From Staphylococcus phage vB_SepM_BE08: 64,000 bases of DNA. Under the pieces are notes generated by a model that did not search any database, had not been told where the DNA came from, and saw only the letters and a program-made list of their open reading frames with translations. Positions 1 through 64,000 of this stretch are shown piece by piece; the stretch's first letter is position 1, and every line of letters starts with the position of its first letter. The stretch lies in sequence record MT596505.1, one strand, 5' to 3'. The position numbers and the translations under genes are program-made.

Positions 1-1
1 A

Positions 2-277
<276 letters not shown>

Positions 278-297
278 TACTTATATTTTATAAATAA

Positions 298-328
298 AAG
301 CAAGAGTTTTTATCTCTTGCTTTTTAAA
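298..328. terminator. bidirectional rho-independent terminator (aagcaagag-tttttat-ctcttgctt + T-run)
   Basis: 9-bp perfect inverted repeat flanked by A/T runs between convergent ORFs. Confidence 0.6.
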
Positions 329-1737
329 TTATCTATTTTACTTTGCAATATATCTATTTCTTTTTGGTAATCTCTTATTTCAAATTCATAAGCTTCATAT
401 TCTATCTGATTTAATTTTTTTAATTTATTTATATACTCTCTTACAACTTTTTTATTTAATTTAGATTCTATAGATATTTCTTTTAAAGTTAAATTTTTTT
501 CATATAATTTTTTAACTAATAAAATATTATCTGTATCATAGAAAGAGTTTTTGAAAACATTAAACCAATTAACATCAGTATTATATAAAGAAGAGTTTTT
601 AATACTATTTTTAATGTATTCAAAGTCAGAAAGCTCAGCATTTATCTCTACATATTTAATACTATTATTAAGAACCGCGTCTTTTTTCTCTTTATCTACT
701 CTTTGTTGTTCCTCTAAAGTTAGTTTAAATCTAGCACCTTCTCTTAACTCTTTATAATGTTGAGCACCATGAACTTCTATTACACAATCTAAATTTGGTA
801 AATAGAAATCATACCTTCTTCTTTTTAAGAAATCAAAAGTCTTTTCTTGTATATAAGAAATACCTAACTCATCTAAGTAAGCTTTAACGACTTTTTCTGG
901 ATAACTTCTTTTTATATTAAATTTACTTTTGTTTTCTTTATTTTTACTTTTTAATTCCGCACAATAACCACAATTTTTTTGTACTCCATTTAAAAAATGG
1001 TCTACTCTAACCTTCTTAACTGTACCGCAAGTTAAACACTTAACTTTAAACATATTTCTTGTATTTATAGTACCATCCTTATTTATAAACTCTTCATTAA
1101 AATAATCAACTATCTCATAGTTATTATTTACTTCACCTATTAAATTTTTATTAGCATCAGAGTTCTTGTTAGCTAAATAAGATATATTACAAGTAAAGAA
1201 ATTATACTCATTATATAACCTATTTTTATTATCATGTTCTAATCTTATATAACCAATTTCTTTACCCTTATTATTATATTTAGTAAAATAGTCTAAGATA
1301 GTGACGTAACCCTTATAGTTATTAAATTCAAAGTAAACATCACAACCAATACTATTTTTTAAATCTACTTTACCATTATTTTTTAGCGGTAAGCTTTCAT
1401 AATACATCTTTCTTTTAGCTGATTCTTTACTGTGTCCTAATTTATCACCTACTATACTTTTAAGTGATACATTTAAAAAACTTTCTTTATTTATAACATA
1501 ATATTTATTATCATACTTTAATTTTAAACGAGCTTTTTTATTATCTTTAGTACTAGGTAAATATTCTTCTATTACTATATAACCTTTAACACCTATATAC
1601 TCAAAAGGAACTTCTGTATTATTACATTTTTTAAAATCATATACTTCTTTTCCAGATGGTTGTATTTTAGTAGGTACATTATTTAAGTCTATGTAACAAG
1701 GTTTATTATTTTTATATACTTTAATTATTTTATCCAT
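310..1737 (-). CDS. multi-domain endonuclease-like protein: beta-rich repeats, Cys4 zinc ribbon (CLTCG...CGYC), Vsr/PD-(D/E)XK-like motif (YDFYLP...IEVHGAQH), C-terminal HTH
   Basis: 475-aa ORF; SD AAGGAG 10 nt upstream of ATG at 1737; motif inspection. Confidence 0.55.
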   Translation of the reverse strand: MDKIIKVYKNNKPCYIDLNNVPTKIQPSGKEVYDFKKCNNTEVPFEYIGVKGYIVIEEYLPSTKDNKKARLKLKYDNKYYVINKESFLNVSLKSIVGDKLGHSKESAKRKMYYESLPLKNNGKVDLKNSIGCDVYFEFNNYKGYVTILDYFTKYNNKGKEIGYIRLEHDNKNRLYNEYNFFTCNISYLANKNSDANKNLIGEVNNNYEIVDYFNEEFINKDGTINTRNMFKVKCLTCGTVKKVRVDHFLNGVQKNCGYCAELKSKNKENKSKFNIKRSYPEKVVKAYLDELGISYIQEKTFDFLKRRRYDFYLPNLDCVIEVHGAQHYKELREGARFKLTLEEQQRVDKEKKDAVLNNSIKYVEINAELSDFEYIKNSIKNSSLYNTDVNWFNVFKNSFYDTDNILLVKKLYEKNLTLKEISIESKLNKKVVREYINKLKKLNQIEYEAYEFEIRDYQKEIDILQSKIDNLKSKR

Positions 1738-2045
1738 TTAATATTTCTCCTTATTATTTTTTATCCTAGGTATAGTATAATATAACAAAAATTAACGGGG
1801 AAGGGTATGAGTACATAAGAAAGTTATTTATTATTTTTTTTGTTGACTTTTGTAGATTATAGTTTATTTTTAAGGTGGTTTATAGGGAACCTGAGGTAGG
1901 TATACTAGGGTATTATTACACCCCTTGTTTATGGCAATTTATAACGGGGCGTATATATAAAAAAATTATACAATATCATAGATATATTAATTCACTCTTT
2001 AACTATTCCTTTTTATATTTATTTATAAAAATTTTTTTATTTTAT

Positions 2046-2088
2046 ATTTTTAAAAACAAAAAAATACAAAGGGAATTATTCCCCTTTG
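2046..2088 (-). terminator. rho-independent terminator after acidic-protein gene (caaaggg-aattatt-cccctttg then U-run on minus)
   Basis: hairpin overlapping stop codon followed by T-rich tract on transcribed strand. Confidence 0.55.
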
Positions 2089-2354
2089 TACTCTCTTACT
2101 AATATCTCTAGTTCTTCATCTTCTATTGTTTCTAAGTCTTCTAGTTGTTCATCTATTGAAGCATTTTCAATGCTTAACGCTTCTGTTAGCTCTTCATATG
2201 TTAAGCTCTCATTGATAGCTTCTAATCGTTCTCTAGACAATTCTTTCAGTTCTTCTAATAGTTCTGTTTGTCTTCTTTCTTCTTCTCTTTCTTGTTGCTC
2301 TTGTTCTCTCTCAGATTGTAAATACTCGATTTCATATTGTTCTAATGTTTTCAT
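2076..2354 (-). CDS. small highly acidic (Glu-rich) coiled-coil protein, early-gene class
   Basis: ORF with SD AAAGGAG and own consensus promoter upstream. Confidence 0.6.
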   Translation of the reverse strand: MKTLEQYEIEYLQSEREQEQQEREEERRQTELLEELKELSRERLEAINESLTYEELTEALSIENASIDEQLEDLETIEDEELEILVREYKGE

Positions 2355-2385
2355 TTAAATACAACTCCTTTGATTTGTTAATTAC

Positions 2386-2415
2386 ATTATAGCATTATAT
2401 GTTAGATATTGTCAA
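2386..2415 (-). promoter_or_regulatory. sigma-A-type promoter TTGACA-N18-TATAAT
   Basis: revcomp of tgtcaa at 2410-2415 and attata at 2386-2391. Confidence 0.6.
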
Positions 2416-2424
2416 CAGGTTTTT

Positions 2425-2562
2425 TTAATCTTTTTCAATAACATATTTAACAATGTTATTATCGAGTTTGTGCTCAATATCTACCATTGAACAGTTAGGA
2501 GTTACCTCTTCACGTGTGACTCTCACAGCCTCGTCAAGAGCTCTTTTTGTTTCCTCGTTCAT
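2425..2562 (-). CDS. unlisted small ORF (45 aa, MNEETKRALDEAVRVTREE...)
   Basis: ATG at 2562 preceded by SD AAAGGA; below ORF-track length cutoff. Confidence 0.4.
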   Translation of the reverse strand: MNEETKRALDEAVRVTREEVTPNCSMVDIEHKLDNNIVKYVIEKD

Positions 2563-2621
2563 TTGTATTCAATTCCTTTCTTTTCTTTAATATGAAGCTA
2601 TAAGGTGCCTTATAACTAATA

Positions 2622-2969
2622 CTAGAATTCTTCTACCTCTTCAACCATTTCAAAATATTGTTCTTGCTCTGCTGTTGGTTCTTGTCCTTGTTTTACTAAA
2701 ATCCAACCACTCTCTGGCACATGTTGAATCATTCCTGTTCTTTCATGTGCTTGTTTCCAAAAGTCTTCTGTGTATCTGTCTATATCGTCAAACAATACCT
2801 CAATTATACGATGGTCTTCTGTACGACAACCGTCATAAAACATGCCACTGATTAAAGTACCATCATCTAAGATGTAAATTGCTTCATCTAAATTCTCTGT
2901 AGTTTCTACGCCTTCCGCTTCAAATAGTTCAATAATTTCTTCATTTGTTAATGTTCTCATTACTAACAA
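2622..2969 (-). CDS. small acidic hypothetical protein (early-gene class)
   Basis: ORF with SD GGGAG and consensus promoter. Confidence 0.6.
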   Translation of the reverse strand: MLVMRTLTNEEIIELFEAEGVETTENLDEAIYILDDGTLISGMFYDGCRTEDHRIIEVLFDDIDRYTEDFWKQAHERTGMIQHVPESGWILVKQGQEPTAEQEQYFEMVEEVEEF

Positions 2970-2990
2970 CTCCCTTTTCTTTATATATCT

Positions 2991-3019
2991 ATAATAACAT
3001 GATATATAAATGTTGTCAA
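2991..3019 (-). promoter_or_regulatory. sigma-A-type promoter TTGACA-N17-TATTAT
   Basis: tgtcaa 3014-3019, ataata 2991-2996 (plus coords). Confidence 0.6.
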
Positions 3020-3049
3020 CACTTTTTTATTTAAAATATTAAACGGAAA

Positions 3050-3334
3050 TTATTCCGCTTCTTCTTGCATAGCAATAAAATCATTATATTTTTCTTCATT
3101 ATCTGTATAAGTAATTATCAAATCTGAAGACCATTCATTTAAATAAACCTCTTCAATAATTGCATATTTACGAACGATACGACCAAATTTTATTTTTTCT
3201 TGGCTATTGTCTATTGTGAATTCATCCGCAAGTGAGCCGATGAATCTATTAACCTCTAACCCCCAATCTGAACATTGTTCAACTAAATTTTCCGCAATTT
3301 CTAGTGTAATTTGTTTCTTAATATCTTTTTTCAT
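3050..3334 (-). CDS. small acidic hypothetical protein
   Basis: ORF, SD AAAGGA, own promoter. Confidence 0.6.
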   Translation of the reverse strand: MKKDIKKQITLEIAENLVEQCSDWGLEVNRFIGSLADEFTIDNSQEKIKFGRIVRKYAIIEEVYLNEWSSDLIITYTDNEEKYNDFIAMQEEAE

Positions 3335-3366
3335 TTGTAATAATTCCTTTCTTAACTTTCTATAAT

Positions 3367-3395
3367 TATAATATCATGTTATAGTTACGTTGTCA
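3367..3395 (-). promoter_or_regulatory. sigma-A-type promoter TTGACA-N17-TATTAT
   Basis: tgtcaa 3390-3395. Confidence 0.6.
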
Positions 3396-3406
3396 ATAGT
3401 TTTTTT

Positions 3407-3670
3407 TTAAATTTCTAAATATCTTTTTTTGTCTGTATCTGGGTTGTGAATTTCAATTTTTAAAGTTGTATCATTATTAAATACTGAGCAAATTGTTTCA
3501 TTATCTAAATTCATTAATTTGTTGTTAATTACATAATCAAAAATTTCATCCATTAGTTTATCTTCTTTTTCAGTGTTTGGCTTATCTTCATATAAATCCT
3601 TACCATCGTTAAAGTTTTCAATATCCATAAAGTTATAGTTTGATAAAAATTCATTTTTGAAATTTGTCAT
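3407..3670 (-). CDS. small acidic hypothetical protein (start re-assigned to internal ATG; track start is a TTG lying in the -35 box)
   Basis: SD GAGAGGAATTGATTACT-ATG at 3670; TTGACA at 3731-3736 is the promoter. Confidence 0.5.
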   Translation of the reverse strand: MTNFKNEFLSNYNFMDIENFNDGKDLYEDKPNTEKEDKLMDEIFDYVINNKLMNLDNETICSVFNNDTTLKIEIHNPDTDKKRYLEI

Positions 3671-3707
3671 AGTAATCAATTCCTCTCTTGTTTTAATTTC
3701 TATATTT

Positions 3708-3736
3708 ATATTAACATGTATTATGTAAGGTGTCAA
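3708..3736 (-). promoter_or_regulatory. proximal promoter P2 TTGACA-N17-TAATAT
   Basis: tgtcaa 3731-3736. Confidence 0.6.
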
Positions 3737-3799
3737 TACCTTTTTTTATTTTTTTCTGTAAGGTGTGGGAGTTTTCCGCTCCCTTAACCTTACATCTTT

Positions 3800-3828
3800 A
3801 TATTATCATAGTTTCAAATTACTGTCAA
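3800..3828 (-). promoter_or_regulatory. distal tandem promoter P1 TTGACA-N17-TAATAT, separated from P2 by hairpin tgtaaggt...accttaca
   Basis: tgtcaa 3823-3828; conserved hairpin 3760-3797. Confidence 0.5.
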
Positions 3829-3843
3829 TAGTTTTTTTAAAAT

Positions 3844-4182
3844 TTATTCTACAAATTCTATAGGCTCAATTTCCCCGTCTTCTAGTAGTTCATTGTAGCG
3901 TTCTACAATTTCATTGTAATTGTCTTTCAATAGTTCTTTATAGTCTAGGTTGTCTAAGCTGTCTAAGTTACCGTAAACGTTAATCGTGAAATAATCATCA
4001 TTCCAATCAAACTCTCCAAAGTGTGCCATTCTTAAGATTTCAGTAACTGATGTGTCTACTAAAATATCGTCTAGTTCATCCATTGGATTATAGTCAAATT
4101 CTTCTAAACTGTCATCCCATGCGTTAACCTCTCTTACGATTTCTTTTAATTGTTCTACTGTGTATTTTTTCATTTTAATCAA
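3844..4182 (-). CDS. small acidic hypothetical protein
   Basis: ORF; leader AAAGGAATTGATTAAA-ATG. Confidence 0.6.
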   Translation of the reverse strand: MIKMKKYTVEQLKEIVREVNAWDDSLEEFDYNPMDELDDILVDTSVTEILRMAHFGEFDWNDDYFTINVYGNLDSLDNLDYKELLKDNYNEIVERYNELLEDGEIEPIEFVE

Positions 4183-4213
4183 TTCCTTTTCTTTGTTTTT
4201 GTTTTTCTTTCTA

Positions 4214-4247
4214 TAATTATAATACCATGTGCTTTAGTTTCTGTCAA
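4214..4247 (-). promoter_or_regulatory. promoter P2 TTGACA-N17-TATTAT
   Basis: tgtcaa 4242-4247. Confidence 0.55.
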
Positions 4248-4303
4248 TACTTTTTTTAAAGTTTTTTTTATTTTTTTCTGTAAGGTGTTTCCTTAACCTT
4301 ACA

Positions 4304-4337
4304 ACTATATAATATCAAATAGTGAAGAGATTGTCAA
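4304..4337 (-). promoter_or_regulatory. distal promoter P1 TTGACA-N17-TATTAT with conserved hairpin downstream
   Basis: tgtcaa 4332-4337; hairpin 4277-4303. Confidence 0.5.
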
Positions 4338-4339
4338 CA

Positions 4340-4486
4340 CTATTTGATAAAAATATTTATACTATCTTGAATACTAATCAAGTAATCAAGAGTAGTTATA
4401 ATAGTTGTGCCACCTACTAAGGTAACCAAAGCGTCAGTTAATTCTGTGCTTTTATATGATTTGTTTTTATATTTAAATTTAATCAT
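4340..4486 (-). CDS. unlisted small ORF (~48 aa, MIKFKYKNKSYKSTELTDALVTLVGG...)
   Basis: ATG 4 nt after stop of upstream gene; SD AAGGAG 8 nt upstream. Confidence 0.4.
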   Translation of the reverse strand: MIKFKYKNKSYKSTELTDALVTLVGGTTIITTLDYLISIQDSINIFIK

Positions 4487-4489
4487 TTT

Positions 4490-4738
4490 TTAAGCTCCTT
4501 TTTTTATATATTTTGTTTTATTATCATTAAGAATAAGTTTAACACATTTAGGAGTAGTAGATATTTCTTTTGTTCCTGTGCCATATAGATTTAAACATGA
4601 TAAATTTATTTTATAGAACAAATCATCACATTCTTCAATGTTAGACCATTGAGAAACATCAGGTGTTATAGTTCCCTGCTCTTTAATTCTTTCGTATGTG
4701 TCGGCTATATAGTTTTTATAATTATTCATTTGTAACAA
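4490..4738 (-). CDS. hypothetical protein
   Basis: ORF; leader AAAGGAATTGTTACAA-ATG; promoter tgtcaa 4787-4792. Confidence 0.6.
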   Translation of the reverse strand: MLQMNNYKNYIADTYERIKEQGTITPDVSQWSNIEECDDLFYKINLSCLNLYGTGTKEISTTPKCVKLILNDNKTKYIKKGA

Positions 4739-4802
4739 TTCCTTTCTTTATTTGTTAAGTTAATAATAACATGTGTTGGGGTTGAGTGTCAACCCCTTTA
4801 TT

Positions 4803-4958
4803 TAATTTTTATTTTTGTAACTCTTCTAGTTCTTTTTTAGCTTTCTTAATCTCTCTTCTTGCTTCCGCTTCTTCTTTCTTAGTAAGGTCTTGGAATTCCA
4901 ATTCCATTTCTAAGTTCTCGATAATGCTTTCTAGTTCTAATTCTCTCATTTGTAACAA
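4803..4958 (-). CDS. unlisted small Glu/Lys-rich coiled-coil ORF (51 aa, MRELELESIIENLEMELEF...)
   Basis: Same leader as neighbour (45-bp direct repeat 4732-4776 and 4952-4996); promoter tgtcaa 5006-5011; plus ORF 4786..4983 is antisense artefact. Confidence 0.5.
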
Positions 4959-5032
4959 TTCCTTTCTTTATTTGTTAAGTTAATAATATCATAAAGGCTT
5001 GAGAGTGTCAAGCCTTTATTTAATTTTTTTAT

Positions 5033-5152
5033 TGTGGAAATCTTCCAGTATCTTCTAGCGTTTCATTACCTTTGAACGTTGGGTAATATTCTAATTCTTC
5101 CACCCATTCGTTAAATTCTACACTATCTAATAATTGGTCTAAATTCATTTCT
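5033..5152 (-). CDS. unlisted small acidic ORF (39 aa, MNLDQLLDSVEFNEWVEELEYY...)
   Basis: leader AAAGGAATTGATAGAA-ATG; promoter tgtcaa 5209-5214 TTGACA-N17-TAATAT. Confidence 0.45.
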
Positions 5153-5324
5153 ATCAATTCCTTTTCTGTTTGATTTGTTATCTTTATATTAACATGTAAG
5201 TTTCAGATTGTCAACACATTTTATTAATTTTTTTATTTCTTTTTTTTTGTGTTGTTCCCTGTTCCTTACAAATACTATTATATCAAATATACTATATAAG
5301 TCAATAGTTTTTTAAAAGAAAAAA

Positions 5325-5382
5325 GTGTAAAATTTACCTATTGACAAATGGTAGTTTTTAATATATAATAGAAGTGATGACC
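5325..5382 (+). promoter_or_regulatory. conserved plus-strand promoter element GTGTAAAATTnnCCTATTGACA-N17-TATAAT-aGAAGTGATGAC (copy 1)
   Basis: TTGACA 5341-5346, TATAAT 5364-5369; near-identical copy at 8169-8226. Confidence 0.5.
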
Positions 5383-5617
5383 TTTTTTAGTATAAGAATA
5401 AAATTAAATAATTTTTTTATTTAATAAAAATTAGGTTAGGTCTTTCCTGTTACCCCTCTTGGGCAACTCTGGTATCTCTACAATTATTATTATACAGTAG
5501 TAAGCAAATAAAGTCAATAGATATTTAAAAGAAATTTTACACCTTAAATTTTAATATATAAAAAATGAATATAAATTTAAACAAACAAAATAACCTAGGA
5601 ATTTAATCCTAGGTTAT
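5370..5617 (+). ncRNA. candidate ORF-less plus-strand transcript between consensus promoter and CTAGGAATTTAATCCTAG terminator hairpin
   Basis: no ORF with RBS in 245 nt; antisense orientation relative to flanking genes. Confidence 0.2.
5593..5616. terminator. bidirectional terminator hairpin aacctaggaatttaatcctaggtt (family copy 1 of 3)
   Basis: perfect palindrome with U-runs on both strands; immediately after stop of 5630..6199. Confidence 0.6.
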
Positions 5618-5629
5618 TCTATAACTTTT

Positions 5630-6199
5630 TTAATTATTTTCATTGAATTCTTTAAATAATTCTAATTGATTATTTTTAAAATCAGTTATATATTTATAAC
5701 CTTTTCTAACTGCTTTTAAATCTTTAAACATATAATATAAACTGTCTTGTAATTCTTCAAATTCTGCTTGCAAGTCGTCTTGCAAGTCTTCTATATCGTC
5801 ATTCAAGTTACTGTAATATTCTTCAAAGTTATCTGATAGGAATACGTCTTCAAGCTCATTTAATCCATAGCCTAGAACGTCAAATATATCTTCATTGTCT
5901 TGTACGTCAAATAATTCAAAGTCAGTCATTACGCTTTTAGGTACGATTTTGAATGATGAAGTTGTTCCTAGTTGTTCTGTTTCTAACCCATTGTCTTTTA
6001 GGTATTCTGTAAATTCATCAAATTCAAGCTCACAGAAGCTATTAAACATTCTCATATCTTCTTCAGTTTCTAAAGTGAAAGCAACATCATGAAGCTTCAC
6101 ATTTGTATAGCCTAGCTTTTCTACATGTTTTTTAATATTCATAAATTGTTTATTTAATTTTTCTGTTTCTTTTTTAATTTCATTATATAGTTTTTTCAT
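5630..6199 (-). CDS. acidic hypothetical protein (189 aa)
   Basis: ORF; leader GAAGGGAACTGATTTAA-ATG; promoter tgtcaa 6294-6299 TTGACA-N17-TATTAT. Confidence 0.6.
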   Translation of the reverse strand: MKKLYNEIKKETEKLNKQFMNIKKHVEKLGYTNVKLHDVAFTLETEEDMRMFNSFCELEFDEFTEYLKDNGLETEQLGTTSSFKIVPKSVMTDFELFDVQDNEDIFDVLGYGLNELEDVFLSDNFEEYYSNLNDDIEDLQDDLQAEFEELQDSLYYMFKDLKAVRKGYKYITDFKNNQLELFKEFNENN

Positions 6200-6303
6200 T
6201 TAAATCAGTTCCCTTCAAATTCTATAATTTTTTTATTTGCTTTAGGTCATTTCCTTAACCTTGTGTCTTAATAATAACATGTTGTGTTTAAGTTGTCAAT
6301 AGT

Positions 6304-6433
6304 TATTTTGAATATTTTACAATTTTATTTGCTTTCAAAAATGTAACATCTTGACGGTAGTTTTTTAATTCTTCTGCAAAATTTTCATTATTTTTCATAC
6401 CGATTAATTTTAAAGTTGTTGTAATTTTTTTCA
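6304..6433 (-). CDS. unlisted small ORF (~43 aa, MKKITTTLKLIGMKNNENFAEELKNYRQDV...)
   Basis: leader GAAGGGAATTGATTTAA-ATG, ~50-bp duplicate of leader at 6190-6250; promoter tgtcaa 6547-6552. Confidence 0.45.
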
Positions 6434-6984
6434 TTTAAATCAATTCCCTTCAAATTCTATAATTTTTTTATTTAATTTCTTTAGGTTAGAAGCGGTTGAC
6501 CGCTTCCTTAACCTTACAATTATATAATATCATAGTTTCAAGTGACTGTCAACACTTTTTAAAAAATTAATTCTTTTTCTTTTTTACTATCCATATACAT
6601 TTTTATTTCACAACATAACCAAAGTGTTATCATTTGTAACAACCCCTAATTAATAATTTTTTTATATAATTCTTGTAAGGTTTGTTATTTCTTTCCCTTA
6701 CAACTATTATATTACTACACATTAAAACCAATTGCAACCCCTAAATGCAAATTTTTTTAAGAAAAAAAATAATAAAAAAGTTGGTAAAACCCCTTTACAA
6801 ATACCGTAGAATTTGTTATTCTATATATAGAAAGAAAGCGGTGACCTGCATCCATGTCCGCTATATAAATGAAGTTGTAGGGGGAAAGACCAACCCTAAA
6901 CCTTTTTATATAAAAAAGTTATTTAATTTTATTTTTATATTAAAAAAAGATTCCCACTCTATTATAGCATTTTTAATATAATAT

Positions 6985-6990
6985 TGTCAA
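6985..6990 (-). promoter_or_regulatory. -35 box of minus-strand promoter TTGACA-N18-TATAAT driving an ORF-poor segment (6730-6960)
   Basis: tgtcaa 6985-6990; tataat revcomp 18 nt downstream. Confidence 0.4.
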
Positions 6991-7054
6991 GTGTTAATTT
7001 TACACCTTTATTTTTATTATATAATTTTTTTATATAAATTTAAAAAATAAAAAA

Positions 7055-7074
7055 CCTAGGAATTTAATCCTAGG
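7055..7074. terminator. terminator hairpin cctaggaatttaatcctagg (family copy 2)
   Basis: identical palindrome to 5593-5616. Confidence 0.5.
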
Positions 7075-7122
7075 CTTAATATTATTTAATATAATTTTTT
7101 TTTATTTAATTCAGAAGCGGTA

Positions 7123-7404
7123 TTATTTAACCGCTTCTATTTCCTTAACTGTTTCTAGTGCCCATTTGATAGTTTCTTCAATGTTGTAGCTTTGGAACAC
7201 TACACCGCCACCGAACCATTTGGCAGTGTACTTTTTAAAACCGTATAGCTTGTTAATATCGTCATAATCCCAAAGGCTAATACCTAGGTCGCTAAAGTGT
7301 ACTACATATCTAGGGTTTCCGTTATTATCATTTTCAATTCTGAACACTGTAATCTCGTTTCCATTTACTGTCACTGTTTCTTCATATTTAAAATTCTTTT
7401 TCAT
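7123..7404 (-). CDS. hypothetical protein (93 aa)
   Basis: ORF; leader AAAAGGATTTGATTTAA-ATG; promoter tgtcaa 7499-7504 TTGACA-N17-TAATAT; GAAGCGGT hairpin over stop. Confidence 0.6.
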   Translation of the reverse strand: MKKNFKYEETVTVNGNEITVFRIENDNNGNPRYVVHFSDLGISLWDYDDINKLYGFKKYTAKWFGGGVVFQSYNIEETIKWALETVKEIEAVK

Positions 7405-7607
7405 TTAAATCAAATCCTTTTCTATATATTTTTTATTAAATTTCTATTCCGTGTGCTTGATTACCTTACATCTTTATATTACCATGTATCTTATAAGCTG
7501 TCAACACCTTTTTTTAATTTTTTTATTTTTTTTCTTGTTGTTGTTGTTTCCTTTTCCCTTACAAGTATTATTATAGCAAATAGGGGTTTTGATTGCAACC
7601 CCTAATT

Positions 7608-7916
7608 TTAAATTATTTCATCAAAAACAATTTCCCCGTTATCAATAACGATAACGCCACCTTGTACAATAAAGAAAGTTAACCCTTTATATTCCCGTGC
7701 TATTCCGTAATCATAAGGCGTTTTACCAAATAGCTTATTTCTTTTATAAAAAGTAATATCTTCACTATATAAGCCACTAGGTACATGTACAGTCAATTCT
7801 GGATGCCAACCTGTACCCCCTAAATCGTTTCGGTATAAGTTTTTGGACTTATAACCATCATAACCAAATGTTTCCATTATATTATTTGCAATTAATTCTA
7901 TATTATTTTTATACAA
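7608..7916 (-). CDS. hypothetical protein; start re-assigned to TTG 10 nt after AAAGGA (track start has 1-nt SD spacing)
   Basis: leader AAAGGAATTGATAATA-TTG matches family leader; aggggtt...aacccct hairpin after stop. Confidence 0.45.
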   Translation of the reverse strand: MYKNNIELIANNIMETFGYDGYKSKNLYRNDLGGTGWHPELTVHVPSGLYSEDITFYKRNKLFGKTPYDYGIAREYKGLTFFIVQGGVIVIDNGEIVFDEII

Positions 7917-8168
7917 TATTATCAATTCCTTTCTGTGAATTACTGTAATTATATATTACCATTTATCTTATGATTAATCAATAGATTTACATGAATTTAT
8001 TTAAATTTTTTTATTGGTCTGTTTTCTACTATTATATGAAGAAACTGGAAAATAGGTTAAAATAAAATTAGATTGTGTACAACAAGATCTCACCATAAAA
8101 AAATTATTCTATAAAAAAATTATAGAAATATAATGTACCTGTCATGATCCATTTATAAACAGAAATAA

Positions 8169-8226
8169 GGTGTAAAATTGCCTATTGATTTTGAACATGG
8201 TTTATTATATAATGGAAGTGATGACT
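8169..8226 (+). promoter_or_regulatory. conserved plus-strand promoter element copy 2 (TTGATT-N17-TATAAT-GGAAGTGATGAC)
   Basis: ttgatt 8185-8190, tataat 8208-8213; homologous to 5325-5382. Confidence 0.5.
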
Positions 8227-8501
8227 ATCTTTAAGTTAATAAATATATTATATAAAAAAATTATATAATACCCTTTTTTTATAACCCACCCACCACTCCA
8301 ATTATTATGTTAAGGCATTTTTGCCAATTTGTCAAGAGGTAAATTTTACACTTTTTTCTTTTGTAAATAGTGTAAAATTGCCCTAAAAACTTTTAAAATT
8401 ATATTTACAAATACGGTAATATGCTGTAATATATTAAGTGTAGTAAGCAAGGGAAACAAATTCCCACTACAAATATTATATAAAAAAGGAATTGATTAAA
8501 A

Positions 8502-8723
8502 ATGAAAAACGTTAAAAATTTAAAAAATTGGTTAAAAAGAAATGATTATGATTTTGAAGAATACAACACGCCAGACGGTTGTGGGAGCACATTGAAAGGG
8601 ATTATCATTCATAACATTGAATTTGCTACTGAGAATGATGAACTAGTTGCTCTATTCCCTGATGGTGATTATGAACACATGACAAACAGACAAGCTTATA
8701 ACTTTATAAGAAAAAACATTTAA
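8502..8723 (+). CDS. hypothetical protein (73 aa)
   Basis: leader AAAGGAATTGATTAAAA-ATG on plus strand; promoter-like TTTACA-N17-TAATAT at ~8402-8431. Confidence 0.6.
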   Translation: MKNVKNLKNWLKRNDYDFEEYNTPDGCGSTLKGIIIHNIEFATENDELVALFPDGDYEHMTNRQAYNFIRKNI

Positions 8724-8755
8724 TAAAAAAATTAATTAAAAAGGAATGAATTATA

Positions 8756-8956
8756 ATGACACATATTAAAGTAGATAAAAGAAAATCATTAAATAAAAAT
8801 ATAAAAGAAAATGGATTAAAAAAAGAATTAAATAAAAATAGTGGAAAAATAAAAATAAAAGAAAGTTTATTAAGAAAAGCAAAAAGAAATAATGATATAG
8901 AAAAAATTAATAAACTAGAAAATGAATTAAAAAAATTATATAATCAATTAGACTAG
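8756..8956 (+). CDS. small lysine-rich basic protein (66 aa)
   Basis: SD AAAGGAATG; terminator hairpin ctagggaaaaccctag over stop. Confidence 0.55.
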   Translation: MTHIKVDKRKSLNKNIKENGLKKELNKNSGKIKIKESLLRKAKRNNDIEKINKLENELKKLYNQLD

Positions 8957-8976
8957 GGAAAACCCTAGTCTTTTTA
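8953..8976 (+). terminator. rho-independent terminator ctaggg-aaaa-ccctag + TTTTT
   Basis: palindrome plus T-run. Confidence 0.65.
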
Positions 8977-8996
8977 TGTTCTATATCTTATATCTT

Positions 8997-9189
8997 TTTT
9001 AGGGGAAATCCGTACGATACTACTTGCTATTTTTAGGGGAAAATCGACACCAGACTACTTGAAACAACTAGCCTTTTTCATACAATACTACTTACTAATT
9101 ATGTATATTTATAAGAATATTTGAATAAAATTCATGCAATACTACTTACATTATATAGTTAATATATAAACAATACTACTTGAATATAT
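8997..9189. repeat. five degenerate 34-bp tandem units with conserved core CAATACTACTTG (iteron-like array)
   Basis: core starts at 9018, 9052, 9086, 9139, 9173 (spacings 34, 34, 53, 34); first two units also share TTTTAGGGGAAA. Confidence 0.7.
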
Positions 9190-9600
9190 AATAGTATTCA
9201 GGAAGGTAGTGGGTAGATTAACCCCCTAGTATTAAAAAAGATATTAATACTAGAGCTAAATCATATTTCAGTTTAGGCTAGGTCTAGTTTCATTTTTGTT
9301 AATATTTTTACACGCACTCTTATCCACGCAACCTAACTTAATAGGTTAATACTACCCCGTTCATATTGAACCTAAGAGTCCTCCCTGTCCTTTATTGCTT
9401 GGTAGACACCACCAACTATGGTAGAAGGTATAGTGTATCTATACCTACAAAGTATAAGCATTGCATATCTTATACCCGCCCTGTGAGTTTTATGCAGGTG
9501 CTCGTGGCTCACTATCACCACATCATTGTCGCTATTCCTATAGGTTCCTATGCATGACCTATACTCATCAGCTCTTTATCTTATTGTACTTATACTATAC
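9190..9600. ncRNA. GC-elevated (~40%) ORF-free island with multiple hairpins; candidate structured RNA or foreign DNA remnant
   Basis: compositional contrast with ~28% GC surroundings; only junk ORFs (Cys/His/Tyr-rich, no RBS). Confidence 0.2.
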
Positions 9601-9720
9601 CATACTTTTAATATCAGGTCAAGTAAAAAATGATAACTTTTACTTATTACTTATTATAAGTTTATCTTATTGTAAATAAAACCTTTTTGAAATTTTTGAG
9701 TACCCTATTGTAAAAATTTT

Positions 9721-9829
9721 TAAGGGGGTATCATCCTAAATTTTTTAAGGTCTTCATCCTAAAAAAATAAGACCGCTTCATCCTATTTAAGTGAAGCGGT
9801 TTAACCTAAATATACTTCATCTTAAAAAA
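9721..9829 (+). promoter_or_regulatory. four direct repeats of TTCATCCTAAA (plus GAAGCGGT hairpin) immediately upstream of a consensus promoter
   Basis: repeat cores at ~9731, 9754, 9777, 9816. Confidence 0.45.
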
Positions 9830-9832
9830 TTA

Positions 9833-9861
9833 TTGACAATCTAATTATCCTATAGTATAAT
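9833..9861 (+). promoter_or_regulatory. consensus sigma-A promoter TTGACA-N17-TATAAT
   Basis: ttgaca 9833-9838; tataat 9856-9861. Confidence 0.65.
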
Positions 9862-9902
9862 TAACTTAACAAATTAAATTTATTAAGAAAGGAGTTAATA
9901 CA

Positions 9903-9983
9903 TATGATTAACTTTTTAATTGGAGTATTTGTAGGTGGAACATTAGTATTAATCGAGAATGTAATTATGAATAAATATATGTA
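9903..9983 (+). CDS. 26-aa hydrophobic peptide (MINFLIGVFVGGTLVLIENVIMNKYM)
   Basis: strong SD AAAGGAG 9 nt upstream; single predicted TM segment. Confidence 0.4.
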
Positions 9984-9995
9984 GGAGTGATACAA

Positions 9996-10181
9996 ATGTC
10001 TTTAAGTACATTATTTGGAACTATAGGAGTTATTTTATTAGCAATTGTATTTTTAATAGTGACTATTGAAGCTATTATTGAATTAATAAAAGAGAAAATG
10101 TATATACAGTTAGTTATTTTCTTATTATTAGTATTAGGTTTAATATCATTAATATTAGCATCTATATTCAAATATTATTAA
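9996..10181 (+). CDS. 61-aa two-TM membrane protein (start re-assigned to ATG with SD AGGAG)
   Basis: two hydrophobic stretches; track start GTG lacks SD; antisense ORF 9965..10171 rejected. Confidence 0.5.
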   Translation: MSLSTLFGTIGVILLAIVFLIVTIEAIIELIKEKMYIQLVIFLLLVLGLISLILASIFKYY

Positions 10182-10189
10182 TTTCATTT

Positions 10190-10217
10190 GAAGCGGTTAA
10201 TATACCGCTTTTTTTAA
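10190..10217 (+). terminator. terminator gaagcggt-taatat-accgctt + TTTTTTT
   Basis: hairpin plus T-run. Confidence 0.65.
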
Positions 10218-10268
10218 TACATAAAAATAAGACCACTCATTTGAAGTGGTCTTATTAGTATACTTATA

Positions 10269-10604
10269 TTACTTCATACCTTTAAAAAATTTATTTAATT
10301 TAATCTTTTCTTTTTCTTCTTTTTCAAGTCTTTCTTTATTTTTTTCATCATAGAAATCAATTAATTCGTAAATAGTATCAAACTTAGTTAATTTCTTTTT
10401 AAAATTTCTACCTTTAAGTGTGTTTAATTCAAACATTTCAACATAGTTACCCTTTGATATAGTAACAATACCTCCTTCTTTATCAAAAACACACTCTACA
10501 CCATACTCATCATTAGTTATAGTATAATAAGTATTATACCCTACATAACTTTTTCTTCCACGTTCTTTAATATAATTTTTAAATCCAATAATATCAATAT
10601 CCAT
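10269..10604 (-). CDS. hypothetical protein, weak paralog of 10745..11089
   Basis: ORF; shared motifs D-I-x-x-KNYI and LIDFYDE/LIDDLYED. Confidence 0.55.
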   Translation of the reverse strand: MDIDIIGFKNYIKERGRKSYVGYNTYYTITNDEYGVECVFDKEGGIVTISKGNYVEMFELNTLKGRNFKKKLTKFDTIYELIDFYDEKNKERLEKEEKEKIKLNKFFKGMK

Positions 10605-10744
10605 TTGTATAATCTCCTTTATATTTAATACCCTTAGCTTAAGGACTTTAAAAGTCTATATGAAACGGTAATATTTTTCTAGTACTATTTATCCTAGAAA
10701 CAATACCGCTTCTATATAAGGCTATAAACACCTTTAGAATTAAT

Positions 10745-11089
10745 CTAGCTTAAAAATTCTTTAACACTTGATTCAATTCTTCTTTGTCTTCTCTTTTCTT
10801 CATTTTCTTTTCTAGTAAGGTCTTCATATAAATCATCAATTAAATCAAATACGTTAGAATGTAATTCAATATCTTTGTTAAGTTGTTCTAATTTATCTAA
10901 AGCACTAAGGTCTACCTTTAATATAGTTTTTCCATTTTTACAAAATAGTAAATAACCAGAAAAAATATTTAGTTCTTTATACTGTATCTCATAACCTTTA
11001 CCTAAGTCAATAGTTTTTGATAATTTTTTATCATCTACTCTACCATACTTATCAATATAATTCTTTAAGTCTATACTATCAAATTCCAT
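10745..11089 (-). CDS. hypothetical protein
   Basis: SD AAAGGAGAG; promoter tgtcaa 11145-11150 TTGACA-N17-TATCAT. Confidence 0.55.
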   Translation of the reverse strand: MEFDSIDLKNYIDKYGRVDDKKLSKTIDLGKGYEIQYKELNIFSGYLLFCKNGKTILKVDLSALDKLEQLNKDIELHSNVFDLIDDLYEDLTRKENEEKRRQRRIESSVKEFLS

Positions 11090-11175
11090 AATTTAATCTC
11101 TCCTTTAAACTTTATATATAAATGATACCATGATACTTATACTTTGTCAACACTTTTATTTAAAGGCTCTACTAC

Positions 11176-11850
11176 TTAATCAATTGTAGTACCTAAAAAG
11201 AATTGATAAGCATTAAAAATATTCCTTTTTTCTTTCTCATTATCTTTATTCATTTCTAATCCTTTTTCTAAAAACTCTTCTAAATTACCTTTCCAGCAAC
11301 CAGCAAATATTTTATCTTGCTCTGGTAAATACGTTACTTTACCTGCAAATGTACCTATATTGTCAATTGAATATACTTCTAGTCCTTCAGTACATCGGGT
11401 ATTAGCTTGAGATAAATTAACATCTTCTAGATTACAATTTTCTAAATGAGCGTTATCTAAATTAACATTCTTTAAACTAGCATTTTTAAAATCAACACAT
11501 CTTAAATAAGAACTATCTAAATTAGCACCATATAAGTTAGCATTTTTCAAATTAACACTATTTAAGTCAATATTTTCTAAATTAGAAAAACTTATAATAG
11601 CCTTTGTTAAATCCATCTTTACTAAATCAGCATCTTTTAAAGTAGAAAAACTTAAATCAGAGTAACTTAAATCTACATTACTTAAAATAGAACAACTTAA
11701 ACTAGAGTACCTTAAATCAGAATTACTTAAATCTAAATTTCTTAAGTTATAACCATTTAATTCTAACTTTTCCCCTTTGTTATCATCTTCTAACCATTCT
11801 TTATGCAATTCAATTTTATTGTTTAATTCTTCTTGTGTAATTTTTTTCAT
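11176..11850 (-). CDS. pentapeptide-repeat protein (Qnr/MfpA-like fold, tandem A(D/N)LxX repeats)
   Basis: ~25 consecutive pentapeptide repeats readable in translation; SD AAAAGGAGAAG; promoter tgtcaa 11906-11911. Confidence 0.75.
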   Translation of the reverse strand: MKKITQEELNNKIELHKEWLEDDNKGEKLELNGYNLRNLDLSNSDLRYSSLSCSILSNVDLSYSDLSFSTLKDADLVKMDLTKAIISFSNLENIDLNSVNLKNANLYGANLDSSYLRCVDFKNASLKNVNLDNAHLENCNLEDVNLSQANTRCTEGLEVYSIDNIGTFAGKVTYLPEQDKIFAGCWKGNLEEFLEKGLEMNKDNEKEKRNIFNAYQFFLGTTID

Positions 11851-11934
11851 TAATATCTTCTCCTTTTATTAAGTATATCTATATACTACACTATTATTTA
11901 TCAAGTGTCAATACCTTTTAATAAAATAATTTAC

Positions 11935-11963
11935 TTGACAACTAATATTACTTATGCTATAAT
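11935..11963 (+). promoter_or_regulatory. divergent plus-strand consensus promoter TTGACA-N17-TATAAT
   Basis: ttgaca 11935-11940, tataat 11958-11963. Confidence 0.65.
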
Positions 11964-12023
11964 AGTAGTATAATCAATAAGGAGGAATAATATGGAATTT
12001 ACAATAGTTTTAATAAAGGTATA

Positions 12024-12218
12024 TTGCTATTATACAGAGATAATATTCAAGTAGAAACAGTAGATTTAGGTAAAGAGGAAGAAAGAAATGAATTTGAAAA
12101 AGTTTTATTCTCTCAAGATAATATCTATGATTTAATTGATGTATACTATTTTAAGTACATTGAAGCGGAAGAAGAAAGAGAAAACACACTTGAAAAAATA
12201 GAAAAATATTTTGAATAA
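12024..12218 (+). CDS. acidic hypothetical protein; start uncertain (TTG, or coupled to 20-aa leader ORF 11992..12054 in another frame)
   Basis: ORF without internal Met; strong SD AAGGAGG serves a short out-of-frame ATG ORF. Confidence 0.35.
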   Translation: MLLYRDNIQVETVDLGKEEERNEFEKVLFSQDNIYDLIDVYYFKYIEAEEERENTLEKIEKYFE

Positions 12219-12226
12219 TAATTACT

Positions 12227-12250
12227 AGACCTCTTGTCAAGAGGCCTTTT
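12227..12250 (+). terminator. short hairpin cctct-tgtca-agagg + T-run
   Basis: inverted repeat after stop. Confidence 0.45.
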
Positions 12251-12293
12251 CTATGTTATACTTATAGTATAATAAATAAGGAGGAGTTACATA

Positions 12294-12554
12294 ATGATTG
12301 AACTTAATAAAGTTACAGGAGAAGAAAGTGTTAATGTAGGAGATTTAGTACAAGACGACTATACAGGTGATATAGGTATTGTAATTAAACAAGACTTTAA
12401 TAGTACTTCAAGTATTTATAATGTACTAATACTAGATACAATAAATGAAGAACACAGTTTACTATACCTAGAACCTAAAACATTATATGATATATCAAAA
12501 GACTTTACTGTAATACAAAAGAAAAATAACTATAAACTTAATATAGAGTATTAG
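12294..12554 (+). CDS. hypothetical protein, tandem paralog A (SIYNVLILDT...NYKLNIEY)
   Basis: SD AAGGAGG; paralogous to next gene. Confidence 0.6.
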   Translation: MIELNKVTGEESVNVGDLVQDDYTGDIGIVIKQDFNSTSSIYNVLILDTINEEHSLLYLEPKTLYDISKDFTVIQKKNNYKLNIEY

Positions 12555-12572
12555 TATAAGGAGGTATAAATA

Positions 12573-12839
12573 ATGATTGAAGTAGTAAAAAAGAAAAGTA
12601 CTAGACCATTACAAGATGGAGATTTATTATATGACAGTGATTTAGATATGTATGGCTTTATAATTAAAGAAGATACCAGTAATTATGAAAGCATATATAA
12701 TGTCATGTTACTTGATACTAACTCAAAAAAGCCTGAATTATATTTCTCTGAGCCTATAACACTAGAAGAAATAGAAGAGTTTGGATTTAATCTAGTAAGT
12801 AAAAAAGGTAACTATAATATTAAGATAGAATACAGTTAA
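12573..12839 (+). CDS. hypothetical protein, tandem paralog B (SIYNVMLLDT...NYNIKIEY)
   Basis: SD AAGGAGG. Confidence 0.6.
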   Translation: MIEVVKKKSTRPLQDGDLLYDSDLDMYGFIIKEDTSNYESIYNVMLLDTNSKKPELYFSEPITLEEIEEFGFNLVSKKGNYNIKIEYS

Positions 12840-12912
12840 TACTACATGGACTATACATTAGAATAGTTTAACTATATATTAGAACAATTGAATAGTATAT
12901 CAGAATAGTTGA

Positions 12913-12948
12913 GTACCGCTTCAGTAATATAGAAGCGGTACTTTTTTG
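12913..12948 (+). terminator. terminator gtaccgcttc-agtaatata-gaagcggtac + TTTTTT
   Basis: 10-bp stem, T-run. Confidence 0.7.
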
Positions 12949-13218
12949 TTTATTATTAAGTTGTATACAATAGTAATGTAATGTTTAAATATACTATAGT
13001 AGTAATATAAATAAATTATAGTAAACAGGTAACGTCAAAACAGGTCAAGACAACGAATAGGACAGACAAAAAAATCCTAGGGTAATTGGTTTACTTTTTT
13101 CTTTTTTTCTATATACTTTTAATTTTTCCTTATTTATACTATATGGTTTTCTTCTCTCCTTTTATCTCCTCTCTTCTACTTTTTTAAATAACTCTACCTA
13201 CATATCTATTTTTTTATC

Positions 13219-13243
13219 TATATATATATATATATATATATAT
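13219..13243. repeat. (TA)12 dinucleotide repeat
   Basis: seen directly. Confidence 0.9.
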
Positions 13244-13390
13244 GTCTATATACTTTATTCCTCCCTTTTAATAATCAAAGAGTAATAATACAAAGAATAG
13301 GAGTTTTATTTATATATTAATAAGTAATAAGTAATTAGTTTCTTTTTTCCTTGGTTTTCTTTTTTTTTCTTATTTTATTTAAAGTCAACA

Positions 13391-13408
13391 TTATTATTAT
13401 TATTATTA
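13391..13408. repeat. (TTA)6 repeat
   Basis: seen directly. Confidence 0.9.
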
Positions 13409-13808
13409 CTATACCTCATCCCTATTTCTTCTATATTACTTTATTAATAAAACCCCTATATATACTACTTATACATAAGGGTCTTTACTTATATTATTCT
13501 TATTCTACTTGTACATACTTACTTAACTGATAAATAATTTTTTTATGTTATTCTATTCATAATTATTTACTATATAATTTAGCTAAAGTTTCAAGCGGTA
13601 ATTCAATTAATTCCCCACTAAATAATAAATCTTTTACTTTTTTAGGTACAGATACATGATAATCTAAGTTTAAACTATTTATGATTTCACTAGCTTTCCA
13701 GTTTAATTCAATTTTATACATAGAATTTTCTCTAACCTTTTGATGTAACTTTTTAATAAGTTCTGGTTTATGAGTTAAATGTTGAAACTATGCCTAATGA
13801 TTTTAATT

Positions 13809-14051
13809 TCATTTATTAATCCTCCTTCTAATTTTAGCATAATCCCACAGCTGTTTATATTCTGGAATAACAGGTAATAAATAATACTTATCTGTACTAT
13901 TCTTATTTAGTTTCTTCAAAACTCTTTTTGCTTTCTTTTTATTAGGGAATATTCTTGGCGTTATCTTAGTTAAAATAGTAAAATCTTTATACTTCTTATC
14001 ATAAAAAGCAATTGAGTGTTCAAGTTCTGTAGCTATAACATATTTAGTCAT
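13809..14051 (-). CDS. hypothetical basic protein (80 aa)
   Basis: ORF, SD AAGGAGG. Confidence 0.55.
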   Translation of the reverse strand: MTKYVIATELEHSIAFYDKKYKDFTILTKITPRIFPNKKKAKRVLKKLNKNSTDKYYLLPVIPEYKQLWDYAKIRRRINK

Positions 14052-14146
14052 TATTAATCCTCCTTATTAAATTTACCTTTATTATACAACAAAACCTCAA
14101 CTATGTCAATAGCTTAAGTTTTTTTATAATAATCACAGCTCCTTTT

Positions 14147-14539
14147 TTAACTATCTATAAAGTTATTCAATTTTATTTCTCTATCTCTAGCTTCTATTCT
14201 TTCTTTTCTATCTCTTTCTTTCTCACGTTTTTCAATTCTTTTTTGAGTATCTAAATGTTCTTTTAGGCAATAATGTAAAAAATCCATTAACGTTTCACAA
14301 TGTTTATATTTTTCATAATCAGTATTCATTTTATGACTAAGAACACCTGCATAATGACCATGTGTGATAAATGCAATAACCTCACCTTTATAGAGGACAT
14401 TAATCCCAGAGGGGAGTATGTCACCTAGCTGGCAATCTCGATATTTAATTTTAAATCCTTGTTCACGCATTGTTTCAGTTTGTATATTACCTAACTCTTT
14501 AACCTTATCTACTAAAGCGTCAAACACTTTAAATTCCAT
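14147..14539 (-). CDS. hypothetical protein
   Basis: ORF, SD AAGGAGAGG. Confidence 0.55.
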   Translation of the reverse strand: MEFKVFDALVDKVKELGNIQTETMREQGFKIKYRDCQLGDILPSGINVLYKGEVIAFITHGHYAGVLSHKMNTDYEKYKHCETLMDFLHYCLKEHLDTQKRIEKREKERDRKERIEARDREIKLNNFIDS

Positions 14540-14552
14540 TACTACCTCTCCT

Positions 14553-14996
14553 TTAGCTTAAATACATACCAATCTTAGGTTCTGATAGTTTATTTCTATA
14601 TTCTAGGAAACTAAGACTTATATGTTCTATATTATATTCATGATGTTTTACTTTAAAGAAAAGGTAAAAGGCATCTGCAATATCGTTATCGTAATTTGAA
14701 AAGAAATCTTCAATTTCAAAAGTTGCACCATCTATGTTTATAGACATAATAGTACTTATATCAGACTTGTTAAACAAATGTAATCTCTCTACTAATGCTT
14801 TATACTTCTGAATTAAATGCTTATCATTAATAGTTGCACGAAGTATATTAGTAAAACTATAGCTGTAATCATTATTTTTCAACGTTTCACGTATACTAAA
14901 ATCTAAATCTGACACAAATAGAGATAATAGTTCTCTTGTATGCTCTAATTCTTCCTTTTTGTTTTTATTTATTAATTCTTTAATATCAATAGTCAT
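14553..14996 (-). CDS. hypothetical protein
   Basis: ORF on coding strand. Confidence 0.55.
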   Translation of the reverse strand: MTIDIKELINKNKKEELEHTRELLSLFVSDLDFSIRETLKNNDYSYSFTNILRATINDKHLIQKYKALVERLHLFNKSDISTIMSINIDGATFEIEDFFSNYDNDIADAFYLFFKVKHHEYNIEHISLSFLEYRNKLSEPKIGMYLS

Positions 14997-15016
14997 TATC
15001 CATTCTCCTTTACTTT

Positions 15017-15355
15017 TTATCTATTTGCCACTTTAATCAGTTCATCTATTAAATTGCTTACTTTTTTAATTTCTTCTAAACCAGAAAATTCAAGACAAAT
15101 TCTTTCAAATTCTCTATGGTTTACGATAGGTTCTGCATTATTATAAACCACATCTCTACTATTCTCATATCCATTTTCAATGATAAGTGCTAAATAACCA
15201 TCTTCAGTTTTTGCTGTTTTAAGTATATTCTTATTTTTTTCTATGATGATAGAAGAAGTCATTACATCATCATATTTAATTATTTTTTTATTATCTTCCT
15301 TTGCTTCATCTTCAGTTAAAGTATCGTAAATAACTTCTTTCCAAACATTAGTCAT
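15017..15355 (-). CDS. hypothetical protein
   Basis: ORF on coding strand. Confidence 0.55.
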   Translation of the reverse strand: MTNVWKEVIYDTLTEDEAKEDNKKIIKYDDVMTSSIIIEKNKNILKTAKTEDGYLALIIENGYENSRDVVYNNAEPIVNHREFERICLEFSGLEEIKKVSNLIDELIKVANR

Positions 15356-15373
15356 TATTCATTCTCCTTTATG

Positions 15374-15829
15374 TTACTTCCTTTTATTTTTTACATAATC
15401 CATTTGTTTTTGGTATAACCCATCGTCTTTTTCTTTTTCCATTAATAAAGGTAATACAGTATTATAAGCATAATCATTTATTTTTCTTCTATTTTTAGAT
15501 AATTTAATTCTATTGCCTACACTATTACCATATTTTACTCTTAAATCATCACATTTATCAGCTAAAAATTCAAAAGGTGCTGTTATAATACTAAAAATAA
15601 AGTAAACACCTTCTAATATATACTCAGGAATTTTTAAAAAGAAAGCTTTAATACTATGAATACATCTTTCTCTCTTCCATTTTTTAATTAGCTTTTTTAA
15701 ATAAGGTCTATGTTCTTTAGCAATTTCTAATTGTTCTTCGTTTAAGAAATCAGAATTATCATTAACGATATACTCTCCAAAAGCACTATAAACTTCATTT
15801 TTAATTCTTTTTACCATAATACTATTCAC
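15374..15829 (-). CDS. hypothetical protein (one hydrophobic segment)
   Basis: ORF on coding strand. Confidence 0.55.
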   Translation of the reverse strand: MNSIMVKRIKNEVYSAFGEYIVNDNSDFLNEEQLEIAKEHRPYLKKLIKKWKRERCIHSIKAFFLKIPEYILEGVYFIFSIITAPFEFLADKCDDLRVKYGNSVGNRIKLSKNRRKINDYAYNTVLPLLMEKEKDDGLYQKQMDYVKNKRK

Positions 15830-15832
15830 TCC

Positions 15833-16069
15833 TTAGTTTTTATCATCTCCAACAGTAGCAAACGCAATTCTTAAAGCTAATCTTTCCATAATATGTGATA
15901 GTGATTTATCTAGAAATTTGTCAAATTCATCTCTATATTCTTCTATTACATCTAAAACTTCTTCATCTTCTTTACTATCAAACTCAGTCATAATATCCCA
16001 AATATTTATATCATACTTACTATTTTTTAATACTTGCATAACTTTATCATAATCAATTCTATTACTCAT
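15833..16069 (-). CDS. hypothetical acidic protein
   Basis: ORF, tightly packed operon. Confidence 0.5.
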   Translation of the reverse strand: MSNRIDYDKVMQVLKNSKYDINIWDIMTEFDSKEDEEVLDVIEEYRDEFDKFLDKSLSHIMERLALRIAFATVGDDKN

Positions 16070-16071
16070 AA

Positions 16072-16491
16072 CTACTTCTCCTCCTCTTTTATATTAATAA
16101 TTAATTCGTCAAAACCATGTATATAGGTATATGATTGATAATTATTATTATCATCACCATATCCCTCTTCATAAGGAACAGCTATTGTTTGTCTTGATTC
16201 GTCAGAATATACTAATGTAACATGAGCAATATCATCAAATTCAGTAAGTCTATTGAATATTACTTCCTCATTTTCAAAATTAAAAGGGTTATATCGTAAT
16301 TTTGTCGATTTTTTTACAATAAAGTAAATATCTTGTGCACTTTTATACGTTTCTACTTCCTCGTCTTCATAATTTAAATGTTCAATACTATCAGAAATAC
16401 CTTTAATATGAAGACCTCTAATATATTTTGATTGTATTTCCATACTATCGCAATTTTCAAATGTTAAAATAATACTTTTTAATTTACTCAT
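16072..16491 (-). CDS. hypothetical protein
   Basis: ORF. Confidence 0.55.
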   Translation of the reverse strand: MSKLKSIILTFENCDSMEIQSKYIRGLHIKGISDSIEHLNYEDEEVETYKSAQDIYFIVKKSTKLRYNPFNFENEEVIFNRLTEFDDIAHVTLVYSDESRQTIAVPYEEGYGDDNNNYQSYTYIHGFDELIINIKEEEK

Positions 16492-16522
16492 ACTATATTC
16501 TCCTTAATTTTTTAAATATCAA

Positions 16523-16723
16523 CTAAATTATTTTATTAGCTTTCTCTAATGCTAACATTAGTTCAGTCATTACATCCCTTTTTTCAGAATTAGAAACGGG
16601 TAAATCAAGATACTCTTTAATAATTTTATGTGCCTGAACATAACTTAAGTCATCAATATTTTCTGATTTACTTACTACTTTATTTGCTTTATCATGTAAA
16701 TTTTTAATTTGTTTATTATTCAT
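16523..16723 (-). CDS. hypothetical protein
   Basis: ORF. Confidence 0.5.
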   Translation of the reverse strand: MNNKQIKNLHDKANKVVSKSENIDDLSYVQAHKIIKEYLDLPVSNSEKRDVMTELMLALEKANKII

Positions 16724-16735
16724 AATTACCTCTCC

Positions 16736-17182
16736 TTAATTTATATTAACATATCTACGAACGAATTTCTTAATATTTACTTTTGTAGAATGTTTATACC
16801 ATTTCTTTAAATGAATGTCATAACCTTGAAGTATAAAGTACTTAATACCATTTCCTAAATGTATTTCTGTTTCAATAGCCTGGTCTTTAAACCTTGACTT
16901 TGCATAACCATTTTTAATACTAAATATTCTAGTCGTGTCTTGCCAACGTTTAGGAGTTTCTTCAAACATGTATTCTAAGATAGGATAATGGTTTTTATTA
17001 TCAAAACTTAAAGTGTTTTTATATAAATATGCTTTCCTATTCTCAATTTCTATTGGAATAGGGTTTTGAGAAAACCAAGCACACTTATCATTATTCTCTT
17101 TTTTAATAACAAGAACACCATAATCTAAACTAGCCATTCTAATCACCTTTTCCTTTATATTAAGTATATTTATAATATACAC
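16736..17182 (-). CDS. hypothetical protein
   Basis: ORF; promoter tgtcaa 17197-17202 TTGACA-N17-TATATT. Confidence 0.55.
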   Translation of the reverse strand: MYIINILNIKEKVIRMASLDYGVLVIKKENNDKCAWFSQNPIPIEIENRKAYLYKNTLSFDNKNHYPILEYMFEETPKRWQDTTRIFSIKNGYAKSRFKDQAIETEIHLGNGIKYFILQGYDIHLKKWYKHSTKVNIKKFVRRYVNIN

Positions 17183-17368
17183 TATATTTATACAGTTGTC
17201 AATAGTTATTTTTAAGTGTTTTTAGAGCTTTATAGTGTTGTTTTATTATTTAGGTACATTTATACCTAAAATTTATTAGATATTCTGTATGCTTCTTATA
17301 TAAGCTTTGTGTAGGTATAAAAATAACCTTTACATATTAGTAAAGGTTATTTGTTATTTAAACATTAT

Positions 17369-17773
17369 TTATTTTACCAATTCTCCATCTTTCCAAATGA
17401 GTGTCATTGTGTCATCTTCATTAACTAAATATATACATTTAGTAACAATACGGTTAGAAGTGTACCCTAGAATATCATTAATACTTACAGATTTATGAAT
17501 ATCCGGAAATTTTGATTTTGTGTAATCTAAATTTGTATATATTTCTAAGACAGAATCTAGTTTTGTTTTTTCTGTAATTTCTTCTTCAACTTCAACTGTG
17601 AAAGTTTCATCTTTATTAATTGGGTCATCTATAAATACTGTTTGAAAACGATTAAACCTCACACAACTATTATCAAGGTTGCTATAAAATGTTTTTTCTT
17701 TAATATTGTTCTTCCAAACATATTCAATCAATTCTGGTAATGCCATTTCTATTTTTCTTTTAATTTTAACCAT
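17369..17773 (-). CDS. hypothetical protein, paralog of 18044..18460
   Basis: shared blocks IKRKIEMALPELIEY/IKKEITMSLDELIKW, VEVEEEITEKTKL/VEIEEEITEGTKL, KCIYLVNED/KCLYLVQED. Confidence 0.6.
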   Translation of the reverse strand: MVKIKRKIEMALPELIEYVWKNNIKEKTFYSNLDNSCVRFNRFQTVFIDDPINKDETFTVEVEEEITEKTKLDSVLEIYTNLDYTKSKFPDIHKSVSINDILGYTSNRIVTKCIYLVNEDDTMTLIWKDGELVK

Positions 17774-17784
17774 AATATCTCTCC

Positions 17785-18051
17785 TTAGTCTATAAAATCA
17801 TACGTTTGTTTAAAAATATATGGTTTAACCGCATAAAACTCACCTTGTACACCTTTCACAACATAGTCTCCTTCAGATACTCCTAGAGTTCCTTCTAATG
17901 TATCAATACCGAAAAGAATATCAAAATTAACCTCATCATAAAAAGGATGAGCTTTACCATTAGTCCAGTCACAAATTTCTTGTTTGTTTTCATCTCCATT
18001 ATACTGAATATATTCAACTTCTACTGGTTTCTTTTTTGCTTTTTTAATCAT
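17785..18051 (-). CDS. hypothetical protein
   Basis: ORF between paralogs. Confidence 0.5.
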   Translation of the reverse strand: MIKKAKKKPVEVEYIQYNGDENKQEICDWTNGKAHPFYDEVNFDILFGIDTLEGTLGVSEGDYVVKGVQGEFYAVKPYIFKQTYDFID

Positions 18052-18460
18052 TGTTTATATCTCCTTTACTATCACATACATTCATGTAAATCAATGACAT
18101 TGACATATCTTCTTGTACTAAATACAAACATTTAGTCTTAAATTCATCTTGGTTATTTGTAATAATTTCATTAATACTTTTACTACGGTGTATAGTAGAA
18201 CAAACTTCTCCTGAATAAGTATTATAATATAATTCTAATATAACTTCTAACTTTGTTCCTTCAGTAATTTCTTCTTCAATCTCTACAGATATGTTACTAT
18301 CTATATTAAAGCAACCACTAACTGATATGTCTCCAAACATATCAAAACTAACTATATCTCCAAAATTATTTTTATAATCTTTTGAAGTTATATTATTTTC
18401 TTTTGCCCATTTAATTAGTTCATCTAAACTCATTGTAATTTCTTTTTTAATTTTTATCAC
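18044..18460 (-). CDS. hypothetical protein, paralog of 17369..17773
   Basis: see paralog. Confidence 0.6.
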   Translation of the reverse strand: MIKIKKEITMSLDELIKWAKENNITSKDYKNNFGDIVSFDMFGDISVSGCFNIDSNISVEIEEEITEGTKLEVILELYYNTYSGEVCSTIHRSKSINEIITNNQDEFKTKCLYLVQEDMSMSLIYMNVCDSKGDINND

Positions 18461-18560
18461 GAGTTATACCTCCTATATTTTTTATTACCAACTTACTCTT
18501 TCTAATCGTTTTTGATAATATGGTAACTCATCATAGAATTCTCTAGCTTCTGTCTTCCTT

Positions 18561-18764
18561 TTAATCCTTCTTTTTAAACTTTAAAGTCACTACATCTCTA
18601 AAATGTTTATTTCTTGTATGCGTTTCTGAAAGTTTATAATTAGTTATCATTTCAATAACTTCATAGTCTACTAGGTTCAGACGAGATATATGAATATTAG
18701 TTTCATCTTTTCCGTCAAATAATCTTTTTAATATTTTTATTGTTGGTTGCTCAAAGTTTTTCAT
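18561..18764 (-). CDS. hypothetical protein
   Basis: ORF. Confidence 0.45.
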   Translation of the reverse strand: MKNFEQPTIKILKRLFDGKDETNIHISRLNLVDYEVIEMITNYKLSETHTRNKHFRDVVTLKFKKKD

Positions 18765-18796
18765 TTTTTAACCCCTTTTGATTAAGTATTGTCTCA

Positions 18797-19195
18797 TTAA
18801 TGTTTCACCACTGGATAATGAATATCTTTTATTTTTAACGAACATATGCTGTAATAAAAATCACCGTTACCTGCATCTGCATAACATTCACCCTGTGCTA
18901 TAGGGTTTTGGTTATGATATAAAACAACAGTAGCCAAACTTTCTGATTCAGCACTCCATGTATCAAACTTTTGTTGTTCTCTCTCATTCTCTATTTTAAC
19001 ATTTGTAATAACTGCATCTAGTTTTACATTAGTCCATTCTCCACCAGCACTTGCACAACAATCTTGTTCACTTTCCACTATTTCTACAAGAGTGCCATCA
19101 TCTAAAGTCAATGTTTTATCAGTCCATTCCTTGACTTTTTTATATAACAATTGTTTTTTTATTTCCTTAAATTCTTTATAATTAATTTTATACAT
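18797..19195 (-). CDS. hypothetical protein
   Basis: ORF. Confidence 0.5.
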   Translation of the reverse strand: MYKINYKEFKEIKKQLLYKKVKEWTDKTLTLDDGTLVEIVESEQDCCASAGGEWTNVKLDAVITNVKIENEREQQKFDTWSAESESLATVVLYHNQNPIAQGECYADAGNGDFYYSICSLKIKDIHYPVVKH

Positions 19196-19223
19196 TTATA
19201 TTCACTCCATACTTAGTATTTAT

Positions 19224-19577
19224 TTAGTGTTCTTCTATTTTTTCACTCATTGATTGAATAATGTGTAATACCATAGTTGCTAAATCGTTTTTTACATCAT
19301 CACCAGTATAAACATTAGCTAGTGTGTCGCAAAGCGGACATGTACCATAAAAATCCGATGTCGTTATATCCGGAACACCATCTACTTTAGATTTAAAAGT
19401 ACAAAATATTTGTCCTTGATAATCTCCTAAATATCTAACAATAGGTGTAGTATTATGTGTATCTTTTAAAACCAGTTCTCCTGCTAATTGATGTAAATCT
19501 TCATAAAAATAATGATTATTAGTATCTATGTGCTTTTTAATTTCTTTTGTAGTGATTCCTTTAGCATTTTCAATCAT
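19224..19577 (-). CDS. hypothetical protein
   Basis: ORF. Confidence 0.5.
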   Translation of the reverse strand: MIENAKGITTKEIKKHIDTNNHYFYEDLHQLAGELVLKDTHNTTPIVRYLGDYQGQIFCTFKSKVDGVPDITTSDFYGTCPLCDTLANVYTGDDVKNDLATMVLHIIQSMSEKIEEH

Positions 19578-19580
19578 TTA

Positions 19581-19799
19581 TTATTCCTCCATGTTTTTTA
19601 TAATATTAATTATATCTAAGTACATATTAATATATTTATCCATTAATTTTAATTGTTTTTGGTATAAATCTGTATCTATAGTTGAATCTATACTACAACA
19701 TTGAGCTATAAAATCTTCTTTATAATTAACAATATTGGAAAGTTCCTTAAGTAATACTTCTATCGGTTCTCTTACATACGTTAATTTACTTTCGACCAT
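19581..19799 (-). CDS. hypothetical protein
   Basis: ORF. Confidence 0.45.
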   Translation of the reverse strand: MVESKLTYVREPIEVLLKELSNIVNYKEDFIAQCCSIDSTIDTDLYQKQLKLMDKYINMYLDIINIIKNMEE

Positions 19800-19819
19800 A
19801 ATTGTGTTACTAACACTCC

Positions 19820-20113
19820 TTATTCAACTTCAAATCCATTTTTAACTAGTTCTTTTCTGAAATACTTAACTGCTTCTACTGCTTCATTATAAGTATTTAT
19901 ATGTTCTTCCATTTCTTCTAATGCAAGAACACCAGGACTACTTGTTCCAATTTTGAAATATGTTTCTACACCCATATCACTTTTACCATAACCGTGAATA
20001 TCTGTATGAGGTTTTGTTCTATCAATAGGTGTTACTTTAAGAATTCTAATATACTCACTCCCTAATACTGTTAATTTATAGTTACCAAATTCCGTTTCAA
20101 ATTGTTTTTCCAT
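19820..20113 (-). CDS. hypothetical protein
   Basis: ORF, SD AAAAGGAG. Confidence 0.55.
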   Translation of the reverse strand: MEKQFETEFGNYKLTVLGSEYIRILKVTPIDRTKPHTDIHGYGKSDMGVETYFKIGTSSPGVLALEEMEEHINTYNEAVEAVKYFRKELVKNGFEVE

Positions 20114-20203
20114 AATATCAATCTCCTTTTTACTTGTTAAATCAATCTTAACATATAAAAATTATAATGTCAACAGCTAAATAAAAAAAAGGAGTAAGTT
20201 TCC

Positions 20204-20704
20204 CTACTTCTTTATTATACTAATATCTAAAAAATCATTATCTCTTATTTTATGGTTTTTAATATTAATATTTTTATTATTTTCAAGACTAATTTTATCT
20301 CCTGATTCTATGTTTTTACTGTGTCTAGAATTAATAACATACAATTCATTTTTTGCATCTTTAAAGTATATTTTTTGCTCTATTGCATCTCTATCATCTA
20401 CTTTTGGTTCAAAGTTTTCTACTTCTGTTACTTTAGTATAACCTTTTGTTTCATAAATTTTATCTTTTACAAGTAAATAATTCATTGTTAAACCAAAGAT
20501 AATAACACCAAATACTAATGGAGGTACAACTATAGAATGAAGTATAAAAGATGAAGATAATTTTATTTTTTCTACACTTAAAAAGAATATTGAAAAAACA
20601 ATAATAGCAAATATAGATATAGTAATACCTTCTACAATAAGGTCAGTATTAAAGTTTTCTTTTAAAAACTCAAAATAACCTATATCTACTTTATTTATAT
20701 CCAT
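20204..20704 (-). CDS. membrane protein (2 TM segments)
   Basis: hydrophobic stretches. Confidence 0.55.
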   Translation of the reverse strand: MDINKVDIGYFEFLKENFNTDLIVEGITISIFAIIVFSIFFLSVEKIKLSSSFILHSIVVPPLVFGVIIFGLTMNYLLVKDKIYETKGYTKVTEVENFEPKVDDRDAIEQKIYFKDAKNELYVINSRHSKNIESGDKISLENNKNINIKNHKIRDNDFLDISIIKK

Positions 20705-20705
20705 A

Positions 20706-21188
20706 TTAAATCCTCCTTATACTTTTTAGTAACTCATTATACTCATAAACATATCCTTTAACTTTTGAATGTTCTAATAACGATACAATATAATTTGAAC
20801 TAGACTCACTTTCAAAGTCTTCTGTTGAAACATCTGTATGATTAATTCTAAAATCAGATAAATAGATGCGTTCTTTTCCCCCTACTAAATCAACATTAAC
20901 TACAGCTCTATTAATAATACTTGAAGCACTCTCTGAATCATTTATATTTAAAAGTACTTCATCTTCAAATTCAATAATTGCTTTATCATAAATTTCTTTA
21001 TTATCTATATCGTTAACACCACTATAAAATAAAATATTTACATGGTCTGTAACATCTGCAATCATACCTGATTCTTCATCATAATTTAAATCTCCAGCAA
21101 GTACAGTACCATTAGGAAGTAAGCAAACATCACAGTAATCAATGAATTCTTTGTTCATTGTATTCCAAACTATATATTTAAAAGTCAT
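20706..21188 (-). CDS. hypothetical acidic protein
   Basis: ORF. Confidence 0.55.
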   Translation of the reverse strand: MTFKYIVWNTMNKEFIDYCDVCLLPNGTVLAGDLNYDEESGMIADVTDHVNILFYSGVNDIDNKEIYDKAIIEFEDEVLLNINDSESASSIINRAVVNVDLVGGKERIYLSDFRINHTDVSTEDFESESSSNYIVSLLEHSKVKGYVYEYNELLKSIRRI

Positions 21189-21212
21189 TTATATTTAACT
21201 CCTTTTTAATTA

Positions 21213-21413
21213 TTACTGATTAGGTAAACCAGCTTCTAGACATTCATTATATGCTCTTTCGTTATCAATTTCTGTTCTATAATAATCAATAATTTGTCCG
21301 ATTTCAAGATGTGTCATTTTGTTAATTTCACTAGCTTTATATATTTCATCATCTTTTAATCCGTATTCTTTTTGTAATCCTTGCACATATTTAATTTGTT
21401 TCTTTGTAGCCAT
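21213..21413 (-). CDS. hypothetical protein
   Basis: ORF. Confidence 0.5.
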   Translation of the reverse strand: MATKKQIKYVQGLQKEYGLKDDEIYKASEINKMTHLEIGQIIDYYRTEIDNERAYNECLEAGLPNQ

Positions 21414-21419
21414 TATAGG

Positions 21420-21587
21420 TCATCCTTCTTTTTTAGTTTTGAATTCTTTATGCATTTTATCCCAAGATTCTGCTTTTCTATACACTTCTTCTATTTCTTT
21501 ATCTATATCATCACTATAAGAACCATATATTATATCTAAGACATCTTGTTTTTCTTTATAGTTAATATCATAAATGTTATATGACAT
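21420..21587 (-). CDS. unlisted small ORF (~55 aa, MSYNIYDINYKEKQDVLDIIYGSYSDD...)
   Basis: strong SD AAAGGAGG upstream of ATG 21587; below track cutoff. Confidence 0.45.
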   Translation of the reverse strand: MSYNIYDINYKEKQDVLDIIYGSYSDDIDKEIEEVYRKAESWDKMHKEFKTKKEG

Positions 21588-21602
21588 TACTAAGTTCCTC
21601 CT

Positions 21603-21890
21603 TTATTTAAAGTATAAATTAGATAAAAGTGCTAATTCCTTAATCTCTTTTCTACTAGTTAAACTTAAGTGTTTCTTTTTATTGCCTTTTATAATATCTA
21701 TCTCGTATAACCAACCATCAAAGTATGGCTTGCTTAAATGCTTCATTAATTCTCTTTCTAAATAAATAGGGTGGTCTGCTTTAATGTATACACACTTAGA
21801 ACTAGGTAAATACATTGAATACCTAAGTTGTTGTTGCTCAATCTTTTTTTCTGGGATATCGTTAAACCAATCCATAATACGATGCCACAT
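21603..21890 (-). CDS. hypothetical protein
   Basis: ORF. Confidence 0.5.
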   Translation of the reverse strand: MWHRIMDWFNDIPEKKIEQQQLRYSMYLPSSKCVYIKADHPIYLERELMKHLSKPYFDGWLYEIDIIKGNKKKHLSLTSRKEIKELALLSNLYFK

Positions 21891-22310
21891 TTAATCTTTC
21901 CCCTCCTTTATTGTTTTAATTATTATTACTATAACACCTATCACAATAATTGTCAATATAATATATAAAAATAATATTGGATGAATAAAACATAATGCTA
22001 ATATTGAAAATATACAACCACCTAATATACCACAGAACAATAACTTATACCATTTAACTTTTTCTTCTTGATTAAAATCATCAAGAAAAAGAATAACTAT
22101 ACTAAATACAGAAAAAAACCAAATAATAGCTGGTATGGTTAAAAAATATGACTGAATATTGAAATGATTTAATATTAAACTAGGAAGTATTGCAATAAAA
22201 GATATTACACCGAGTATAATAACAATTCCAGCCAAAACTAATAACACTAATATTACAGGTAATAGTAAATATTCCCACAAATTTTTAAATAATCTTTTAA
22301 TAAAATTCAT
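21891..22310 (-). CDS. polytopic membrane protein (3-4 TM)
   Basis: hydrophobicity. Confidence 0.55.
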   Translation of the reverse strand: MNFIKRLFKNLWEYLLLPVILVLLVLAGIVIILGVISFIAILPSLILNHFNIQSYFLTIPAIIWFFSVFSIVILFLDDFNQEEKVKWYKLLFCGILGGCIFSILALCFIHPILFLYIILTIIVIGVIVIIIKTIKEGKD

Positions 22311-22328
22311 ATTTTCCTCCTTTTTAAA

Positions 22329-22547
22329 CTACTTTAAGTAGTCTGTAAATTCATTTATTATTGTATCCTTATTACTGATATACAACATGTTGTCGTACTT
22401 AACATCATATATTTCAATAAACTCAAATGAATCCAAATCATCTTTTTTATTTAATAAATCAGACAAATTATTAAACTTAAGTACTACATCATCCATCCCT
22501 CCTGCTGGGTAATATTCAGAATAACTAAATAGTAAAAATCTATACAT
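22329..22547 (-). CDS. hypothetical protein
   Basis: ORF. Confidence 0.45.
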   Translation of the reverse strand: MYRFLLFSYSEYYPAGGMDDVVLKFNNLSDLLNKKDDLDSFEFIEIYDVKYDNMLYISNKDTIINEFTDYLK

Positions 22548-22592
22548 AATATTTCCTCCTATAAAAATGATTTTTTTAAAATTTATTTAATA

Positions 22593-22808
22593 TTATAAAA
22601 TTTTTAAAATATTATCTGATTCATCTACTACTAATATATTTTCGTGTTTTATAGGTACATAAACACCGTCTATTTTTACAACAGGTTCATATGTAAAATA
22701 ACTACCTAATGAACTCTCTCCTGTATCACAATCTACAGTTTTAATCATTGGATAAGCAAGACTTCTTTCGTATATCCATTTTTCTATATCTACTTTAATT
22801 TCTCTCAT
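22593..22808 (-). CDS. hypothetical protein
   Basis: ORF. Confidence 0.45.
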   Translation of the reverse strand: MREIKVDIEKWIYERSLAYPMIKTVDCDTGESSLGSYFTYEPVVKIDGVYVPIKHENILVVDESDNILKIL

Positions 22809-22836
22809 TATAATTTCTCCTTATAAAATGTATATT

Positions 22837-23346
22837 TTAAATCCTTTCAATTGTATCAGTGTTTAAATTCAAATAATACTTTACCTTTTTATTTAATCCT
22901 CCTTTAGTAAAACCTTCAGATGTTCCTTGCCCTTGCATATAAAAATACTTAAACAGTTCATTATTGTATCGTAAGTATATATCCATACCGAAATATGTTT
23001 CAATATAAAATGGAGGATATTCCATCACATTATCATTGTAAAAGTTATTGATATACTTACAAATAGATTCTAACTTTTGATGCATAAACTCTTCACTTGA
23101 ATATAGATGTTTATACTTATCTTTATAGAGATACAGAATATCTTCTGTTGAGATACTTCCGAGTATCTCAATTGTCTCAGTAAACATTTTATTTAAATCA
23201 AAATCTTTGTTTTTGGCTTTCTTTAAAATTAAATTTCTTCTATTTTCTTTTTCTTTTAATCCATTATTAATGCTTTCTATTTGTTCATCAGTCATATTTG
23301 ATATATTTTTCAATATTTTATCAAATTTGTCATCTATATTACTCAT
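22837..23346 (-). CDS. hypothetical protein
   Basis: ORF. Confidence 0.5.
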   Translation of the reverse strand: MSNIDDKFDKILKNISNMTDEQIESINNGLKEKENRRNLILKKAKNKDFDLNKMFTETIEILGSISTEDILYLYKDKYKHLYSSEEFMHQKLESICKYINNFYNDNVMEYPPFYIETYFGMDIYLRYNNELFKYFYMQGQGTSEGFTKGGLNKKVKYYLNLNTDTIERI

Positions 23347-23378
23347 ATAGTATCGCTCCTTATAAAATGATTCTTTTA

Positions 23379-23573
23379 TTACCTCATATATTTATTCCTA
23401 TTTACTGTACTTGGTTTTGGTAGCTTATCAATGTCATATTGCTTTACATCTTCATGCATATATGTTTTTAATAATTTATCATTCTTTATAATGTATTTGC
23501 TATAATCTTTACTACTATTAAATTCTAAATGGCTTTTATCTTTTAAATTTTCTTTTTTCTTACCTTTTTCCAT
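23379..23573 (-). CDS. hypothetical basic protein
   Basis: ORF, SD AAAGGAG. Confidence 0.45.
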   Translation of the reverse strand: MEKGKKKENLKDKSHLEFNSSKDYSKYIIKNDKLLKTYMHEDVKQYDIDKLPKPSTVNRNKYMR

Positions 23574-23610
23574 ATTTAAAACTCCTTTACTTTATTGTAG
23601 TCTAAGTATA

Positions 23611-23645
23611 TAACAAAAAACACCCAGTGTCAAGGGTGTTTTTAT
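23611..23645 (-). terminator. terminator hairpin aacaccc-agtgtcaa-gggtgtt + U-run whose loop also supplies a TTGACA -35 for the next gene
   Basis: inverted repeat right after stop of 23649..24758; TTGACA-N17-TATATA downstream. Confidence 0.5.
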
Positions 23646-23648
23646 AAT

Positions 23649-24758
23649 TTATTCAATATATTCAATATTATCTTTAGTTTCTAATATACCTTTTGCTGTA
23701 TTATATACTAACTCAGGTTTATCTTCGACATCAAATGGAACAATGTTTTTACTTTTATCAAGTTCAAACTTTATTTTACTCATTAAGTCTTTAAAACCTA
23801 CAAAATAACCTTTTCTTTCATCTAGATTATTCTTTTGATACGTGTATGTTCTATCAAAAGGTTTAACAAAGAATCTATAAGTATTTCTGCCTTTAACATA
23901 GTTAAATGATATTGCGTGACTTTCATAATATCTAATACTTGTTTCTTGTAAGATATAACCATTAATAGGTATTTTTGTAATACTATCAAAAGCATCTTGG
24001 AAATCAGATAAATCATATAATAAGTCATTTGTATAAGATTTAATAGTTTCTAATACATTATTTTCAGTAACAAATACGTATTTTAAATCACGAGTAGTAA
24101 AACTAGGAATACATATAGCTTCTTTAACATCTCTAAAATTCCCTTTAGAAGATAATATTATTTCATTTATTTTTTGTTCTCTATCAGGAACTAATCCTAT
24201 AATTAAAGGTATATTATTATATTTCAATTCTACATTAATACTCTGACTTTCTATAATATATGGTTTAACTATTTCTTTAATTTTTTGAAAACTTTTGATT
24301 TTATTCTCTACAGAAGTTATATTATAGTTTATTTCTTTAAAAATAGAACTTAATGCTTTATGTGCTTTATAACCATCTAAAGTATAATCCAAATCATAAA
24401 TACTCATTAAAAAATAAGATAAAACTTTTTTGTTTAAGCTATTATAAATTTCTAGATTTAAACTAGGATTTTTATACGAACAATCTAGTTTTAGTAAAAA
24501 TTTAAAATTTTCATGTCCGTATTTACGTGTACGTTCAAGACTATACTTAGAGTAGTCACTAACTTCTACTAAATCAAAGTCCAAATCTTCTTTGATTTTA
24601 TTTACTAAACTTTTAGCAATATCATACTTGGAAAATAGGAACATATCATCTTTTTTCTTTATTGTTGGTTCTGGTTTAGACTCGAGAAATGCAAAAATTA
24701 CACTAAAAATAACTAAAAAAACTACGAAAACTATCATCATACCTAATACAATTTTCAT
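23649..24758 (-). CDS. membrane-anchored hypothetical protein (N-terminal TM, 369 aa)
   Basis: ORF; internal 23822..24028 ORF is an overlapping artefact. Confidence 0.6.
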   Translation of the reverse strand: MKIVLGMMIVFVVFLVIFSVIFAFLESKPEPTIKKKDDMFLFSKYDIAKSLVNKIKEDLDFDLVEVSDYSKYSLERTRKYGHENFKFLLKLDCSYKNPSLNLEIYNSLNKKVLSYFLMSIYDLDYTLDGYKAHKALSSIFKEINYNITSVENKIKSFQKIKEIVKPYIIESQSINVELKYNNIPLIIGLVPDREQKINEIILSSKGNFRDVKEAICIPSFTTRDLKYVFVTENNVLETIKSYTNDLLYDLSDFQDAFDSITKIPINGYILQETSIRYYESHAISFNYVKGRNTYRFFVKPFDRTYTYQKNNLDERKGYFVGFKDLMSKIKFELDKSKNIVPFDVEDKPELVYNTAKGILETKDNIEYIE

Positions 24759-24811
24759 TATTTATACACTCCTTTGTAATTATTTTCATTAGTATCTTCT
24801 CCTTTTATTTT

Positions 24812-25321
24812 TTATGAAAATACATCTTTCATTTTGTTATAAGCATCTAATAGTTTATTATATTCTTGTTTAGAAATAGTTACTTTTTCTTGTATACTTG
24901 ATTTTTTAAAATGTTCTTCATAATCTCGTTTACAAGGTCTAACAATATAATCAATTTGTTTCTTTGGAAAGAGGTGTTTTTCTACGGGTTTATTTCCTTT
25001 ACCATCTCTATTTTGAGTAATAACAGCTACGTTATCAAAATTATGGTTGTAAACAATGATACCATTGAATCCAAATATAGATATTTTTTCTGATACAAAT
25101 ATATCCCCTTCTCTATAATCGTCAGTTTTTAATAATTCTTTGGACTTAATGATTTTCCAAGAATTAGGTAATTTCTCGTATTTCATTCTACTAGCATTTA
25201 ACTTAGTTGTATATTTATTTAAAGTTAATCGTTTTACATAATTAGATACTAGATTTGTGGATTGGTACCCATTAATATTGTTACTTTTTATAAATTTTCC
25301 TACGTAATCATTTAAATACAT
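24812..25321 (-). CDS. hypothetical protein
   Basis: ORF. Confidence 0.55.
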   Translation of the reverse strand: MYLNDYVGKFIKSNNINGYQSTNLVSNYVKRLTLNKYTTKLNASRMKYEKLPNSWKIIKSKELLKTDDYREGDIFVSEKISIFGFNGIIVYNHNFDNVAVITQNRDGKGNKPVEKHLFPKKQIDYIVRPCKRDYEEHFKKSSIQEKVTISKQEYNKLLDAYNKMKDVFS

Positions 25322-25336
25322 GTTTTATTTTCTCCT

Positions 25337-25513
25337 TTATAAATTTTCTAAATGGTATTTGTAAGAACGTTTTACTTTGTTTAGCTCTTCTAATGCTTTA
25401 TTTAAACATACAGTATTGATAAGACCATTAGTGTCTAATTTTAAGTACTCTACATCAGTAATAATTCTTTCTAAAGAATTCACATACTCCTTTAATTGCT
25501 CTTCACTTTCCAT
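25337..25513 (-). CDS. unlisted small ORF (58 aa, MESEEQLKEYVNSLERIITDVEY...)
   Basis: SD AAAGGAG 7 nt upstream of ATG 25513; stop region carries SD for 24812..25321. Confidence 0.5.
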   Translation of the reverse strand: MESEEQLKEYVNSLERIITDVEYLKLDTNGLINTVCLNKALEELNKVKRSYKYHLENL

Positions 25514-25766
25514 TATATAACTCCTTTCTATATACCTAATGCTATTAAGATAAGGCTTACTAAGATAAGCACTACCATAATTAACATTATTAATAGAGGT
25601 ATGGCTTCTTCTTTATTTCCATCTTTAAATAGTTTAATTACTTCTACTAAAACACTAAAACAAATAGCTAAGTAAAATAAAGCTAATACACTTGCTAAAA
25701 TAATAAAACCTATAACTTTTACTCCTCCTTATTTATTATATATAAACTATAACATAAAAAAAGACC

Positions 25767-25795
25767 CCTGTCAATAGGGGTCAGTAAAAAATTTT
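25767..25795 (-). terminator. terminator hairpin gacccctgtcaataggggtc after SPFH gene
   Basis: 8-bp stem with U-run on minus. Confidence 0.5.
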
Positions 25796-25833
25796 AATAC
25801 TATTTTAGATTAACAATCGGTTCTTTATCTATA

Positions 25834-26646
25834 TTATTTATGTCTCATATCTAATATAGCATTTCCTGAATCTGGTAATGTGATAGGTGTATCACCTTTC
25901 CATTTTTCGATAAGTTGTTTTTGTAGTAACTCATCTGTTAATGATTCTTCTACAATTTCATTTGCTTTCTTAGTACCTTTTGCTTCAATTTCTTTACGTT
26001 CAGCTTCTTCTTTAGCAATTTGTTTGTCAACTTTCTTTCTCTCTAATTCTTGATTTGCTTTAACACGACTGTCAATTGCTTTTTGAGTATTTTTATCTGC
26101 TTTTGGAGAACTTAAAGCAATATCTTCAACAATAAAACCTTGACCTTTAAGATTTTCTTCAAGTTTATCTAAAGTAGATTTTTTAATTTCACTTGTTTTA
26201 ACACCGAAAGCATCAATTACTGAGTATTTAGAAACAGATTGACGTACGTTATCTTGTACTCTTGAACGTAAATAACCTTTTTCTAGCTGTTCAATATCTG
26301 CACTACCAAAACGATTAAATAATTCAACTGCTTTTGAGCTATCAACTTTATAGTTTACATCAATATCTAAATTAAGGTTTTTACCATCTGACGTTGATAC
26401 ATTCATATCTTTGTAGCTGATAGTTTGTGTTCTTGTAGGATATTCATTTACTCTGTTCATAGGTGCTACTAAGTGCCAGCCAGGACTTAGAGTATTATCC
26501 TTAACACCTTTAGGTGAGTATACAACACCTACTGTTCCTTGCGGTACTCTTTCAATACTTAGAAACGCAATTATAATTGCTACAATAATAATAATACCGC
26601 CTATAGTTAATCCTAAACCTGCTTTTACTTTACTTTCCATAATCAT
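25834..26646 (-). CDS. SPFH/band-7 (prohibitin/flotillin-like) membrane protein
   Basis: N-terminal TM then IERVPQGTVGVVYSPKG...GWHLVAP SPFH signature and long charged coiled-coil. Confidence 0.65.
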   Translation of the reverse strand: MIMESKVKAGLGLTIGGIIIIVAIIIAFLSIERVPQGTVGVVYSPKGVKDNTLSPGWHLVAPMNRVNEYPTRTQTISYKDMNVSTSDGKNLNLDIDVNYKVDSSKAVELFNRFGSADIEQLEKGYLRSRVQDNVRQSVSKYSVIDAFGVKTSEIKKSTLDKLEENLKGQGFIVEDIALSSPKADKNTQKAIDSRVKANQELERKKVDKQIAKEEAERKEIEAKGTKKANEIVEESLTDELLQKQLIEKWKGDTPITLPDSGNAILDMRHK

Positions 26647-26915
26647 TCTCCTTTTTTAATATCTTTATGAAGTTTTTTTAACTCTGATATTTCTTCTTCA
26701 AGTTCTTTAATTTGAGATACACTCGATGTTGATGATTCTAATGCTTCTTTTTCATGGTTTTTTAATTCAATCTCATAGTCAACCATTTTTAATCTCTTAT
26801 TAATTTCTCTTTTCTCTATTTCTTTCCTTACATACTCAAATAGCTTAGTTGCTCCAATAATTATACCTAGTATGATTACTACAAAAATTAAAGCAACTAA
26901 TAGTAACCAAGCCAT
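26643..26915 (-). CDS. small TM + coiled-coil protein, translationally coupled to SPFH gene (ATGA overlap)
   Basis: N-terminal hydrophobic helix, charged helix. Confidence 0.5.
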   Translation of the reverse strand: MAWLLLVALIFVVIILGIIIGATKLFEYVRKEIEKREINKRLKMVDYEIELKNHEKEALESSTSSVSQIKELEEEISELKKLHKDIKKGE

Positions 26916-26985
26916 ATATACCTAACCTACTTTCTTCTCTTTAACTATTCTTGTTTAAGTTTATCTTTTTGTTCAGGTGTTAACA

Positions 26986-29322
26986 TTAACTATCTCTCCA
27001 AACTTGATTTATTTCATTATGAGTTCTTCCTGTTTCATTTTTTGCAAATTCTTCTTGCATTTTTCTTAAAGTGATAATATCTGTATTCTTAAGTTCTTTT
27101 CTAGTTAAATTAGAATAATCACGAACCCAGTAATAAAAAGCTCTTAAACTTTCGTTTTCTTGTAAAATTCTTTGAATAGGTCGTCTATCATTACCTTTAG
27201 CTAAGCTTTCTACGATACCTCTCATGTATTTCCAGTCATTATAGTACTTAGATTTATACTTAAACATAAAACCATTTGAATCTTCAAATACATATCCTTC
27301 ATGTTTAATATCTAAAGAATTATGATTATTCTTATACCAATCATAAAACTCTACCCAAGTATCGAACATAAGAGACCATGATTTAAAAGGTACTCCGATA
27401 GATAAAGCAAATGTATAAGTATTGGAATAACTTTCTTTTTTGAATTCTAAAGTATTATGAATAATATCTAATAAAACGATATGACTTTTATCATATTCAA
27501 TGATATGTGGGTCGTTTTCAATATCAATAACTTCAAACACTAAAGTTCTATCATGTTCTTTAAGATACTTAACGATTGTTTCTACTTGAATATCATCAAA
27601 CTGCTTATCAAATAAATCTTTAAACCATAGAGCATAATCATTATTATGCTTACTTAAATGTGTTTTTGATTTACTACAAAAGACTAAATCATCAATGTTA
27701 GAATCAAAGTAAACTAAACCTAAATAACCATTCTCTTTTTTATAACCATATAACGGAAATTTAATAATATCAGGTAATGCATCTAATTTTGTCTCAGGTC
27801 TTTCATTAATATTGAAAAATTTATTATAACCTCTACCTAAAATTTTATTTACTAGAGTATCAATAAATAATCCTCTAGCACTTACTGTTAATTGGTTCCA
27901 TCTTTTTTTATCAAATGCTTTTTTAGTAAAGTTAACAGATACTACATAATTGTACTGTTCAATGACTTTGATAGATTTTTTCTCTTCTTTAGCTAAACTT
28001 AAATATTTATCTACTGTTAAATCTTTATCAATTGATTTTAAATAGTCTTCATTAACTAAGAACTTATGATTAAATTTTTCATTTTTAATTAATACGGGGT
28101 CAATAGAGTTGTCACTATTAATCGTTACTGCTCTTAAGTAACCACCTTTTTCAACTCTACCTTCTAAGTTGATAGAATTTTTTGTTAAATCTAAACGTTC
28201 ACGATATAAATTTCTATGACCGTGAATCTGAATAACTGAACTATCTTTCCATTTACTGTCTACATCAAATTCATAACTACCTACACCATTAATAAGTTGA
28301 TGTGTTGATACTTTATTTAAATTATCTAACATATTAGGTAAGATACCACCATGATTAATAACATAGTACTGTCCTCTATAATTAAAGTATAGAACTTGTT
28401 GTAAGTTTCTTAAAATAGCACGTACTCGTTTAGGTGTAATACCATTATCAAGGAAAGATTTTAACGTGTACACAAAACCTCTAGCTTTAAATACATCTAA
28501 GGCTAATTTAAATAGTTTAGTTTTATCATCACTAACTTCATGGAGCTCTTTATACGTATCTGTATCTAAGTGAGCATACCTACGTAAATGTCTTTCATGA
28601 TTACCTTCTAATAATTCTACATTGTCTAAGTTATGGATAAGTTCTAAATAATCAAAAGTTTCTTTAGGTTCTAAACCTCTATCAAAGTAATCTCCTACAA
28701 AAATGAATAATTCGTTAGGGTGGTCTACAATGTAGTTATAACTAGCAAATTCATTTAAAGCTGTGAAACAAGAATGTACATCACCGATAACATGAATTTT
28801 ATCATAATGATTTACTTCCATAAAATCTTTATCCCACTCAAGAGAATCTAATACTTCTTCAGGTTTTAATTCTTTTGCAACGCTAGGAATATGCTCATGT
28901 TGTAGTCTTTCATAAATATTCTCAATAACTTCTACAGGAACTTGTTTTAATTTTTCCCTTTGGTTATTACGTTCAATTAATGTGTCTAAGTCTTCTTCTA
29001 AGGTTACTACATAAACACGATAACCATATACTTTAGCTAACTTCTCATATCGTTTAATTAATTTACCTGTAGAGTGTGTAGCATCAATTACAGTAAATTC
29101 ACCATTACTCATACGATTCTCTAAAATTTCAAATAATGTTTTCCAAACTAGATTATCTTTATCTTGAGTAATCGCTATTCTACCTTCTTCATTATAGATA
29201 GGTGAACCGAATTGTAATCTTAAAGTGTCTGGACTTAATGTGTAATTTTCTAGTCCTTTCTCTTTAATAAAAGTAGATTTACCTACACCTGGTACACCTC
29301 TCATTAATAATAATTGTTTCAT
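26986..29322 (-). CDS. trifunctional Pnkp-like RNA repair enzyme: 5'-OH polynucleotide kinase (GVPGVGKST), calcineurin-like phosphatase (GDVHS, GDYFDRG, GNHE, GHRN), C-terminal ligase-like nucleotidyltransferase (KENG...EGYV...KYK)
   Basis: 778-aa ORF; motif order matches bacterial Pnkp architecture. Confidence 0.65.
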   Translation of the reverse strand: MKQLLLMRGVPGVGKSTFIKEKGLENYTLSPDTLRLQFGSPIYNEEGRIAITQDKDNLVWKTLFEILENRMSNGEFTVIDATHSTGKLIKRYEKLAKVYGYRVYVVTLEEDLDTLIERNNQREKLKQVPVEVIENIYERLQHEHIPSVAKELKPEEVLDSLEWDKDFMEVNHYDKIHVIGDVHSCFTALNEFASYNYIVDHPNELFIFVGDYFDRGLEPKETFDYLELIHNLDNVELLEGNHERHLRRYAHLDTDTYKELHEVSDDKTKLFKLALDVFKARGFVYTLKSFLDNGITPKRVRAILRNLQQVLYFNYRGQYYVINHGGILPNMLDNLNKVSTHQLINGVGSYEFDVDSKWKDSSVIQIHGHRNLYRERLDLTKNSINLEGRVEKGGYLRAVTINSDNSIDPVLIKNEKFNHKFLVNEDYLKSIDKDLTVDKYLSLAKEEKKSIKVIEQYNYVVSVNFTKKAFDKKRWNQLTVSARGLFIDTLVNKILGRGYNKFFNINERPETKLDALPDIIKFPLYGYKKENGYLGLVYFDSNIDDLVFCSKSKTHLSKHNNDYALWFKDLFDKQFDDIQVETIVKYLKEHDRTLVFEVIDIENDPHIIEYDKSHIVLLDIIHNTLEFKKESYSNTYTFALSIGVPFKSWSLMFDTWVEFYDWYKNNHNSLDIKHEGYVFEDSNGFMFKYKSKYYNDWKYMRGIVESLAKGNDRRPIQRILQENESLRAFYYWVRDYSNLTRKELKNTDIITLRKMQEEFAKNETGRTHNEINQVWRDS

Positions 29323-29339
29323 AATTACCTCTCCTTTTA

Positions 29340-29603
29340 TTATTTAATACTAATAAATTCTATACTGTTTAAAGGTACCCAAACATCGTCTTCTGTTGAA
29401 TTACTTGCAAAAAATAGTGAAAATGTATCAGCGTCACAGTTTTTTAACAACTTAATAAGACTATCTCTCTCTTCAATTGAAACATTAATATCCATATATT
29501 TCCCACTTTTTAGAGCTACTGTGACTTTATATTGTTTTTCTTCTTTAAAATTTTCCATATTATTCATTGAAATATCTCCTTTATTTTTTGATATATACAT
29601 CAT
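29340..29603 (-). CDS. hypothetical protein
   Basis: ORF. Confidence 0.45.
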   Translation of the reverse strand: MMYISKNKGDISMNNMENFKEEKQYKVTVALKSGKYMDINVSIEERDSLIKLLKNCDADTFSLFFASNSTEDDVWVPLNSIEFISIK

Positions 29604-29928
29604 ATTTAGTGTCTAATTCTCTATTACCTGTTATGAAATAAATTTTACTTTTCTTTGATACTGTATATGTTGTTTTCTTTATATAACTTTTATTACTCTC
29701 ATGTGCTTTTACGTCAACAGAAGATACTGATGCTATTTCATTGAATTGTTCTGCTGAAATTACTGATACATTTTTATCTTTTAAAGCTACTTCTTTAGGT
29801 AAAATAATAGTTACTCCTATTAGTAAAATACCTATAAATCCTAAAAATTCAAAACTTTTTTTTCTCTTTTTTATCCCTACGTACCATGATACTACTGTTA
29901 GAATTAAAATAATAAAATAAAAAATCAT
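29581..29928 (-). CDS. membrane protein (2 TM)
   Basis: hydrophobicity. Confidence 0.5.
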   Translation of the reverse strand: MIFYFIILILTVVSWYVGIKKRKKSFEFLGFIGILLIGVTIILPKEVALKDKNVSVISAEQFNEIASVSSVDVKAHESNKSYIKKTTYTVSKKSKIYFITGNRELDTKYDVYIKK

Positions 29929-29981
29929 AATATACCTCCTTTAACTTAACTATAAACTATAATAACTTTTTTGTCAAGTAC

Positions 29982-30551
29982 TTATTTAAACTCAATTAAA
30001 TCTTTATGTACATCTTCAGGTTCTAAATAATACTTTTTAGCGGTTTTAGTTATGCCTATTAGTTTATCATTTGTGTTATCCTTATCTACAATCAAACTAT
30101 TAATTTGCTCTTGTATAATATTTTTCGTATTAGGGTTCTTTGTTTTAATTTTACTTATTTCTTTTTCATAAATTTTAATTTGAATATCATTACGTTTTTT
30201 GATTAAAGGTCTAACTTCTTTATTTAACTTACGTTTAATAAAATCACTAATATCATCTCTAGTATCCTTTATAGATTCCCAATCAGCTTCATTATCACTC
30301 ATAATAGTAATAATATTTAAGTGTTTATCAATAACAAGTTTATGCTCTTTAAATACATAAACTTCTCGACCCTTTTCTTGTTGTGTAACATAAGTAGCTT
30401 TATTTAAAGCTTGAGCTACCCACTCTTTTGCTTTCTCTCTTGATGAGTTTTCTACACGCATTAAAAATCTTTCATATGCATGGTTTGTTATATTTACGTG
30501 TTTACTTAAAATAGGTTTTTTTCTTTCCACTATATTTAGCATGTTTAACAT
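29982..30551 (-). CDS. hypothetical protein
   Basis: ORF. Confidence 0.55.
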   Translation of the reverse strand: MLNMLNIVERKKPILSKHVNITNHAYERFLMRVENSSREKAKEWVAQALNKATYVTQQEKGREVYVFKEHKLVIDKHLNIITIMSDNEADWESIKDTRDDISDFIKRKLNKEVRPLIKKRNDIQIKIYEKEISKIKTKNPNTKNIIQEQINSLIVDKDNTNDKLIGITKTAKKYYLEPEDVHKDLIEFK

Positions 30552-30634
30552 CTCCTTATTTGTTATGTCTTAATGATACTATAATTTATATTAGATGTCA
30601 ATACTTTTTATAAAAAAAGAAGTGTAGTTTTATA

Positions 30635-30958
30635 CTACACTTCATCCACTACATTTTGTGCTTCTTTAAACATTGTATCTTCTAAGTTATAAATCTCACT
30701 TAAAGTAAATTGCAATGCGTCACTAATTCTAGATAGTGCAATTCTTTCAGTAACTTTAATATTTAATTTAGTAAAGTGTTGTTTTACTAGTCCGTTATCT
30801 GTTTCTAATACCGTATCTCCATTAACTTTAATTACAAATTCGTTATTATCTTTGAGTAGTCGTAATGAACCTACATCAAAAGATTCTAACAATTTAACAA
30901 TACTATTTAAAATACTTAACTCTGATTCTTTTAATACTGATAATTTTTCATTATTCAT
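30635..30958 (-). CDS. hypothetical protein
   Basis: ORF. Confidence 0.5.
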   Translation of the reverse strand: MNNEKLSVLKESELSILNSIVKLLESFDVGSLRLLKDNNEFVIKVNGDTVLETDNGLVKQHFTKLNIKVTERIALSRISDALQFTLSEIYNLEDTMFKEAQNVVDEV

Positions 30959-30961
30959 ATA

Positions 30962-31462
30962 TTAATTCACTCCTTCTTTGTAATGAATTGAATAGCCTTC
31001 TACTTGAGATAATAAGAATTCTAAATCTACAGTTGAGTCATGTTCTTTAAACTCGATTAAAAATGTATTATTTCTATCACTTTTAAATGCATGTTTGAAT
31101 TTATTAATCTCATTTTCTAAACTATAAACATCATTTTTATTTACTTTAATAACTTTACCACTCTTCAAGTTGATAACGAGTTCGGTTGGTCTTTTAATGA
31201 TGTCAGCATATGTTTCTAGTTCTCTCTTTTGTTTTTCGTGATACTGAATTACTAACGTTAAATCAGAACCTTTTAGACCTTCTTTATTAAAGTTAGCATT
31301 TAAGTCATTACCATTAGATAGTGTGACATGGTTGTCTAGTTTTCTACTTTCTCTAATAATTAAGTCCTCATCTTGTAAATGAATAATGATACTTCCTTTA
31401 CGTACTTCATAATTATATCCATACTGGCTTAACTTATCTTCAATTAAATCTTGATATAACAT
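30962..31462 (-). CDS. hypothetical protein
   Basis: ORF, coupled operon. Confidence 0.55.
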   Translation of the reverse strand: MLYQDLIEDKLSQYGYNYEVRKGSIIIHLQDEDLIIRESRKLDNHVTLSNGNDLNANFNKEGLKGSDLTLVIQYHEKQKRELETYADIIKRPTELVINLKSGKVIKVNKNDVYSLENEINKFKHAFKSDRNNTFLIEFKEHDSTVDLEFLLSQVEGYSIHYKEGVN

Positions 31463-31815
31463 TATTTTTCCACCTTTTTCTTTATTAAATTATCTATATC
31501 AGGTTCATTAAATGATTTAATAATATATCTACCTTTCTTATTAAAAATAACATCAAAGAAACCATCATCTTGTAACCTAATAACTGCTTCAATATTAAAC
31601 TGCTTTAACTTTTTAAATATTTCTGTTGTCATAGGTGATTCAAAAACAAAAACAACATCTTTATTTTTTTGTTTATTAACATGTTTTTTATTGAAGTTTG
31701 TAATACTACCATAACATAATTTATTTTTCTTGTCAATACCTTTAAAGTATTTTTTCATAGAATCATTTAAGTATGGTTCTTCTTGTTTTTTATACGGAAA
31801 TGCTACTATAATCAT
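31462..31815 (-). CDS. hypothetical protein
   Basis: ORF, 1-nt overlap. Confidence 0.5.
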   Translation of the reverse strand: MIIVAFPYKKQEEPYLNDSMKKYFKGIDKKNKLCYGSITNFNKKHVNKQKNKDVVFVFESPMTTEIFKKLKQFNIEAVIRLQDDGFFDVIFNKKGRYIIKSFNEPDIDNLIKKKVEK

Positions 31816-32093
31816 CTTCTATATCCTTTCAAATATAATATCTTATGAAAATACTCTATTGCTCTGTGTGCTTTAGCTATTGTTGTAGCGTACTCTAATA
31901 ATTCATTTTCTGATAGAGGTTTTTCTGTATCTCTTTTTATATCTGCTACTAAGTTTACTTTATCTAAACCATCATCATAAATAACAGGAGCATATTCTAA
32001 ATCACAATCTACTGTAGCTATTATTTGCTCTCCTGCTTTTTCTACTTTCAATCTAAACTCTCTATAGTAATCTTCAAACACAACTTCACTCAT
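31812..32093 (-). CDS. hypothetical protein
   Basis: ORF, ATGA overlap. Confidence 0.5.
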   Translation of the reverse strand: MSEVVFEDYYREFRLKVEKAGEQIIATVDCDLEYAPVIYDDGLDKVNLVADIKRDTEKPLSENELLEYATTIAKAHRAIEYFHKILYLKGYRR

Positions 32094-32268
32094 CTGTATA
32101 CCTTCTCCCTAAATCAATATATCCTGACTTTTCTCTAATATGTTTTAATCGTTGTAGTTTCTGTTCTCTTGTCAGGTTAGACCTATACGGTTCTGCTTTT
32201 TTGTTTTTAAATCTTTTTTTAGTATTCGTATCTTTACTTTCTTGTTGCATCTTTTCTAAAAAATTCAT
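32086..32268 (-). CDS. small basic protein
   Basis: ORF. Confidence 0.4.
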   Translation of the reverse strand: MNFLEKMQQESKDTNTKKRFKNKKAEPYRSNLTREQKLQRLKHIREKSGYIDLGRRYTDE

Positions 32269-32404
32269 AACAAACCTCCTCTTTTATTATAGTAACATAA
32301 AAGCAAAAAACAGTCAATACTTTTTAGTATCGACTGCTTAAAAAAAGGATGATTCCTATAGCTATGAATACAACTACTACCAAAAAACTCACGGTATCCC
32401 TCCT

Positions 32405-32788
32405 CTATTTTACTTTTTCTCCTTTAGGTACAAATCTATATATGTGTACTCGGTTACCATCATCATCTTTTGAGTATACTCTAATGAGTGTAAATTTTTT
32501 AGCCTCTTTAAACTTACTAGTTTTAAATACAGTTGTATCTACACTATTATTTGTTGTTCTTCCAGGAATATAAGTAGGTAAGTTTTCTGTAAAATAAATT
32601 TTATTATCACTTATATGGTCTTTTGTGAAATTACCTACTTTTTCTACTTTCTCTCCTTTAACTTCTGATGATTGTTTTGTAAAATGTTCAGTGTCTTTTC
32701 CTTGGATATTTACTGTTGTAATGTAAATACTCATAGAAAGAATTAAAATAATAATAGCTACAATATAACCTTTATTTAATCTATCCAT
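32405..32788 (-). CDS. membrane-anchored protein (N-terminal TM)
   Basis: hydrophobic N-terminus; plus ORF 32349..32573 antisense artefact. Confidence 0.5.
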   Translation of the reverse strand: MDRLNKGYIVAIIILILSMSIYITTVNIQGKDTEHFTKQSSEVKGEKVEKVGNFTKDHISDNKIYFTENLPTYIPGRTTNNSVDTTVFKTSKFKEAKKFTLIRVYSKDDDGNRVHIYRFVPKGEKVK

Positions 32789-32852
32789 TTCTACTTATTC
32801 CCTTCTATAATAAAATAGCTTTCTCTTATGTAATATAAGAGAAAGCATAAAA

Positions 32853-33554
32853 TTAAATACTATTCATAATAAATACACATTTATCTACAAGAGGACAATA
32901 AACCATACTCTCAGAATCATCTAACATATCTTTTAATTTAAGATAATGCTTGAGATAGCTATCAGGATTAGCTAAATCTTTATACCTAACTAAGCAATCA
33001 TCAATTTTAAGTTCTATATCTTTTTTACTTACGATTTCTAATTGAGTTACTTCTTCACTAGAAGTTAATATATAACCTTTCTCTATAACCTCATCTGATA
33101 CATCTTCAACTTTTACATTATTTTTAATATCTTCCACTAATTGATACTGGTCGTAATTGTAATCATCAGATTTAATTCTAAATAAAGGCTCTATTACTCT
33201 AGCTCTTTCAAGAATACTAATTGGTGCACTGTTTTTATGCTTATTATATAGGTACTCATTTTCTGTTATTCTTTCTTTTGATAACCCAATATAATGACCT
33301 GCTGGTGTTCCAAATTTCTCTTCTAAATCTGGAGTTACAGTAGCAATCATAAGCGTATCATAATTAACTTCAGTACCTATTACTTTGTAATTACTTACTA
33401 CATTTTCTAAACCTTCTAAATCTAATAAGGAATGTTTAAGCTCTTCTAATGTATAACCTGATTCTATATTCTTTATTTGTGTATTTTCTTCATTATTAGG
33501 AGAACCATAATGTTCTTTATTCCTCATCTCATTTAATTTATCTGAAAAACTCAT
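32853..33554 (-). CDS. hypothetical protein
   Basis: ORF. Confidence 0.55.
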   Translation of the reverse strand: MSFSDKLNEMRNKEHYGSPNNEENTQIKNIESGYTLEELKHSLLDLEGLENVVSNYKVIGTEVNYDTLMIATVTPDLEEKFGTPAGHYIGLSKERITENEYLYNKHKNSAPISILERARVIEPLFRIKSDDYNYDQYQLVEDIKNNVKVEDVSDEVIEKGYILTSSEEVTQLEIVSKKDIELKIDDCLVRYKDLANPDSYLKHYLKLKDMLDDSESMVYCPLVDKCVFIMNSI

Positions 33555-33586
33555 ATGTTACACACCTACAATTCTACTACAATTTC

Positions 33587-34027
33587 TTATTCCTCTTGTT
33601 CATCATTAAGTACTTCTTCTTTAGAACCTGTTTTTCTCTCTACATTATATAAGTCTAAAATATAGTACAAACCATTTTTATGAATATTATACTTCTTATA
33701 AATATCTTCTACATTCATAAAATGATAATCTTTGATAAGTTGTTTTGTCTTTTCTACATCATTTAATACGTGAGCTACTCTCTCAGAAACTCTAGATTTC
33801 TTGTTTCTTTTCTCTACTTTATAACTGTTAATTACTGAGTAAATCATACCTGTACTTACTTTAACTGCTTTTGAGATTTCTTTAAACGGTGCTCCTTCTT
33901 CATATAAAGTAACGATTTGTTGCTCTTTAATTGTGTTGAATCTTTTATCTTTCTTTAAAGGTGTAAATTCTTTTTTATTTTCTGTACCTAAAATCTTCTC
34001 TTCTTCTTTATTTAATGAAATAAACAT
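33587..34027 (-). CDS. HTH DNA-binding protein (TLYEEGAPFKEISKAVKVSTGMIYSVINSY)
   Basis: HTH-like segment by inspection. Confidence 0.45.
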   Translation of the reverse strand: MFISLNKEEEKILGTENKKEFTPLKKDKRFNTIKEQQIVTLYEEGAPFKEISKAVKVSTGMIYSVINSYKVEKRNKKSRVSERVAHVLNDVEKTKQLIKDYHFMNVEDIYKKYNIHKNGLYYILDLYNVERKTGSKEEVLNDEQEE

Positions 34028-34069
34028 ATAAAAAACTCCTTTTGTTTTGATACTTATATCATACTACAC

Positions 34070-34558
34070 TTAATCATTCTTGTCAATATCTTTTACTAAA
34101 GTTAACTCACTTTCTTTAAATACCTTATCGTATTCACCTGTTAGCTTATAAAAGTAATTGTTGTTATCAGTTAGTACTTCTGTAATCCTAGCAACATCTT
34201 TACTTGAATTTTCATTTAATAGATTAAATCGTTCATACTCTACAATGTCATTAACTTTAAATTTATTGTCTGTTACATTAAATTCTTCATCTAAGTAAAC
34301 ATTAAATGTAATAAGAGCATTAATAGAAATATTATAAGGCACCCAATACCTATTATAAAAAGTTGTTTCTTTTCTAATATCTCTTGATATTTCTGTCATC
34401 TGGTGTTTACCAGGATTAAGTCTTACAAGGATTGTTCCTTGGTCTCCTTGTTCTAGTCTTAATACTTTACCATCTACTAGGTAATGAATAATATCTGTTA
34501 AACTTTCAATTGGTAATGCTTCTTTTACTGGTTGTATATTAATCGGATTGACTTCCAT
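34070..34558 (-). CDS. hypothetical protein
   Basis: ORF. Confidence 0.55.
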   Translation of the reverse strand: MEVNPINIQPVKEALPIESLTDIIHYLVDGKVLRLEQGDQGTILVRLNPGKHQMTEISRDIRKETTFYNRYWVPYNISINALITFNVYLDEEFNVTDNKFKVNDIVEYERFNLLNENSSKDVARITEVLTDNNNYFYKLTGEYDKVFKESELTLVKDIDKND

Positions 34559-34582
34559 AATTTACCTCACTCACTTTACACA

Positions 34583-35308
34583 TTAAATAGATATTCCAGC
34601 TTGTTCCATAGCTTCTTTAAATCTTTTGTCTTCTTCATTTAAATCTAGACTTTGATAGAATTCTTTTTCCTTTTCTTCTAATCTTTGTAGTACCTGTTCG
34701 TGTTGCTCTTCAGGAATAAATTCTAATAATACTTCTGTCATAGCTGATTCTCTAGCTGTTTGTTTAAGCATAAGCTCTTTTAACCCAATATAACTTAAAC
34801 CTTTTAATTCCCCATTAGTTATCTTATTCTTTGTTTCTATTGCTCTTATCATTAAAGCTGGGTCTAATGTATCTACCCATTTTAAACCTTCTCTACCTTT
34901 ATAAATAATTTCATCTAATATCTGAGCGTCATTATATATTTTCTCAGTATAACTTTTAGCTTCTTCAAAACTAGGTGCAATTTCTTGACCTTTATAACTC
35001 ACCTCTTTATCAGATATATCATCTACAGAGGTTTTCTTTCTCTTATCTATAAGCTCTCCTAAATCCCAACCATTTTGAATAGCTTCTCTTCTTTTGTTTT
35101 TATATCTTGATAAAGATGGTTTAGATATGTCTAAGTCATACTCTTTACATATATCTATAATATCATCGAAACTCATATCTTCATCTAAAGCATTATCTAC
35201 TTTAGTTCTTAATAATTTATTGTGATATAGCTTAGAGAGTATACTCTCTTTTTTTTCAACAACTTTAATAGTGTCTTTTTTATTTTTTAAATTTTTCTTT
35301 CTAGCCAT
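34583..35308 (-). CDS. putative DNA-binding protein with N-terminal HTH (MSFDDIIDICKEYDLDISKPSLSRY)
   Basis: ORF following 340-bp AT-rich noncoding region. Confidence 0.5.
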   Translation of the reverse strand: MARKKNLKNKKDTIKVVEKKESILSKLYHNKLLRTKVDNALDEDMSFDDIIDICKEYDLDISKPSLSRYKNKRREAIQNGWDLGELIDKRKKTSVDDISDKEVSYKGQEIAPSFEEAKSYTEKIYNDAQILDEIIYKGREGLKWVDTLDPALMIRAIETKNKITNGELKGLSYIGLKELMLKQTARESAMTEVLLEFIPEEQHEQVLQRLEEKEKEFYQSLDLNEEDKRFKEAMEQAGISI

Positions 35309-35645
35309 AATATAATATTTCCTTTCTAATGTAAAAGTATGTAATTAGTTACATATATGAAACGTAGTTACAATTAATAAAACAATCCCTTTACATCAAC
35401 TTATTTCAGTCCACATTATATAATATATCACAATTTCTGTTATTATTTTATATCATTATAAGTATTTATAAAAAATATATACAATTTTGTAGTAAATTTT
35501 ATTTGTAAAACACTTTAATTTAGCTATATTTAATTGAAATACAGAGTTGTTTTTCATAAAAATTCATTTTATGAATATTATTTACCTGCATTTTTTACTA
35601 CTACTTACTTTACTTTTTAATAAAAGAAACTATTTAAATATACAC

Positions 35646-36146
35646 TTATTCTGCATAAATTCTCTCTGCTTCTGCTTTCATTTCCTCTACAAATGAATCA
35701 TCTTCATAAGCTTCTTTAGTAAAGAAAACGATTGGCTCTTCAGCTACACCATTTTGATATTCATAAACATCATCCATAGCTACTTTAGAATACTTTTGAT
35801 AGTAGTTAACCATGAATGTAGGTAAGTTAGCTAAAACATTATCTCCAAATAGACCAAATAAAACTACAATAAGACTATTCCCTAATAAAGGAAAAGCAAA
35901 AATTAAATTATAAAGTGCGTAAATAAATACAAAAAACCCAATAACTCTAAGGAATGGAATACTAAATACAATTCCTGAAATCATAAACCAGTTAATAAAT
36001 CTTACTCCTGCATCTACTGAAGCTGTTCTCAATGCTTCAGTTCCTTCAAACGCTTCTTTACCATTTAACATTAATGAATCTAATACTCTTAATCCTTTAA
36101 TGACTAAAAACCAAATTACTCCTAAAATAATAATTCCTAATAACAT
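35646..36146 (-). CDS. polytopic membrane protein
   Basis: hydrophobicity. Confidence 0.55.
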   Translation of the reverse strand: MLLGIIILGVIWFLVIKGLRVLDSLMLNGKEAFEGTEALRTASVDAGVRFINWFMISGIVFSIPFLRVIGFFVFIYALYNLIFAFPLLGNSLIVVLFGLFGDNVLANLPTFMVNYYQKYSKVAMDDVYEYQNGVAEEPIVFFTKEAYEDDSFVEEMKAEAERIYAE

Positions 36147-36229
36147 AATAACAAAATCCCTTCTCTTTTTTTATTTATTGTTTCTATAGTTATACTATAA
36201 TACAAAGAGAGGGGATTGTCAACAGTTTT

Positions 36230-37075
36230 TTAGAAAAAAATTGATAATTTTTTATTATTTTTTAAGGTAATTTCAAAAGTGTACCTGTTATCTTCTTTAA
36301 TAACTTTAGAATAAGATATATCATTAGTTTTAAATGATAAAAATGATTGACCGCAAGCTATAGAATATCTACTAGTATTATCTGATACAATAAATATTCC
36401 TGTTTCATTGGTATTATATAAATTATAAGTAATAGAGCCATCATCAAAGAATACACAAGGTATTTCTTTATTGATAATTCTTCTCTCTAATAGGAAATCA
36501 AGTAGTTTTTCCGTATCTACTTTTGTTAATTTATCTTTCTTTGATAGCATACCTAATAGTGTTTGTCCTTCATACTCTTTAGGTGTTGTCAACAAGTAAA
36601 CCTCGTGTTTAAAGTCTATAATTTCTTCTTCAATTTTATATAATTTTAATTTAATATCTTTAGCAAGTGTAATTGTAGCTTCTGAAATTTTAGGCTCAAT
36701 AAATAAGTTCTCCACATCAATAGCTTTAACTTGACTTACTTGAGTTCCTTTTAAAATCATATCTGTAAGAAGTCCAGGGTCTTTTACACCTTGGTCTATT
36801 TGGTCTACTTTAACACTTCCTAATCCTGAAGATTCTAATGATTTATTGTATCTAATAATATTAGGTTTATCGTTATCATGAACAATTAATCTATTGATAA
36901 ATTCAAATCTATTACCTTTTTCAAATGTTACGTCTTCAATGTAAGGCTCAGGTATAACACCAATAGGATAATCTTTATCATGATAAGTAATACCTAGTAG
37001 TTCAATTTCTCCGTTTTTCATTTTATTATATAATGTCTCAGGTTTAATCTTTTTAAATGTGTTGGTTGTTAACAT
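36230..37075 (-). CDS. hypothetical protein (281 aa)
   Basis: ORF. Confidence 0.55.
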   Translation of the reverse strand: MLTTNTFKKIKPETLYNKMKNGEIELLGITYHDKDYPIGVIPEPYIEDVTFEKGNRFEFINRLIVHDNDKPNIIRYNKSLESSGLGSVKVDQIDQGVKDPGLLTDMILKGTQVSQVKAIDVENLFIEPKISEATITLAKDIKLKLYKIEEEIIDFKHEVYLLTTPKEYEGQTLLGMLSKKDKLTKVDTEKLLDFLLERRIINKEIPCVFFDDGSITYNLYNTNETGIFIVSDNTSRYSIACGQSFLSFKTNDISYSKVIKEDNRYTFEITLKNNKKLSIFF

Positions 37076-37506
37076 TAATAACCCTTCCTTTTATTTGTTT
37101 GTTTTCTAATTTTAAATATAAAAATTAGATGTGTACTTTTAAATGTTCTCTGCTCTCTAATACTTAGTTTTCCTATTAGTAAACCGCCTTTATGAACATA
37201 ATAAAGCCTGTCAGTATGTGTTATTTCTTGGTTTTTATATTTCTGTTTTAAACTTAACATATTTTCATTCACACCAATAGCTTTACTAATTAAATCAATA
37301 CCATATTTTTTTTGTAATTTAACATCAGTTGAAGATATATTATTAAACTGTTTAGTAAATAGTAATTTGTACATAGTTGTTGATTTATCTTTGTTAGGGT
37401 CTCTATGATTGTAAAACTTTGTATTCCCTGGTGATGGTGTGGGTGCAAAGTTAACTGGCATAAGTTTTGCTTTTCTTCTTTTATTCACGTATAGATTCAA
37501 CTCCAT
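37075..37506 (-). CDS. hypothetical basic protein; overlaps upstream gene by 26 nt (true start may be internal Met at ~37461, or a frameshifted continuation of 37481..38230)
   Basis: ORF overlap pattern. Confidence 0.4.
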   Translation of the reverse strand: MELNLYVNKRRKAKLMPVNFAPTPSPGNTKFYNHRDPNKDKSTTMYKLLFTKQFNNISSTDVKLQKKYGIDLISKAIGVNENMLSLKQKYKNQEITHTDRLYYVHKGGLLIGKLSIREQRTFKSTHLIFIFKIRKQTNKRKGY

Positions 37507-38230
37507 TTTTTACTACATTAAAGAAGTCTTCTTCAATAACTTTCCATCTATCATTATAACCATAAATAACTACCCTTGTAAATAATTTATAGGTATTTTC
37601 TTCTCCTAAGTATTTTATTATTTGATTAATAACTGAGAATTTTTTCATTCTTTTAGATTGTGTTGTTTGAGAGAAGTTACCTGCTCCTCCTGTGTATCTA
37701 CCATTCTTATTATAGTTATACCCTGAACGGAAAGTAAAAGGGTCTCTTATTTGTTTTAACATTATTAATAAGTTATGTTTCCATAGAATATTAAGTGTAT
37801 GATAAGGACTTCTATGAGGTGATATAGTTGCCTTTTTATATTTACCTACAATAGGTTTACCTTTAACATTTATATAGCTTATAATACCTACATGGTGATG
37901 TTTATATCGTTTTAATATTTGTTCTACTTTAAGTACATGCTTATCATGACACATAACATATACGTATTTACATACTTGACTATAATAGTGTAGTTGTTTA
38001 TTAAGTCGTTGTGTAGAATCCCTCTCTGTTTTTATCTCGATACCCATTACAGTACCGTTTCTATCTAATACTAGGCAATCAGTTCTACATTTACCTTGAC
38101 AAATTACTTTTTCATTGAATATAGCAATATCCTTAACATCACTTATAATATCATCATCATAAAAAAGGTGCTGTTTAGTTTTTATTAGGTCTTTTATATC
38201 TTTTTCATAAAATCTAACTTCAGAAGACAT
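37481..38230 (-). CDS. PD-(D/E)XK nuclease-fold protein (DCLVLDRNGTVMGIEIKTERD)
   Basis: D...E-I-K motif by inspection. Confidence 0.45.
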   Translation of the reverse strand: MSSEVRFYEKDIKDLIKTKQHLFYDDDIISDVKDIAIFNEKVICQGKCRTDCLVLDRNGTVMGIEIKTERDSTQRLNKQLHYYSQVCKYVYVMCHDKHVLKVEQILKRYKHHHVGIISYINVKGKPIVGKYKKATISPHRSPYHTLNILWKHNLLIMLKQIRDPFTFRSGYNYNKNGRYTGGAGNFSQTTQSKRMKKFSVINQIIKYLGEENTYKLFTRVVIYGYNDRWKVIEEDFFNVVKNGVESIRE

Positions 38231-38759
38231 TTAATCTATCCTCTTTCGTTTTTTTATAATATTCTATTACACTTTCTAAAGGTGTATATGAATTAAACCA
38301 TTTAATGTTAGATAAACCAATAAAAACACCTGTATACTTACCATGCTCAACAACTATACCATCTTTTTGTGTCATTTTTTTATTATCTGGTTGTCTTTCA
38401 AAGAAACCTTTTCCAGTCTCACCTGTTACTGTATCTCTGCCTAACGGAATCACAGTAGCTATGAATATAGGTTCTTCTTCTACTTTCTTAGGTGTAACTT
38501 TCTTAGGTAATCTGCTTTTAATAATATTACTAATTGTTGTTCCTCCAGGTATTGTTTTTCTATATTCTTCAATTCTATATTTTTTAACTGGATTATCTAT
38601 ATTATTAACATCATGTACATTATATACAATAACATATTCTGATAAATCTTCTTCTATGTGTTCTACTATATAAACAGGTTTACCATCAAAATAATAAGCT
38701 CCTATACTTACCCTCATTTTTATTGATGGGCTATCAAATGCACTAAAATTAAAATCCAT
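38220..38759 (-). CDS. hypothetical protein
   Basis: ORF; plus ORF 38305..38673 antisense artefact. Confidence 0.55.
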   Translation of the reverse strand: MDFNFSAFDSPSIKMRVSIGAYYFDGKPVYIVEHIEEDLSEYVIVYNVHDVNNIDNPVKKYRIEEYRKTIPGGTTISNIIKSRLPKKVTPKKVEEEPIFIATVIPLGRDTVTGETGKGFFERQPDNKKMTQKDGIVVEHGKYTGVFIGLSNIKWFNSYTPLESVIEYYKKTKEDRLNVF

Positions 38760-38823
38760 TCTTCATCAGTTCCTTCTTTTCTTTTTATTATACCATATAA
38801 TTAAAGTAGAAGCAAATATGCCT

Positions 38824-39162
38824 CTACTTTTTCTTAATTAACTTAGCTTGAATAAAAGACATAATCAAGGTAGTAATTAATCCTACAATAAGGTATCCTA
38901 CTATAAATATAACACAATATAGTATTAAGAACCAAATATTAGTAGGTTGAATAAAATTATCAGAAAAAAAGCTAATTACTAATAAAAACATAAAACCAAG
39001 TAACCAATTAAGTAACGGATAGTAATAATCAAAGTTATTAAAAGCTGGATAGCCAGCTTTTACTCTTTCTTTTTCAACCGACCATTGTTGAAATAAAGTA
39101 GCGACTGTATTTATTGTAACTAATATCATAGTAGATATTAGTATAGATAAAACATAATTCAA
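38824..39162 (-). CDS. membrane protein (3 TM)
   Basis: hydrophobicity. Confidence 0.55.
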   Translation of the reverse strand: MNYVLSILISTMILVTINTVATLFQQWSVEKERVKAGYPAFNNFDYYYPLLNWLLGFMFLLVISFFSDNFIQPTNIWFLILYCVIFIVGYLIVGLITTLIMSFIQAKLIKKK

Positions 39163-39174
39163 AATTAATCACTC

Positions 39175-40440
39175 CTAATCTAAGAACACTGTTTTAATGT
39201 CTATATTCTTAGTCCCCTCTTCTAACACTAATATTTGTTGAGAAGGTTTTGTCTTACTTAAGTGTAATTCTTTAGCATAGTTATTATAGCCCATTGGAGA
39301 GCTGGCAACAATATGAAATCTGTTATAATCTTCTTGTGTTATTCTATGATGATGTACATGTCCTGTAATAAGCAAATCAATATGTGAATCTGTAATAAAT
39401 TTAGGAATATGATTACCTTTTCCTTTAAGTCCATCACCATGATTAACTACAATTTTTTTACCTAAAATTGTATCTCTAATATTATAAATATCTTCCCTAT
39501 TATCAATAAGCTCAATATCTTTTAATACACCTTGTTGTTTTAACATAAGTAGCATATCTAGTACTACAAACGCTACATTATCATTATAAACTTTTTGATT
39601 TTTATTACCTTGCATACGGTCATGATTACCACCAATAATACCAAATGTTAATTTACCTGGTACATATTGTCTAATATTATTTAAAATATCTATAATTAAT
39701 CTAGTTCCTTTAGAAATTTGTTCAGCTAAAGTAAATTCTGTCTCAAATGCTTGGTTAACATCTCTCATAGATATATGTTCTACTAAATCACCTACAAAGT
39801 ATACTGTAACATCTGTAATATCTTTACTTTCAATATCTTCAATAACTGTCTCTAAAAATTGGTTAAGTCTACGTTTTAGTATATTAAAGTCGTAACCACC
39901 ATTAGTATAATCAGATGTCAAAGCACCAATATGAAAATCTGACAGTAAAACTACCATTGATTTTTCTTTTTCTGTATTTACATAATTATAAAACTGACTT
40001 TCTAATAATGTATTTATAGGTTGTAAATCTCTAATTATAGATTTCTTTAAATCTTCCATTAAGATATTAATATGTGCACCTTGTTTAGCATACTTACGAA
40101 ATTCTCTTTGTTGTGATAGTGTGCGTTCATTCTCAGTAACATATGTTGAAACAGTTTTAAAGTAATCATTACCTGTAAATACTTTTCTATCATCTACACT
40201 TCTTAAGTCACCTAAACCAAGTTCTCCAGATAAAGCTGAATTTTTAAGACTGTTTAAATACTCATTCTCTCTAACTGTATCTACAATATCAACAAATTCT
40301 GAAGAATTTACTTTGTCTAATCCTAATTCTTTAATAATTTTATTAAATTTAGTTAAAACTATTTTACCTTCTTCTTTTCCTAGAACTCCGATAATAATAG
40401 CATATAACTCTTCTACTGTATTAAATCTACTTTCTGTCAT
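39175..40440 (-). CDS. calcineurin-like metallophosphoesterase (DFHIG, GDLVEH, GNHD, GHVHHH)
   Basis: metallophosphatase motifs in order. Confidence 0.65.
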   Translation of the reverse strand: MTESRFNTVEELYAIIIGVLGKEEGKIVLTKFNKIIKELGLDKVNSSEFVDIVDTVRENEYLNSLKNSALSGELGLGDLRSVDDRKVFTGNDYFKTVSTYVTENERTLSQQREFRKYAKQGAHINILMEDLKKSIIRDLQPINTLLESQFYNYVNTEKEKSMVVLLSDFHIGALTSDYTNGGYDFNILKRRLNQFLETVIEDIESKDITDVTVYFVGDLVEHISMRDVNQAFETEFTLAEQISKGTRLIIDILNNIRQYVPGKLTFGIIGGNHDRMQGNKNQKVYNDNVAFVVLDMLLMLKQQGVLKDIELIDNREDIYNIRDTILGKKIVVNHGDGLKGKGNHIPKFITDSHIDLLITGHVHHHRITQEDYNRFHIVASSPMGYNNYAKELHLSKTKPSQQILVLEEGTKNIDIKTVFLD

Positions 40441-40442
40441 AA

Positions 40443-41192
40443 TTAATTCCCTTCTTTAATAAATTTCATTGTATTTTTTGCTAGTCGATTGACTGAACTA
40501 GGTATAAATAAACTAAACACATTTGTCTTATCATTATAACGTGTATCAAACACTTTTGTCAAGTAATTTTTATCAACATTTTTACAATGAAATGTTATTA
40601 AGTCACTATTTGACCGTGTTTGAGATGTTATAACAACCACACCTGTATTTCTTTTCCTTAAAATTCTATGAGCTAATACATATTTATAGATAACATCATT
40701 CTCGTTTAAGAAAAAGAAATTATTACCACCATCAACAACCCTATCTAACATCATTGAAATATAAACTTCATCTATATTAAGTTCTTTTTCTACTTGTGTG
40801 TAATTTATTTCTTCTAAGTTAATAAAGTTAAAATAGTTAGTAAAATCTCTAGCTATACTTAACCACTTATCATCTTTTATATCTAATAAAATCATAAGTT
40901 GTTTTAACAGGCTTAAATGCTGTTCTTCTTTAGTTACAGTAATAAAATTATCAGGTAATAACCCTATGTTACTTACATAATAGATACTACCTTTTAAGTA
41001 TTGAGTATCTATATTTTTATAAATATAACCTACAAAAATAACATCTTCATCTTCTACACTTTCAAAAGAAACACGATTTATGTCTGTTTCATACTTTATC
41101 TTACTAATACCTTGAATATTTTCTTTGAAAAACTTATCTACTATATTCTTCTCAAGTATTAAAGGGTTAATAAAAATATACACTCTTACCAC
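40443..41192 (-). CDS. hypothetical protein
   Basis: ORF. Confidence 0.55.
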   Translation of the reverse strand: MVRVYIFINPLILEKNIVDKFFKENIQGISKIKYETDINRVSFESVEDEDVIFVGYIYKNIDTQYLKGSIYYVSNIGLLPDNFITVTKEEQHLSLLKQLMILLDIKDDKWLSIARDFTNYFNFINLEEINYTQVEKELNIDEVYISMMLDRVVDGGNNFFFLNENDVIYKYVLAHRILRKRNTGVVVITSQTRSNSDLITFHCKNVDKNYLTKVFDTRYNDKTNVFSLFIPSSVNRLAKNTMKFIKEGN

Positions 41193-41449
41193 TCCATTCT
41201 AGCATATAAATATCCTTTTGATTCTTTATCTAGTCCTAAATTATCTTTACCATATTCTAGTACTCTATAACCATAAATATTTAGATAGTTTTGTATTGCG
41301 TTCATTTGACTTTGCACATTAACAGTAGCTACTGAAACTGTATCAAACTTAACAGCTACAAACTCTTCTTTATTTTCCATAAGTCTTTTTACTTTAACAT
41401 GGTCGTCTGGGTTTCTAAGTAGAATAATATTCTCTTCTTTTATCATCAT
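41186..41449 (-). CDS. hypothetical protein
   Basis: ORF; promoter tgtcaa 41503-41508 TTGACA-N17-TATAGT. Confidence 0.5.
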   Translation of the reverse strand: MMIKEENIILLRNPDDHVKVKRLMENKEEFVAVKFDTVSVATVNVQSQMNAIQNYLNIYGYRVLEYGKDNLGLDKESKGYLYARMEW

Positions 41450-41517
41450 TTACACCTCTCTATATTTATTACAATTAATACTATAACATATATGTATATA
41501 TTTGTCAATAAAAAAAG

Positions 41518-41539
41518 ACTAGGAATTTAATCCTAGTCT
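41518..41539. terminator. hairpin gactaggaatttaatcctagtc (family copy 3)
   Basis: same core as 5593 and 7055. Confidence 0.5.
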
Positions 41540-41552
41540 AAAAAGCGGTATA

Positions 41553-42212
41553 TTATTGAGGTTTTTCTTCTGCATTAACATCTGCTGTTGTATCTTTAGG
41601 GTCTACAGATACATCTACGTCTACATCTGAACGTGACTCAGAAGGTTCTGAAGTATCTCCTTGTCCTTCACTTTGGTCGTTATGACGTACGTCTTCACGA
41701 GCATTTCCTGTTGGATAACTTGAAATTAAATCTTCGTTTGCACGACCTTTTTTATCTTCTGTTTTATCAGCGTCTGATTGTTCTACGTCTTTAACTTCAA
41801 GTACGTCTTCTTTCTCATTAGTAATAAAGACGTTATATACTCCTAAGCGGAATCTGTCTTCAATAAATGCTAAGAACGCTTGTACCAATTGTTTACCTTT
41901 ATCTAAACCTTTAATGTTTTCAGTTCGGATAAATGATTGGTGGTAAGGGTCAAATAAAGTGTTCACTACAAAATGAATATTATCTCCGTCTGTGTATACA
42001 ACTGGAGAATCTTTCATTACATTAATAGTACCTCTACCATCTAATTGAATAGGAAATAGGAATAATTCACCATCTTGCTCTTTACAAATGTAAGAATAAA
42101 TACCTCTATGTGTACGTGTATATCCGTCTTGTTCAGTTCTTACTTGTAAGTATTTATCTTTCAATGTTACTGTATCTTGCGTTAAAACTTCTTGTAAACT
42201 TTTTTTAGCCAT
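41553..42212 (-). CDS. hypothetical protein with long acidic disordered C-terminus
   Basis: ORF, SD. Confidence 0.55.
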   Translation of the reverse strand: MAKKSLQEVLTQDTVTLKDKYLQVRTEQDGYTRTHRGIYSYICKEQDGELFLFPIQLDGRGTINVMKDSPVVYTDGDNIHFVVNTLFDPYHQSFIRTENIKGLDKGKQLVQAFLAFIEDRFRLGVYNVFITNEKEDVLEVKDVEQSDADKTEDKKGRANEDLISSYPTGNAREDVRHNDQSEGQGDTSEPSESRSDVDVDVSVDPKDTTADVNAEEKPQ

Positions 42213-42228
42213 ATTTAAAATCTCCTAA

Positions 42229-42573
42229 CTATTTTTTTATAATATCTTTAACTCTAGGTTTAGAAATAACTTGATTTGCTATTTCTTCCCTTTGTTTATC
42301 TTTTTTACTGAAACTTGTATTTTTCCATGAAGTCCATACAATAGCTACTAATGAAACAATACCAGATATAATTAAGTAAAGTTGGTCGTCTGAAATTGGT
42401 AAAAAATCTTTACCTAATATACTTGATAATATTAAATTAATAACAGTTATAATTGAAACTATCAACGGTACAAATTCAGAAAATTTACGTCTTACTTGTT
42501 TTGAATTAGGAATAATAACCTCAACACTATCTAAGGCATTATTAAATTTATCCTTGTCAAACTTATTTATCAT
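42229..42573 (-). CDS. membrane protein (2 TM)
   Basis: hydrophobicity. Confidence 0.5.
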   Translation of the reverse strand: MINKFDKDKFNNALDSVEVIIPNSKQVRRKFSEFVPLIVSIITVINLILSSILGKDFLPISDDQLYLIISGIVSLVAIVWTSWKNTSFSKKDKQREEIANQVISKPRVKDIIKK

Positions 42574-42648
42574 GAAAATAACCTCACTACTGCTTTATTA
42601 AATTCATTCCTAATATAACAGTAGTAAGGCTTTTTTGCAAATATTTTG

Positions 42649-43323
42649 TTATTCCCAAACATTATTTTCAGTATATACTCTGTGTGTATTACTATTTATG
42701 TGTCTATTATGCTCATGATAAGCATTAATTTTAAATTTTACATAATCTTTTAGTTCTGACAGCTCTTTTGCTACATCTTTACGTTTAATTTGAGTGTCTT
42801 CAGATACTCTGTTAACTATATATTTTTCATCTTCCATATCTTCATTCATTAGTAGTTCTTTTAATAGAATACTTTGTAATTCTGTAAATTCTACATCATC
42901 AAACACATATCGTATTAATTCACTTTCTTCTATACCTGTAGTTAAAGCTTCAGTTAGAGATTCTACTGTAGATTCTTTTTTACCTATCAACTCTGTACTT
43001 TTATACTTTTTATTCTTTTTAATATAACTATTACGTACTCTTAGAGTTAATTTTGCTTTAATATATCCAGGAAAATCAACTTTACTGTGTATATCATATT
43101 CTTTAACAAGTTTAATAAACTGCTCGTCTATATACTCTCGTAAATCTTCCCTTTCAGCTTCATTAGATAATATACCTGCATATTTATGGTATAGCGACCA
43201 TCTTAAATTTTTATATTTATTAAGTAATTTATCTATATCTCTTTCAAAATCAATAGGTATACCATCAGAATCAATTACATATCTATTACCGTTGTTCTTC
43301 TTCATAAGGGTTTGCTCCTTCAA
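42649..43323 (-). CDS. putative sigma-factor-like protein (position after recA-like gene as in Twort/K-like phages)
   Basis: size, charge pattern, synteny; motifs weak. Confidence 0.35.
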   Translation of the reverse strand: MKEQTLMKKNNGNRYVIDSDGIPIDFERDIDKLLNKYKNLRWSLYHKYAGILSNEAEREDLREYIDEQFIKLVKEYDIHSKVDFPGYIKAKLTLRVRNSYIKKNKKYKSTELIGKKESTVESLTEALTTGIEESELIRYVFDDVEFTELQSILLKELLMNEDMEDEKYIVNRVSEDTQIKRKDVAKELSELKDYVKFKINAYHEHNRHINSNTHRVYTENNVWE

Positions 43324-43654
43324 AAATAATTTTTATTTTATGATTTTTATCCCTTACAAAAATATCTGAATAATGTATTGTTCTAGGTACTTTAACTGTA
43401 CTATTTTCATATCTAAGTAGTGAATAGCCTCCTACCCATCTATCCGAGACATAATTAATATACATTACATTAGAATCAGTGTGAGGGAAAGTACCCTCTT
43501 CAACAATTACTGATTCATTATTATCTTTTACTTTTTGAAATTTTTTAGCAATACTGATATACTCTCTAGGTGTTGCATCTTTTGAATTTGTTTCACTTAA
43601 AGATTGTTTTACTCTATCTATATTTTGGTCTATTAAATTATAACTATTTGTCAT
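43286..43654 (-). CDS. hypothetical protein
   Basis: ORF, ATGA coupling to recA-like. Confidence 0.5.
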   Translation of the reverse strand: MTNSYNLIDQNIDRVKQSLSETNSKDATPREYISIAKKFQKVKDNNESVIVEEGTFPHTDSNVMYINYVSDRWVGGYSLLRYENSTVKVPRTIHYSDIFVRDKNHKIKIIFEGANPYEEEQR

Positions 43655-44898
43655 TCTTCATCCGTACCTTTGTTTTCAATTTCAGTACTTTTAATCTCAT
43701 AAAAATCTTTAAGAGCTTGATATTCTTCAATAGTAGTAATATCCACTATTTTATTTTCTAAAGGTCGATACTTAGTAGGAAAGTTTTCAAAGTATACTCT
43801 ACTAAATAATTCTAAATACAAATCATGATTATTAACAAGTGTAGGAACCCAATCTTTATCATAGTGTTTAATTTCTTCACCATTTAAAGTTACATAGTTA
43901 CGCCATGTTCCTTTAGAAATTAAACCTCGTTCTACTGCTTCCTTATAAACTGTGTGATAAGGGTCAATACCATCTAATAACATCGTATCATCTTTAGAGC
44001 CTACTTCATAACTTGATAATAAATCTGCTTCCGCTTTTTGTCCTGGTGTAACTAATTTAGATTTTTTAGTTTCAATACGCATTACATGACCTCTATAAGT
44101 AGGCTTACCTGTTGTTACATCTGTTTGTTTAAGACCTGATTCAGCACCCTTGGTTACTTTAATACGTAAACTAGCACCATGCTCAAAAGCTCTTCCACCT
44201 GTTGATTTTATAGGGTCACCATACATACCTGCGTTCATATCATCGCGAGCTTGGTTGATGATAACTAACCCTGTATTAGTATCATTGAGTTTAGGAGTAA
44301 TAGCATTGATTACTTTTTGTGTAGCTGAGGCTTTTAAACCCATTTGTTTTTCATCAATTCCTCCTTCAATTTCTTTAGCTGTTCTTGTAGCTCCTAGAGA
44401 ATCCCAAATAAATAAAATAGGTACACCAGGTGCTTTTTCGTTAAAAGTATCAATCCAATATTCTAATTCTTTTCCTACAGTTTCTACTGATAATTCAACA
44501 GTATTTTTAAGTCTACCTTCTCCTGCTTGAATAGTAAATAATTTAGATACATCTACCCCTAGTTGCTTCATTCGTTGGTTATCTGCTGTTCCTTCAATAT
44601 CAATCCAAATAGTAATAACACCTAGTTGTGTAGTTATTCTAGATAAGTGTACTGCAAACGTGGATTTACCCGAACCTGTTAGCCCATACACTTCTGTAAG
44701 TCTTCCTAAAGGAATACCTCCCCCTAGAATTCTATCATATTGAGGAACCATAGTAGGAATTATATTTGTAATGTCTGCTTTATTACTATCTGATAATAGA
44801 GTTAAACCCATTTCTTTACCTAAATCAATGGTATTGTAATCTTTCATATCTATTTCTTTACCTTTTTTTGCTCTTGCCATTATCTTATCACCTTTCAA
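43651..44898 (-). CDS. RecA/Rad51-like recombinase (Walker A GLTGSGKST)
   Basis: P-loop and RecA-like core by inspection; nested ORF 44150..44530 is an artefact. Confidence 0.7.
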   Translation of the reverse strand: MKGDKIMARAKKGKEIDMKDYNTIDLGKEMGLTLLSDSNKADITNIIPTMVPQYDRILGGGIPLGRLTEVYGLTGSGKSTFAVHLSRITTQLGVITIWIDIEGTADNQRMKQLGVDVSKLFTIQAGEGRLKNTVELSVETVGKELEYWIDTFNEKAPGVPILFIWDSLGATRTAKEIEGGIDEKQMGLKASATQKVINAITPKLNDTNTGLVIINQARDDMNAGMYGDPIKSTGGRAFEHGASLRIKVTKGAESGLKQTDVTTGKPTYRGHVMRIETKKSKLVTPGQKAEADLLSSYEVGSKDDTMLLDGIDPYHTVYKEAVERGLISKGTWRNYVTLNGEEIKHYDKDWVPTLVNNHDLYLELFSRVYFENFPTKYRPLENKIVDITTIEEYQALKDFYEIKSTEIENKGTDEE

Positions 44899-44937
44899 TT
44901 AAAAAATCAAATAAAAGAGTGCTTAAGCACTCTAATA

Positions 44938-46182
44938 TTACATGTCTAGGTTTAAACCTTTTAGAACATCATCAACATTTTTTGGCTGTTCCATTTTAGG
45001 AGGTTCTTGATATTGCTGTTGATTTTGTTGTACGTTTTGTTGTTGAGGTGGTTGTTGCTGACTTCCAGTGTCGAAAGGTACTTGAGAGTCATTAATAGTA
45101 TTCTCATCAAAATTCTCCCAAGGATTATTTCCTTGTGGCTGTTGTGGATGCTGTGGTGCTTGTTGTACCTGATTAAACTGTTGCTGTTGAGTTGGTTGTT
45201 GAGTATTCTGTTGCGATTGAGTATTAATAGTATTCCAATCATTCTGTGGTACTTGTTGTGTGTTTTGTTGTGGTTGATTACTTAAATTACCTGGTAACTG
45301 TTGTTCTACTTGTTGTTGTGTTGGCTGTGGTTGCTGTGTTTGTTGTACAGGTTGTTGTGGTTGGCTAGGTGCATCCCCTAATGTATTTGTATCTCTATTA
45401 AAAGTAAAGTTATCTGTTTCTAAAGGTGTTCCATTTACTTTATTAATTAAGAAGTTAACAAGATTAGGGTTCACTTCTTCTGTAGGTTGTGCTAACTTAT
45501 CTAAATCTGAAGATAGTTCTATCCAATTTGATGGTAGGTTACCAAATTGATATTGTGGATTAGAGTATACTTGAACGTACCAATTTGTTTTATCATTTTC
45601 TTTTGCTTTCTTAAACATTACAGGATAAGCAATATTTTCAGAAATAAAGCTAAATTTAGCATCAGGTGAAGGGTTAAACATTTCATCTCCTAATTGACTA
45701 GCTAAAGCATTATATGCTGTAATAGGAATTTCTAAAGGTGAAATCTTAGGATTACCTGAGTTATCTACTACAGGTTGTAAAGTACCACCATTATTAATAT
45801 ACTCAATAACTTCAATGTAATATCTGTTAGATGGTCTGTTAGGGAATCGACTAAAAGGAACCTTATTAGCTATCCAAGATTCAATAAATGGGTCAATAAC
45901 TGACTCTCCTGATGTAGCTGGTAGTGTTAAACCTACGAATTTTTGCTCATTGTTTTTATTGTTGAAGTTAATACCTGTGTTTCTAAATTTCTTATAAAAT
46001 TCTAAAGAACCTTCTTTTTTAGGTGGTAAAATACGTACTAAAATTGAATCTTTAGTTGAACCATCTTTTTGCTTACCTAATCGAATAACTGGATTTTTAG
46101 GTGTATAGTATTCCACCTCATTATTGTTATTATTTTGTGTTTCTTTTGCTTGTTGGTTAATAAATTCTGTAAATGCTGACAT
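44938..46182 (-). CDS. Gln/Pro-rich protein with acidic C-terminal tip (possibly ssDNA-binding)
   Basis: low-complexity Q/P linker 230-380, ...DDVLKGLNLDM end; 44961..45242 and 45007..45285 are repeat-driven artefacts. Confidence 0.35.
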   Translation of the reverse strand: MSAFTEFINQQAKETQNNNNNEVEYYTPKNPVIRLGKQKDGSTKDSILVRILPPKKEGSLEFYKKFRNTGINFNNKNNEQKFVGLTLPATSGESVIDPFIESWIANKVPFSRFPNRPSNRYYIEVIEYINNGGTLQPVVDNSGNPKISPLEIPITAYNALASQLGDEMFNPSPDAKFSFISENIAYPVMFKKAKENDKTNWYVQVYSNPQYQFGNLPSNWIELSSDLDKLAQPTEEVNPNLVNFLINKVNGTPLETDNFTFNRDTNTLGDAPSQPQQPVQQTQQPQPTQQQVEQQLPGNLSNQPQQNTQQVPQNDWNTINTQSQQNTQQPTQQQQFNQVQQAPQHPQQPQGNNPWENFDENTINDSQVPFDTGSQQQPPQQQNVQQNQQQYQEPPKMEQPKNVDDVLKGLNLDM

Positions 46183-46272
46183 TATTATAATTCTCTCCTT
46201 TATTTTTATTATGTTATGATTGTAACATAGTTTATTCCATTTGTCAAGTTTAAATTTATAAGAATTTGTATT

Positions 46273-46755
46273 CTAATGTGAAAATGGATTAGTCATTCCA
46301 CCATTTTTATTTGTTTGTCTTAGTTCTGCTGATAACTGTACTAACATTGTAGAACGTTGTTCCCAAGCTTTTACAATATACTGTAACTGTTTTACTTTGT
46401 AATTCCATTGTTCTACAATTTGTTGTTGCTTTTGATAACTTTCATTAAGCAAAATATCTGATTCTATAACATCTTTAGTTGGTTTAATTTTTTGCTGTGT
46501 ATATCCTTGTCTTACTTGTTTATTTACAGAAGCTCCTATTTGCTCTAACTTTCTACTTTCTGCTTCTGCATAAGCTCTAACTCTCTCAAGTAAAGAGCTC
46601 CAAAAAGCATACTTACTAGACTGTGTATACATCTCTTGTTGTATAGTATATTCACTTAGTTTTAGCTCATCATGAATATTGAATGTTTTAGCTTCACCAT
46701 TCATATCAACAATAGTAAGTTCTGTAAAATCTAGACTATCTACATGAATTTCCAA
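46273..46755 (-). CDS. hypothetical protein
   Basis: ORF. Confidence 0.55.
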   Translation of the reverse strand: MEIHVDSLDFTELTIVDMNGEAKTFNIHDELKLSEYTIQQEMYTQSSKYAFWSSLLERVRAYAEAESRKLEQIGASVNKQVRQGYTQQKIKPTKDVIESDILLNESYQKQQQIVEQWNYKVKQLQYIVKAWEQRSTMLVQLSAELRQTNKNGGMTNPFSH

Positions 46756-46808
46756 ATCAATTCCTCCTTTGACATAACTATATCATAAATAGATATAGTT
46801 TGTCAATA

Positions 46809-47798
46809 TTAAATTTTAGTAAATGCTTCTTTATTTCCTTTAATATAATTTTCTTTACTTTCTTTTTCTTCTTCAGTAATCTTACCTGATTCAAAATAAT
46901 CTTGTATTTTTTGGAGTGCTAACATGTATTTAACATAACCAATAGGAGAGTTAAATTCATTCATATGATTTTCATCATATTCTACTAAATCTCCATAGCT
47001 TGTTCCTATTTCCATATCTGCTACAATAGGATACCTAATATTCTCTCCTTCATACTCAATGTATAAGAAATCAAAAGGTAAGTTTTGCATACAATGTAAT
47101 ACAACTTTAGCCATAACTTTAACTTCATCTGGGTGTGTATCAACTACAATACTATCATGTACTGTGGCAATAAGTTTAGACTTCATATTTCTAGTTTGAA
47201 TAAAATCATCAATATAAGTAATTGCCATACTTGTAAACCATGAACCTAAACCTTGTATTCTAGCATTAAATGATTGTCTTAAAGCTTGATTTCTTTTTTG
47301 TTTATCATTACTTGTAGCATTACCTAAAAATCGTCTAAACCCATGTAATGTTTCTACATAACCATGTTTTTGTGCAAACTCATGCGTGTCTTCAATCGCT
47401 TGTCCTACAGCTGGCTTATTTTTATAGTAATTATCAAATAATTCTTCTGCCTCTTCTACAGGCATATTATTTTTACTAGCAAAAGAAAATGGAACGTCAC
47501 CATACAATAATGAGAAACTTACTGTTTTTGCTTTTGTACGTTCATCAGTAGTTATCTCTTCCTCTGGTTTATTATACACTAAGCTTGCTGTATTCTTGTG
47601 TAGGTCTCCCCCGTGTAAGAAAATATTAGTCATATCTTTATCTTTTGTCATCAAACCAGTAACTCTGAGCTCTAAAGCTGAATAATCGGCTTGTAAAATT
47701 ACACCATTGTTAAATCTTGAAACAAAAGAACGTTTAATAGGGTGATGATAATCAAATTTATTGACATTAGATGTGTGTGCTACAATATTTTGTAAATT
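46809..47798 (-). CDS. DNA polymerase (family A) exon 2: NLQNI..DYSALELRV (motif A) .. KTVSFSLLYG (motif B) .. VHDSIVVD (motif C)
   Basis: in-frame extension upstream of track start to AAT at 47798-47796; Pol I motifs. Confidence 0.75.
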   Translation of the reverse strand, partial: NLQNIVAHTSNVNKFDYHHPIKRSFVSRFNNGVILQADYSALELRVTGLMTKDKDMTNIFLHGGDLHKNTASLVYNKPEEEITTDERTKAKTVSFSLLYGDVPFSFASKNNMPVEEAEELFDNYYKNKPAVGQAIEDTHEFAQKHGYVETLHGFRRFLGNATSNDKQKRNQALRQSFNARIQGLGSWFTSMAITYIDDFIQTRNMKSKLIATVHDSIVVDTHPDEVKVMAKVVLHCMQNLPFDFLYIEYEGENIRYPIVADMEIGTSYGDLVEYDENHMNEFNSPIGYVKYMLALQKIQDYFESGKITEEEKESKENYIKGNKEAFTKI

Positions 47799-48895
47799 TT
47801 ACTTGTGTACAATATAATTTATTTATTATATTGTATCTATTGTCATTTAAACAATAGCTATATATCTCTATATAGGACAGACTATATCATATATCATTTC
47901 TGTGGTAGGTTTATTGTTTATTTACTGTTTCTAAATTTATATCCTTTATACTCTACAAAGTCATCTGTTTTTCTTAATTTATCTCTCAATGTCTTATGAT
48001 TATTCATGTTGAGTAGTTTCATCACCTTATTCATACTATACTTAGTATACAATAGATTACCGTCTAAGTCAAATACATCAATTTTCATATTTTTACTTCT
48101 TTTAGACTCTTTATTTACATACTCCCACTTATAACCTTTATGTGATTTATGTCTTCCAGAAATTACTTGACTTATTTTTGATGGGCTAAAATACCCACCA
48201 GTTTCTCTTTGTGCTTGAGTGGGTGAATCCCACACCTTAACAATATTACCTTCCATATCTTTTTGATATACTGCTTTATTAGATACCTTTTTAAGTTGTT
48301 CCCTAGCACTATACGTATTTTGTCTACCTTGTTTAGCAGAGTGTAAGGTATTGCCCCTATAATCTACCCATTCTAGGTTGTTTACGTGGTTATTCAATCT
48401 ATTATTATCGATGTGGTTAACAACATTTAGATTAGGATTATTGTTAGGTATAAAAAGCTTTGCTACTAATCTATGCACTAATATGTTACCCTCAGTAACT
48501 GTAACTTGTTTGTACCCTGAATTAATAATCCATGGTTTTAATTCATGCTTAGTAATTTTATTTATTACTCTACCTGTATTACTTACTTTATATTTATCAT
48601 CATAATCTTTCCAAACTTCTTTCATATACTCTTCCTTACTATTCCCTACCACAGAAATAATATCCTTGCTTTCGTGGGTGTGTATTGGTTGTGCTACCTC
48701 AACACCTAGTCGTTGAGCCTTCCCCATACTTCCATACACTTTCAGGGGCTTGGTTGCGGATTCTCTTTATTCTTAACCTTTTTACTGTACCAAACACATT
48801 ACTGTTTGCCCTTATATATGTTTCCATTATAAGTTAGTAGTTAAGACCTAACAAGTTTCTCCCCGCAGTTAACAAAGTTTTACAACCCCAATTTA
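47799..48895 (-). other. group I-type intron interrupting DNA polymerase between ...TGRLASSNP and NLQNI...
   Basis: exon 1 stops right after SSNP, exon 2 resumes with NLQNI; GC-rich structured segments 48740-48895; encodes HNH endonuclease. Confidence 0.65.
47918..48739 (-). CDS. HNH homing endonuclease (VNHIDNNRLNNHVNNLEW; repeated NUMOD-like basic modules)
   Basis: HNH motif by inspection, intron-encoded. Confidence 0.7.
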   Translation of the reverse strand: MYGSMGKAQRLGVEVAQPIHTHESKDIISVVGNSKEEYMKEVWKDYDDKYKVSNTGRVINKITKHELKPWIINSGYKQVTVTEGNILVHRLVAKLFIPNNNPNLNVVNHIDNNRLNNHVNNLEWVDYRGNTLHSAKQGRQNTYSAREQLKKVSNKAVYQKDMEGNIVKVWDSPTQAQRETGGYFSPSKISQVISGRHKSHKGYKWEYVNKESKRSKNMKIDVFDLDGNLLYTKYSMNKVMKLLNMNNHKTLRDKLRKTDDFVEYKGYKFRNSK

Positions 48896-51124
48896 AGGGT
48901 TACTACTGGCTAATCTTCCTGTACTTGTAGTTGTTGATGAGAAACTACCATGTAGTGTTTGTGTGTTTTTATTAACCATTCTAGGAAGCTTATGAGTAAA
49001 TGAGTTTCGTTTTGTTCGTATAGAGGCGTAGTATAATAAGTCTTCTATTAGTTCTTTGTTATCTTCTGTTACTTCTAAATCAGATAATATATATCCTAGA
49101 GCTTTAGTATCTGTTTTATAGTCTTCCCAACTAATATCTTGCTCTTTCTTTTTCTCAAAAGAGGTAGCTTTAACGTAGTTCTGGTCATAAGGTAATTCAA
49201 AACCTAATATTTTATACAATAGTTCACTTTTATGGTCTCCTGACCCTATATTAAATTTCCACCCATCATCTTTATACTTATTTCTGTACTTCTCTATTTC
49301 TGGGTCTCTTTCTTTTTTAGGTTTACTAAACTCTTCTAAACCTAGTTCATATAAGTTATATTTTTCTTCTTCAAATTCTTTTACCGCCCAATGTTCTCTT
49401 ATTTTATTTTCAATTTTAGTTAATTCTAATTCATAGGCTTTGTCATTCTTTTCCATGTAATCTAAATCAGCATATAGACCATTACTCTCTATTCTTGCTA
49501 GGGTTCTATCTAACCTTGGATAATCTTGTTGCCATAACTTTATTGCTTTAGGTCGTTGTTGGTCTTTTAATTTTTCTAGTATATTAGAATAAATTCTACG
49601 ACATACATCAACGTCACCACTAGCATAAGGGTGCATTAGTTCTAAAGGAATCCAATCATAATTAAACTTACCACCATCAACTTCATTATATACATCTGTA
49701 TGTTTTTTAAACCTATTAATTAATTCTAAAGCTGTTTTAAGTGTATATTCTTTACCTTCATCACTTAAAGACATATACTCATCCGAAAGCTTAGCTACCT
49801 CTTCAAACTCTGAATCACCCATTAACATTGTTTTTGTTAATCGTTCTGGGTGTAAACCTAATTGAATATATTGCTTATCAGTACTATTCATTTCTGTTTT
49901 TTGCTCATATTTATCAAGCTCTACTTCTTTATCCACACTAATGTTTTCAGATAACCAATTTTTATATTCTGTTGCTTTAATATTATGTTCTTTTTTTGCA
50001 ATACTCTTATTATCTTTAATAATAGTAGACATTTTTTCTGACAAGAATTTAAGTAATTTTCTACTAAACCATTTTTTAAATTCTTCTAACGGTGTGTCAT
50101 ACCCACCCATATCTGTAACCTCATATGCTAAGTCAGACAGGCGTTTAGAATCTGTGGTTTCTTGTGTTACAGCTAAATACCAGCCTACAAGTGTGTCTTG
50201 ATTATTTTCAAATGTGTTAAATCCTAGTGTACTCATTAGGAATTTTATATCATATTTAATATTATGACCTACTTTTATATCCTCTTTATCAGCTAACCAT
50301 TCTCTTAAGTAACTTAGTATCTCATCAATATCTTTTTGTCCGTTTTTCCAATTAAAATCAGATTTATAAATAGGTATTGTGACACCTTGTCCGTTTTTCC
50401 AACTTAAAGATACTACTAAAACTTTACTTCCTGCTCTATCTGGTTTTAGTGAATTAGTCTCTGTATCCCAAGCTGTTATATCTATACCATCATTATTATC
50501 TTTTTTTACTTCTTTAGTAAAAATCTCTCTTACTCTTTCAATATCTGTTACAAGTTCATATGACACTTTTTTAGGTTTAAAGGCTTCTTCTCCATTTTTT
50601 ACAAATTTACCTAATAAATTAAGGTCTGTAACTACATGACGTTCAGCATTTTTATTAACATTAGTGTATTCAATACTATAAGTAGGTAATACCCAAACAC
50701 CTTTACTTGTATTTTCAGTACTTAATGTTATTTTGTGAGGTACACCTCTTACTGAACCTAATTTTGTAACGTTTAGTAAAAATTTAATACCTAGTTTACC
50801 TAAAGGAACAATAATATCATAATTATTATCAATAATTCGTTTAGTTAATTCTGAGTAATAAGGTTTAACTTCTGTTTGCTTTACATCTTGGTATTTAACA
50901 ATCTTACCGTAATTATTTGTTACAGGTGTTGGTATAGCCTTATACACAAAATCAATATCATAATCTTTTCTAGAATTATCTCTTACTAAACCTGAACATC
51001 TCTCTAATAACATTTTTAAAGTTTTACCATTTTGAGTATTAAAAAGATTTAATCTTGTTTTATTATCATCTGTAACTTTAAAATGTTCTTCTCTTATGTG
51101 GTCGTATAAAATTAAAGCTTTCAT
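48896..51124 (-). CDS. DNA polymerase (family A) exon 1: 3'-5' exonuclease (AWDTETN, VGHNIKYD, YASGDVD) and N-terminal pol domain; start re-assigned to MKALILYD with SD AAGGAG
   Basis: Exo I-III motifs; ends TGRLASSNP. Confidence 0.8.
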
Positions 51125-51204
51125 ATTTATCTTCTCCTTACACTTGTTTAAATATATGATACCATAGAATATCTTTAATGTCAATAAAAAAAGAGACAAA
51201 TTTT

Positions 51205-51504
51205 TTAATCTGTCTCTCTAAGTCTTTCATTTGCTTCTTCTAAGTATTTCATAGGTTTAATCTTAAGTACTTTCTTACTAGGTATAGTATAGTACTTCTT
51301 ATCTAATCCATTCCATGCTCTTTTTTCTGGTTTTTCAATTACTTCTATTTGATATAATTTATGATTTTTTATTTTTTCTTGCCCTTCGTCAATGAAATCA
51401 ACGATAGCTTTTGATTCTGCTTCTAATATTTCTTCTATATCCTGTATGTAGTATCCTGTTTCCTCTGATATTCTTCTAGCTATATCTTTTCTATTTACTG
51501 TCAT
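51205..51504 (-). CDS. HU/IHF-like DNA-binding protein
   Basis: size and motif pattern of bacterial DNA-binding protein family. Confidence 0.5.
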   Translation of the reverse strand: MTVNRKDIARRISEETGYYIQDIEEILEAESKAIVDFIDEGQEKIKNHKLYQIEVIEKPEKRAWNGLDKKYYTIPSKKVLKIKPMKYLEEANERLRETD

Positions 51505-51512
51505 TATTATAC

Positions 51513-52238
51513 CTACAGTTTAACATTCTTTTGTTTTTTTAATTTAGTTATCTCATTTGTAACATCTTGGTGGTCTTCTTCACTAGTAAGGATATAGATA
51601 TACATTTTCCATACAGATAGAGATACTCTAATTCTTTCAGCAAAATCAATTTTATATTCAGGTTTTAGTACGTAACCTTCACCATCAAAATCATAAAATT
51701 TTTTTTGTTTTTCTTCAATTGTTCTTAGCTTAGGGAATGTTAAATGAACCTCATCAACATTAGTTTTAATTGGATGTAAATTTCTAATAATTTCATAAGG
51801 ATTTACATAAGGAAGTACTATTGAAATATCAATTATTACTTTAGTTCCCATAAAGGATAATGCTATATTATCAATTTCTTTATCTGAAAAACGCTCACGC
51901 ATTTTATAAACAACTGCTGAATTTTGGTTTGTAGATAAGTCTTTAAATACATAATAAGGTATAATAGAATCTGTATAATAGTAAACACCGCCTCCATGTT
52001 TACATACTTTCTCAATAAGCCTATCGTTATTATACTTCTCATTAAATAACATATAAGTATTATCATCTTTGAGTATATATCTACTAGACTTAGTAGCTAC
52101 CTTATCTAGATTTTTTTCTATATCCTCTTCATTTGCATGTGTTATTTTTATTGATTTACTTATTTCTTTTTTATCTTTAGTATGAATATTGAAATATCTA
52201 TCACTATTATATATAGTTAGTGTTTTATTTTTTGCCAT
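51513..52238 (-). CDS. hypothetical protein
   Basis: ORF; internal 51863..52066 artefact. Confidence 0.55.
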   Translation of the reverse strand: MAKNKTLTIYNSDRYFNIHTKDKKEISKSIKITHANEEDIEKNLDKVATKSSRYILKDDNTYMLFNEKYNNDRLIEKVCKHGGGVYYYTDSIIPYYVFKDLSTNQNSAVVYKMRERFSDKEIDNIALSFMGTKVIIDISIVLPYVNPYEIIRNLHPIKTNVDEVHLTFPKLRTIEEKQKKFYDFDGEGYVLKPEYKIDFAERIRVSLSVWKMYIYILTSEEDHQDVTNEITKLKKQKNVKL

Positions 52239-52303
52239 AAAAAAACCTCACTTCTTTGTATAAATTAATTATACCATAAAAGTGAGATTTATCAAAATTA
52301 AAT

Positions 52304-52627
52304 TTAAATATTTTCTAAATCTTTAAATTTCATAGGGTTTACATCGTCACCTTCTAAAGTAACTTTAAGTTCTCCGTTTTTAAAACAAAGTAACAAAGGA
52401 GTACTCATAACATTAAATTTCTCGATAGCTAACTCTCTATCCACATCTTCATCATCTAAATTTAATGAGAAAATAGGTTTTGTAATATCTCCAGTATTTT
52501 CAAATTCAGGTAAGATATTTTTTAAAATCTCACATTTAGCACATCCGTCTTGTGAAATTAATACAATAGCGTCATCATTGTATGAGATTTTTGTATTTAA
52601 GTCTACTAAGCTTTCTAATTTTTCCAT
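52304..52627 (-). CDS. glutaredoxin/thioredoxin-like protein (CAKC active site)
   Basis: CxxC near N-terminus, ~107 aa. Confidence 0.65.
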   Translation of the reverse strand: MEKLESLVDLNTKISYNDDAIVLISQDGCAKCEILKNILPEFENTGDITKPIFSLNLDDEDVDRELAIEKFNVMSTPLLLCFKNGELKVTLEGDDVNPMKFKDLENI

Positions 52628-54033
52628 ATTTATTCTTCATCCGTTGTCAAAAACTTATAAAACTTTATAAATCTTATTCCTTTTTCAATGTACCCTCTTT
52701 TGAGTATTTCATATACATAGATTACTTCTTATTACTCTACTTGAGTTTGTATGATACTCCAAAGGCTTAAATTCCCGTACAACGAACGGTACATATATTT
52801 AGTATCTTGTTTTTGATATTCTAAATATTGTAGTTAGCTAAATTAATACTTGCATTGAGGTCTCTATCAAGACTAAAACCACATTCACAGTTAAATATTC
52901 TATCTGATAGTTTTAGGTTTTGATTAATAGTTCCACAGTTAGAACAAGTTTTACTAGAAGGATAAAATCTGTCTGCTAGTATAACTTCAATACCCTTTCT
53001 TTTACACTTATACTCTAACTGTCTTCTAAACTCGTAGAAACCTTGTTTTTGTATTGCTTTAGCTAAATGCCTATTCTTCATCATACCACTTACATTTAAA
53101 TCTTCTATAACAATTCTTCTAGGTTTGGTTTTCACGATAGAAGTTGTTGTTTGATGTAAATGGTTTTTACGAATGTTAGACAATCTTCGTTGTAGGAGTT
53201 TAATTTGTTTTTCAAGTTTTATAATATTGCAAGTTTTGACAAACTTTCCTCCTTCTTTATTTTTTTGATATTTACGAGATACCTTACGTTGCAATCTACG
53301 TAATCGTTTTTCTAGTTTTTTAACTTTTACTGTTTTATTTATGTTTCCATAAATAGTTCCATCAGAACATATTACTAATTCTTTTATTCCTAAATCAATA
53401 CCTAGTGATTCATCAGTTAGTTCTTCGTAGATGTTTTCTTCTTCAATAGAAACACTTATATACCAATATTTACCATCAAAAGTAATTCTAGGATTATAAT
53501 ACTTAGTATTCGTTGGTAGTTGTTCTGATGTTTTAACCCAACCTATTCTTTGTAACAATACTAAATTTTCTTTTACTCTTAATCTATGTGTATCATTATA
53601 AAAACTAGGTTTTGTTTTCTTCTTATATTTAAACTTAGGAAATTTAGCTTGTCCTTTAAAGAAACGCTTATAAGAAATACAAGCATCTTTAACTGCTTGT
53701 TTAGGAATATTGTTACTAACTTCTTTTAGCCATTTATACTCTTCTGTTTTCTTTAACTGAGTAATTTCTTTACGTAAAACAGAATCTTGTATAAACTTTT
53801 TTCCTTGTTTATAATTTTCTTGTTGTTTTGCTAAAGTCCAGTTGTATATAAATCTTGCTGTTCCTGCTGATTTATATAATTGTAGCTCTTGTTGTTTAGT
53901 AGGTCTAAGCCTAACTTTTTTAGTTATCATTATTTAGCCCACCTTAAGATATGTTATCACCTCTACAAGTATTATAACATATCTTAGGTAAAAATGCAAC
54001 TTAATTTATAAAAAAGTTATAAATTTATATTAA
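52628..54033 (-). mobile_element. IS200/IS605-family (IS1341-type) element carrying tnpB only; left-end-like 13-bp inverted-repeat hairpin at 53944-53987; long 3' noncoding tail
   Basis: unusually long flanking gaps (193 and 103 nt) around tnpB; subterminal hairpin; boundaries not determinable. Confidence 0.4.
52821..53930 (-). CDS. tnpB: TnpB (OrfB) RuvC-like RNA-guided nuclease: RuvC-I IDLGIKE, RuvC-II IVIEDLN, Zn finger CSNCG...CECG, RuvC-III DRDLNASINLA
   Basis: all catalytic motifs intact; N-terminal LRPTKQQELQL motif. Confidence 0.8.
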   Translation of the reverse strand: MITKKVRLRPTKQQELQLYKSAGTARFIYNWTLAKQQENYKQGKKFIQDSVLRKEITQLKKTEEYKWLKEVSNNIPKQAVKDACISYKRFFKGQAKFPKFKYKKKTKPSFYNDTHRLRVKENLVLLQRIGWVKTSEQLPTNTKYYNPRITFDGKYWYISVSIEEENIYEELTDESLGIDLGIKELVICSDGTIYGNINKTVKVKKLEKRLRRLQRKVSRKYQKNKEGGKFVKTCNIIKLEKQIKLLQRRLSNIRKNHLHQTTTSIVKTKPRRIVIEDLNVSGMMKNRHLAKAIQKQGFYEFRRQLEYKCKRKGIEVILADRFYPSSKTCSNCGTINQNLKLSDRIFNCECGFSLDRDLNASINLANYNI

Positions 54034-54345
54034 TTATCTTTCATCCTTTTCTAATAAATTAATTACTTCTTCAAAGCTATTTACATTATAAACTATTGGA
54101 TGTTCTAATCCTTGTGACTTATCTATAACTGTGAGTGCACTGTTATTATACCCTAAAATATAATTAGTACTCTTATAACTAAATTCTAATTGAAAAGAAG
54201 TAGACTCTGAATCAGGTCTAGTATCTTCTTTCTGATTAAGTATTTTAATAGGGTCGTATAAGTCTTCTACATATTTGAAATCATCATACTTTTTAAACAA
54301 AGTCTCTGCTTTATTCATAAGTACTAATGCTTCTTTTCTATCCAT
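54034..54345 (-). CDS. hypothetical protein
   Basis: ORF. Confidence 0.5.
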   Translation of the reverse strand: MDRKEALVLMNKAETLFKKYDDFKYVEDLYDPIKILNQKEDTRPDSESTSFQLEFSYKSTNYILGYNNSALTVIDKSQGLEHPIVYNVNSFEEVINLLEKDER

Positions 54346-54384
54346 AATAACTTTCCTTTCTTATGTTATACTATAAAAAGGTTA

Positions 54385-55431
54385 TCATAAAAATTTATCT
54401 ACTAAATCACTTTCATTATCTTCGATATTAAAATCATCATCTTTAATATCTTTAATATTAGTAGATTTTTCATAATCTGCTTTCCCACTAAAGAAATCTA
54501 CGTGTCTCATTCTACCTACATCAATTTGATTATTAACAATAGCATTAAAAGGTTCTGGATGAAAATAATCTTCTTTACCTAAATTAGATAAGGCTCTATT
54601 AAAATTATATTCTACATATCTAATTACATCTTCAGTTAATCCTAAGTCATCATATAACATATGTGTATATGATACTTCATTATCATATAATATGTCAAGT
54701 AATTTATACATTAATTTATCAGCTTTTTCTTTTTCCGTATCTGTTAATTGTTCATAATCATATTGTGCTGTCAACCCTACTGCTGAACCATGATATGATT
54801 CATCTTGAGTTATTTTAAATATAACAGCTCCTGATTGTGTCATACGACCTTGACCTGCTAAAAGTAAAGGGTAATAGAACCCGGAGTAGAATAAGGCACT
54901 CTCTAAAAACGCACTGGCAACTTTTGCCATATATCTATCAAAAGTAGTAGGCTCTGGGTTTAGTAACTTTTTGTAAAAATAACCAATAAATTGAGCTTTT
55001 TTAATTAAGTGGCTTTCTTCTCTTACCCACTCATCTAATAAATAATTAGTTTCTTTATTATTTAAAATAGTTGTAAATATATGAGAGTATGAACGTTCAT
55101 GTACAAACTCCATCATACCCATATATCCAAAAACAGCTTTATAATGTCTTCTAGGTTCTTGATATGAAATAAGGTTCATACCTTCTCCGCCTTGTTTAGC
55201 ATCTAAACCAGTTAACCCTGCTAAAACTTTTTTATAAGTTTCTCTCTCAATGTCAGAGAGTTCATTCCAAGAATTTAAATCCCTGGAAATATCGAACTCT
55301 TCAGGAAACCAGATTTGATTAACACCTTGGTTCCAATAAATCTCAGACATACCGTCTGATTGTTTATTCCAATTAATTGGTTCTAATTTATCTTCTTTAT
55401 TATTTAATTCTACTGCTTTTCTTAGTGACAT
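54385..55431 (-). CDS. nrdF: ribonucleotide reductase class Ib beta subunit; start re-assigned to MSLRKAV with SD AAGGAAGG
   Basis: di-iron R2 fold motifs; synteny nrdI-nrdE-nrdF. Confidence 0.8.
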   Translation of the reverse strand: MSLRKAVELNNKEDKLEPINWNKQSDGMSEIYWNQGVNQIWFPEEFDISRDLNSWNELSDIERETYKKVLAGLTGLDAKQGGEGMNLISYQEPRRHYKAVFGYMGMMEFVHERSYSHIFTTILNNKETNYLLDEWVREESHLIKKAQFIGYFYKKLLNPEPTTFDRYMAKVASAFLESALFYSGFYYPLLLAGQGRMTQSGAVIFKITQDESYHGSAVGLTAQYDYEQLTDTEKEKADKLMYKLLDILYDNEVSYTHMLYDDLGLTEDVIRYVEYNFNRALSNLGKEDYFHPEPFNAIVNNQIDVGRMRHVDFFSGKADYEKSTNIKDIKDDDFNIEDNESDLVDKFL

Positions 55432-55445
55432 TTGTTTTCCTTCCT

Positions 55446-57563
55446 TTATACCGAACATGTTTCACATTCAATTACCTCTAACTTACGTGAACGTGTATAA
55501 TATAATGATTTTAATCCTTTAGACCATGCATAGTAGTATAAACTTACTAGTTTATTTGTAGGTATTTCTGATTCAACATATAAAATTGTAGAAACTGCTT
55601 GGTCTGTATGCTTCTGAACCACAGCACCTGTATTTATGATTTTTTTATTATCTAATTTATATGCTGTTTCATTATCGTAAAAGAATTGAGTAATAGGACT
55701 CAAGAAAGGCATAGGGTAATATGTTTCCATATCTCCATATTGTCTATTCTCAATCGCACTAGGTACAGGCATAATGCTTGCTGTAGCATTTTGAACATAT
55801 GAAATAGATTGTGTTGGAGCTTCCGCTCTTCTGTAAGCATTATATAAACCGTATCTTTTAACATCTTTAGCTAATTGTTCCCAATCATCTTGACTAGGGA
55901 TATACACTTTTTCTAAAACTTCTTTAGCTTTTTGTGTTGTTGGTTCATTAGATTTATTAATGTATGGTTTGAAATAATTACCATTAGCATACTCGGATTT
56001 TTCAAACCCTTTAAATGACTTACCTTTTTCTTTAGCAATGTGCATACTAGATTTAATAGAGTTATAGTTTATTGCACTATACAAGCTGTTAATGAGGTCT
56101 AAAGCTTCTAATGAACCATAACTAATCATATTTTTAGCTAAGAGTCCATGTAAATTAAGTGAACCTAAACCTACTGCATGTAATTCATCATTAGCTTTAT
56201 TTACACTAGGTAAAAATGGTAGATACATCATATCAGTAACATTTGACAAAGAACGCATACCCATATCAACTGACTCTTCAAGTAAACCTTTCTCTACAAC
56301 ATTTACTAAGTTTAATGATGCTAGTGTACAAATAACATCCCTACCGATATTATCTTTATCAGATTCCATATAAGGATGTATATCTGATACTTCTTGTAAT
56401 TGTGCTATTTCTGTACACAAATTACTAGCTCTAACTTTACCTATACCTTTTAGTGGGTGATTATCATTTGCATTATCAATATAGAAAACGTAAGGATAAC
56501 CACTCTCTAATTGAGTTTTAGCAATATCAGTCATTAAATCTCTTGCATTTAATTTTTTCTTCTTAATGTTATCATTTTTAATTAAATTTTCATACTCTTC
56601 ATTAAAATCAATCTCATCTAAATGTTTACCTGTTACTTCATATAAATTAGAAGTATCAAAAGTGTATAATGGTCTATCATCTTTTACTAATTCCATGAAC
56701 TTATTAGGAATTGTAACACCTAAAGATAAAGTATCTAACCTAACTTTCTCACTAGCATTAATTTTCTTAGAACTTAAAAAGTCTTCAATATCTTGATGAA
56801 ATACATTTAAATAAACTACAGCTGAACCTTGACGCATACCTGCTTGGTTAAAGTGGCTTACACCTTGTTCAATATTTTTAGCAAAAGGAATAACTCCCTG
56901 ACTAGCGTTAGGGTTGCCTTGTACTGTAGCTCCTTTAGGTCTTATTCTAGACGCTTCTACGGATACTCCACCACTATTTTTACTTGCATTTCGTACCGAG
57001 TTAGCTACAAAGTTAATAGATTCTATTGTATCATCTACAACAAAAATATAACAAGAACTTAATTCCCCTCTATTACCTTTACCTGAATGTAAATAAGTAG
57101 GTGTAGCTGGTTGTAATGTTTGTTCCATTAATTGAATAAGCATATCTCTAGCTTTAGCATAATCATCTTGGAATAAATATAATGCTACTCTAACATTATG
57201 CTGTTCATAATCCTCTACAAATACTACGTTATCATCTTTATCATATTGAACCACTGCATAGGATTCATAAAACTTTTGACAAGCCATAAAACTTTGGAAT
57301 TTAAAATTAAAGCTATATGCTAATTCTGTCATCTCTTTAATAATAGTATCAGGCACGTTATCTAATACTTTATCATAAGAGCCTTCTTTTGTCAATACTC
57401 TAACTCTATCTACTTCATTATCAAACTCTCTTGTATTAGACTTAACATAATCTTCATACTCTTTTAGAGCTTCTTTATCTTTATATAATTTATTTTTACC
57501 ATACTCATCCAGCTGGGTAATTTCGTTATTTAATTCAATCCATTTTCCATAATTCTTTGCCAT
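55446..57563 (-). CDS. nrdE: ribonucleotide reductase class Ib alpha subunit
   Basis: 705 aa, NxxC..E..CxxC-terminal CETCS tail, synteny. Confidence 0.85.
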   Translation of the reverse strand: MAKNYGKWIELNNEITQLDEYGKNKLYKDKEALKEYEDYVKSNTREFDNEVDRVRVLTKEGSYDKVLDNVPDTIIKEMTELAYSFNFKFQSFMACQKFYESYAVVQYDKDDNVVFVEDYEQHNVRVALYLFQDDYAKARDMLIQLMEQTLQPATPTYLHSGKGNRGELSSCYIFVVDDTIESINFVANSVRNASKNSGGVSVEASRIRPKGATVQGNPNASQGVIPFAKNIEQGVSHFNQAGMRQGSAVVYLNVFHQDIEDFLSSKKINASEKVRLDTLSLGVTIPNKFMELVKDDRPLYTFDTSNLYEVTGKHLDEIDFNEEYENLIKNDNIKKKKLNARDLMTDIAKTQLESGYPYVFYIDNANDNHPLKGIGKVRASNLCTEIAQLQEVSDIHPYMESDKDNIGRDVICTLASLNLVNVVEKGLLEESVDMGMRSLSNVTDMMYLPFLPSVNKANDELHAVGLGSLNLHGLLAKNMISYGSLEALDLINSLYSAINYNSIKSSMHIAKEKGKSFKGFEKSEYANGNYFKPYINKSNEPTTQKAKEVLEKVYIPSQDDWEQLAKDVKRYGLYNAYRRAEAPTQSISYVQNATASIMPVPSAIENRQYGDMETYYPMPFLSPITQFFYDNETAYKLDNKKIINTGAVVQKHTDQAVSTILYVESEIPTNKLVSLYYYAWSKGLKSLYYTRSRKLEVIECETCSV

Positions 57564-57567
57564 TTAT

Positions 57568-57966
57568 CTATGCTCCAATCACTTTATAATTTTCTTTAAA
57601 GTAATTTAATATATTTTCTACTTCATTAAAATGTCCTGATTGCTCAACTTTAGCAATTAGAGGTATATTAAACATGTTAGAAATTGTTCTTCCTGCTCCA
57701 CAGAAAAATTTACCCCATTGTTTATTTCCTGTTCCAATAACTTCTTTAGGGGGATGGTTATTATTAATTAATTTTTTTATCTGTACAGGCATTTCACCTT
57801 TCATATATGTTGGTGTAATTAATATATAATCTCTATTAATAACTTCTTTACCTGTTTTAACTCTTAATGTCTCAAATGAGTTATCAGGATTTATTTTATT
57901 TACTAACTTTTCTGTTTGACCTGTTCCTGAAAAGTAAACTATTAATGGTCTTTCTTTGCTTGTCAT
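57568..57966 (-). CDS. nrdI: NrdI flavodoxin-like protein
   Basis: YFSGTGQT flavin-binding loop; immediately upstream of nrdE. Confidence 0.65.
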   Translation of the reverse strand: MTSKERPLIVYFSGTGQTEKLVNKINPDNSFETLRVKTGKEVINRDYILITPTYMKGEMPVQIKKLINNNHPPKEVIGTGNKQWGKFFCGAGRTISNMFNIPLIAKVEQSGHFNEVENILNYFKENYKVIGA

Positions 57967-57983
57967 ATTGTATCTCTTCCTTC

Positions 57984-58595
57984 TTAAATATTATCAAGAA
58001 GGTTGTCTATCAACTTATCTTCATCTTTATTACTTGTTTCAGTTACCTTAGAATCAACCTTCTTATATGGAATTGTCTCAAATTCCGAATAGTGATTAAT
58101 AATATAGCAAGGTTTAAATCCAGTCAACCCGTCTATCGTGGTTATTAAAACATCGTAATAAAATTTATCTTCACGTATATTTTTGATAATAAAATCAGTT
58201 CTCATAACAGGATATTCTTCTTCTCTTAAGTCGTTATAAACTTCTTCAATATATGGTAAAGCAACATAAGTAGAAGCCCTATTTCTAGTAAAAATAAGAC
58301 AAGGTACTTTTCCTACCTCGTCACTATCATTTACTACTTGTTGCCACCATGTATGTGGTTCTTTATTATTAAGCAATACGTTATCAATTAACCAATTTTC
58401 ACGATGTTTACATTCTATAACAAGAGGAAAGTTAGAGCCTGCTGGAGTAACAATATCACCTACTGCGTTATTATCGCTAGCCCAACTTGCTCCTCCTGAT
58501 TGTGGAGAGCGGTTAAATTTCTCACCCCACCACTCCCCTAGAATTTTGGCTGTCTTTCTCTCAAACGCATCGCCTTTCTTTTTAGAGTTAGTCAT
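57984..58595 (-). CDS. PD-(D/E)XK nuclease, putative Holliday-junction resolvase (GDIV...IECKHR)
   Basis: motif inspection; position in replication module. Confidence 0.45.
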   Translation of the reverse strand: MTNSKKKGDAFERKTAKILGEWWGEKFNRSPQSGGASWASDNNAVGDIVTPAGSNFPLVIECKHRENWLIDNVLLNNKEPHTWWQQVVNDSDEVGKVPCLIFTRNRASTYVALPYIEEVYNDLREEEYPVMRTDFIIKNIREDKFYYDVLITTIDGLTGFKPCYIINHYSEFETIPYKKVDSKVTETSNKDEDKLIDNLLDNI

Positions 58596-59022
58596 TTTTA
58601 GGTGTCATTTTAACGACTTTCTCAGAATCTTCCTGTTTATCTGGTTCTTTATCTGGCTCAAAACTATCTTCTTGTTGTTTTTTAAACTCTTCTTGTTTAT
58701 TTTGTAAGAATTCTTCACGTTTTTTATTTACTTTCTCAGATGCTTTTTTAGCTTGTTCATCTGTAATACCTACTTCAGATTCTAATAAAACTAAAATTAA
58801 ATCAATATAGTTCCATGCATTATCAATAATACCTAATAGTTCTCGTTGGTTTTGTTCAGAAATTCTTTGAGCAATTACAGTAGCTGTCTCTAAGTCTACT
58901 TGTTTTTTACCAATCTCTTGTAATTCTTTTTGTTGTTTTTGTGTAATTTCTGAACCTTCTGCTTTTGCTTTTAATAAAGTTGTTAACCATGTTTTTAATT
59001 CTGTTTCTGTTACTTTAGTCAT
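58588..59022 (-). CDS. acidic hypothetical protein
   Basis: ORF. Confidence 0.5.
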   Translation of the reverse strand: MTKVTETELKTWLTTLLKAKAEGSEITQKQQKELQEIGKKQVDLETATVIAQRISEQNQRELLGIIDNAWNYIDLILVLLESEVGITDEQAKKASEKVNKKREEFLQNKQEEFKKQQEDSFEPDKEPDKQEDSEKVVKMTPKND

Positions 59023-59333
59023 TATTCATTCTCCTCTTCTTCTTTATCAATTTCTTCTAATTTTTCTTGAATAAAATCAATCACATCATCATTAATCATA
59101 TCAGCTTGTCTTAAAGCATCAATTAGGATATTGAGGTTCATATTATAACTTTCTTCAATATCATCTAACTGTTTAGATACTCCCATAGTTAAGTTAGTAA
59201 TTGCTTTAGCTAAGTCTGTATAAGAAGCTGTTTTATCTTTTCCTTCTTCTTCTAATTGGTTAGCTCTTTGGTAGTTTTCTGTTGATTGAGCTGTAATATA
59301 CGAATCAATAAACTTTAAAATATCTTTTTCCAA
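59022..59333 (-). CDS. acidic hypothetical protein
   Basis: ORF. Confidence 0.5.
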   Translation of the reverse strand: MEKDILKFIDSYITAQSTENYQRANQLEEEGKDKTASYTDLAKAITNLTMGVSKQLDDIEESYNMNLNILIDALRQADMINDDVIDFIQEKLEEIDKEEEENE

Positions 59334-59394
59334 ATTGTTTCCTCCTTTTAATTCTTAATTATTATTATACCACAAATAATAATATTATGCAAGT

Positions 59395-60450
59395 CTATTT
59401 GTAAAATTTTTGTTGTAATTTGTACCTAGAAATACCTTCTGGTGTAGCTAGTATTTTATTATTTTTAATAATCTCTATAGCTTTCTTAACACCTAAACCA
59501 TTAGCATCTTGTTTTCCATGAGGTACTACAAAAACATTTTTATGTGTTGTATATAATTTAGAAGCCAGTGATACATTTTGTGTTATAGTATCACTATCTA
59601 AAAATATAAATATTGGTGTCTCTTCATCTATATTTAACTTAAGTAGTCTTATTTGCTCTTCTGATACATGTTTACCTAATGTTGCTACACCGTATTTTCC
59701 GAATGTTAAAGCATCAAATACACCTTCAGTAATAATTACAAAAGACTGATTTTTAGCAATGTTTAAGTTAAATACAATATCTTTTTTTCCTATATCATAT
59801 TCATCTCCAGGTGCATTAAGTGTTTTAATATAAGGATTTTTTTCTATACTTCTAGTATTCCAATATTGATATTTGCCTTCGTTATCATAAGTAAAAAATA
59901 TAACACTGTTTGTAAGTTTTATTTTCTCTCCCTTGTTAGCCTTCCAACACCATCCTTCTATTATATAACCGATATTATAATTAACAATTTGATTATATGT
60001 TATACCTCTACTGTAAAGGTAGTCAAAGAATGGTTTAGCCTCAGTATTATTTACGTTATCTTTTAAATATTTAAACCCAGTAGGTAATTCTGGAGGTTTG
60101 ATACTTACTTGTTTTTTAGTAGTATCTACACCCCTCATCATTAAAATAAGTCGTTCACTTGTTGTTAGAGTATCGTCACCATAATCAACAATATTAAAAT
60201 TATCTAATTCTATATCGTGACCTTCTAATATATCCTTAGCACCTTTACTACTAACGTTAAAATATGCTTTCATAAAAGTAAATGGATTACCTACACGTTC
60301 ACATTTAAAACATATATATTGCCCTGTCTCTTCATGTACATAAAACTTATACTTTTTCTCCCCACAAAAAGGACAACAATATCTTTTTTCTCCTATTGTA
60401 TTTTCTTTAGGTCTTCCTATTTCAGAAGTTAAAAAGTCTGTAAATTCCAT
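59395..60450 (-). CDS. DnaG-type DNA primase (CHC2 zinc finger CPFCGE...CFKC; TOPRIM)
   Basis: zinc-finger and TOPRIM acidic motifs. Confidence 0.7.
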   Translation of the reverse strand: MEFTDFLTSEIGRPKENTIGEKRYCCPFCGEKKYKFYVHEETGQYICFKCERVGNPFTFMKAYFNVSSKGAKDILEGHDIELDNFNIVDYGDDTLTTSERLILMMRGVDTTKKQVSIKPPELPTGFKYLKDNVNNTEAKPFFDYLYSRGITYNQIVNYNIGYIIEGWCWKANKGEKIKLTNSVIFFTYDNEGKYQYWNTRSIEKNPYIKTLNAPGDEYDIGKKDIVFNLNIAKNQSFVIITEGVFDALTFGKYGVATLGKHVSEEQIRLLKLNIDEETPIFIFLDSDTITQNVSLASKLYTTHKNVFVVPHGKQDANGLGVKKAIEIIKNNKILATPEGISRYKLQQKFYK

Positions 60451-60461
60451 ACTACCATAAC

Positions 60462-61061
60462 CTATCTTACTTTAATTATTTTTTTCATAATAACTAACAT
60501 ATTATAAATCTTACCTAACATATCATAAGTGTAATCTGTTGAAGCATCTGTATGTTGTAATGCTTCTGATACTTGTGTATCTTTACTTTTTAGATTAAAC
60601 TTCTTAAGATACCTATCAGACAATGATTTCTTGTATCTTTCCAAAGAAACATCTTTCATTGTATTTAACATAACTCCTACAATATCGAAACCTTCATCAA
60701 CATCTTCTTGTGTAAATTTATCTTTAATTGTAGTAATACCATATTCTTCAGCTTTTTTAATTACTTTCATATTATATTTTTCTACAATAGGATTATACCA
60801 TGTATTTAAATTACATCTGTAACCCTCTTCTTTTTTTAATGAAGAATTGTTATCACTAATACCATAAGATGTTGGTAAATAAGACCGTAATCTTTTTAAT
60901 TCTAAAAAGTTTTTATCTTTTGCTAATTTATAATCATAAGAATTAGATAATGGATACCAATTAATTATAGATTCAATAGGTGATTTAAATTTTACATATG
61001 AATCTTTTTTATGGTATACCATAACTTCTACTTCTTGTTTATCTTTAAATACTAATTTCAT
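60462..61061 (-). CDS. hypothetical protein
   Basis: ORF. Confidence 0.55.
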   Translation of the reverse strand: MKLVFKDKQEVEVMVYHKKDSYVKFKSPIESIINWYPLSNSYDYKLAKDKNFLELKRLRSYLPTSYGISDNNSSLKKEEGYRCNLNTWYNPIVEKYNMKVIKKAEEYGITTIKDKFTQEDVDEGFDIVGVMLNTMKDVSLERYKKSLSDRYLKKFNLKSKDTQVSEALQHTDASTDYTYDMLGKIYNMLVIMKKIIKVR

Positions 61062-61067
61062 ATTTTC

Positions 61068-62981
61068 TTATCCCTTCTCTAGTCTTGATACTCCATCTTC
61101 TTTAACCATTGTAATTACATTCTCAAACAATGGTTTAAGAGATTCTGAATGAGTAATAACAAAAATAGTACTTACAGTTTTAAGTCTATCTTTTAATAGC
61201 TTAACTACGTTCTCACAACCTATAGTATCTAAACCATCAAAGCACTCATCATATAAAGCAATATTAGTAGAAATATCATCTTTAGACATGATTAAATCTT
61301 GAATTGCAAAACTAATTGATAAATCAATTCTTTTTTGTTCTCCTGCTGAGTTAGCTTTGTAAGATTCTCCACCATTACTATTTTTAACAATTACATCAAA
61401 CTTATCTTTAAGTTCTCCTTTTGAATTCTTAACTTGTGTTTGGAATTCAATTTCAATATCGGAGCCTGATAATGTTTGTAAATACTCATTAGCTCTTTCA
61501 TTTAAGAATGGTGTAATGAAATCTAGTACTACAGAACGTATACCTTTATTACCAAACGCATCTACTGCATTACTGTATTTGTTTTTCTTCGTCTCTAATT
61601 GTACCACTTTATCTTTATGTTTGTCAATAGCTTTATCAATATCATTTTGTTCTTTTTTGTATAATTTTTCATCAGGTTTTTCAATATATGAGTAATCATT
61701 AAGTGTTGGTTTTTGTAAACCTGATTTACTATTTTCTAATTGACTAATATTGTTATACACTTCTTGTTGTTGTTGATATTGTTTTTGTATTTCTCTATCG
61801 TGATTTTGTTTTTGTAAATCTTCTTCTTTCATCATTTGTTCTAATTGGTTAATCTTAGTTTCTAATTCTCTTTTTTTATCTTCTATTTTTTGTTTATTTT
61901 CTTTATGTTGTTTTAACTTTTCTTGTTCTTGTGATATTTGTGTCTCCATATTTTCTTTTTCTTTTACTTTGTGTGAATTATCAATTGGAGAACCACAAAC
62001 AGGGCAATGGTCGTTTGTATCTAGTTGATTAATCTTAGATTGGATACTTCTAATTTCTTGGTCTACTACTCGTTCAGACAATTCTTCTTGATTCCAAACG
62101 GGCATTAACTTATCATTTATATTGTTTTTAATAAGTTCAATACCTTCTTTTGCTTTATTATAGTTATCACTGAAAATAAACTCTGTATTTTCAATTTCAG
62201 GTATATTTTGTTTTAATGTGTTAATTTGTTCATCTAATTCTTTAACTTTGTTATTATATTCTTCTTGTCTTTGTTTGAAAGTTTCTTCCTCTTGTTTCTT
62301 TTGTTCCATTACTTGGTTATACTTAGACACTTCTTTATCAAACTGTTCTTGTTTTAGTTCTTTTTGGTATCCTAGTTTTTCAATTTCTTGCTGTTCTTTA
62401 TTTTGTTGTTCTTCTACTTCTTTTACTTTTTCCTTAGCTACATCTTGTGCTTTTTTATAGACTTCTACTTTTGTAATTGATTCTAAAATCTCTTTTTTAC
62501 CTTTATCTGTTGCTTGTGAAAACATAGGAATATCTCCCTGTCCGTAAATAATGGCATTGACATAGGTATTAAAATCAATTCCAAATAAATCTTGTATTTG
62601 TTTATCTGTCACATCATTTGTAGAGCCTGTAATTTCTTTATCATTACAAAATAATTTAACTTTGTTTTTAAATTCCTTATGTTTTCTATATCGTTCAACT
62701 CTATAATTATCTTCTCCAATATTAAAAGATAAAATAACTGATGTATTTTTCTTTTCATACTTGTTAACTACATCATCTGCTTTTAATCCTTTTTCTGTTT
62801 TACCATATAAAGCATAAGTAATAGATGACACTAAAGTAGATTTTGAACTACCATTAGAATCAAAAGAATCATTAGTTTTATTTACCCCTTCAATCAAAAT
62901 TAATCCTTGGTTATCTAACTCTAATTCTGCTTCTTTAATTGCCATAAAATTATTCATTTTAACATACTTAAATTTAACCAT
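61068..62981 (-). CDS. sbcC: SbcC/Rad50-like ATPase (P-loop GSSKST, CPVCG zinc hook, Walker B LYDECFDGLD)
   Basis: N/C ATPase halves separated by long coiled coil with CxxC hook. Confidence 0.8.
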   Translation of the reverse strand: MVKFKYVKMNNFMAIKEAELELDNQGLILIEGVNKTNDSFDSNGSSKSTLVSSITYALYGKTEKGLKADDVVNKYEKKNTSVILSFNIGEDNYRVERYRKHKEFKNKVKLFCNDKEITGSTNDVTDKQIQDLFGIDFNTYVNAIIYGQGDIPMFSQATDKGKKEILESITKVEVYKKAQDVAKEKVKEVEEQQNKEQQEIEKLGYQKELKQEQFDKEVSKYNQVMEQKKQEEETFKQRQEEYNNKVKELDEQINTLKQNIPEIENTEFIFSDNYNKAKEGIELIKNNINDKLMPVWNQEELSERVVDQEIRSIQSKINQLDTNDHCPVCGSPIDNSHKVKEKENMETQISQEQEKLKQHKENKQKIEDKKRELETKINQLEQMMKEEDLQKQNHDREIQKQYQQQQEVYNNISQLENSKSGLQKPTLNDYSYIEKPDEKLYKKEQNDIDKAIDKHKDKVVQLETKKNKYSNAVDAFGNKGIRSVVLDFITPFLNERANEYLQTLSGSDIEIEFQTQVKNSKGELKDKFDVIVKNSNGGESYKANSAGEQKRIDLSISFAIQDLIMSKDDISTNIALYDECFDGLDTIGCENVVKLLKDRLKTVSTIFVITHSESLKPLFENVITMVKEDGVSRLEKG

Positions 62982-63363
62982 TATTTATATCTCCTTTCGT
63001 AACTCTAAAGAAACAATGATGAGAACCGTAATCAATCCAATAGTATTCATCATGTTCTATAATTCTATTATAGTAATGTTTTTCAAAATTACTGTCGTCA
63101 AAAATCTTTTTTATTTTAGATAAACCATCTTCTAAACCTTCAACATTACAAATGTTTTCTATTACATTATCTGAATCTTCAAACTGTAATATTGGTTTAC
63201 TTTTATCTAAATCTTTACTTACCACATTACTTATATCTAATGTATTGATTTTAGGTTTCATATCTTTAAGCACTTCCCATAAATCATCTACTACTCTATT
63301 CCAATCTTCAGCTAAATTCTCTTCATCACTTATATCTAAATAATTCTTATATCGTTTCAACAT
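62974..63363 (-). CDS. hypothetical protein
   Basis: ORF. Confidence 0.5.
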   Translation of the reverse strand: MLKRYKNYLDISDEENLAEDWNRVVDDLWEVLKDMKPKINTLDISNVVSKDLDKSKPILQFEDSDNVIENICNVEGLEDGLSKIKKIFDDSNFEKHYYNRIIEHDEYYWIDYGSHHCFFRVTKGDINNG

Positions 63364-63441
63364 TTGATTAACTCCTTTTTTTTATTATATATAAATTATA
63401 CCACTTAACTTTTAATAAGTCAAGTGGTATTTTTATTTTAC

Positions 63442-64000
63442 TTAATTTATTTGTGCTTCTTTTAAACACTCTAATAACTCATCTTTTGAACCAGGGTAAT
63501 ACTTATCTGCAAAACTAGATACTATCTCAGAAGGACTGTCAGAAACATCTGAATCAATTCTCTTTTCTATTGTGTACTCTTTTTGCATTTGTACTTGTAC
63601 ATTTTTATCTTCCATACCTTTATCCAGTTCAAATACTTTAGCCTGTTCTGGTGTTCCGATAAATCTAATAAAATGATTTTTATTGATTAGTTCCTCTAAT
63701 TCTTCTGGTGGATTATCTCCTTGTATAGTAATAAATTTTCTAGTATCTAAAGGTATAAACTCTGTTGTTAATTTATCCGTATCAATTAAATGTACCCCGT
63801 TAGCTTCTTGTTCATCACTAAATGATTGTTGCATTAAGCTCCCACCGTACATATGATTTGTATTTTTAAAATACTGTCTTCTATGGTAATGTCCTAGTAA
63901 AATAAAATCATATTCATTAGGCATCAAATCTTGATAACCAAAAGCACCCTCTAGTCTATGTGACCCTTTACCTGTTAAGCTACCTTCTACACCTAAATGA
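63442..64000 (-). CDS. sbcD: SbcD/Mre11-like metallophosphoesterase, partial (N-terminus beyond window end)
   Basis: GHYH motif; frame remains open to window edge. Confidence 0.65.
   Translation of the reverse strand, partial: HLGVEGSLTGKGSHRLEGAFGYQDLMPNEYDFILLGHYHRRQYFKNTNHMYGGSLMQQSFSDEQEANGVHLIDTDKLTTEFIPLDTRKFITIQGDNPPEELEELINKNHFIRFIGTPEQAKVFELDKGMEDKNVQVQMQKEYTIEKRIDSDVSDSPSEIVSSFADKYYPGSKDELLECLKEAQIN

What the first reader, a model, noticed from the sequence alone, without database searches (positions are those of the whole stretch)
52628..54033. Intact TnpB (IS605-type, no TnpA) inside the nrd-thioredoxin cluster with hairpin and long 3' tail (omega-RNA candidate)
The tnpB ORF keeps RuvC-I/II/III and the zinc finger intact. 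It is flanked by atypically long noncoding gaps: 103 nt upstream with a 13-bp inverted repeat (ttaagatatgttat/ataacatatctta), and 193 nt downstream. Other gene junctions here are 0-60 nt. TnpB proteins are RNA-guided nucleases whose omega-RNA is encoded at the 3' end of tnpB and the right end of the element. The 52628-52900 minus-strand segment is therefore a candidate omega-RNA whose guide would lie just upstream of the thioredoxin gene.
Basis: partly seen in the sequence, partly recalled or inferred. Interest (0 to 1): 0.6.

Follow-up and report, generated by a model that had tools for sequence, protein, structure and literature searches.

The report
RNA-guided nuclease transposon inside a phage
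A virulent Staphylococcus phage carries a 1.4-kb stripped-down transposon that has lost its transposase but keeps an intact RNA-guided DNA cutter (TnpB) and its guide RNA. The guide matches the same spot in sister phages that lack the insert, so it could act as a natural gene drive between co-infecting phages.

Summary
The window is a phiIBB-SEP1/Twillingate-type Sepunavirus. A 1404-bp insert (52641-54044, minus strand) lies between a 103-aa ORF and the thioredoxin-like gene. It is present in 4 phages and missing in 9 near-identical ones.

It encodes an intact 369-aa TnpB (D179/E276/D357, zinc finger; best solved relative ISFba1 TnpB, PDB 8IAZ, E 2e-85). The 3' tail is an omega/reRNA: Rfam RAGATH-18 at 52677-52765 scores 61 bits, and 8 of 22 pairs show compensatory changes. 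The predicted 20-nt guide (52640-52621) covers the thioredoxin start codon. It matches all nine empty-site phages exactly, next to AAAGG.

The family call needs correcting. This is IS607-type (serine-recombinase TnpA, GG target, right end ...GACAACGG), not IS605. A sibling copy in phage VL10 still has the full TnpA. The 13-bp inverted repeat is real and conserved, but it looks like a tnpA promoter/start-codon hairpin rather than an IS605 end.

TnpB is under purifying selection (dN/dS 0.10-0.22) in copies that lost tnpA independently. The best reading is an RNA-guided homing or exclusion cassette acting on co-infecting phages. That function is inferred, not shown. This is a new member of a known kind. 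One anomaly at the left junction remains unexplained.

The parts
52641..54044 (-). Whole inserted element: 1404 bp, an IS607-family derivative without tnpA. The register is ambiguous by 7 nt because GGATGAA occurs at both junctions.
   Evidence: Absent from 10 Sepunavirus records (9 phages) that are about 99% identical on both sides. The junctions were aligned. The right end was defined by seven sibling copies that all end ...TTTTTGACAACGG.
54045..54049 (-). Left-flank AAAGG: the GG crossover dinucleotide and the presumed TAM. It is also the Shine-Dalgarno-like motif of the thioredoxin-like gene in empty-site phages.
   Evidence: Seven independent phage insertion sites have AAAGG, GGAGG, AGAGG, AAAGG, AGAGG, GGAGG and TGAGG at this position. 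Published TAMs for this family are AGGAG or GAGGG (PMC11061315).
53931..54044 (-). Left end. It holds a 5-nt copy of the right flank (ATGAA, 54040-54044) and the TTTATAA-type repeats also found in the right end. It also holds the promoter (-35 TTGCAT 53994-53999, -10 TATAAT 53971-53976), the former tnpA ribosome-binding site GAGGTG (53958-53963) and the tnpB SD.
   Evidence: Left-end alignment A3. Direct repeat between the left and right ends, D2/D7. A promoter is annotated at the equivalent place in KF021268. The sequence was read.
53945..53986 (-). Inverted repeat / hairpin: 13-nt arms at 53974-53986 and 53945-53957 with a 16-nt loop. The 5' arm overlaps the -10 box.
   Evidence: pair I19. 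Predicted folding energy is -12.7 kcal/mol. The same hairpin, with different sequence, is predicted in the five other copies folded (-11 to -14 kcal/mol), where the 3' arm covers the tnpA ATG.
52821..53930 (-). tnpB: 369 aa, an RNA-guided endonuclease with an intact RuvC triad D179/E276/D357 and zinc finger.
   Evidence: (8IAZ, E 2e-85).
52641..52808 (-). Omega/reRNA scaffold. It comprises a 5' stem-loop (52766-52808), the RAGATH-18 core (52677-52765) and a 3' flank ending ...GACAACGG (52641-52676).
   Evidence: Rfam RF03064 at 61 bits against a cut-off of 44.9. A 12-sequence alignment gives 22 pairs, 8 with compensatory changes. 95% of cells are paired, against 33-57% when partners are slid. 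Conservation starts 12 nt after the stop codon. In ISFba1 the reRNA starts 13 nt downstream of the tnpB gene.
52621..52640 (-). Predicted 20-nt guide, ATGAAGAATAAATATGGAAA. It is flank DNA that covers the spacer and start codon (52625-52627) of the thioredoxin-like gene.
   Evidence: It is the sequence immediately 3' of the conserved right end. An identical sequence follows AAAGG in all 10 empty-site records. It is the only match with 3 or fewer mismatches in the window. The 20-nt length is taken from ISFba1.

Best explanation
This is a transposition-disabled IS607-family element that survives in virulent staphylococcal phages as a TnpB plus guide-RNA cassette.

Proposed mechanism. The element's own sigma-70-type promoter in the left end drives tnpB and the 3' tail early in infection. 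TnpB binds the RAGATH-18-type scaffold (52641-52808). The 20 nt of flanking sequence that follow it (52640-52621) serve as the guide. When a sibling phage without the insert infects the same cell, its orf103/thioredoxin junction reads AAAGG + ATGAAGAATAAATATGGAAA, that is, TAM plus a perfect target. It would be cut about 16-22 nt from the TAM, by analogy with ISFba1. The break is then either repaired from the insert-bearing genome, which copies the element in (homing), or it removes the competitor (exclusion).

The carrier is protected at both junctions. At the right junction the TAM position reads AACGG. At the left junction the target is interrupted, with mismatches at guide positions 6, 7, 12 and 15-18.

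Shown here: the anatomy, the family, the empty site, the exact guide/target match, the RNA covariation and purifying selection. Inferred: expression, the TAM of this clade, cleavage and homing.
For: - Precise presence/absence polymorphism in about 99% identical genomes: 5 records (4 phages) occupied, 10 records (9 phages) empty. All empty alleles keep AAAGG plus the 20-nt target at 100% identity.
- TnpB is intact and 2e-85 to ISFba1 TnpB (8IAZ), an experimentally proven RAGATH-18-guided DNase.
- The RNA scaffold matches Rfam above threshold in the window and in five sibling loci. It shows compensatory changes.
- dN/dS is 0.10-0.22 over all 21 pairs of seven phage copies. tnpA has been lost in different ways: fully deleted here, a 39-aa stub in Twort, an 86-aa MerR stub in phiSA12/PSU6, and left end plus tnpA gone in Romulus. 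Only 1 Staphylococcus phage record keeps the cognate full TnpA.
- The RNA region is 84-90% identical between copies although dS is 0.4-0.8.
- The native left-end terminus seen in Twort, RSM-J51Sa, VL10 and bacteria is missing here. TnpA supplied in trans is therefore unlikely to move this copy.
- Sepunavirus genomes are mosaics, so co-infection recombination does occur.
- TnpB-driven homing has been shown for an IS607-family element (PMC10690162).
Against: - No expression or cleavage data exist for this element.
- The flank motif AAAGG is neither of the published TAMs (AGGAG, GAGGG). In ISFba1 every TAM position was essential. Two of four TAM-contact residues differ here (K80->N74, N122->D113; my reading of the alignment). 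The TAM of this clade is therefore unknown.
- The element is the minority allele at every site examined (4 of 13 phages here; 1 of about 50 records, about 7 of about 235, and about 9 of about 230 elsewhere). That does not look like an efficient drive.
- The SNP pattern around the insert does not show a clean co-conversion tract.
- Minimum-free-energy folding of the single RNA sequence is not better than shuffles (z = -0.9).
Confidence: 0.62

Rival explanations
1. Inert relic. A dead IS607 copy is carried passively by the phage, and TnpB and its RNA no longer do anything.
For: tnpA and the native left-end terminus are gone. The insert is the minority allele. The flank motif is not a published TAM.
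Against: dN/dS is 0.10-0.22 with no frameshift or stop in seven copies that have diverged to dS 0.4-0.8. The catalytic triad and zinc finger are kept. The RNA helices keep pairing through compensatory changes. The RNA region is 84-90% identical where neutral sites would be about 60%.
Confidence: 0.13
2. Non-autonomous transposon. The copy persists because a full-length relative (VL10-type TnpA) mobilises it in trans. TnpB only performs the ordinary restorative homing after excision.
For: A cognate full TnpA exists in the lineage. The same element family sits at 7 or more different sites in five Twortvirinae lineages. TTTATAA-type repeats are kept at both ends.
Against: Only one Staphylococcus phage record has the cognate TnpA, and it is in a different genus. 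The first ~8 nt of the native left end are replaced here, and the outer left end varies by 8-45 nt between copies. The left junctions do not look like clean serine-recombinase products.
Confidence: 0.12
3. Domesticated regulator. TnpB-RNA binds its own locus or the thioredoxin-like mRNA or start region, as TldR-type proteins do, to tune expression of the nrd/thioredoxin cluster.
For: The guide covers the start codon of the thioredoxin-like gene. The left junction keeps AAAGG plus a partial match to the guide, 12 of 20 positions. The insert separates that gene from its former upstream partner, so its expression must have changed.
Against: The RuvC triad is intact, whereas TldR proteins are nuclease-dead (established knowledge; the TldR papers appear in the listing). 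The guide is different at every insertion site and is always just the local flank. Nine sibling phages do without it.
Confidence: 0.06
4. This is an IS200/IS605 (IS1341-type) element whose ends are the hairpins recognised by a Y1 HUH TnpA.
For: The Pfam and NCBIfam model names contain 'IS605' / 'IS200'. A perfect 13-bp inverted repeat lies upstream.
Against: The sibling TnpA is a serine recombinase. The target and right end are GG, not an AT-rich penta-nucleotide. The NCBIfam IS200_TnpB score of 264 is below its cut-off of 425. The RNA is RAGATH-18, which is reported only with IS607 TnpB. The hairpin sits over the promoter and tnpA start, not at an element tip.
Confidence: 0.02

Closest known systems
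ISFba1 TnpB with RAGATH-18-derived reRNA (Ren et al. 2024, Cell Res, PMC11061315; PDB 8IAZ)
   Same: Same protein family (E 2e-85, aligned over residues 5-365, catalytic D/E/D aligned). Same RNA core (Rfam RF03064). The RNA lies entirely downstream of the coding sequence and starts about 12-13 nt after the stop. The guide is the flank after the right end.
   Different: The protein is 369 aa against 387 aa. The 3' flank of the scaffold is 36 nt here against 64 nt, and the RAGATH-18 terminal loop is longer (89 against 73 nt). The flank motif is RAGG-type (AAAGG) rather than AGGAG. Two TAM-contact residues differ. The element resides in a virulent phage and has no tnpA.
CboIStron / IS607 TnpAS-TnpB homing system (Zedaveinyte et al., PMC10690162)
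   Same: Serine-recombinase family. Strict GG target. Scarless donor joint. The TnpB guide matches the empty site, so a double-strand break restores the element.
   Different: No group I intron was detected here. There is no TnpA, so there is no excision to repair. The only available target is an empty allele in another genome, which makes this non-restorative homing. The left junction carries a short copy of the right flank.
Free-standing homing endonuclease genes of T-even phages (SegF, SegB, Mob; reviewed in PMC13565253)
   Same: A nuclease gene inserted between conserved phage genes, polymorphic among close relatives, and expected to cut the allele that lacks it during co-infection.
   Different: Recognition here would be by a 20-nt RNA guide plus TAM instead of protein-DNA contacts. 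Self and non-self are distinguished by the presence of the insert itself.
ISDra2 TnpB (IS200/IS605; PDB 8BF8, 8H1J)
   Same: Same fold and catalytic mechanism (E 5e-44). The right-end-derived guide RNA follows the same logic.
   Different: ISDra2 has a different transposase (Y1 HUH), ssDNA hairpin ends, an AT-rich TAM (TTGAT), and an omega RNA that overlaps the tnpB coding sequence.

Membership tests
IS607-family TnpB with RAGATH-18 reRNA | TnpB with RuvC D-E-D triad and C-terminal zinc finger | tested here: met
   D179/E276/D357 and CxxC...CxC. Aligned to ISFba1 D194/E290/D371. NCBIfam guided_TnpB scores 328 bits against a cut-off of 100. The narrower NCBIfam IS607_TnpB model scores 191, below its 350 cut-off.
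IS607-family TnpB with RAGATH-18 reRNA | RAGATH-18 RNA directly downstream of tnpB on the same strand, not overlapping the coding sequence | tested here: met
   RF03064 scores 61 bits against 44.9 at 52677-52765 (-), which is 55 nt after the stop. Covariation supports the structure.
IS607-family TnpB with RAGATH-18 reRNA | Partner transposase is a serine recombinase with an N-terminal MerR-like HTH | tested here: met
   It is absent from this copy. The sibling copy in VL10 (84% nt identity in tnpB) has a 204-aa MerR + Resolvase protein that matches NCBIfam transpos_IS607 at 218 bits. Stubs remain in Twort and phiSA12.
IS607-family TnpB with RAGATH-18 reRNA | Element ends in GG and is inserted 3' of a GG | tested here: met
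   The right end is ...GACAACGG in 7 phage copies and ...GGCAACGG in most of the bacterial relatives examined, which all end in ...CGG. The left flank ends in GG at 7 sites.
IS607-family TnpB with RAGATH-18 reRNA | No target-site duplication beyond the core dinucleotide | tested here: not met
   GG+ATGAA here, GG+ATTGAAGCA in VL10 and GG+TGTATATTTAA in phiSA12 occur at both junctions, but only once in the empty alleles. Four other sites have no such copy.
IS607-family TnpB with RAGATH-18 reRNA | TAM 5'-AGGAG or 5'-GAGGG next to the target | tested here: inconclusive
   The flank is AAAGG. The consensus of 7 sites is RAGG. The TAM has not been measured for this clade.
IS607-family TnpB with RAGATH-18 reRNA | RNA-guided dsDNA cleavage | not testable with these tools
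   This needs biochemistry or an interference assay.
IS200/IS605 (IS1341 group) | Y1 HUH TnpA in autonomous relatives; subterminal hairpins at both ends; insertion 3' of an AT-rich tetra- or penta-nucleotide | tested here: not met
   The autonomous relative has a serine recombinase. The target is GG. The only strong hairpin is over the promoter and tnpA start. NCBIfam IS200_TnpB scores 264, below its 425 cut-off.
IStron | Group I intron fused to the IS, inserted within a gene | tested here: not met
   No intron model is above threshold in the window. The insert is intergenic, and its left end is only 114 nt.
TldR (nuclease-dead TnpB-derived regulators) | Inactivated RuvC site, and a guide directed at a conserved promoter | tested here: not met
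   The triad is intact. The guide equals the local flank and differs at each site.

The most novel reading that the evidence does not exclude
Twortvirinae phages host a lineage of IS607-derived TnpB/guide-RNA cassettes that have given up transposition. They persist as RNA-guided gene drives, or competitor-killing weapons, between co-infecting virulent phages. They always lodge between the Shine-Dalgarno motif and the start codon of a phage gene. In addition, new insertions may not be clean serine-recombinase events. Only the right junction is exact, while the left junction is variable and can carry 5-11 nt of the target. This points to an undescribed insertion or retargeting route.
Probability: 0.35. 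Interest if true: 0.75.

Novelty: new member of a known kind. Interest (0 to 1): 0.5.

Why it matters
IS607 TnpB enzymes guided by RAGATH-18 RNAs are known mostly from gut bacteria and as compact genome editors. Their natural role has been shown as restorative homing after excision within one cell.

Here the same machinery sits in strictly lytic, therapeutically used staphylococcal phages. It has no transposase. Near-identical occupied and empty phages were often isolated in the same studies (110 versus 80A/80B; BE25 versus BE04/BE05; Twillingate versus Quidividi/Terranova).

That makes "non-restorative homing between co-infecting phages" directly testable with existing isolates. The idea appears in a 2026 review, and I found no demonstration of it in the paper library searched.

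It also bears on phage-cocktail design, because one phage might cut or convert another. And it offers a small (369 aa) TnpB with a possibly different TAM (RAGG).

Tried and rejected
- **Single-sequence folding.** Folding of the scaffold gave z = -0.9, which is uninformative for this AT-rich RNA. I relied on the covariance model and covariation instead.
- **Promoter scan.** The generic scan did not list the left-end promoter (TTGCAT scores only 3 of 6 against TTGACA) and found fewer sites than in shuffles. The promoter call rests on the sequence, its conservation and the KF021268 annotation.
- **Twort empty site.** None was found, because only Twort itself matches. The Twort left boundary is therefore inferred.
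- **Co-conversion signature.** Phage 110 is SEP1-like around the insert and Terranova-like from 54271 to 55330, but the pattern is mosaic and not diagnostic.
- **Off-targets of the guide.** There are none in the window. The host genome could not be searched.
- **Group I intron test.** Testing the second TnpB lineage found no hit at the gathering threshold.
- **Literature.** Searches for TnpB together with Twortvirinae names or 'Staphylococcus phage' returned nothing relevant. Phage genome papers only list RAGATH-18 as a feature.
- **Rejected ideas.** The IS605 assignment, an IStron, and a TldR-like regulator (see the membership table).
- **Considered but unsupported.** Target choice guided by an omega RNA read across the circle junction.
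Full report
**Identity of the window and check of the observation**

The region is 99.8-99.9% identical to Staphylococcus phages phiIBB-SEP1, Twillingate, BE25 and 110 (Sepunavirus, Twortvirinae, Herelleviridae). All genes here are on the minus strand, in this order: nrdE, nrdF, a 103-aa ORF (54034-54345), the 369-aa ORF (52821-53930), a thioredoxin-like gene (52304-52627), then DNA-binding protein and polymerase genes.

The 369-aa ORF matches Pfam HTH_OrfB_IS605, OrfB_IS605 and Cas12f1-like_TNB and NCBIfam 'RNA-guided endonuclease TnpB' (328 bits). Its best solved relative is 8IAZ (E 2.2e-85, residues 5-365). That entry is ISFba1 TnpB in complex with its reRNA and target (PMC11061315). The catalytic residues D179, E276 and D357 and the CxxC...CxC zinc finger are intact. 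They align with ISFba1 D194/E290/D371.

**It is a discrete insertion with an empty site**

Ten records (nine phages: phiIPLA-C1C, Quidividi, Terranova, BE04, BE05, PG-2021_1, PG-2021_23, 80A, 80B) match both flanks at 98.5-99.6% but lack exactly 1404 bp. In those phages the stop of the 103-aa ORF and the ATG of the thioredoxin-like gene are 2 nt apart.

On the minus strand the three junctions read as follows:
- Empty site: ...GAAAAGG ATGAAGAATAA ATATG...
- Occupied left junction: ...GAAAAGG ATGAA AGATAATTAAT...
- Occupied right junction: ...TTTTTGACAACGG ATGAAGAATAAATATG...

Seven sibling copies in other phages all end ...TTTTTGACAACGG and then diverge. This fixes the right end at 52641 and the element at 52641-54044. 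A 79-nt probe across the empty junction is 100% identical in all ten empty records.

**The family is IS607, not IS605**

Related elements (83-89% nt identity in tnpB) occur in Twort, Kayvirus (phiSA12, S25-3/4, PSU6, PALS_1, St14.GH), Silviavirus (Romulus/Remus, VL10...), Baoshanvirus (RSM-J51Sa) and the PG-2021 phages. Each sits in a different genomic context.

The VL10 copy has a 204-aa gene upstream of, and overlapping, tnpB. That gene carries MerR-HTH plus Resolvase domains and matches NCBIfam 'IS607 family transposase' (218 bits against a cut-off of 110). The other copies have lost tnpA in different ways:
- phiSA12 and PSU6 keep an 86-aa MerR stub.
- Twort keeps a 39-aa stub.
- Romulus has lost the left end and tnpA.
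- The window copy keeps the tnpA promoter and ribosome-binding site but nothing of the gene.

A tblastn search with VL10 TnpA finds only that one full cognate copy among Staphylococcus phages. The GG at the right end and a GG immediately left of every insertion fit the strict GG rule of IS607 serine transposases (PMC10690162; PMC13565253).

**The omega/reRNA**

Rfam RAGATH-18 (RF03064) hits 52677-52765 (-) at 61 bits against a gathering score of 44.9. It is the only family above threshold in the 64-kb window. The same hit is found in the Twort and VL10 elements and in three loci of a second lineage. GenBank record OQ448195 already annotates it.

[quoted passage not shown] They also showed that the full reRNA has four parts: a 5' flank starting 13 nt after the tnpB gene, the RAGATH-18 core, a 3' flank, and then the guide, with 20 nt being optimal. 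Here conservation begins 12 nt after the stop (52808) and runs to 52641.

On a 12-sequence alignment, RNAalifold predicts five helices and 22 pairs. Eight pairs show compensatory changes, for example CCG/CGG to GGA/UCC in the 5' stem-loop and GAGUA/UACUC to GAAUU/AAUUC. 95% of cells are paired, against 33-57% when partners are slid. The covariation score is 0.305 against 0.138 or less, with 0 of 500 shuffles reaching it. Bacterial relatives share the layout and end ...TTTTGGCAACGG. Single-sequence folding is not informative.

**Guide, target and self-protection**

The guide is the 20 nt after the right end, ATGAAGAATAAATATGGAAA (52640-52621). It spans the spacer and ATG of the thioredoxin-like gene. 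In empty phages the same 20 nt follow AAAGG. In the carrier the right junction has AACGG at the TAM position. The left junction has AAAGG followed by ATGAAAGATAATTAATATAA, which mismatches the guide at positions 6, 7, 12 and 15-18. ISFba1 does not tolerate single mismatches in positions 1-13. The guide has no other match with 3 or fewer mismatches in the window.

Left flanks of seven independent sites read AAAGG, GGAGG, AGAGG, AAAGG, AGAGG, GGAGG and TGAGG. This gives an RAGG consensus. It is close to, but not identical with, the measured TAMs AGGAG and GAGGG. By my reading of the alignment, the ISFba1 TAM contacts K83 and N121 are conserved (K77, N112), while K80 and N122 are replaced (N74, D113). 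The TAM of this clade therefore remains to be measured.

All seven phage sites place the element between a Shine-Dalgarno-like RAGG and a start codon 6-12 nt downstream. Most of the bacterial relatives examined show a similar arrangement. This explains why the insert sits exactly at a gene junction.

**Selection**

All 21 pairwise comparisons of seven tnpB copies give dN/dS 0.10-0.22 at dS 0.16-0.79, with no frameshifts. The RNA region stays 84-90% identical. TnpB and its RNA are therefore maintained in lineages that lost tnpA independently. This argues against an inert relic.

The closest relatives outside phages reach only about 70% aa identity. One of them is a tnpA-less copy on a Staphylococcus aureus contig that carries a RepA_N replication gene, which suggests a plasmid. 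The lineage therefore appears to have circulated within Twortvirinae for a long time.

**The inverted repeat**

The hairpin is real (-12.7 kcal/mol). An equivalent hairpin, with different sequence, is predicted in Twort, RSM, VL10, phiSA12 and PG-2021_10 (-11 to -14 kcal/mol). In those copies its 5' arm covers the -10 box and its 3' arm covers the tnpA start codon.

By analogy with IS10/IS50-type protection from outside activation (established knowledge; inference here), only read-through transcripts would contain both arms and occlude tnpA translation. An operator role is also possible. It is not an element terminus.

The ends instead share direct TTTATAA-N-TTATAAA repeats (D2/D7). This is what would be expected of serine-transposase binding sites.

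**Most likely mechanism, and its limits**

The best-supported reading is that this copy can no longer transpose. It has no tnpA, and its native left-end terminus has been replaced. It would then persist because TnpB-RNA cuts the empty allele of co-infecting sibling phages. That leads to copying of the insert or to exclusion of the competitor. This is the 'non-restorative homing' listed conceptually in PMC13565253, and it is functionally analogous to the free-standing homing endonucleases of T-even phages.

Mosaic SNP patterns show that these phages recombine, but they do not prove homing. The insert is the minority allele at all sites examined, so any drive must be weak, costly or recent.

The rival explanations are an inert relic, trans-mobilisation, a regulatory role and the IS605 assignment. 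They are scored separately in the report.

**Unexplained left junction**

IS607 should leave no duplication. Yet three sites repeat the start of the right flank after the left GG: ATGAA here (9 of 11 nt up to the stop codon), ATTGAAGCA in VL10, and TGTATATTTAA in phiSA12/St14.GH-A. The empty alleles carry a single copy.

In these three cases the GG lies inside the upstream ORF, and the copy restores its last codons and stop. Here ...KDEE* becomes ...KDER*. At four sites where the upstream ORF ends before the GG there is no copy.

The outer left end also varies by 8-45 nt, while the right junction is always exact. Two explanations are possible:
- Only the right junction is made at GG, and the left junction is joined illegitimately and then filtered by selection.
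- Target choice favours sites that resemble the left-end terminus.

I could not decide between them.

**Novelty**

The molecular system is known, and both parts are already annotated piecemeal in GenBank ('transposase', 'RAGATH-18'). Four things are new:
- The correct family assignment.
- The occupied/empty polymorphism with an exact guide match in virulent phages.
- Repeated loss of tnpA with retention of TnpB and its RNA.
- The junction anomaly.

I found no paper linking TnpB to these phages.

Noticed in passing
L012 2492-4347 (CIFT_MFB_MRSA32), L013 (DH2), L014 2492-4344 (LSA2308): A second TnpB lineage (annotated as 406 and 408 aa in L012 and L014) carries the same RAGATH-18-type RNA, with right end ...TTAACTTACGG. 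In L012 and L014 about 480 nt of noncoding DNA lies upstream. In L012 it sits between two ORFs that are both annotated as tail lysin, and in L014 between exonuclease and helicase ORFs. L013 (DH2) has no annotation. The arrangement is IStron-like, but there is no Rfam group I intron hit at the gathering threshold.
   Followed up: partly
L015 2493-3105 (phage SA11, portal region): A RAGATH-18-type scaffold (60.6 bits) is present without any TnpB gene. A strong promoter-like TTGACA...TATACT and about 450 nt of structured-looking noncoding DNA precede it, between two ORFs next to the portal gene. It may be an orphan guide RNA or a deleted IStron.
   Followed up: partly
window about 48893-51199 and upstream: The DNA polymerase gene is annotated as joined from two pieces in KF021268, and as 'contains intron encoding a hypothetical conserved gene' in Quidividi. 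The window ORF list shows a 768-aa piece with an odd TTG start. No intron RNA family was above threshold in the window.
   Followed up: no
window 54271-55330 (nrdF region) compared with L001: Phage 110 (insert present) carries Terranova-type SNPs across this 1-kb patch but SEP1-type SNPs on both sides. This is evidence of mosaic recombination among Sepunavirus isolates.
   Followed up: partly
L011 (VL10) tnpB, residue about 329: The only copy that still has a full tnpA has Arg in place of the first zinc-finger Cys of TnpB (SSKTRSNCG against SSKTCSNCG). Transposase and nuclease may be decaying in opposite copies.
   Followed up: no
L086-L089 (S. aureus-associated contigs of 54-63 kb carrying RepA_N): A 371-aa TnpB is 70% identical to the phage protein and is named by NCBI as from Staphylococcus aureus. 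It has no called tnpA gene upstream and sits next to a RepA_N replication gene. This looks like a plasmid-borne, tnpA-less relative in the host genus.
   Followed up: partly
window 52631-52641 and 53072-53082: The exact 11-nt repeat GATGAAGAATA (minus strand) occurs at the right-end/guide junction and again inside tnpB. The internal copy is preceded by GTAT, not RAGG, so it is probably chance.
   Followed up: yes
window 52268-52295 (-): A near-consensus promoter (TTGATA-16-TATAAT with an upstream TG) lies just downstream of the thioredoxin-like gene. No such promoter lies between the element and that gene. In insert-bearing phages the thioredoxin-like gene must therefore be transcribed through tnpB and the guide RNA.
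   Followed up: no
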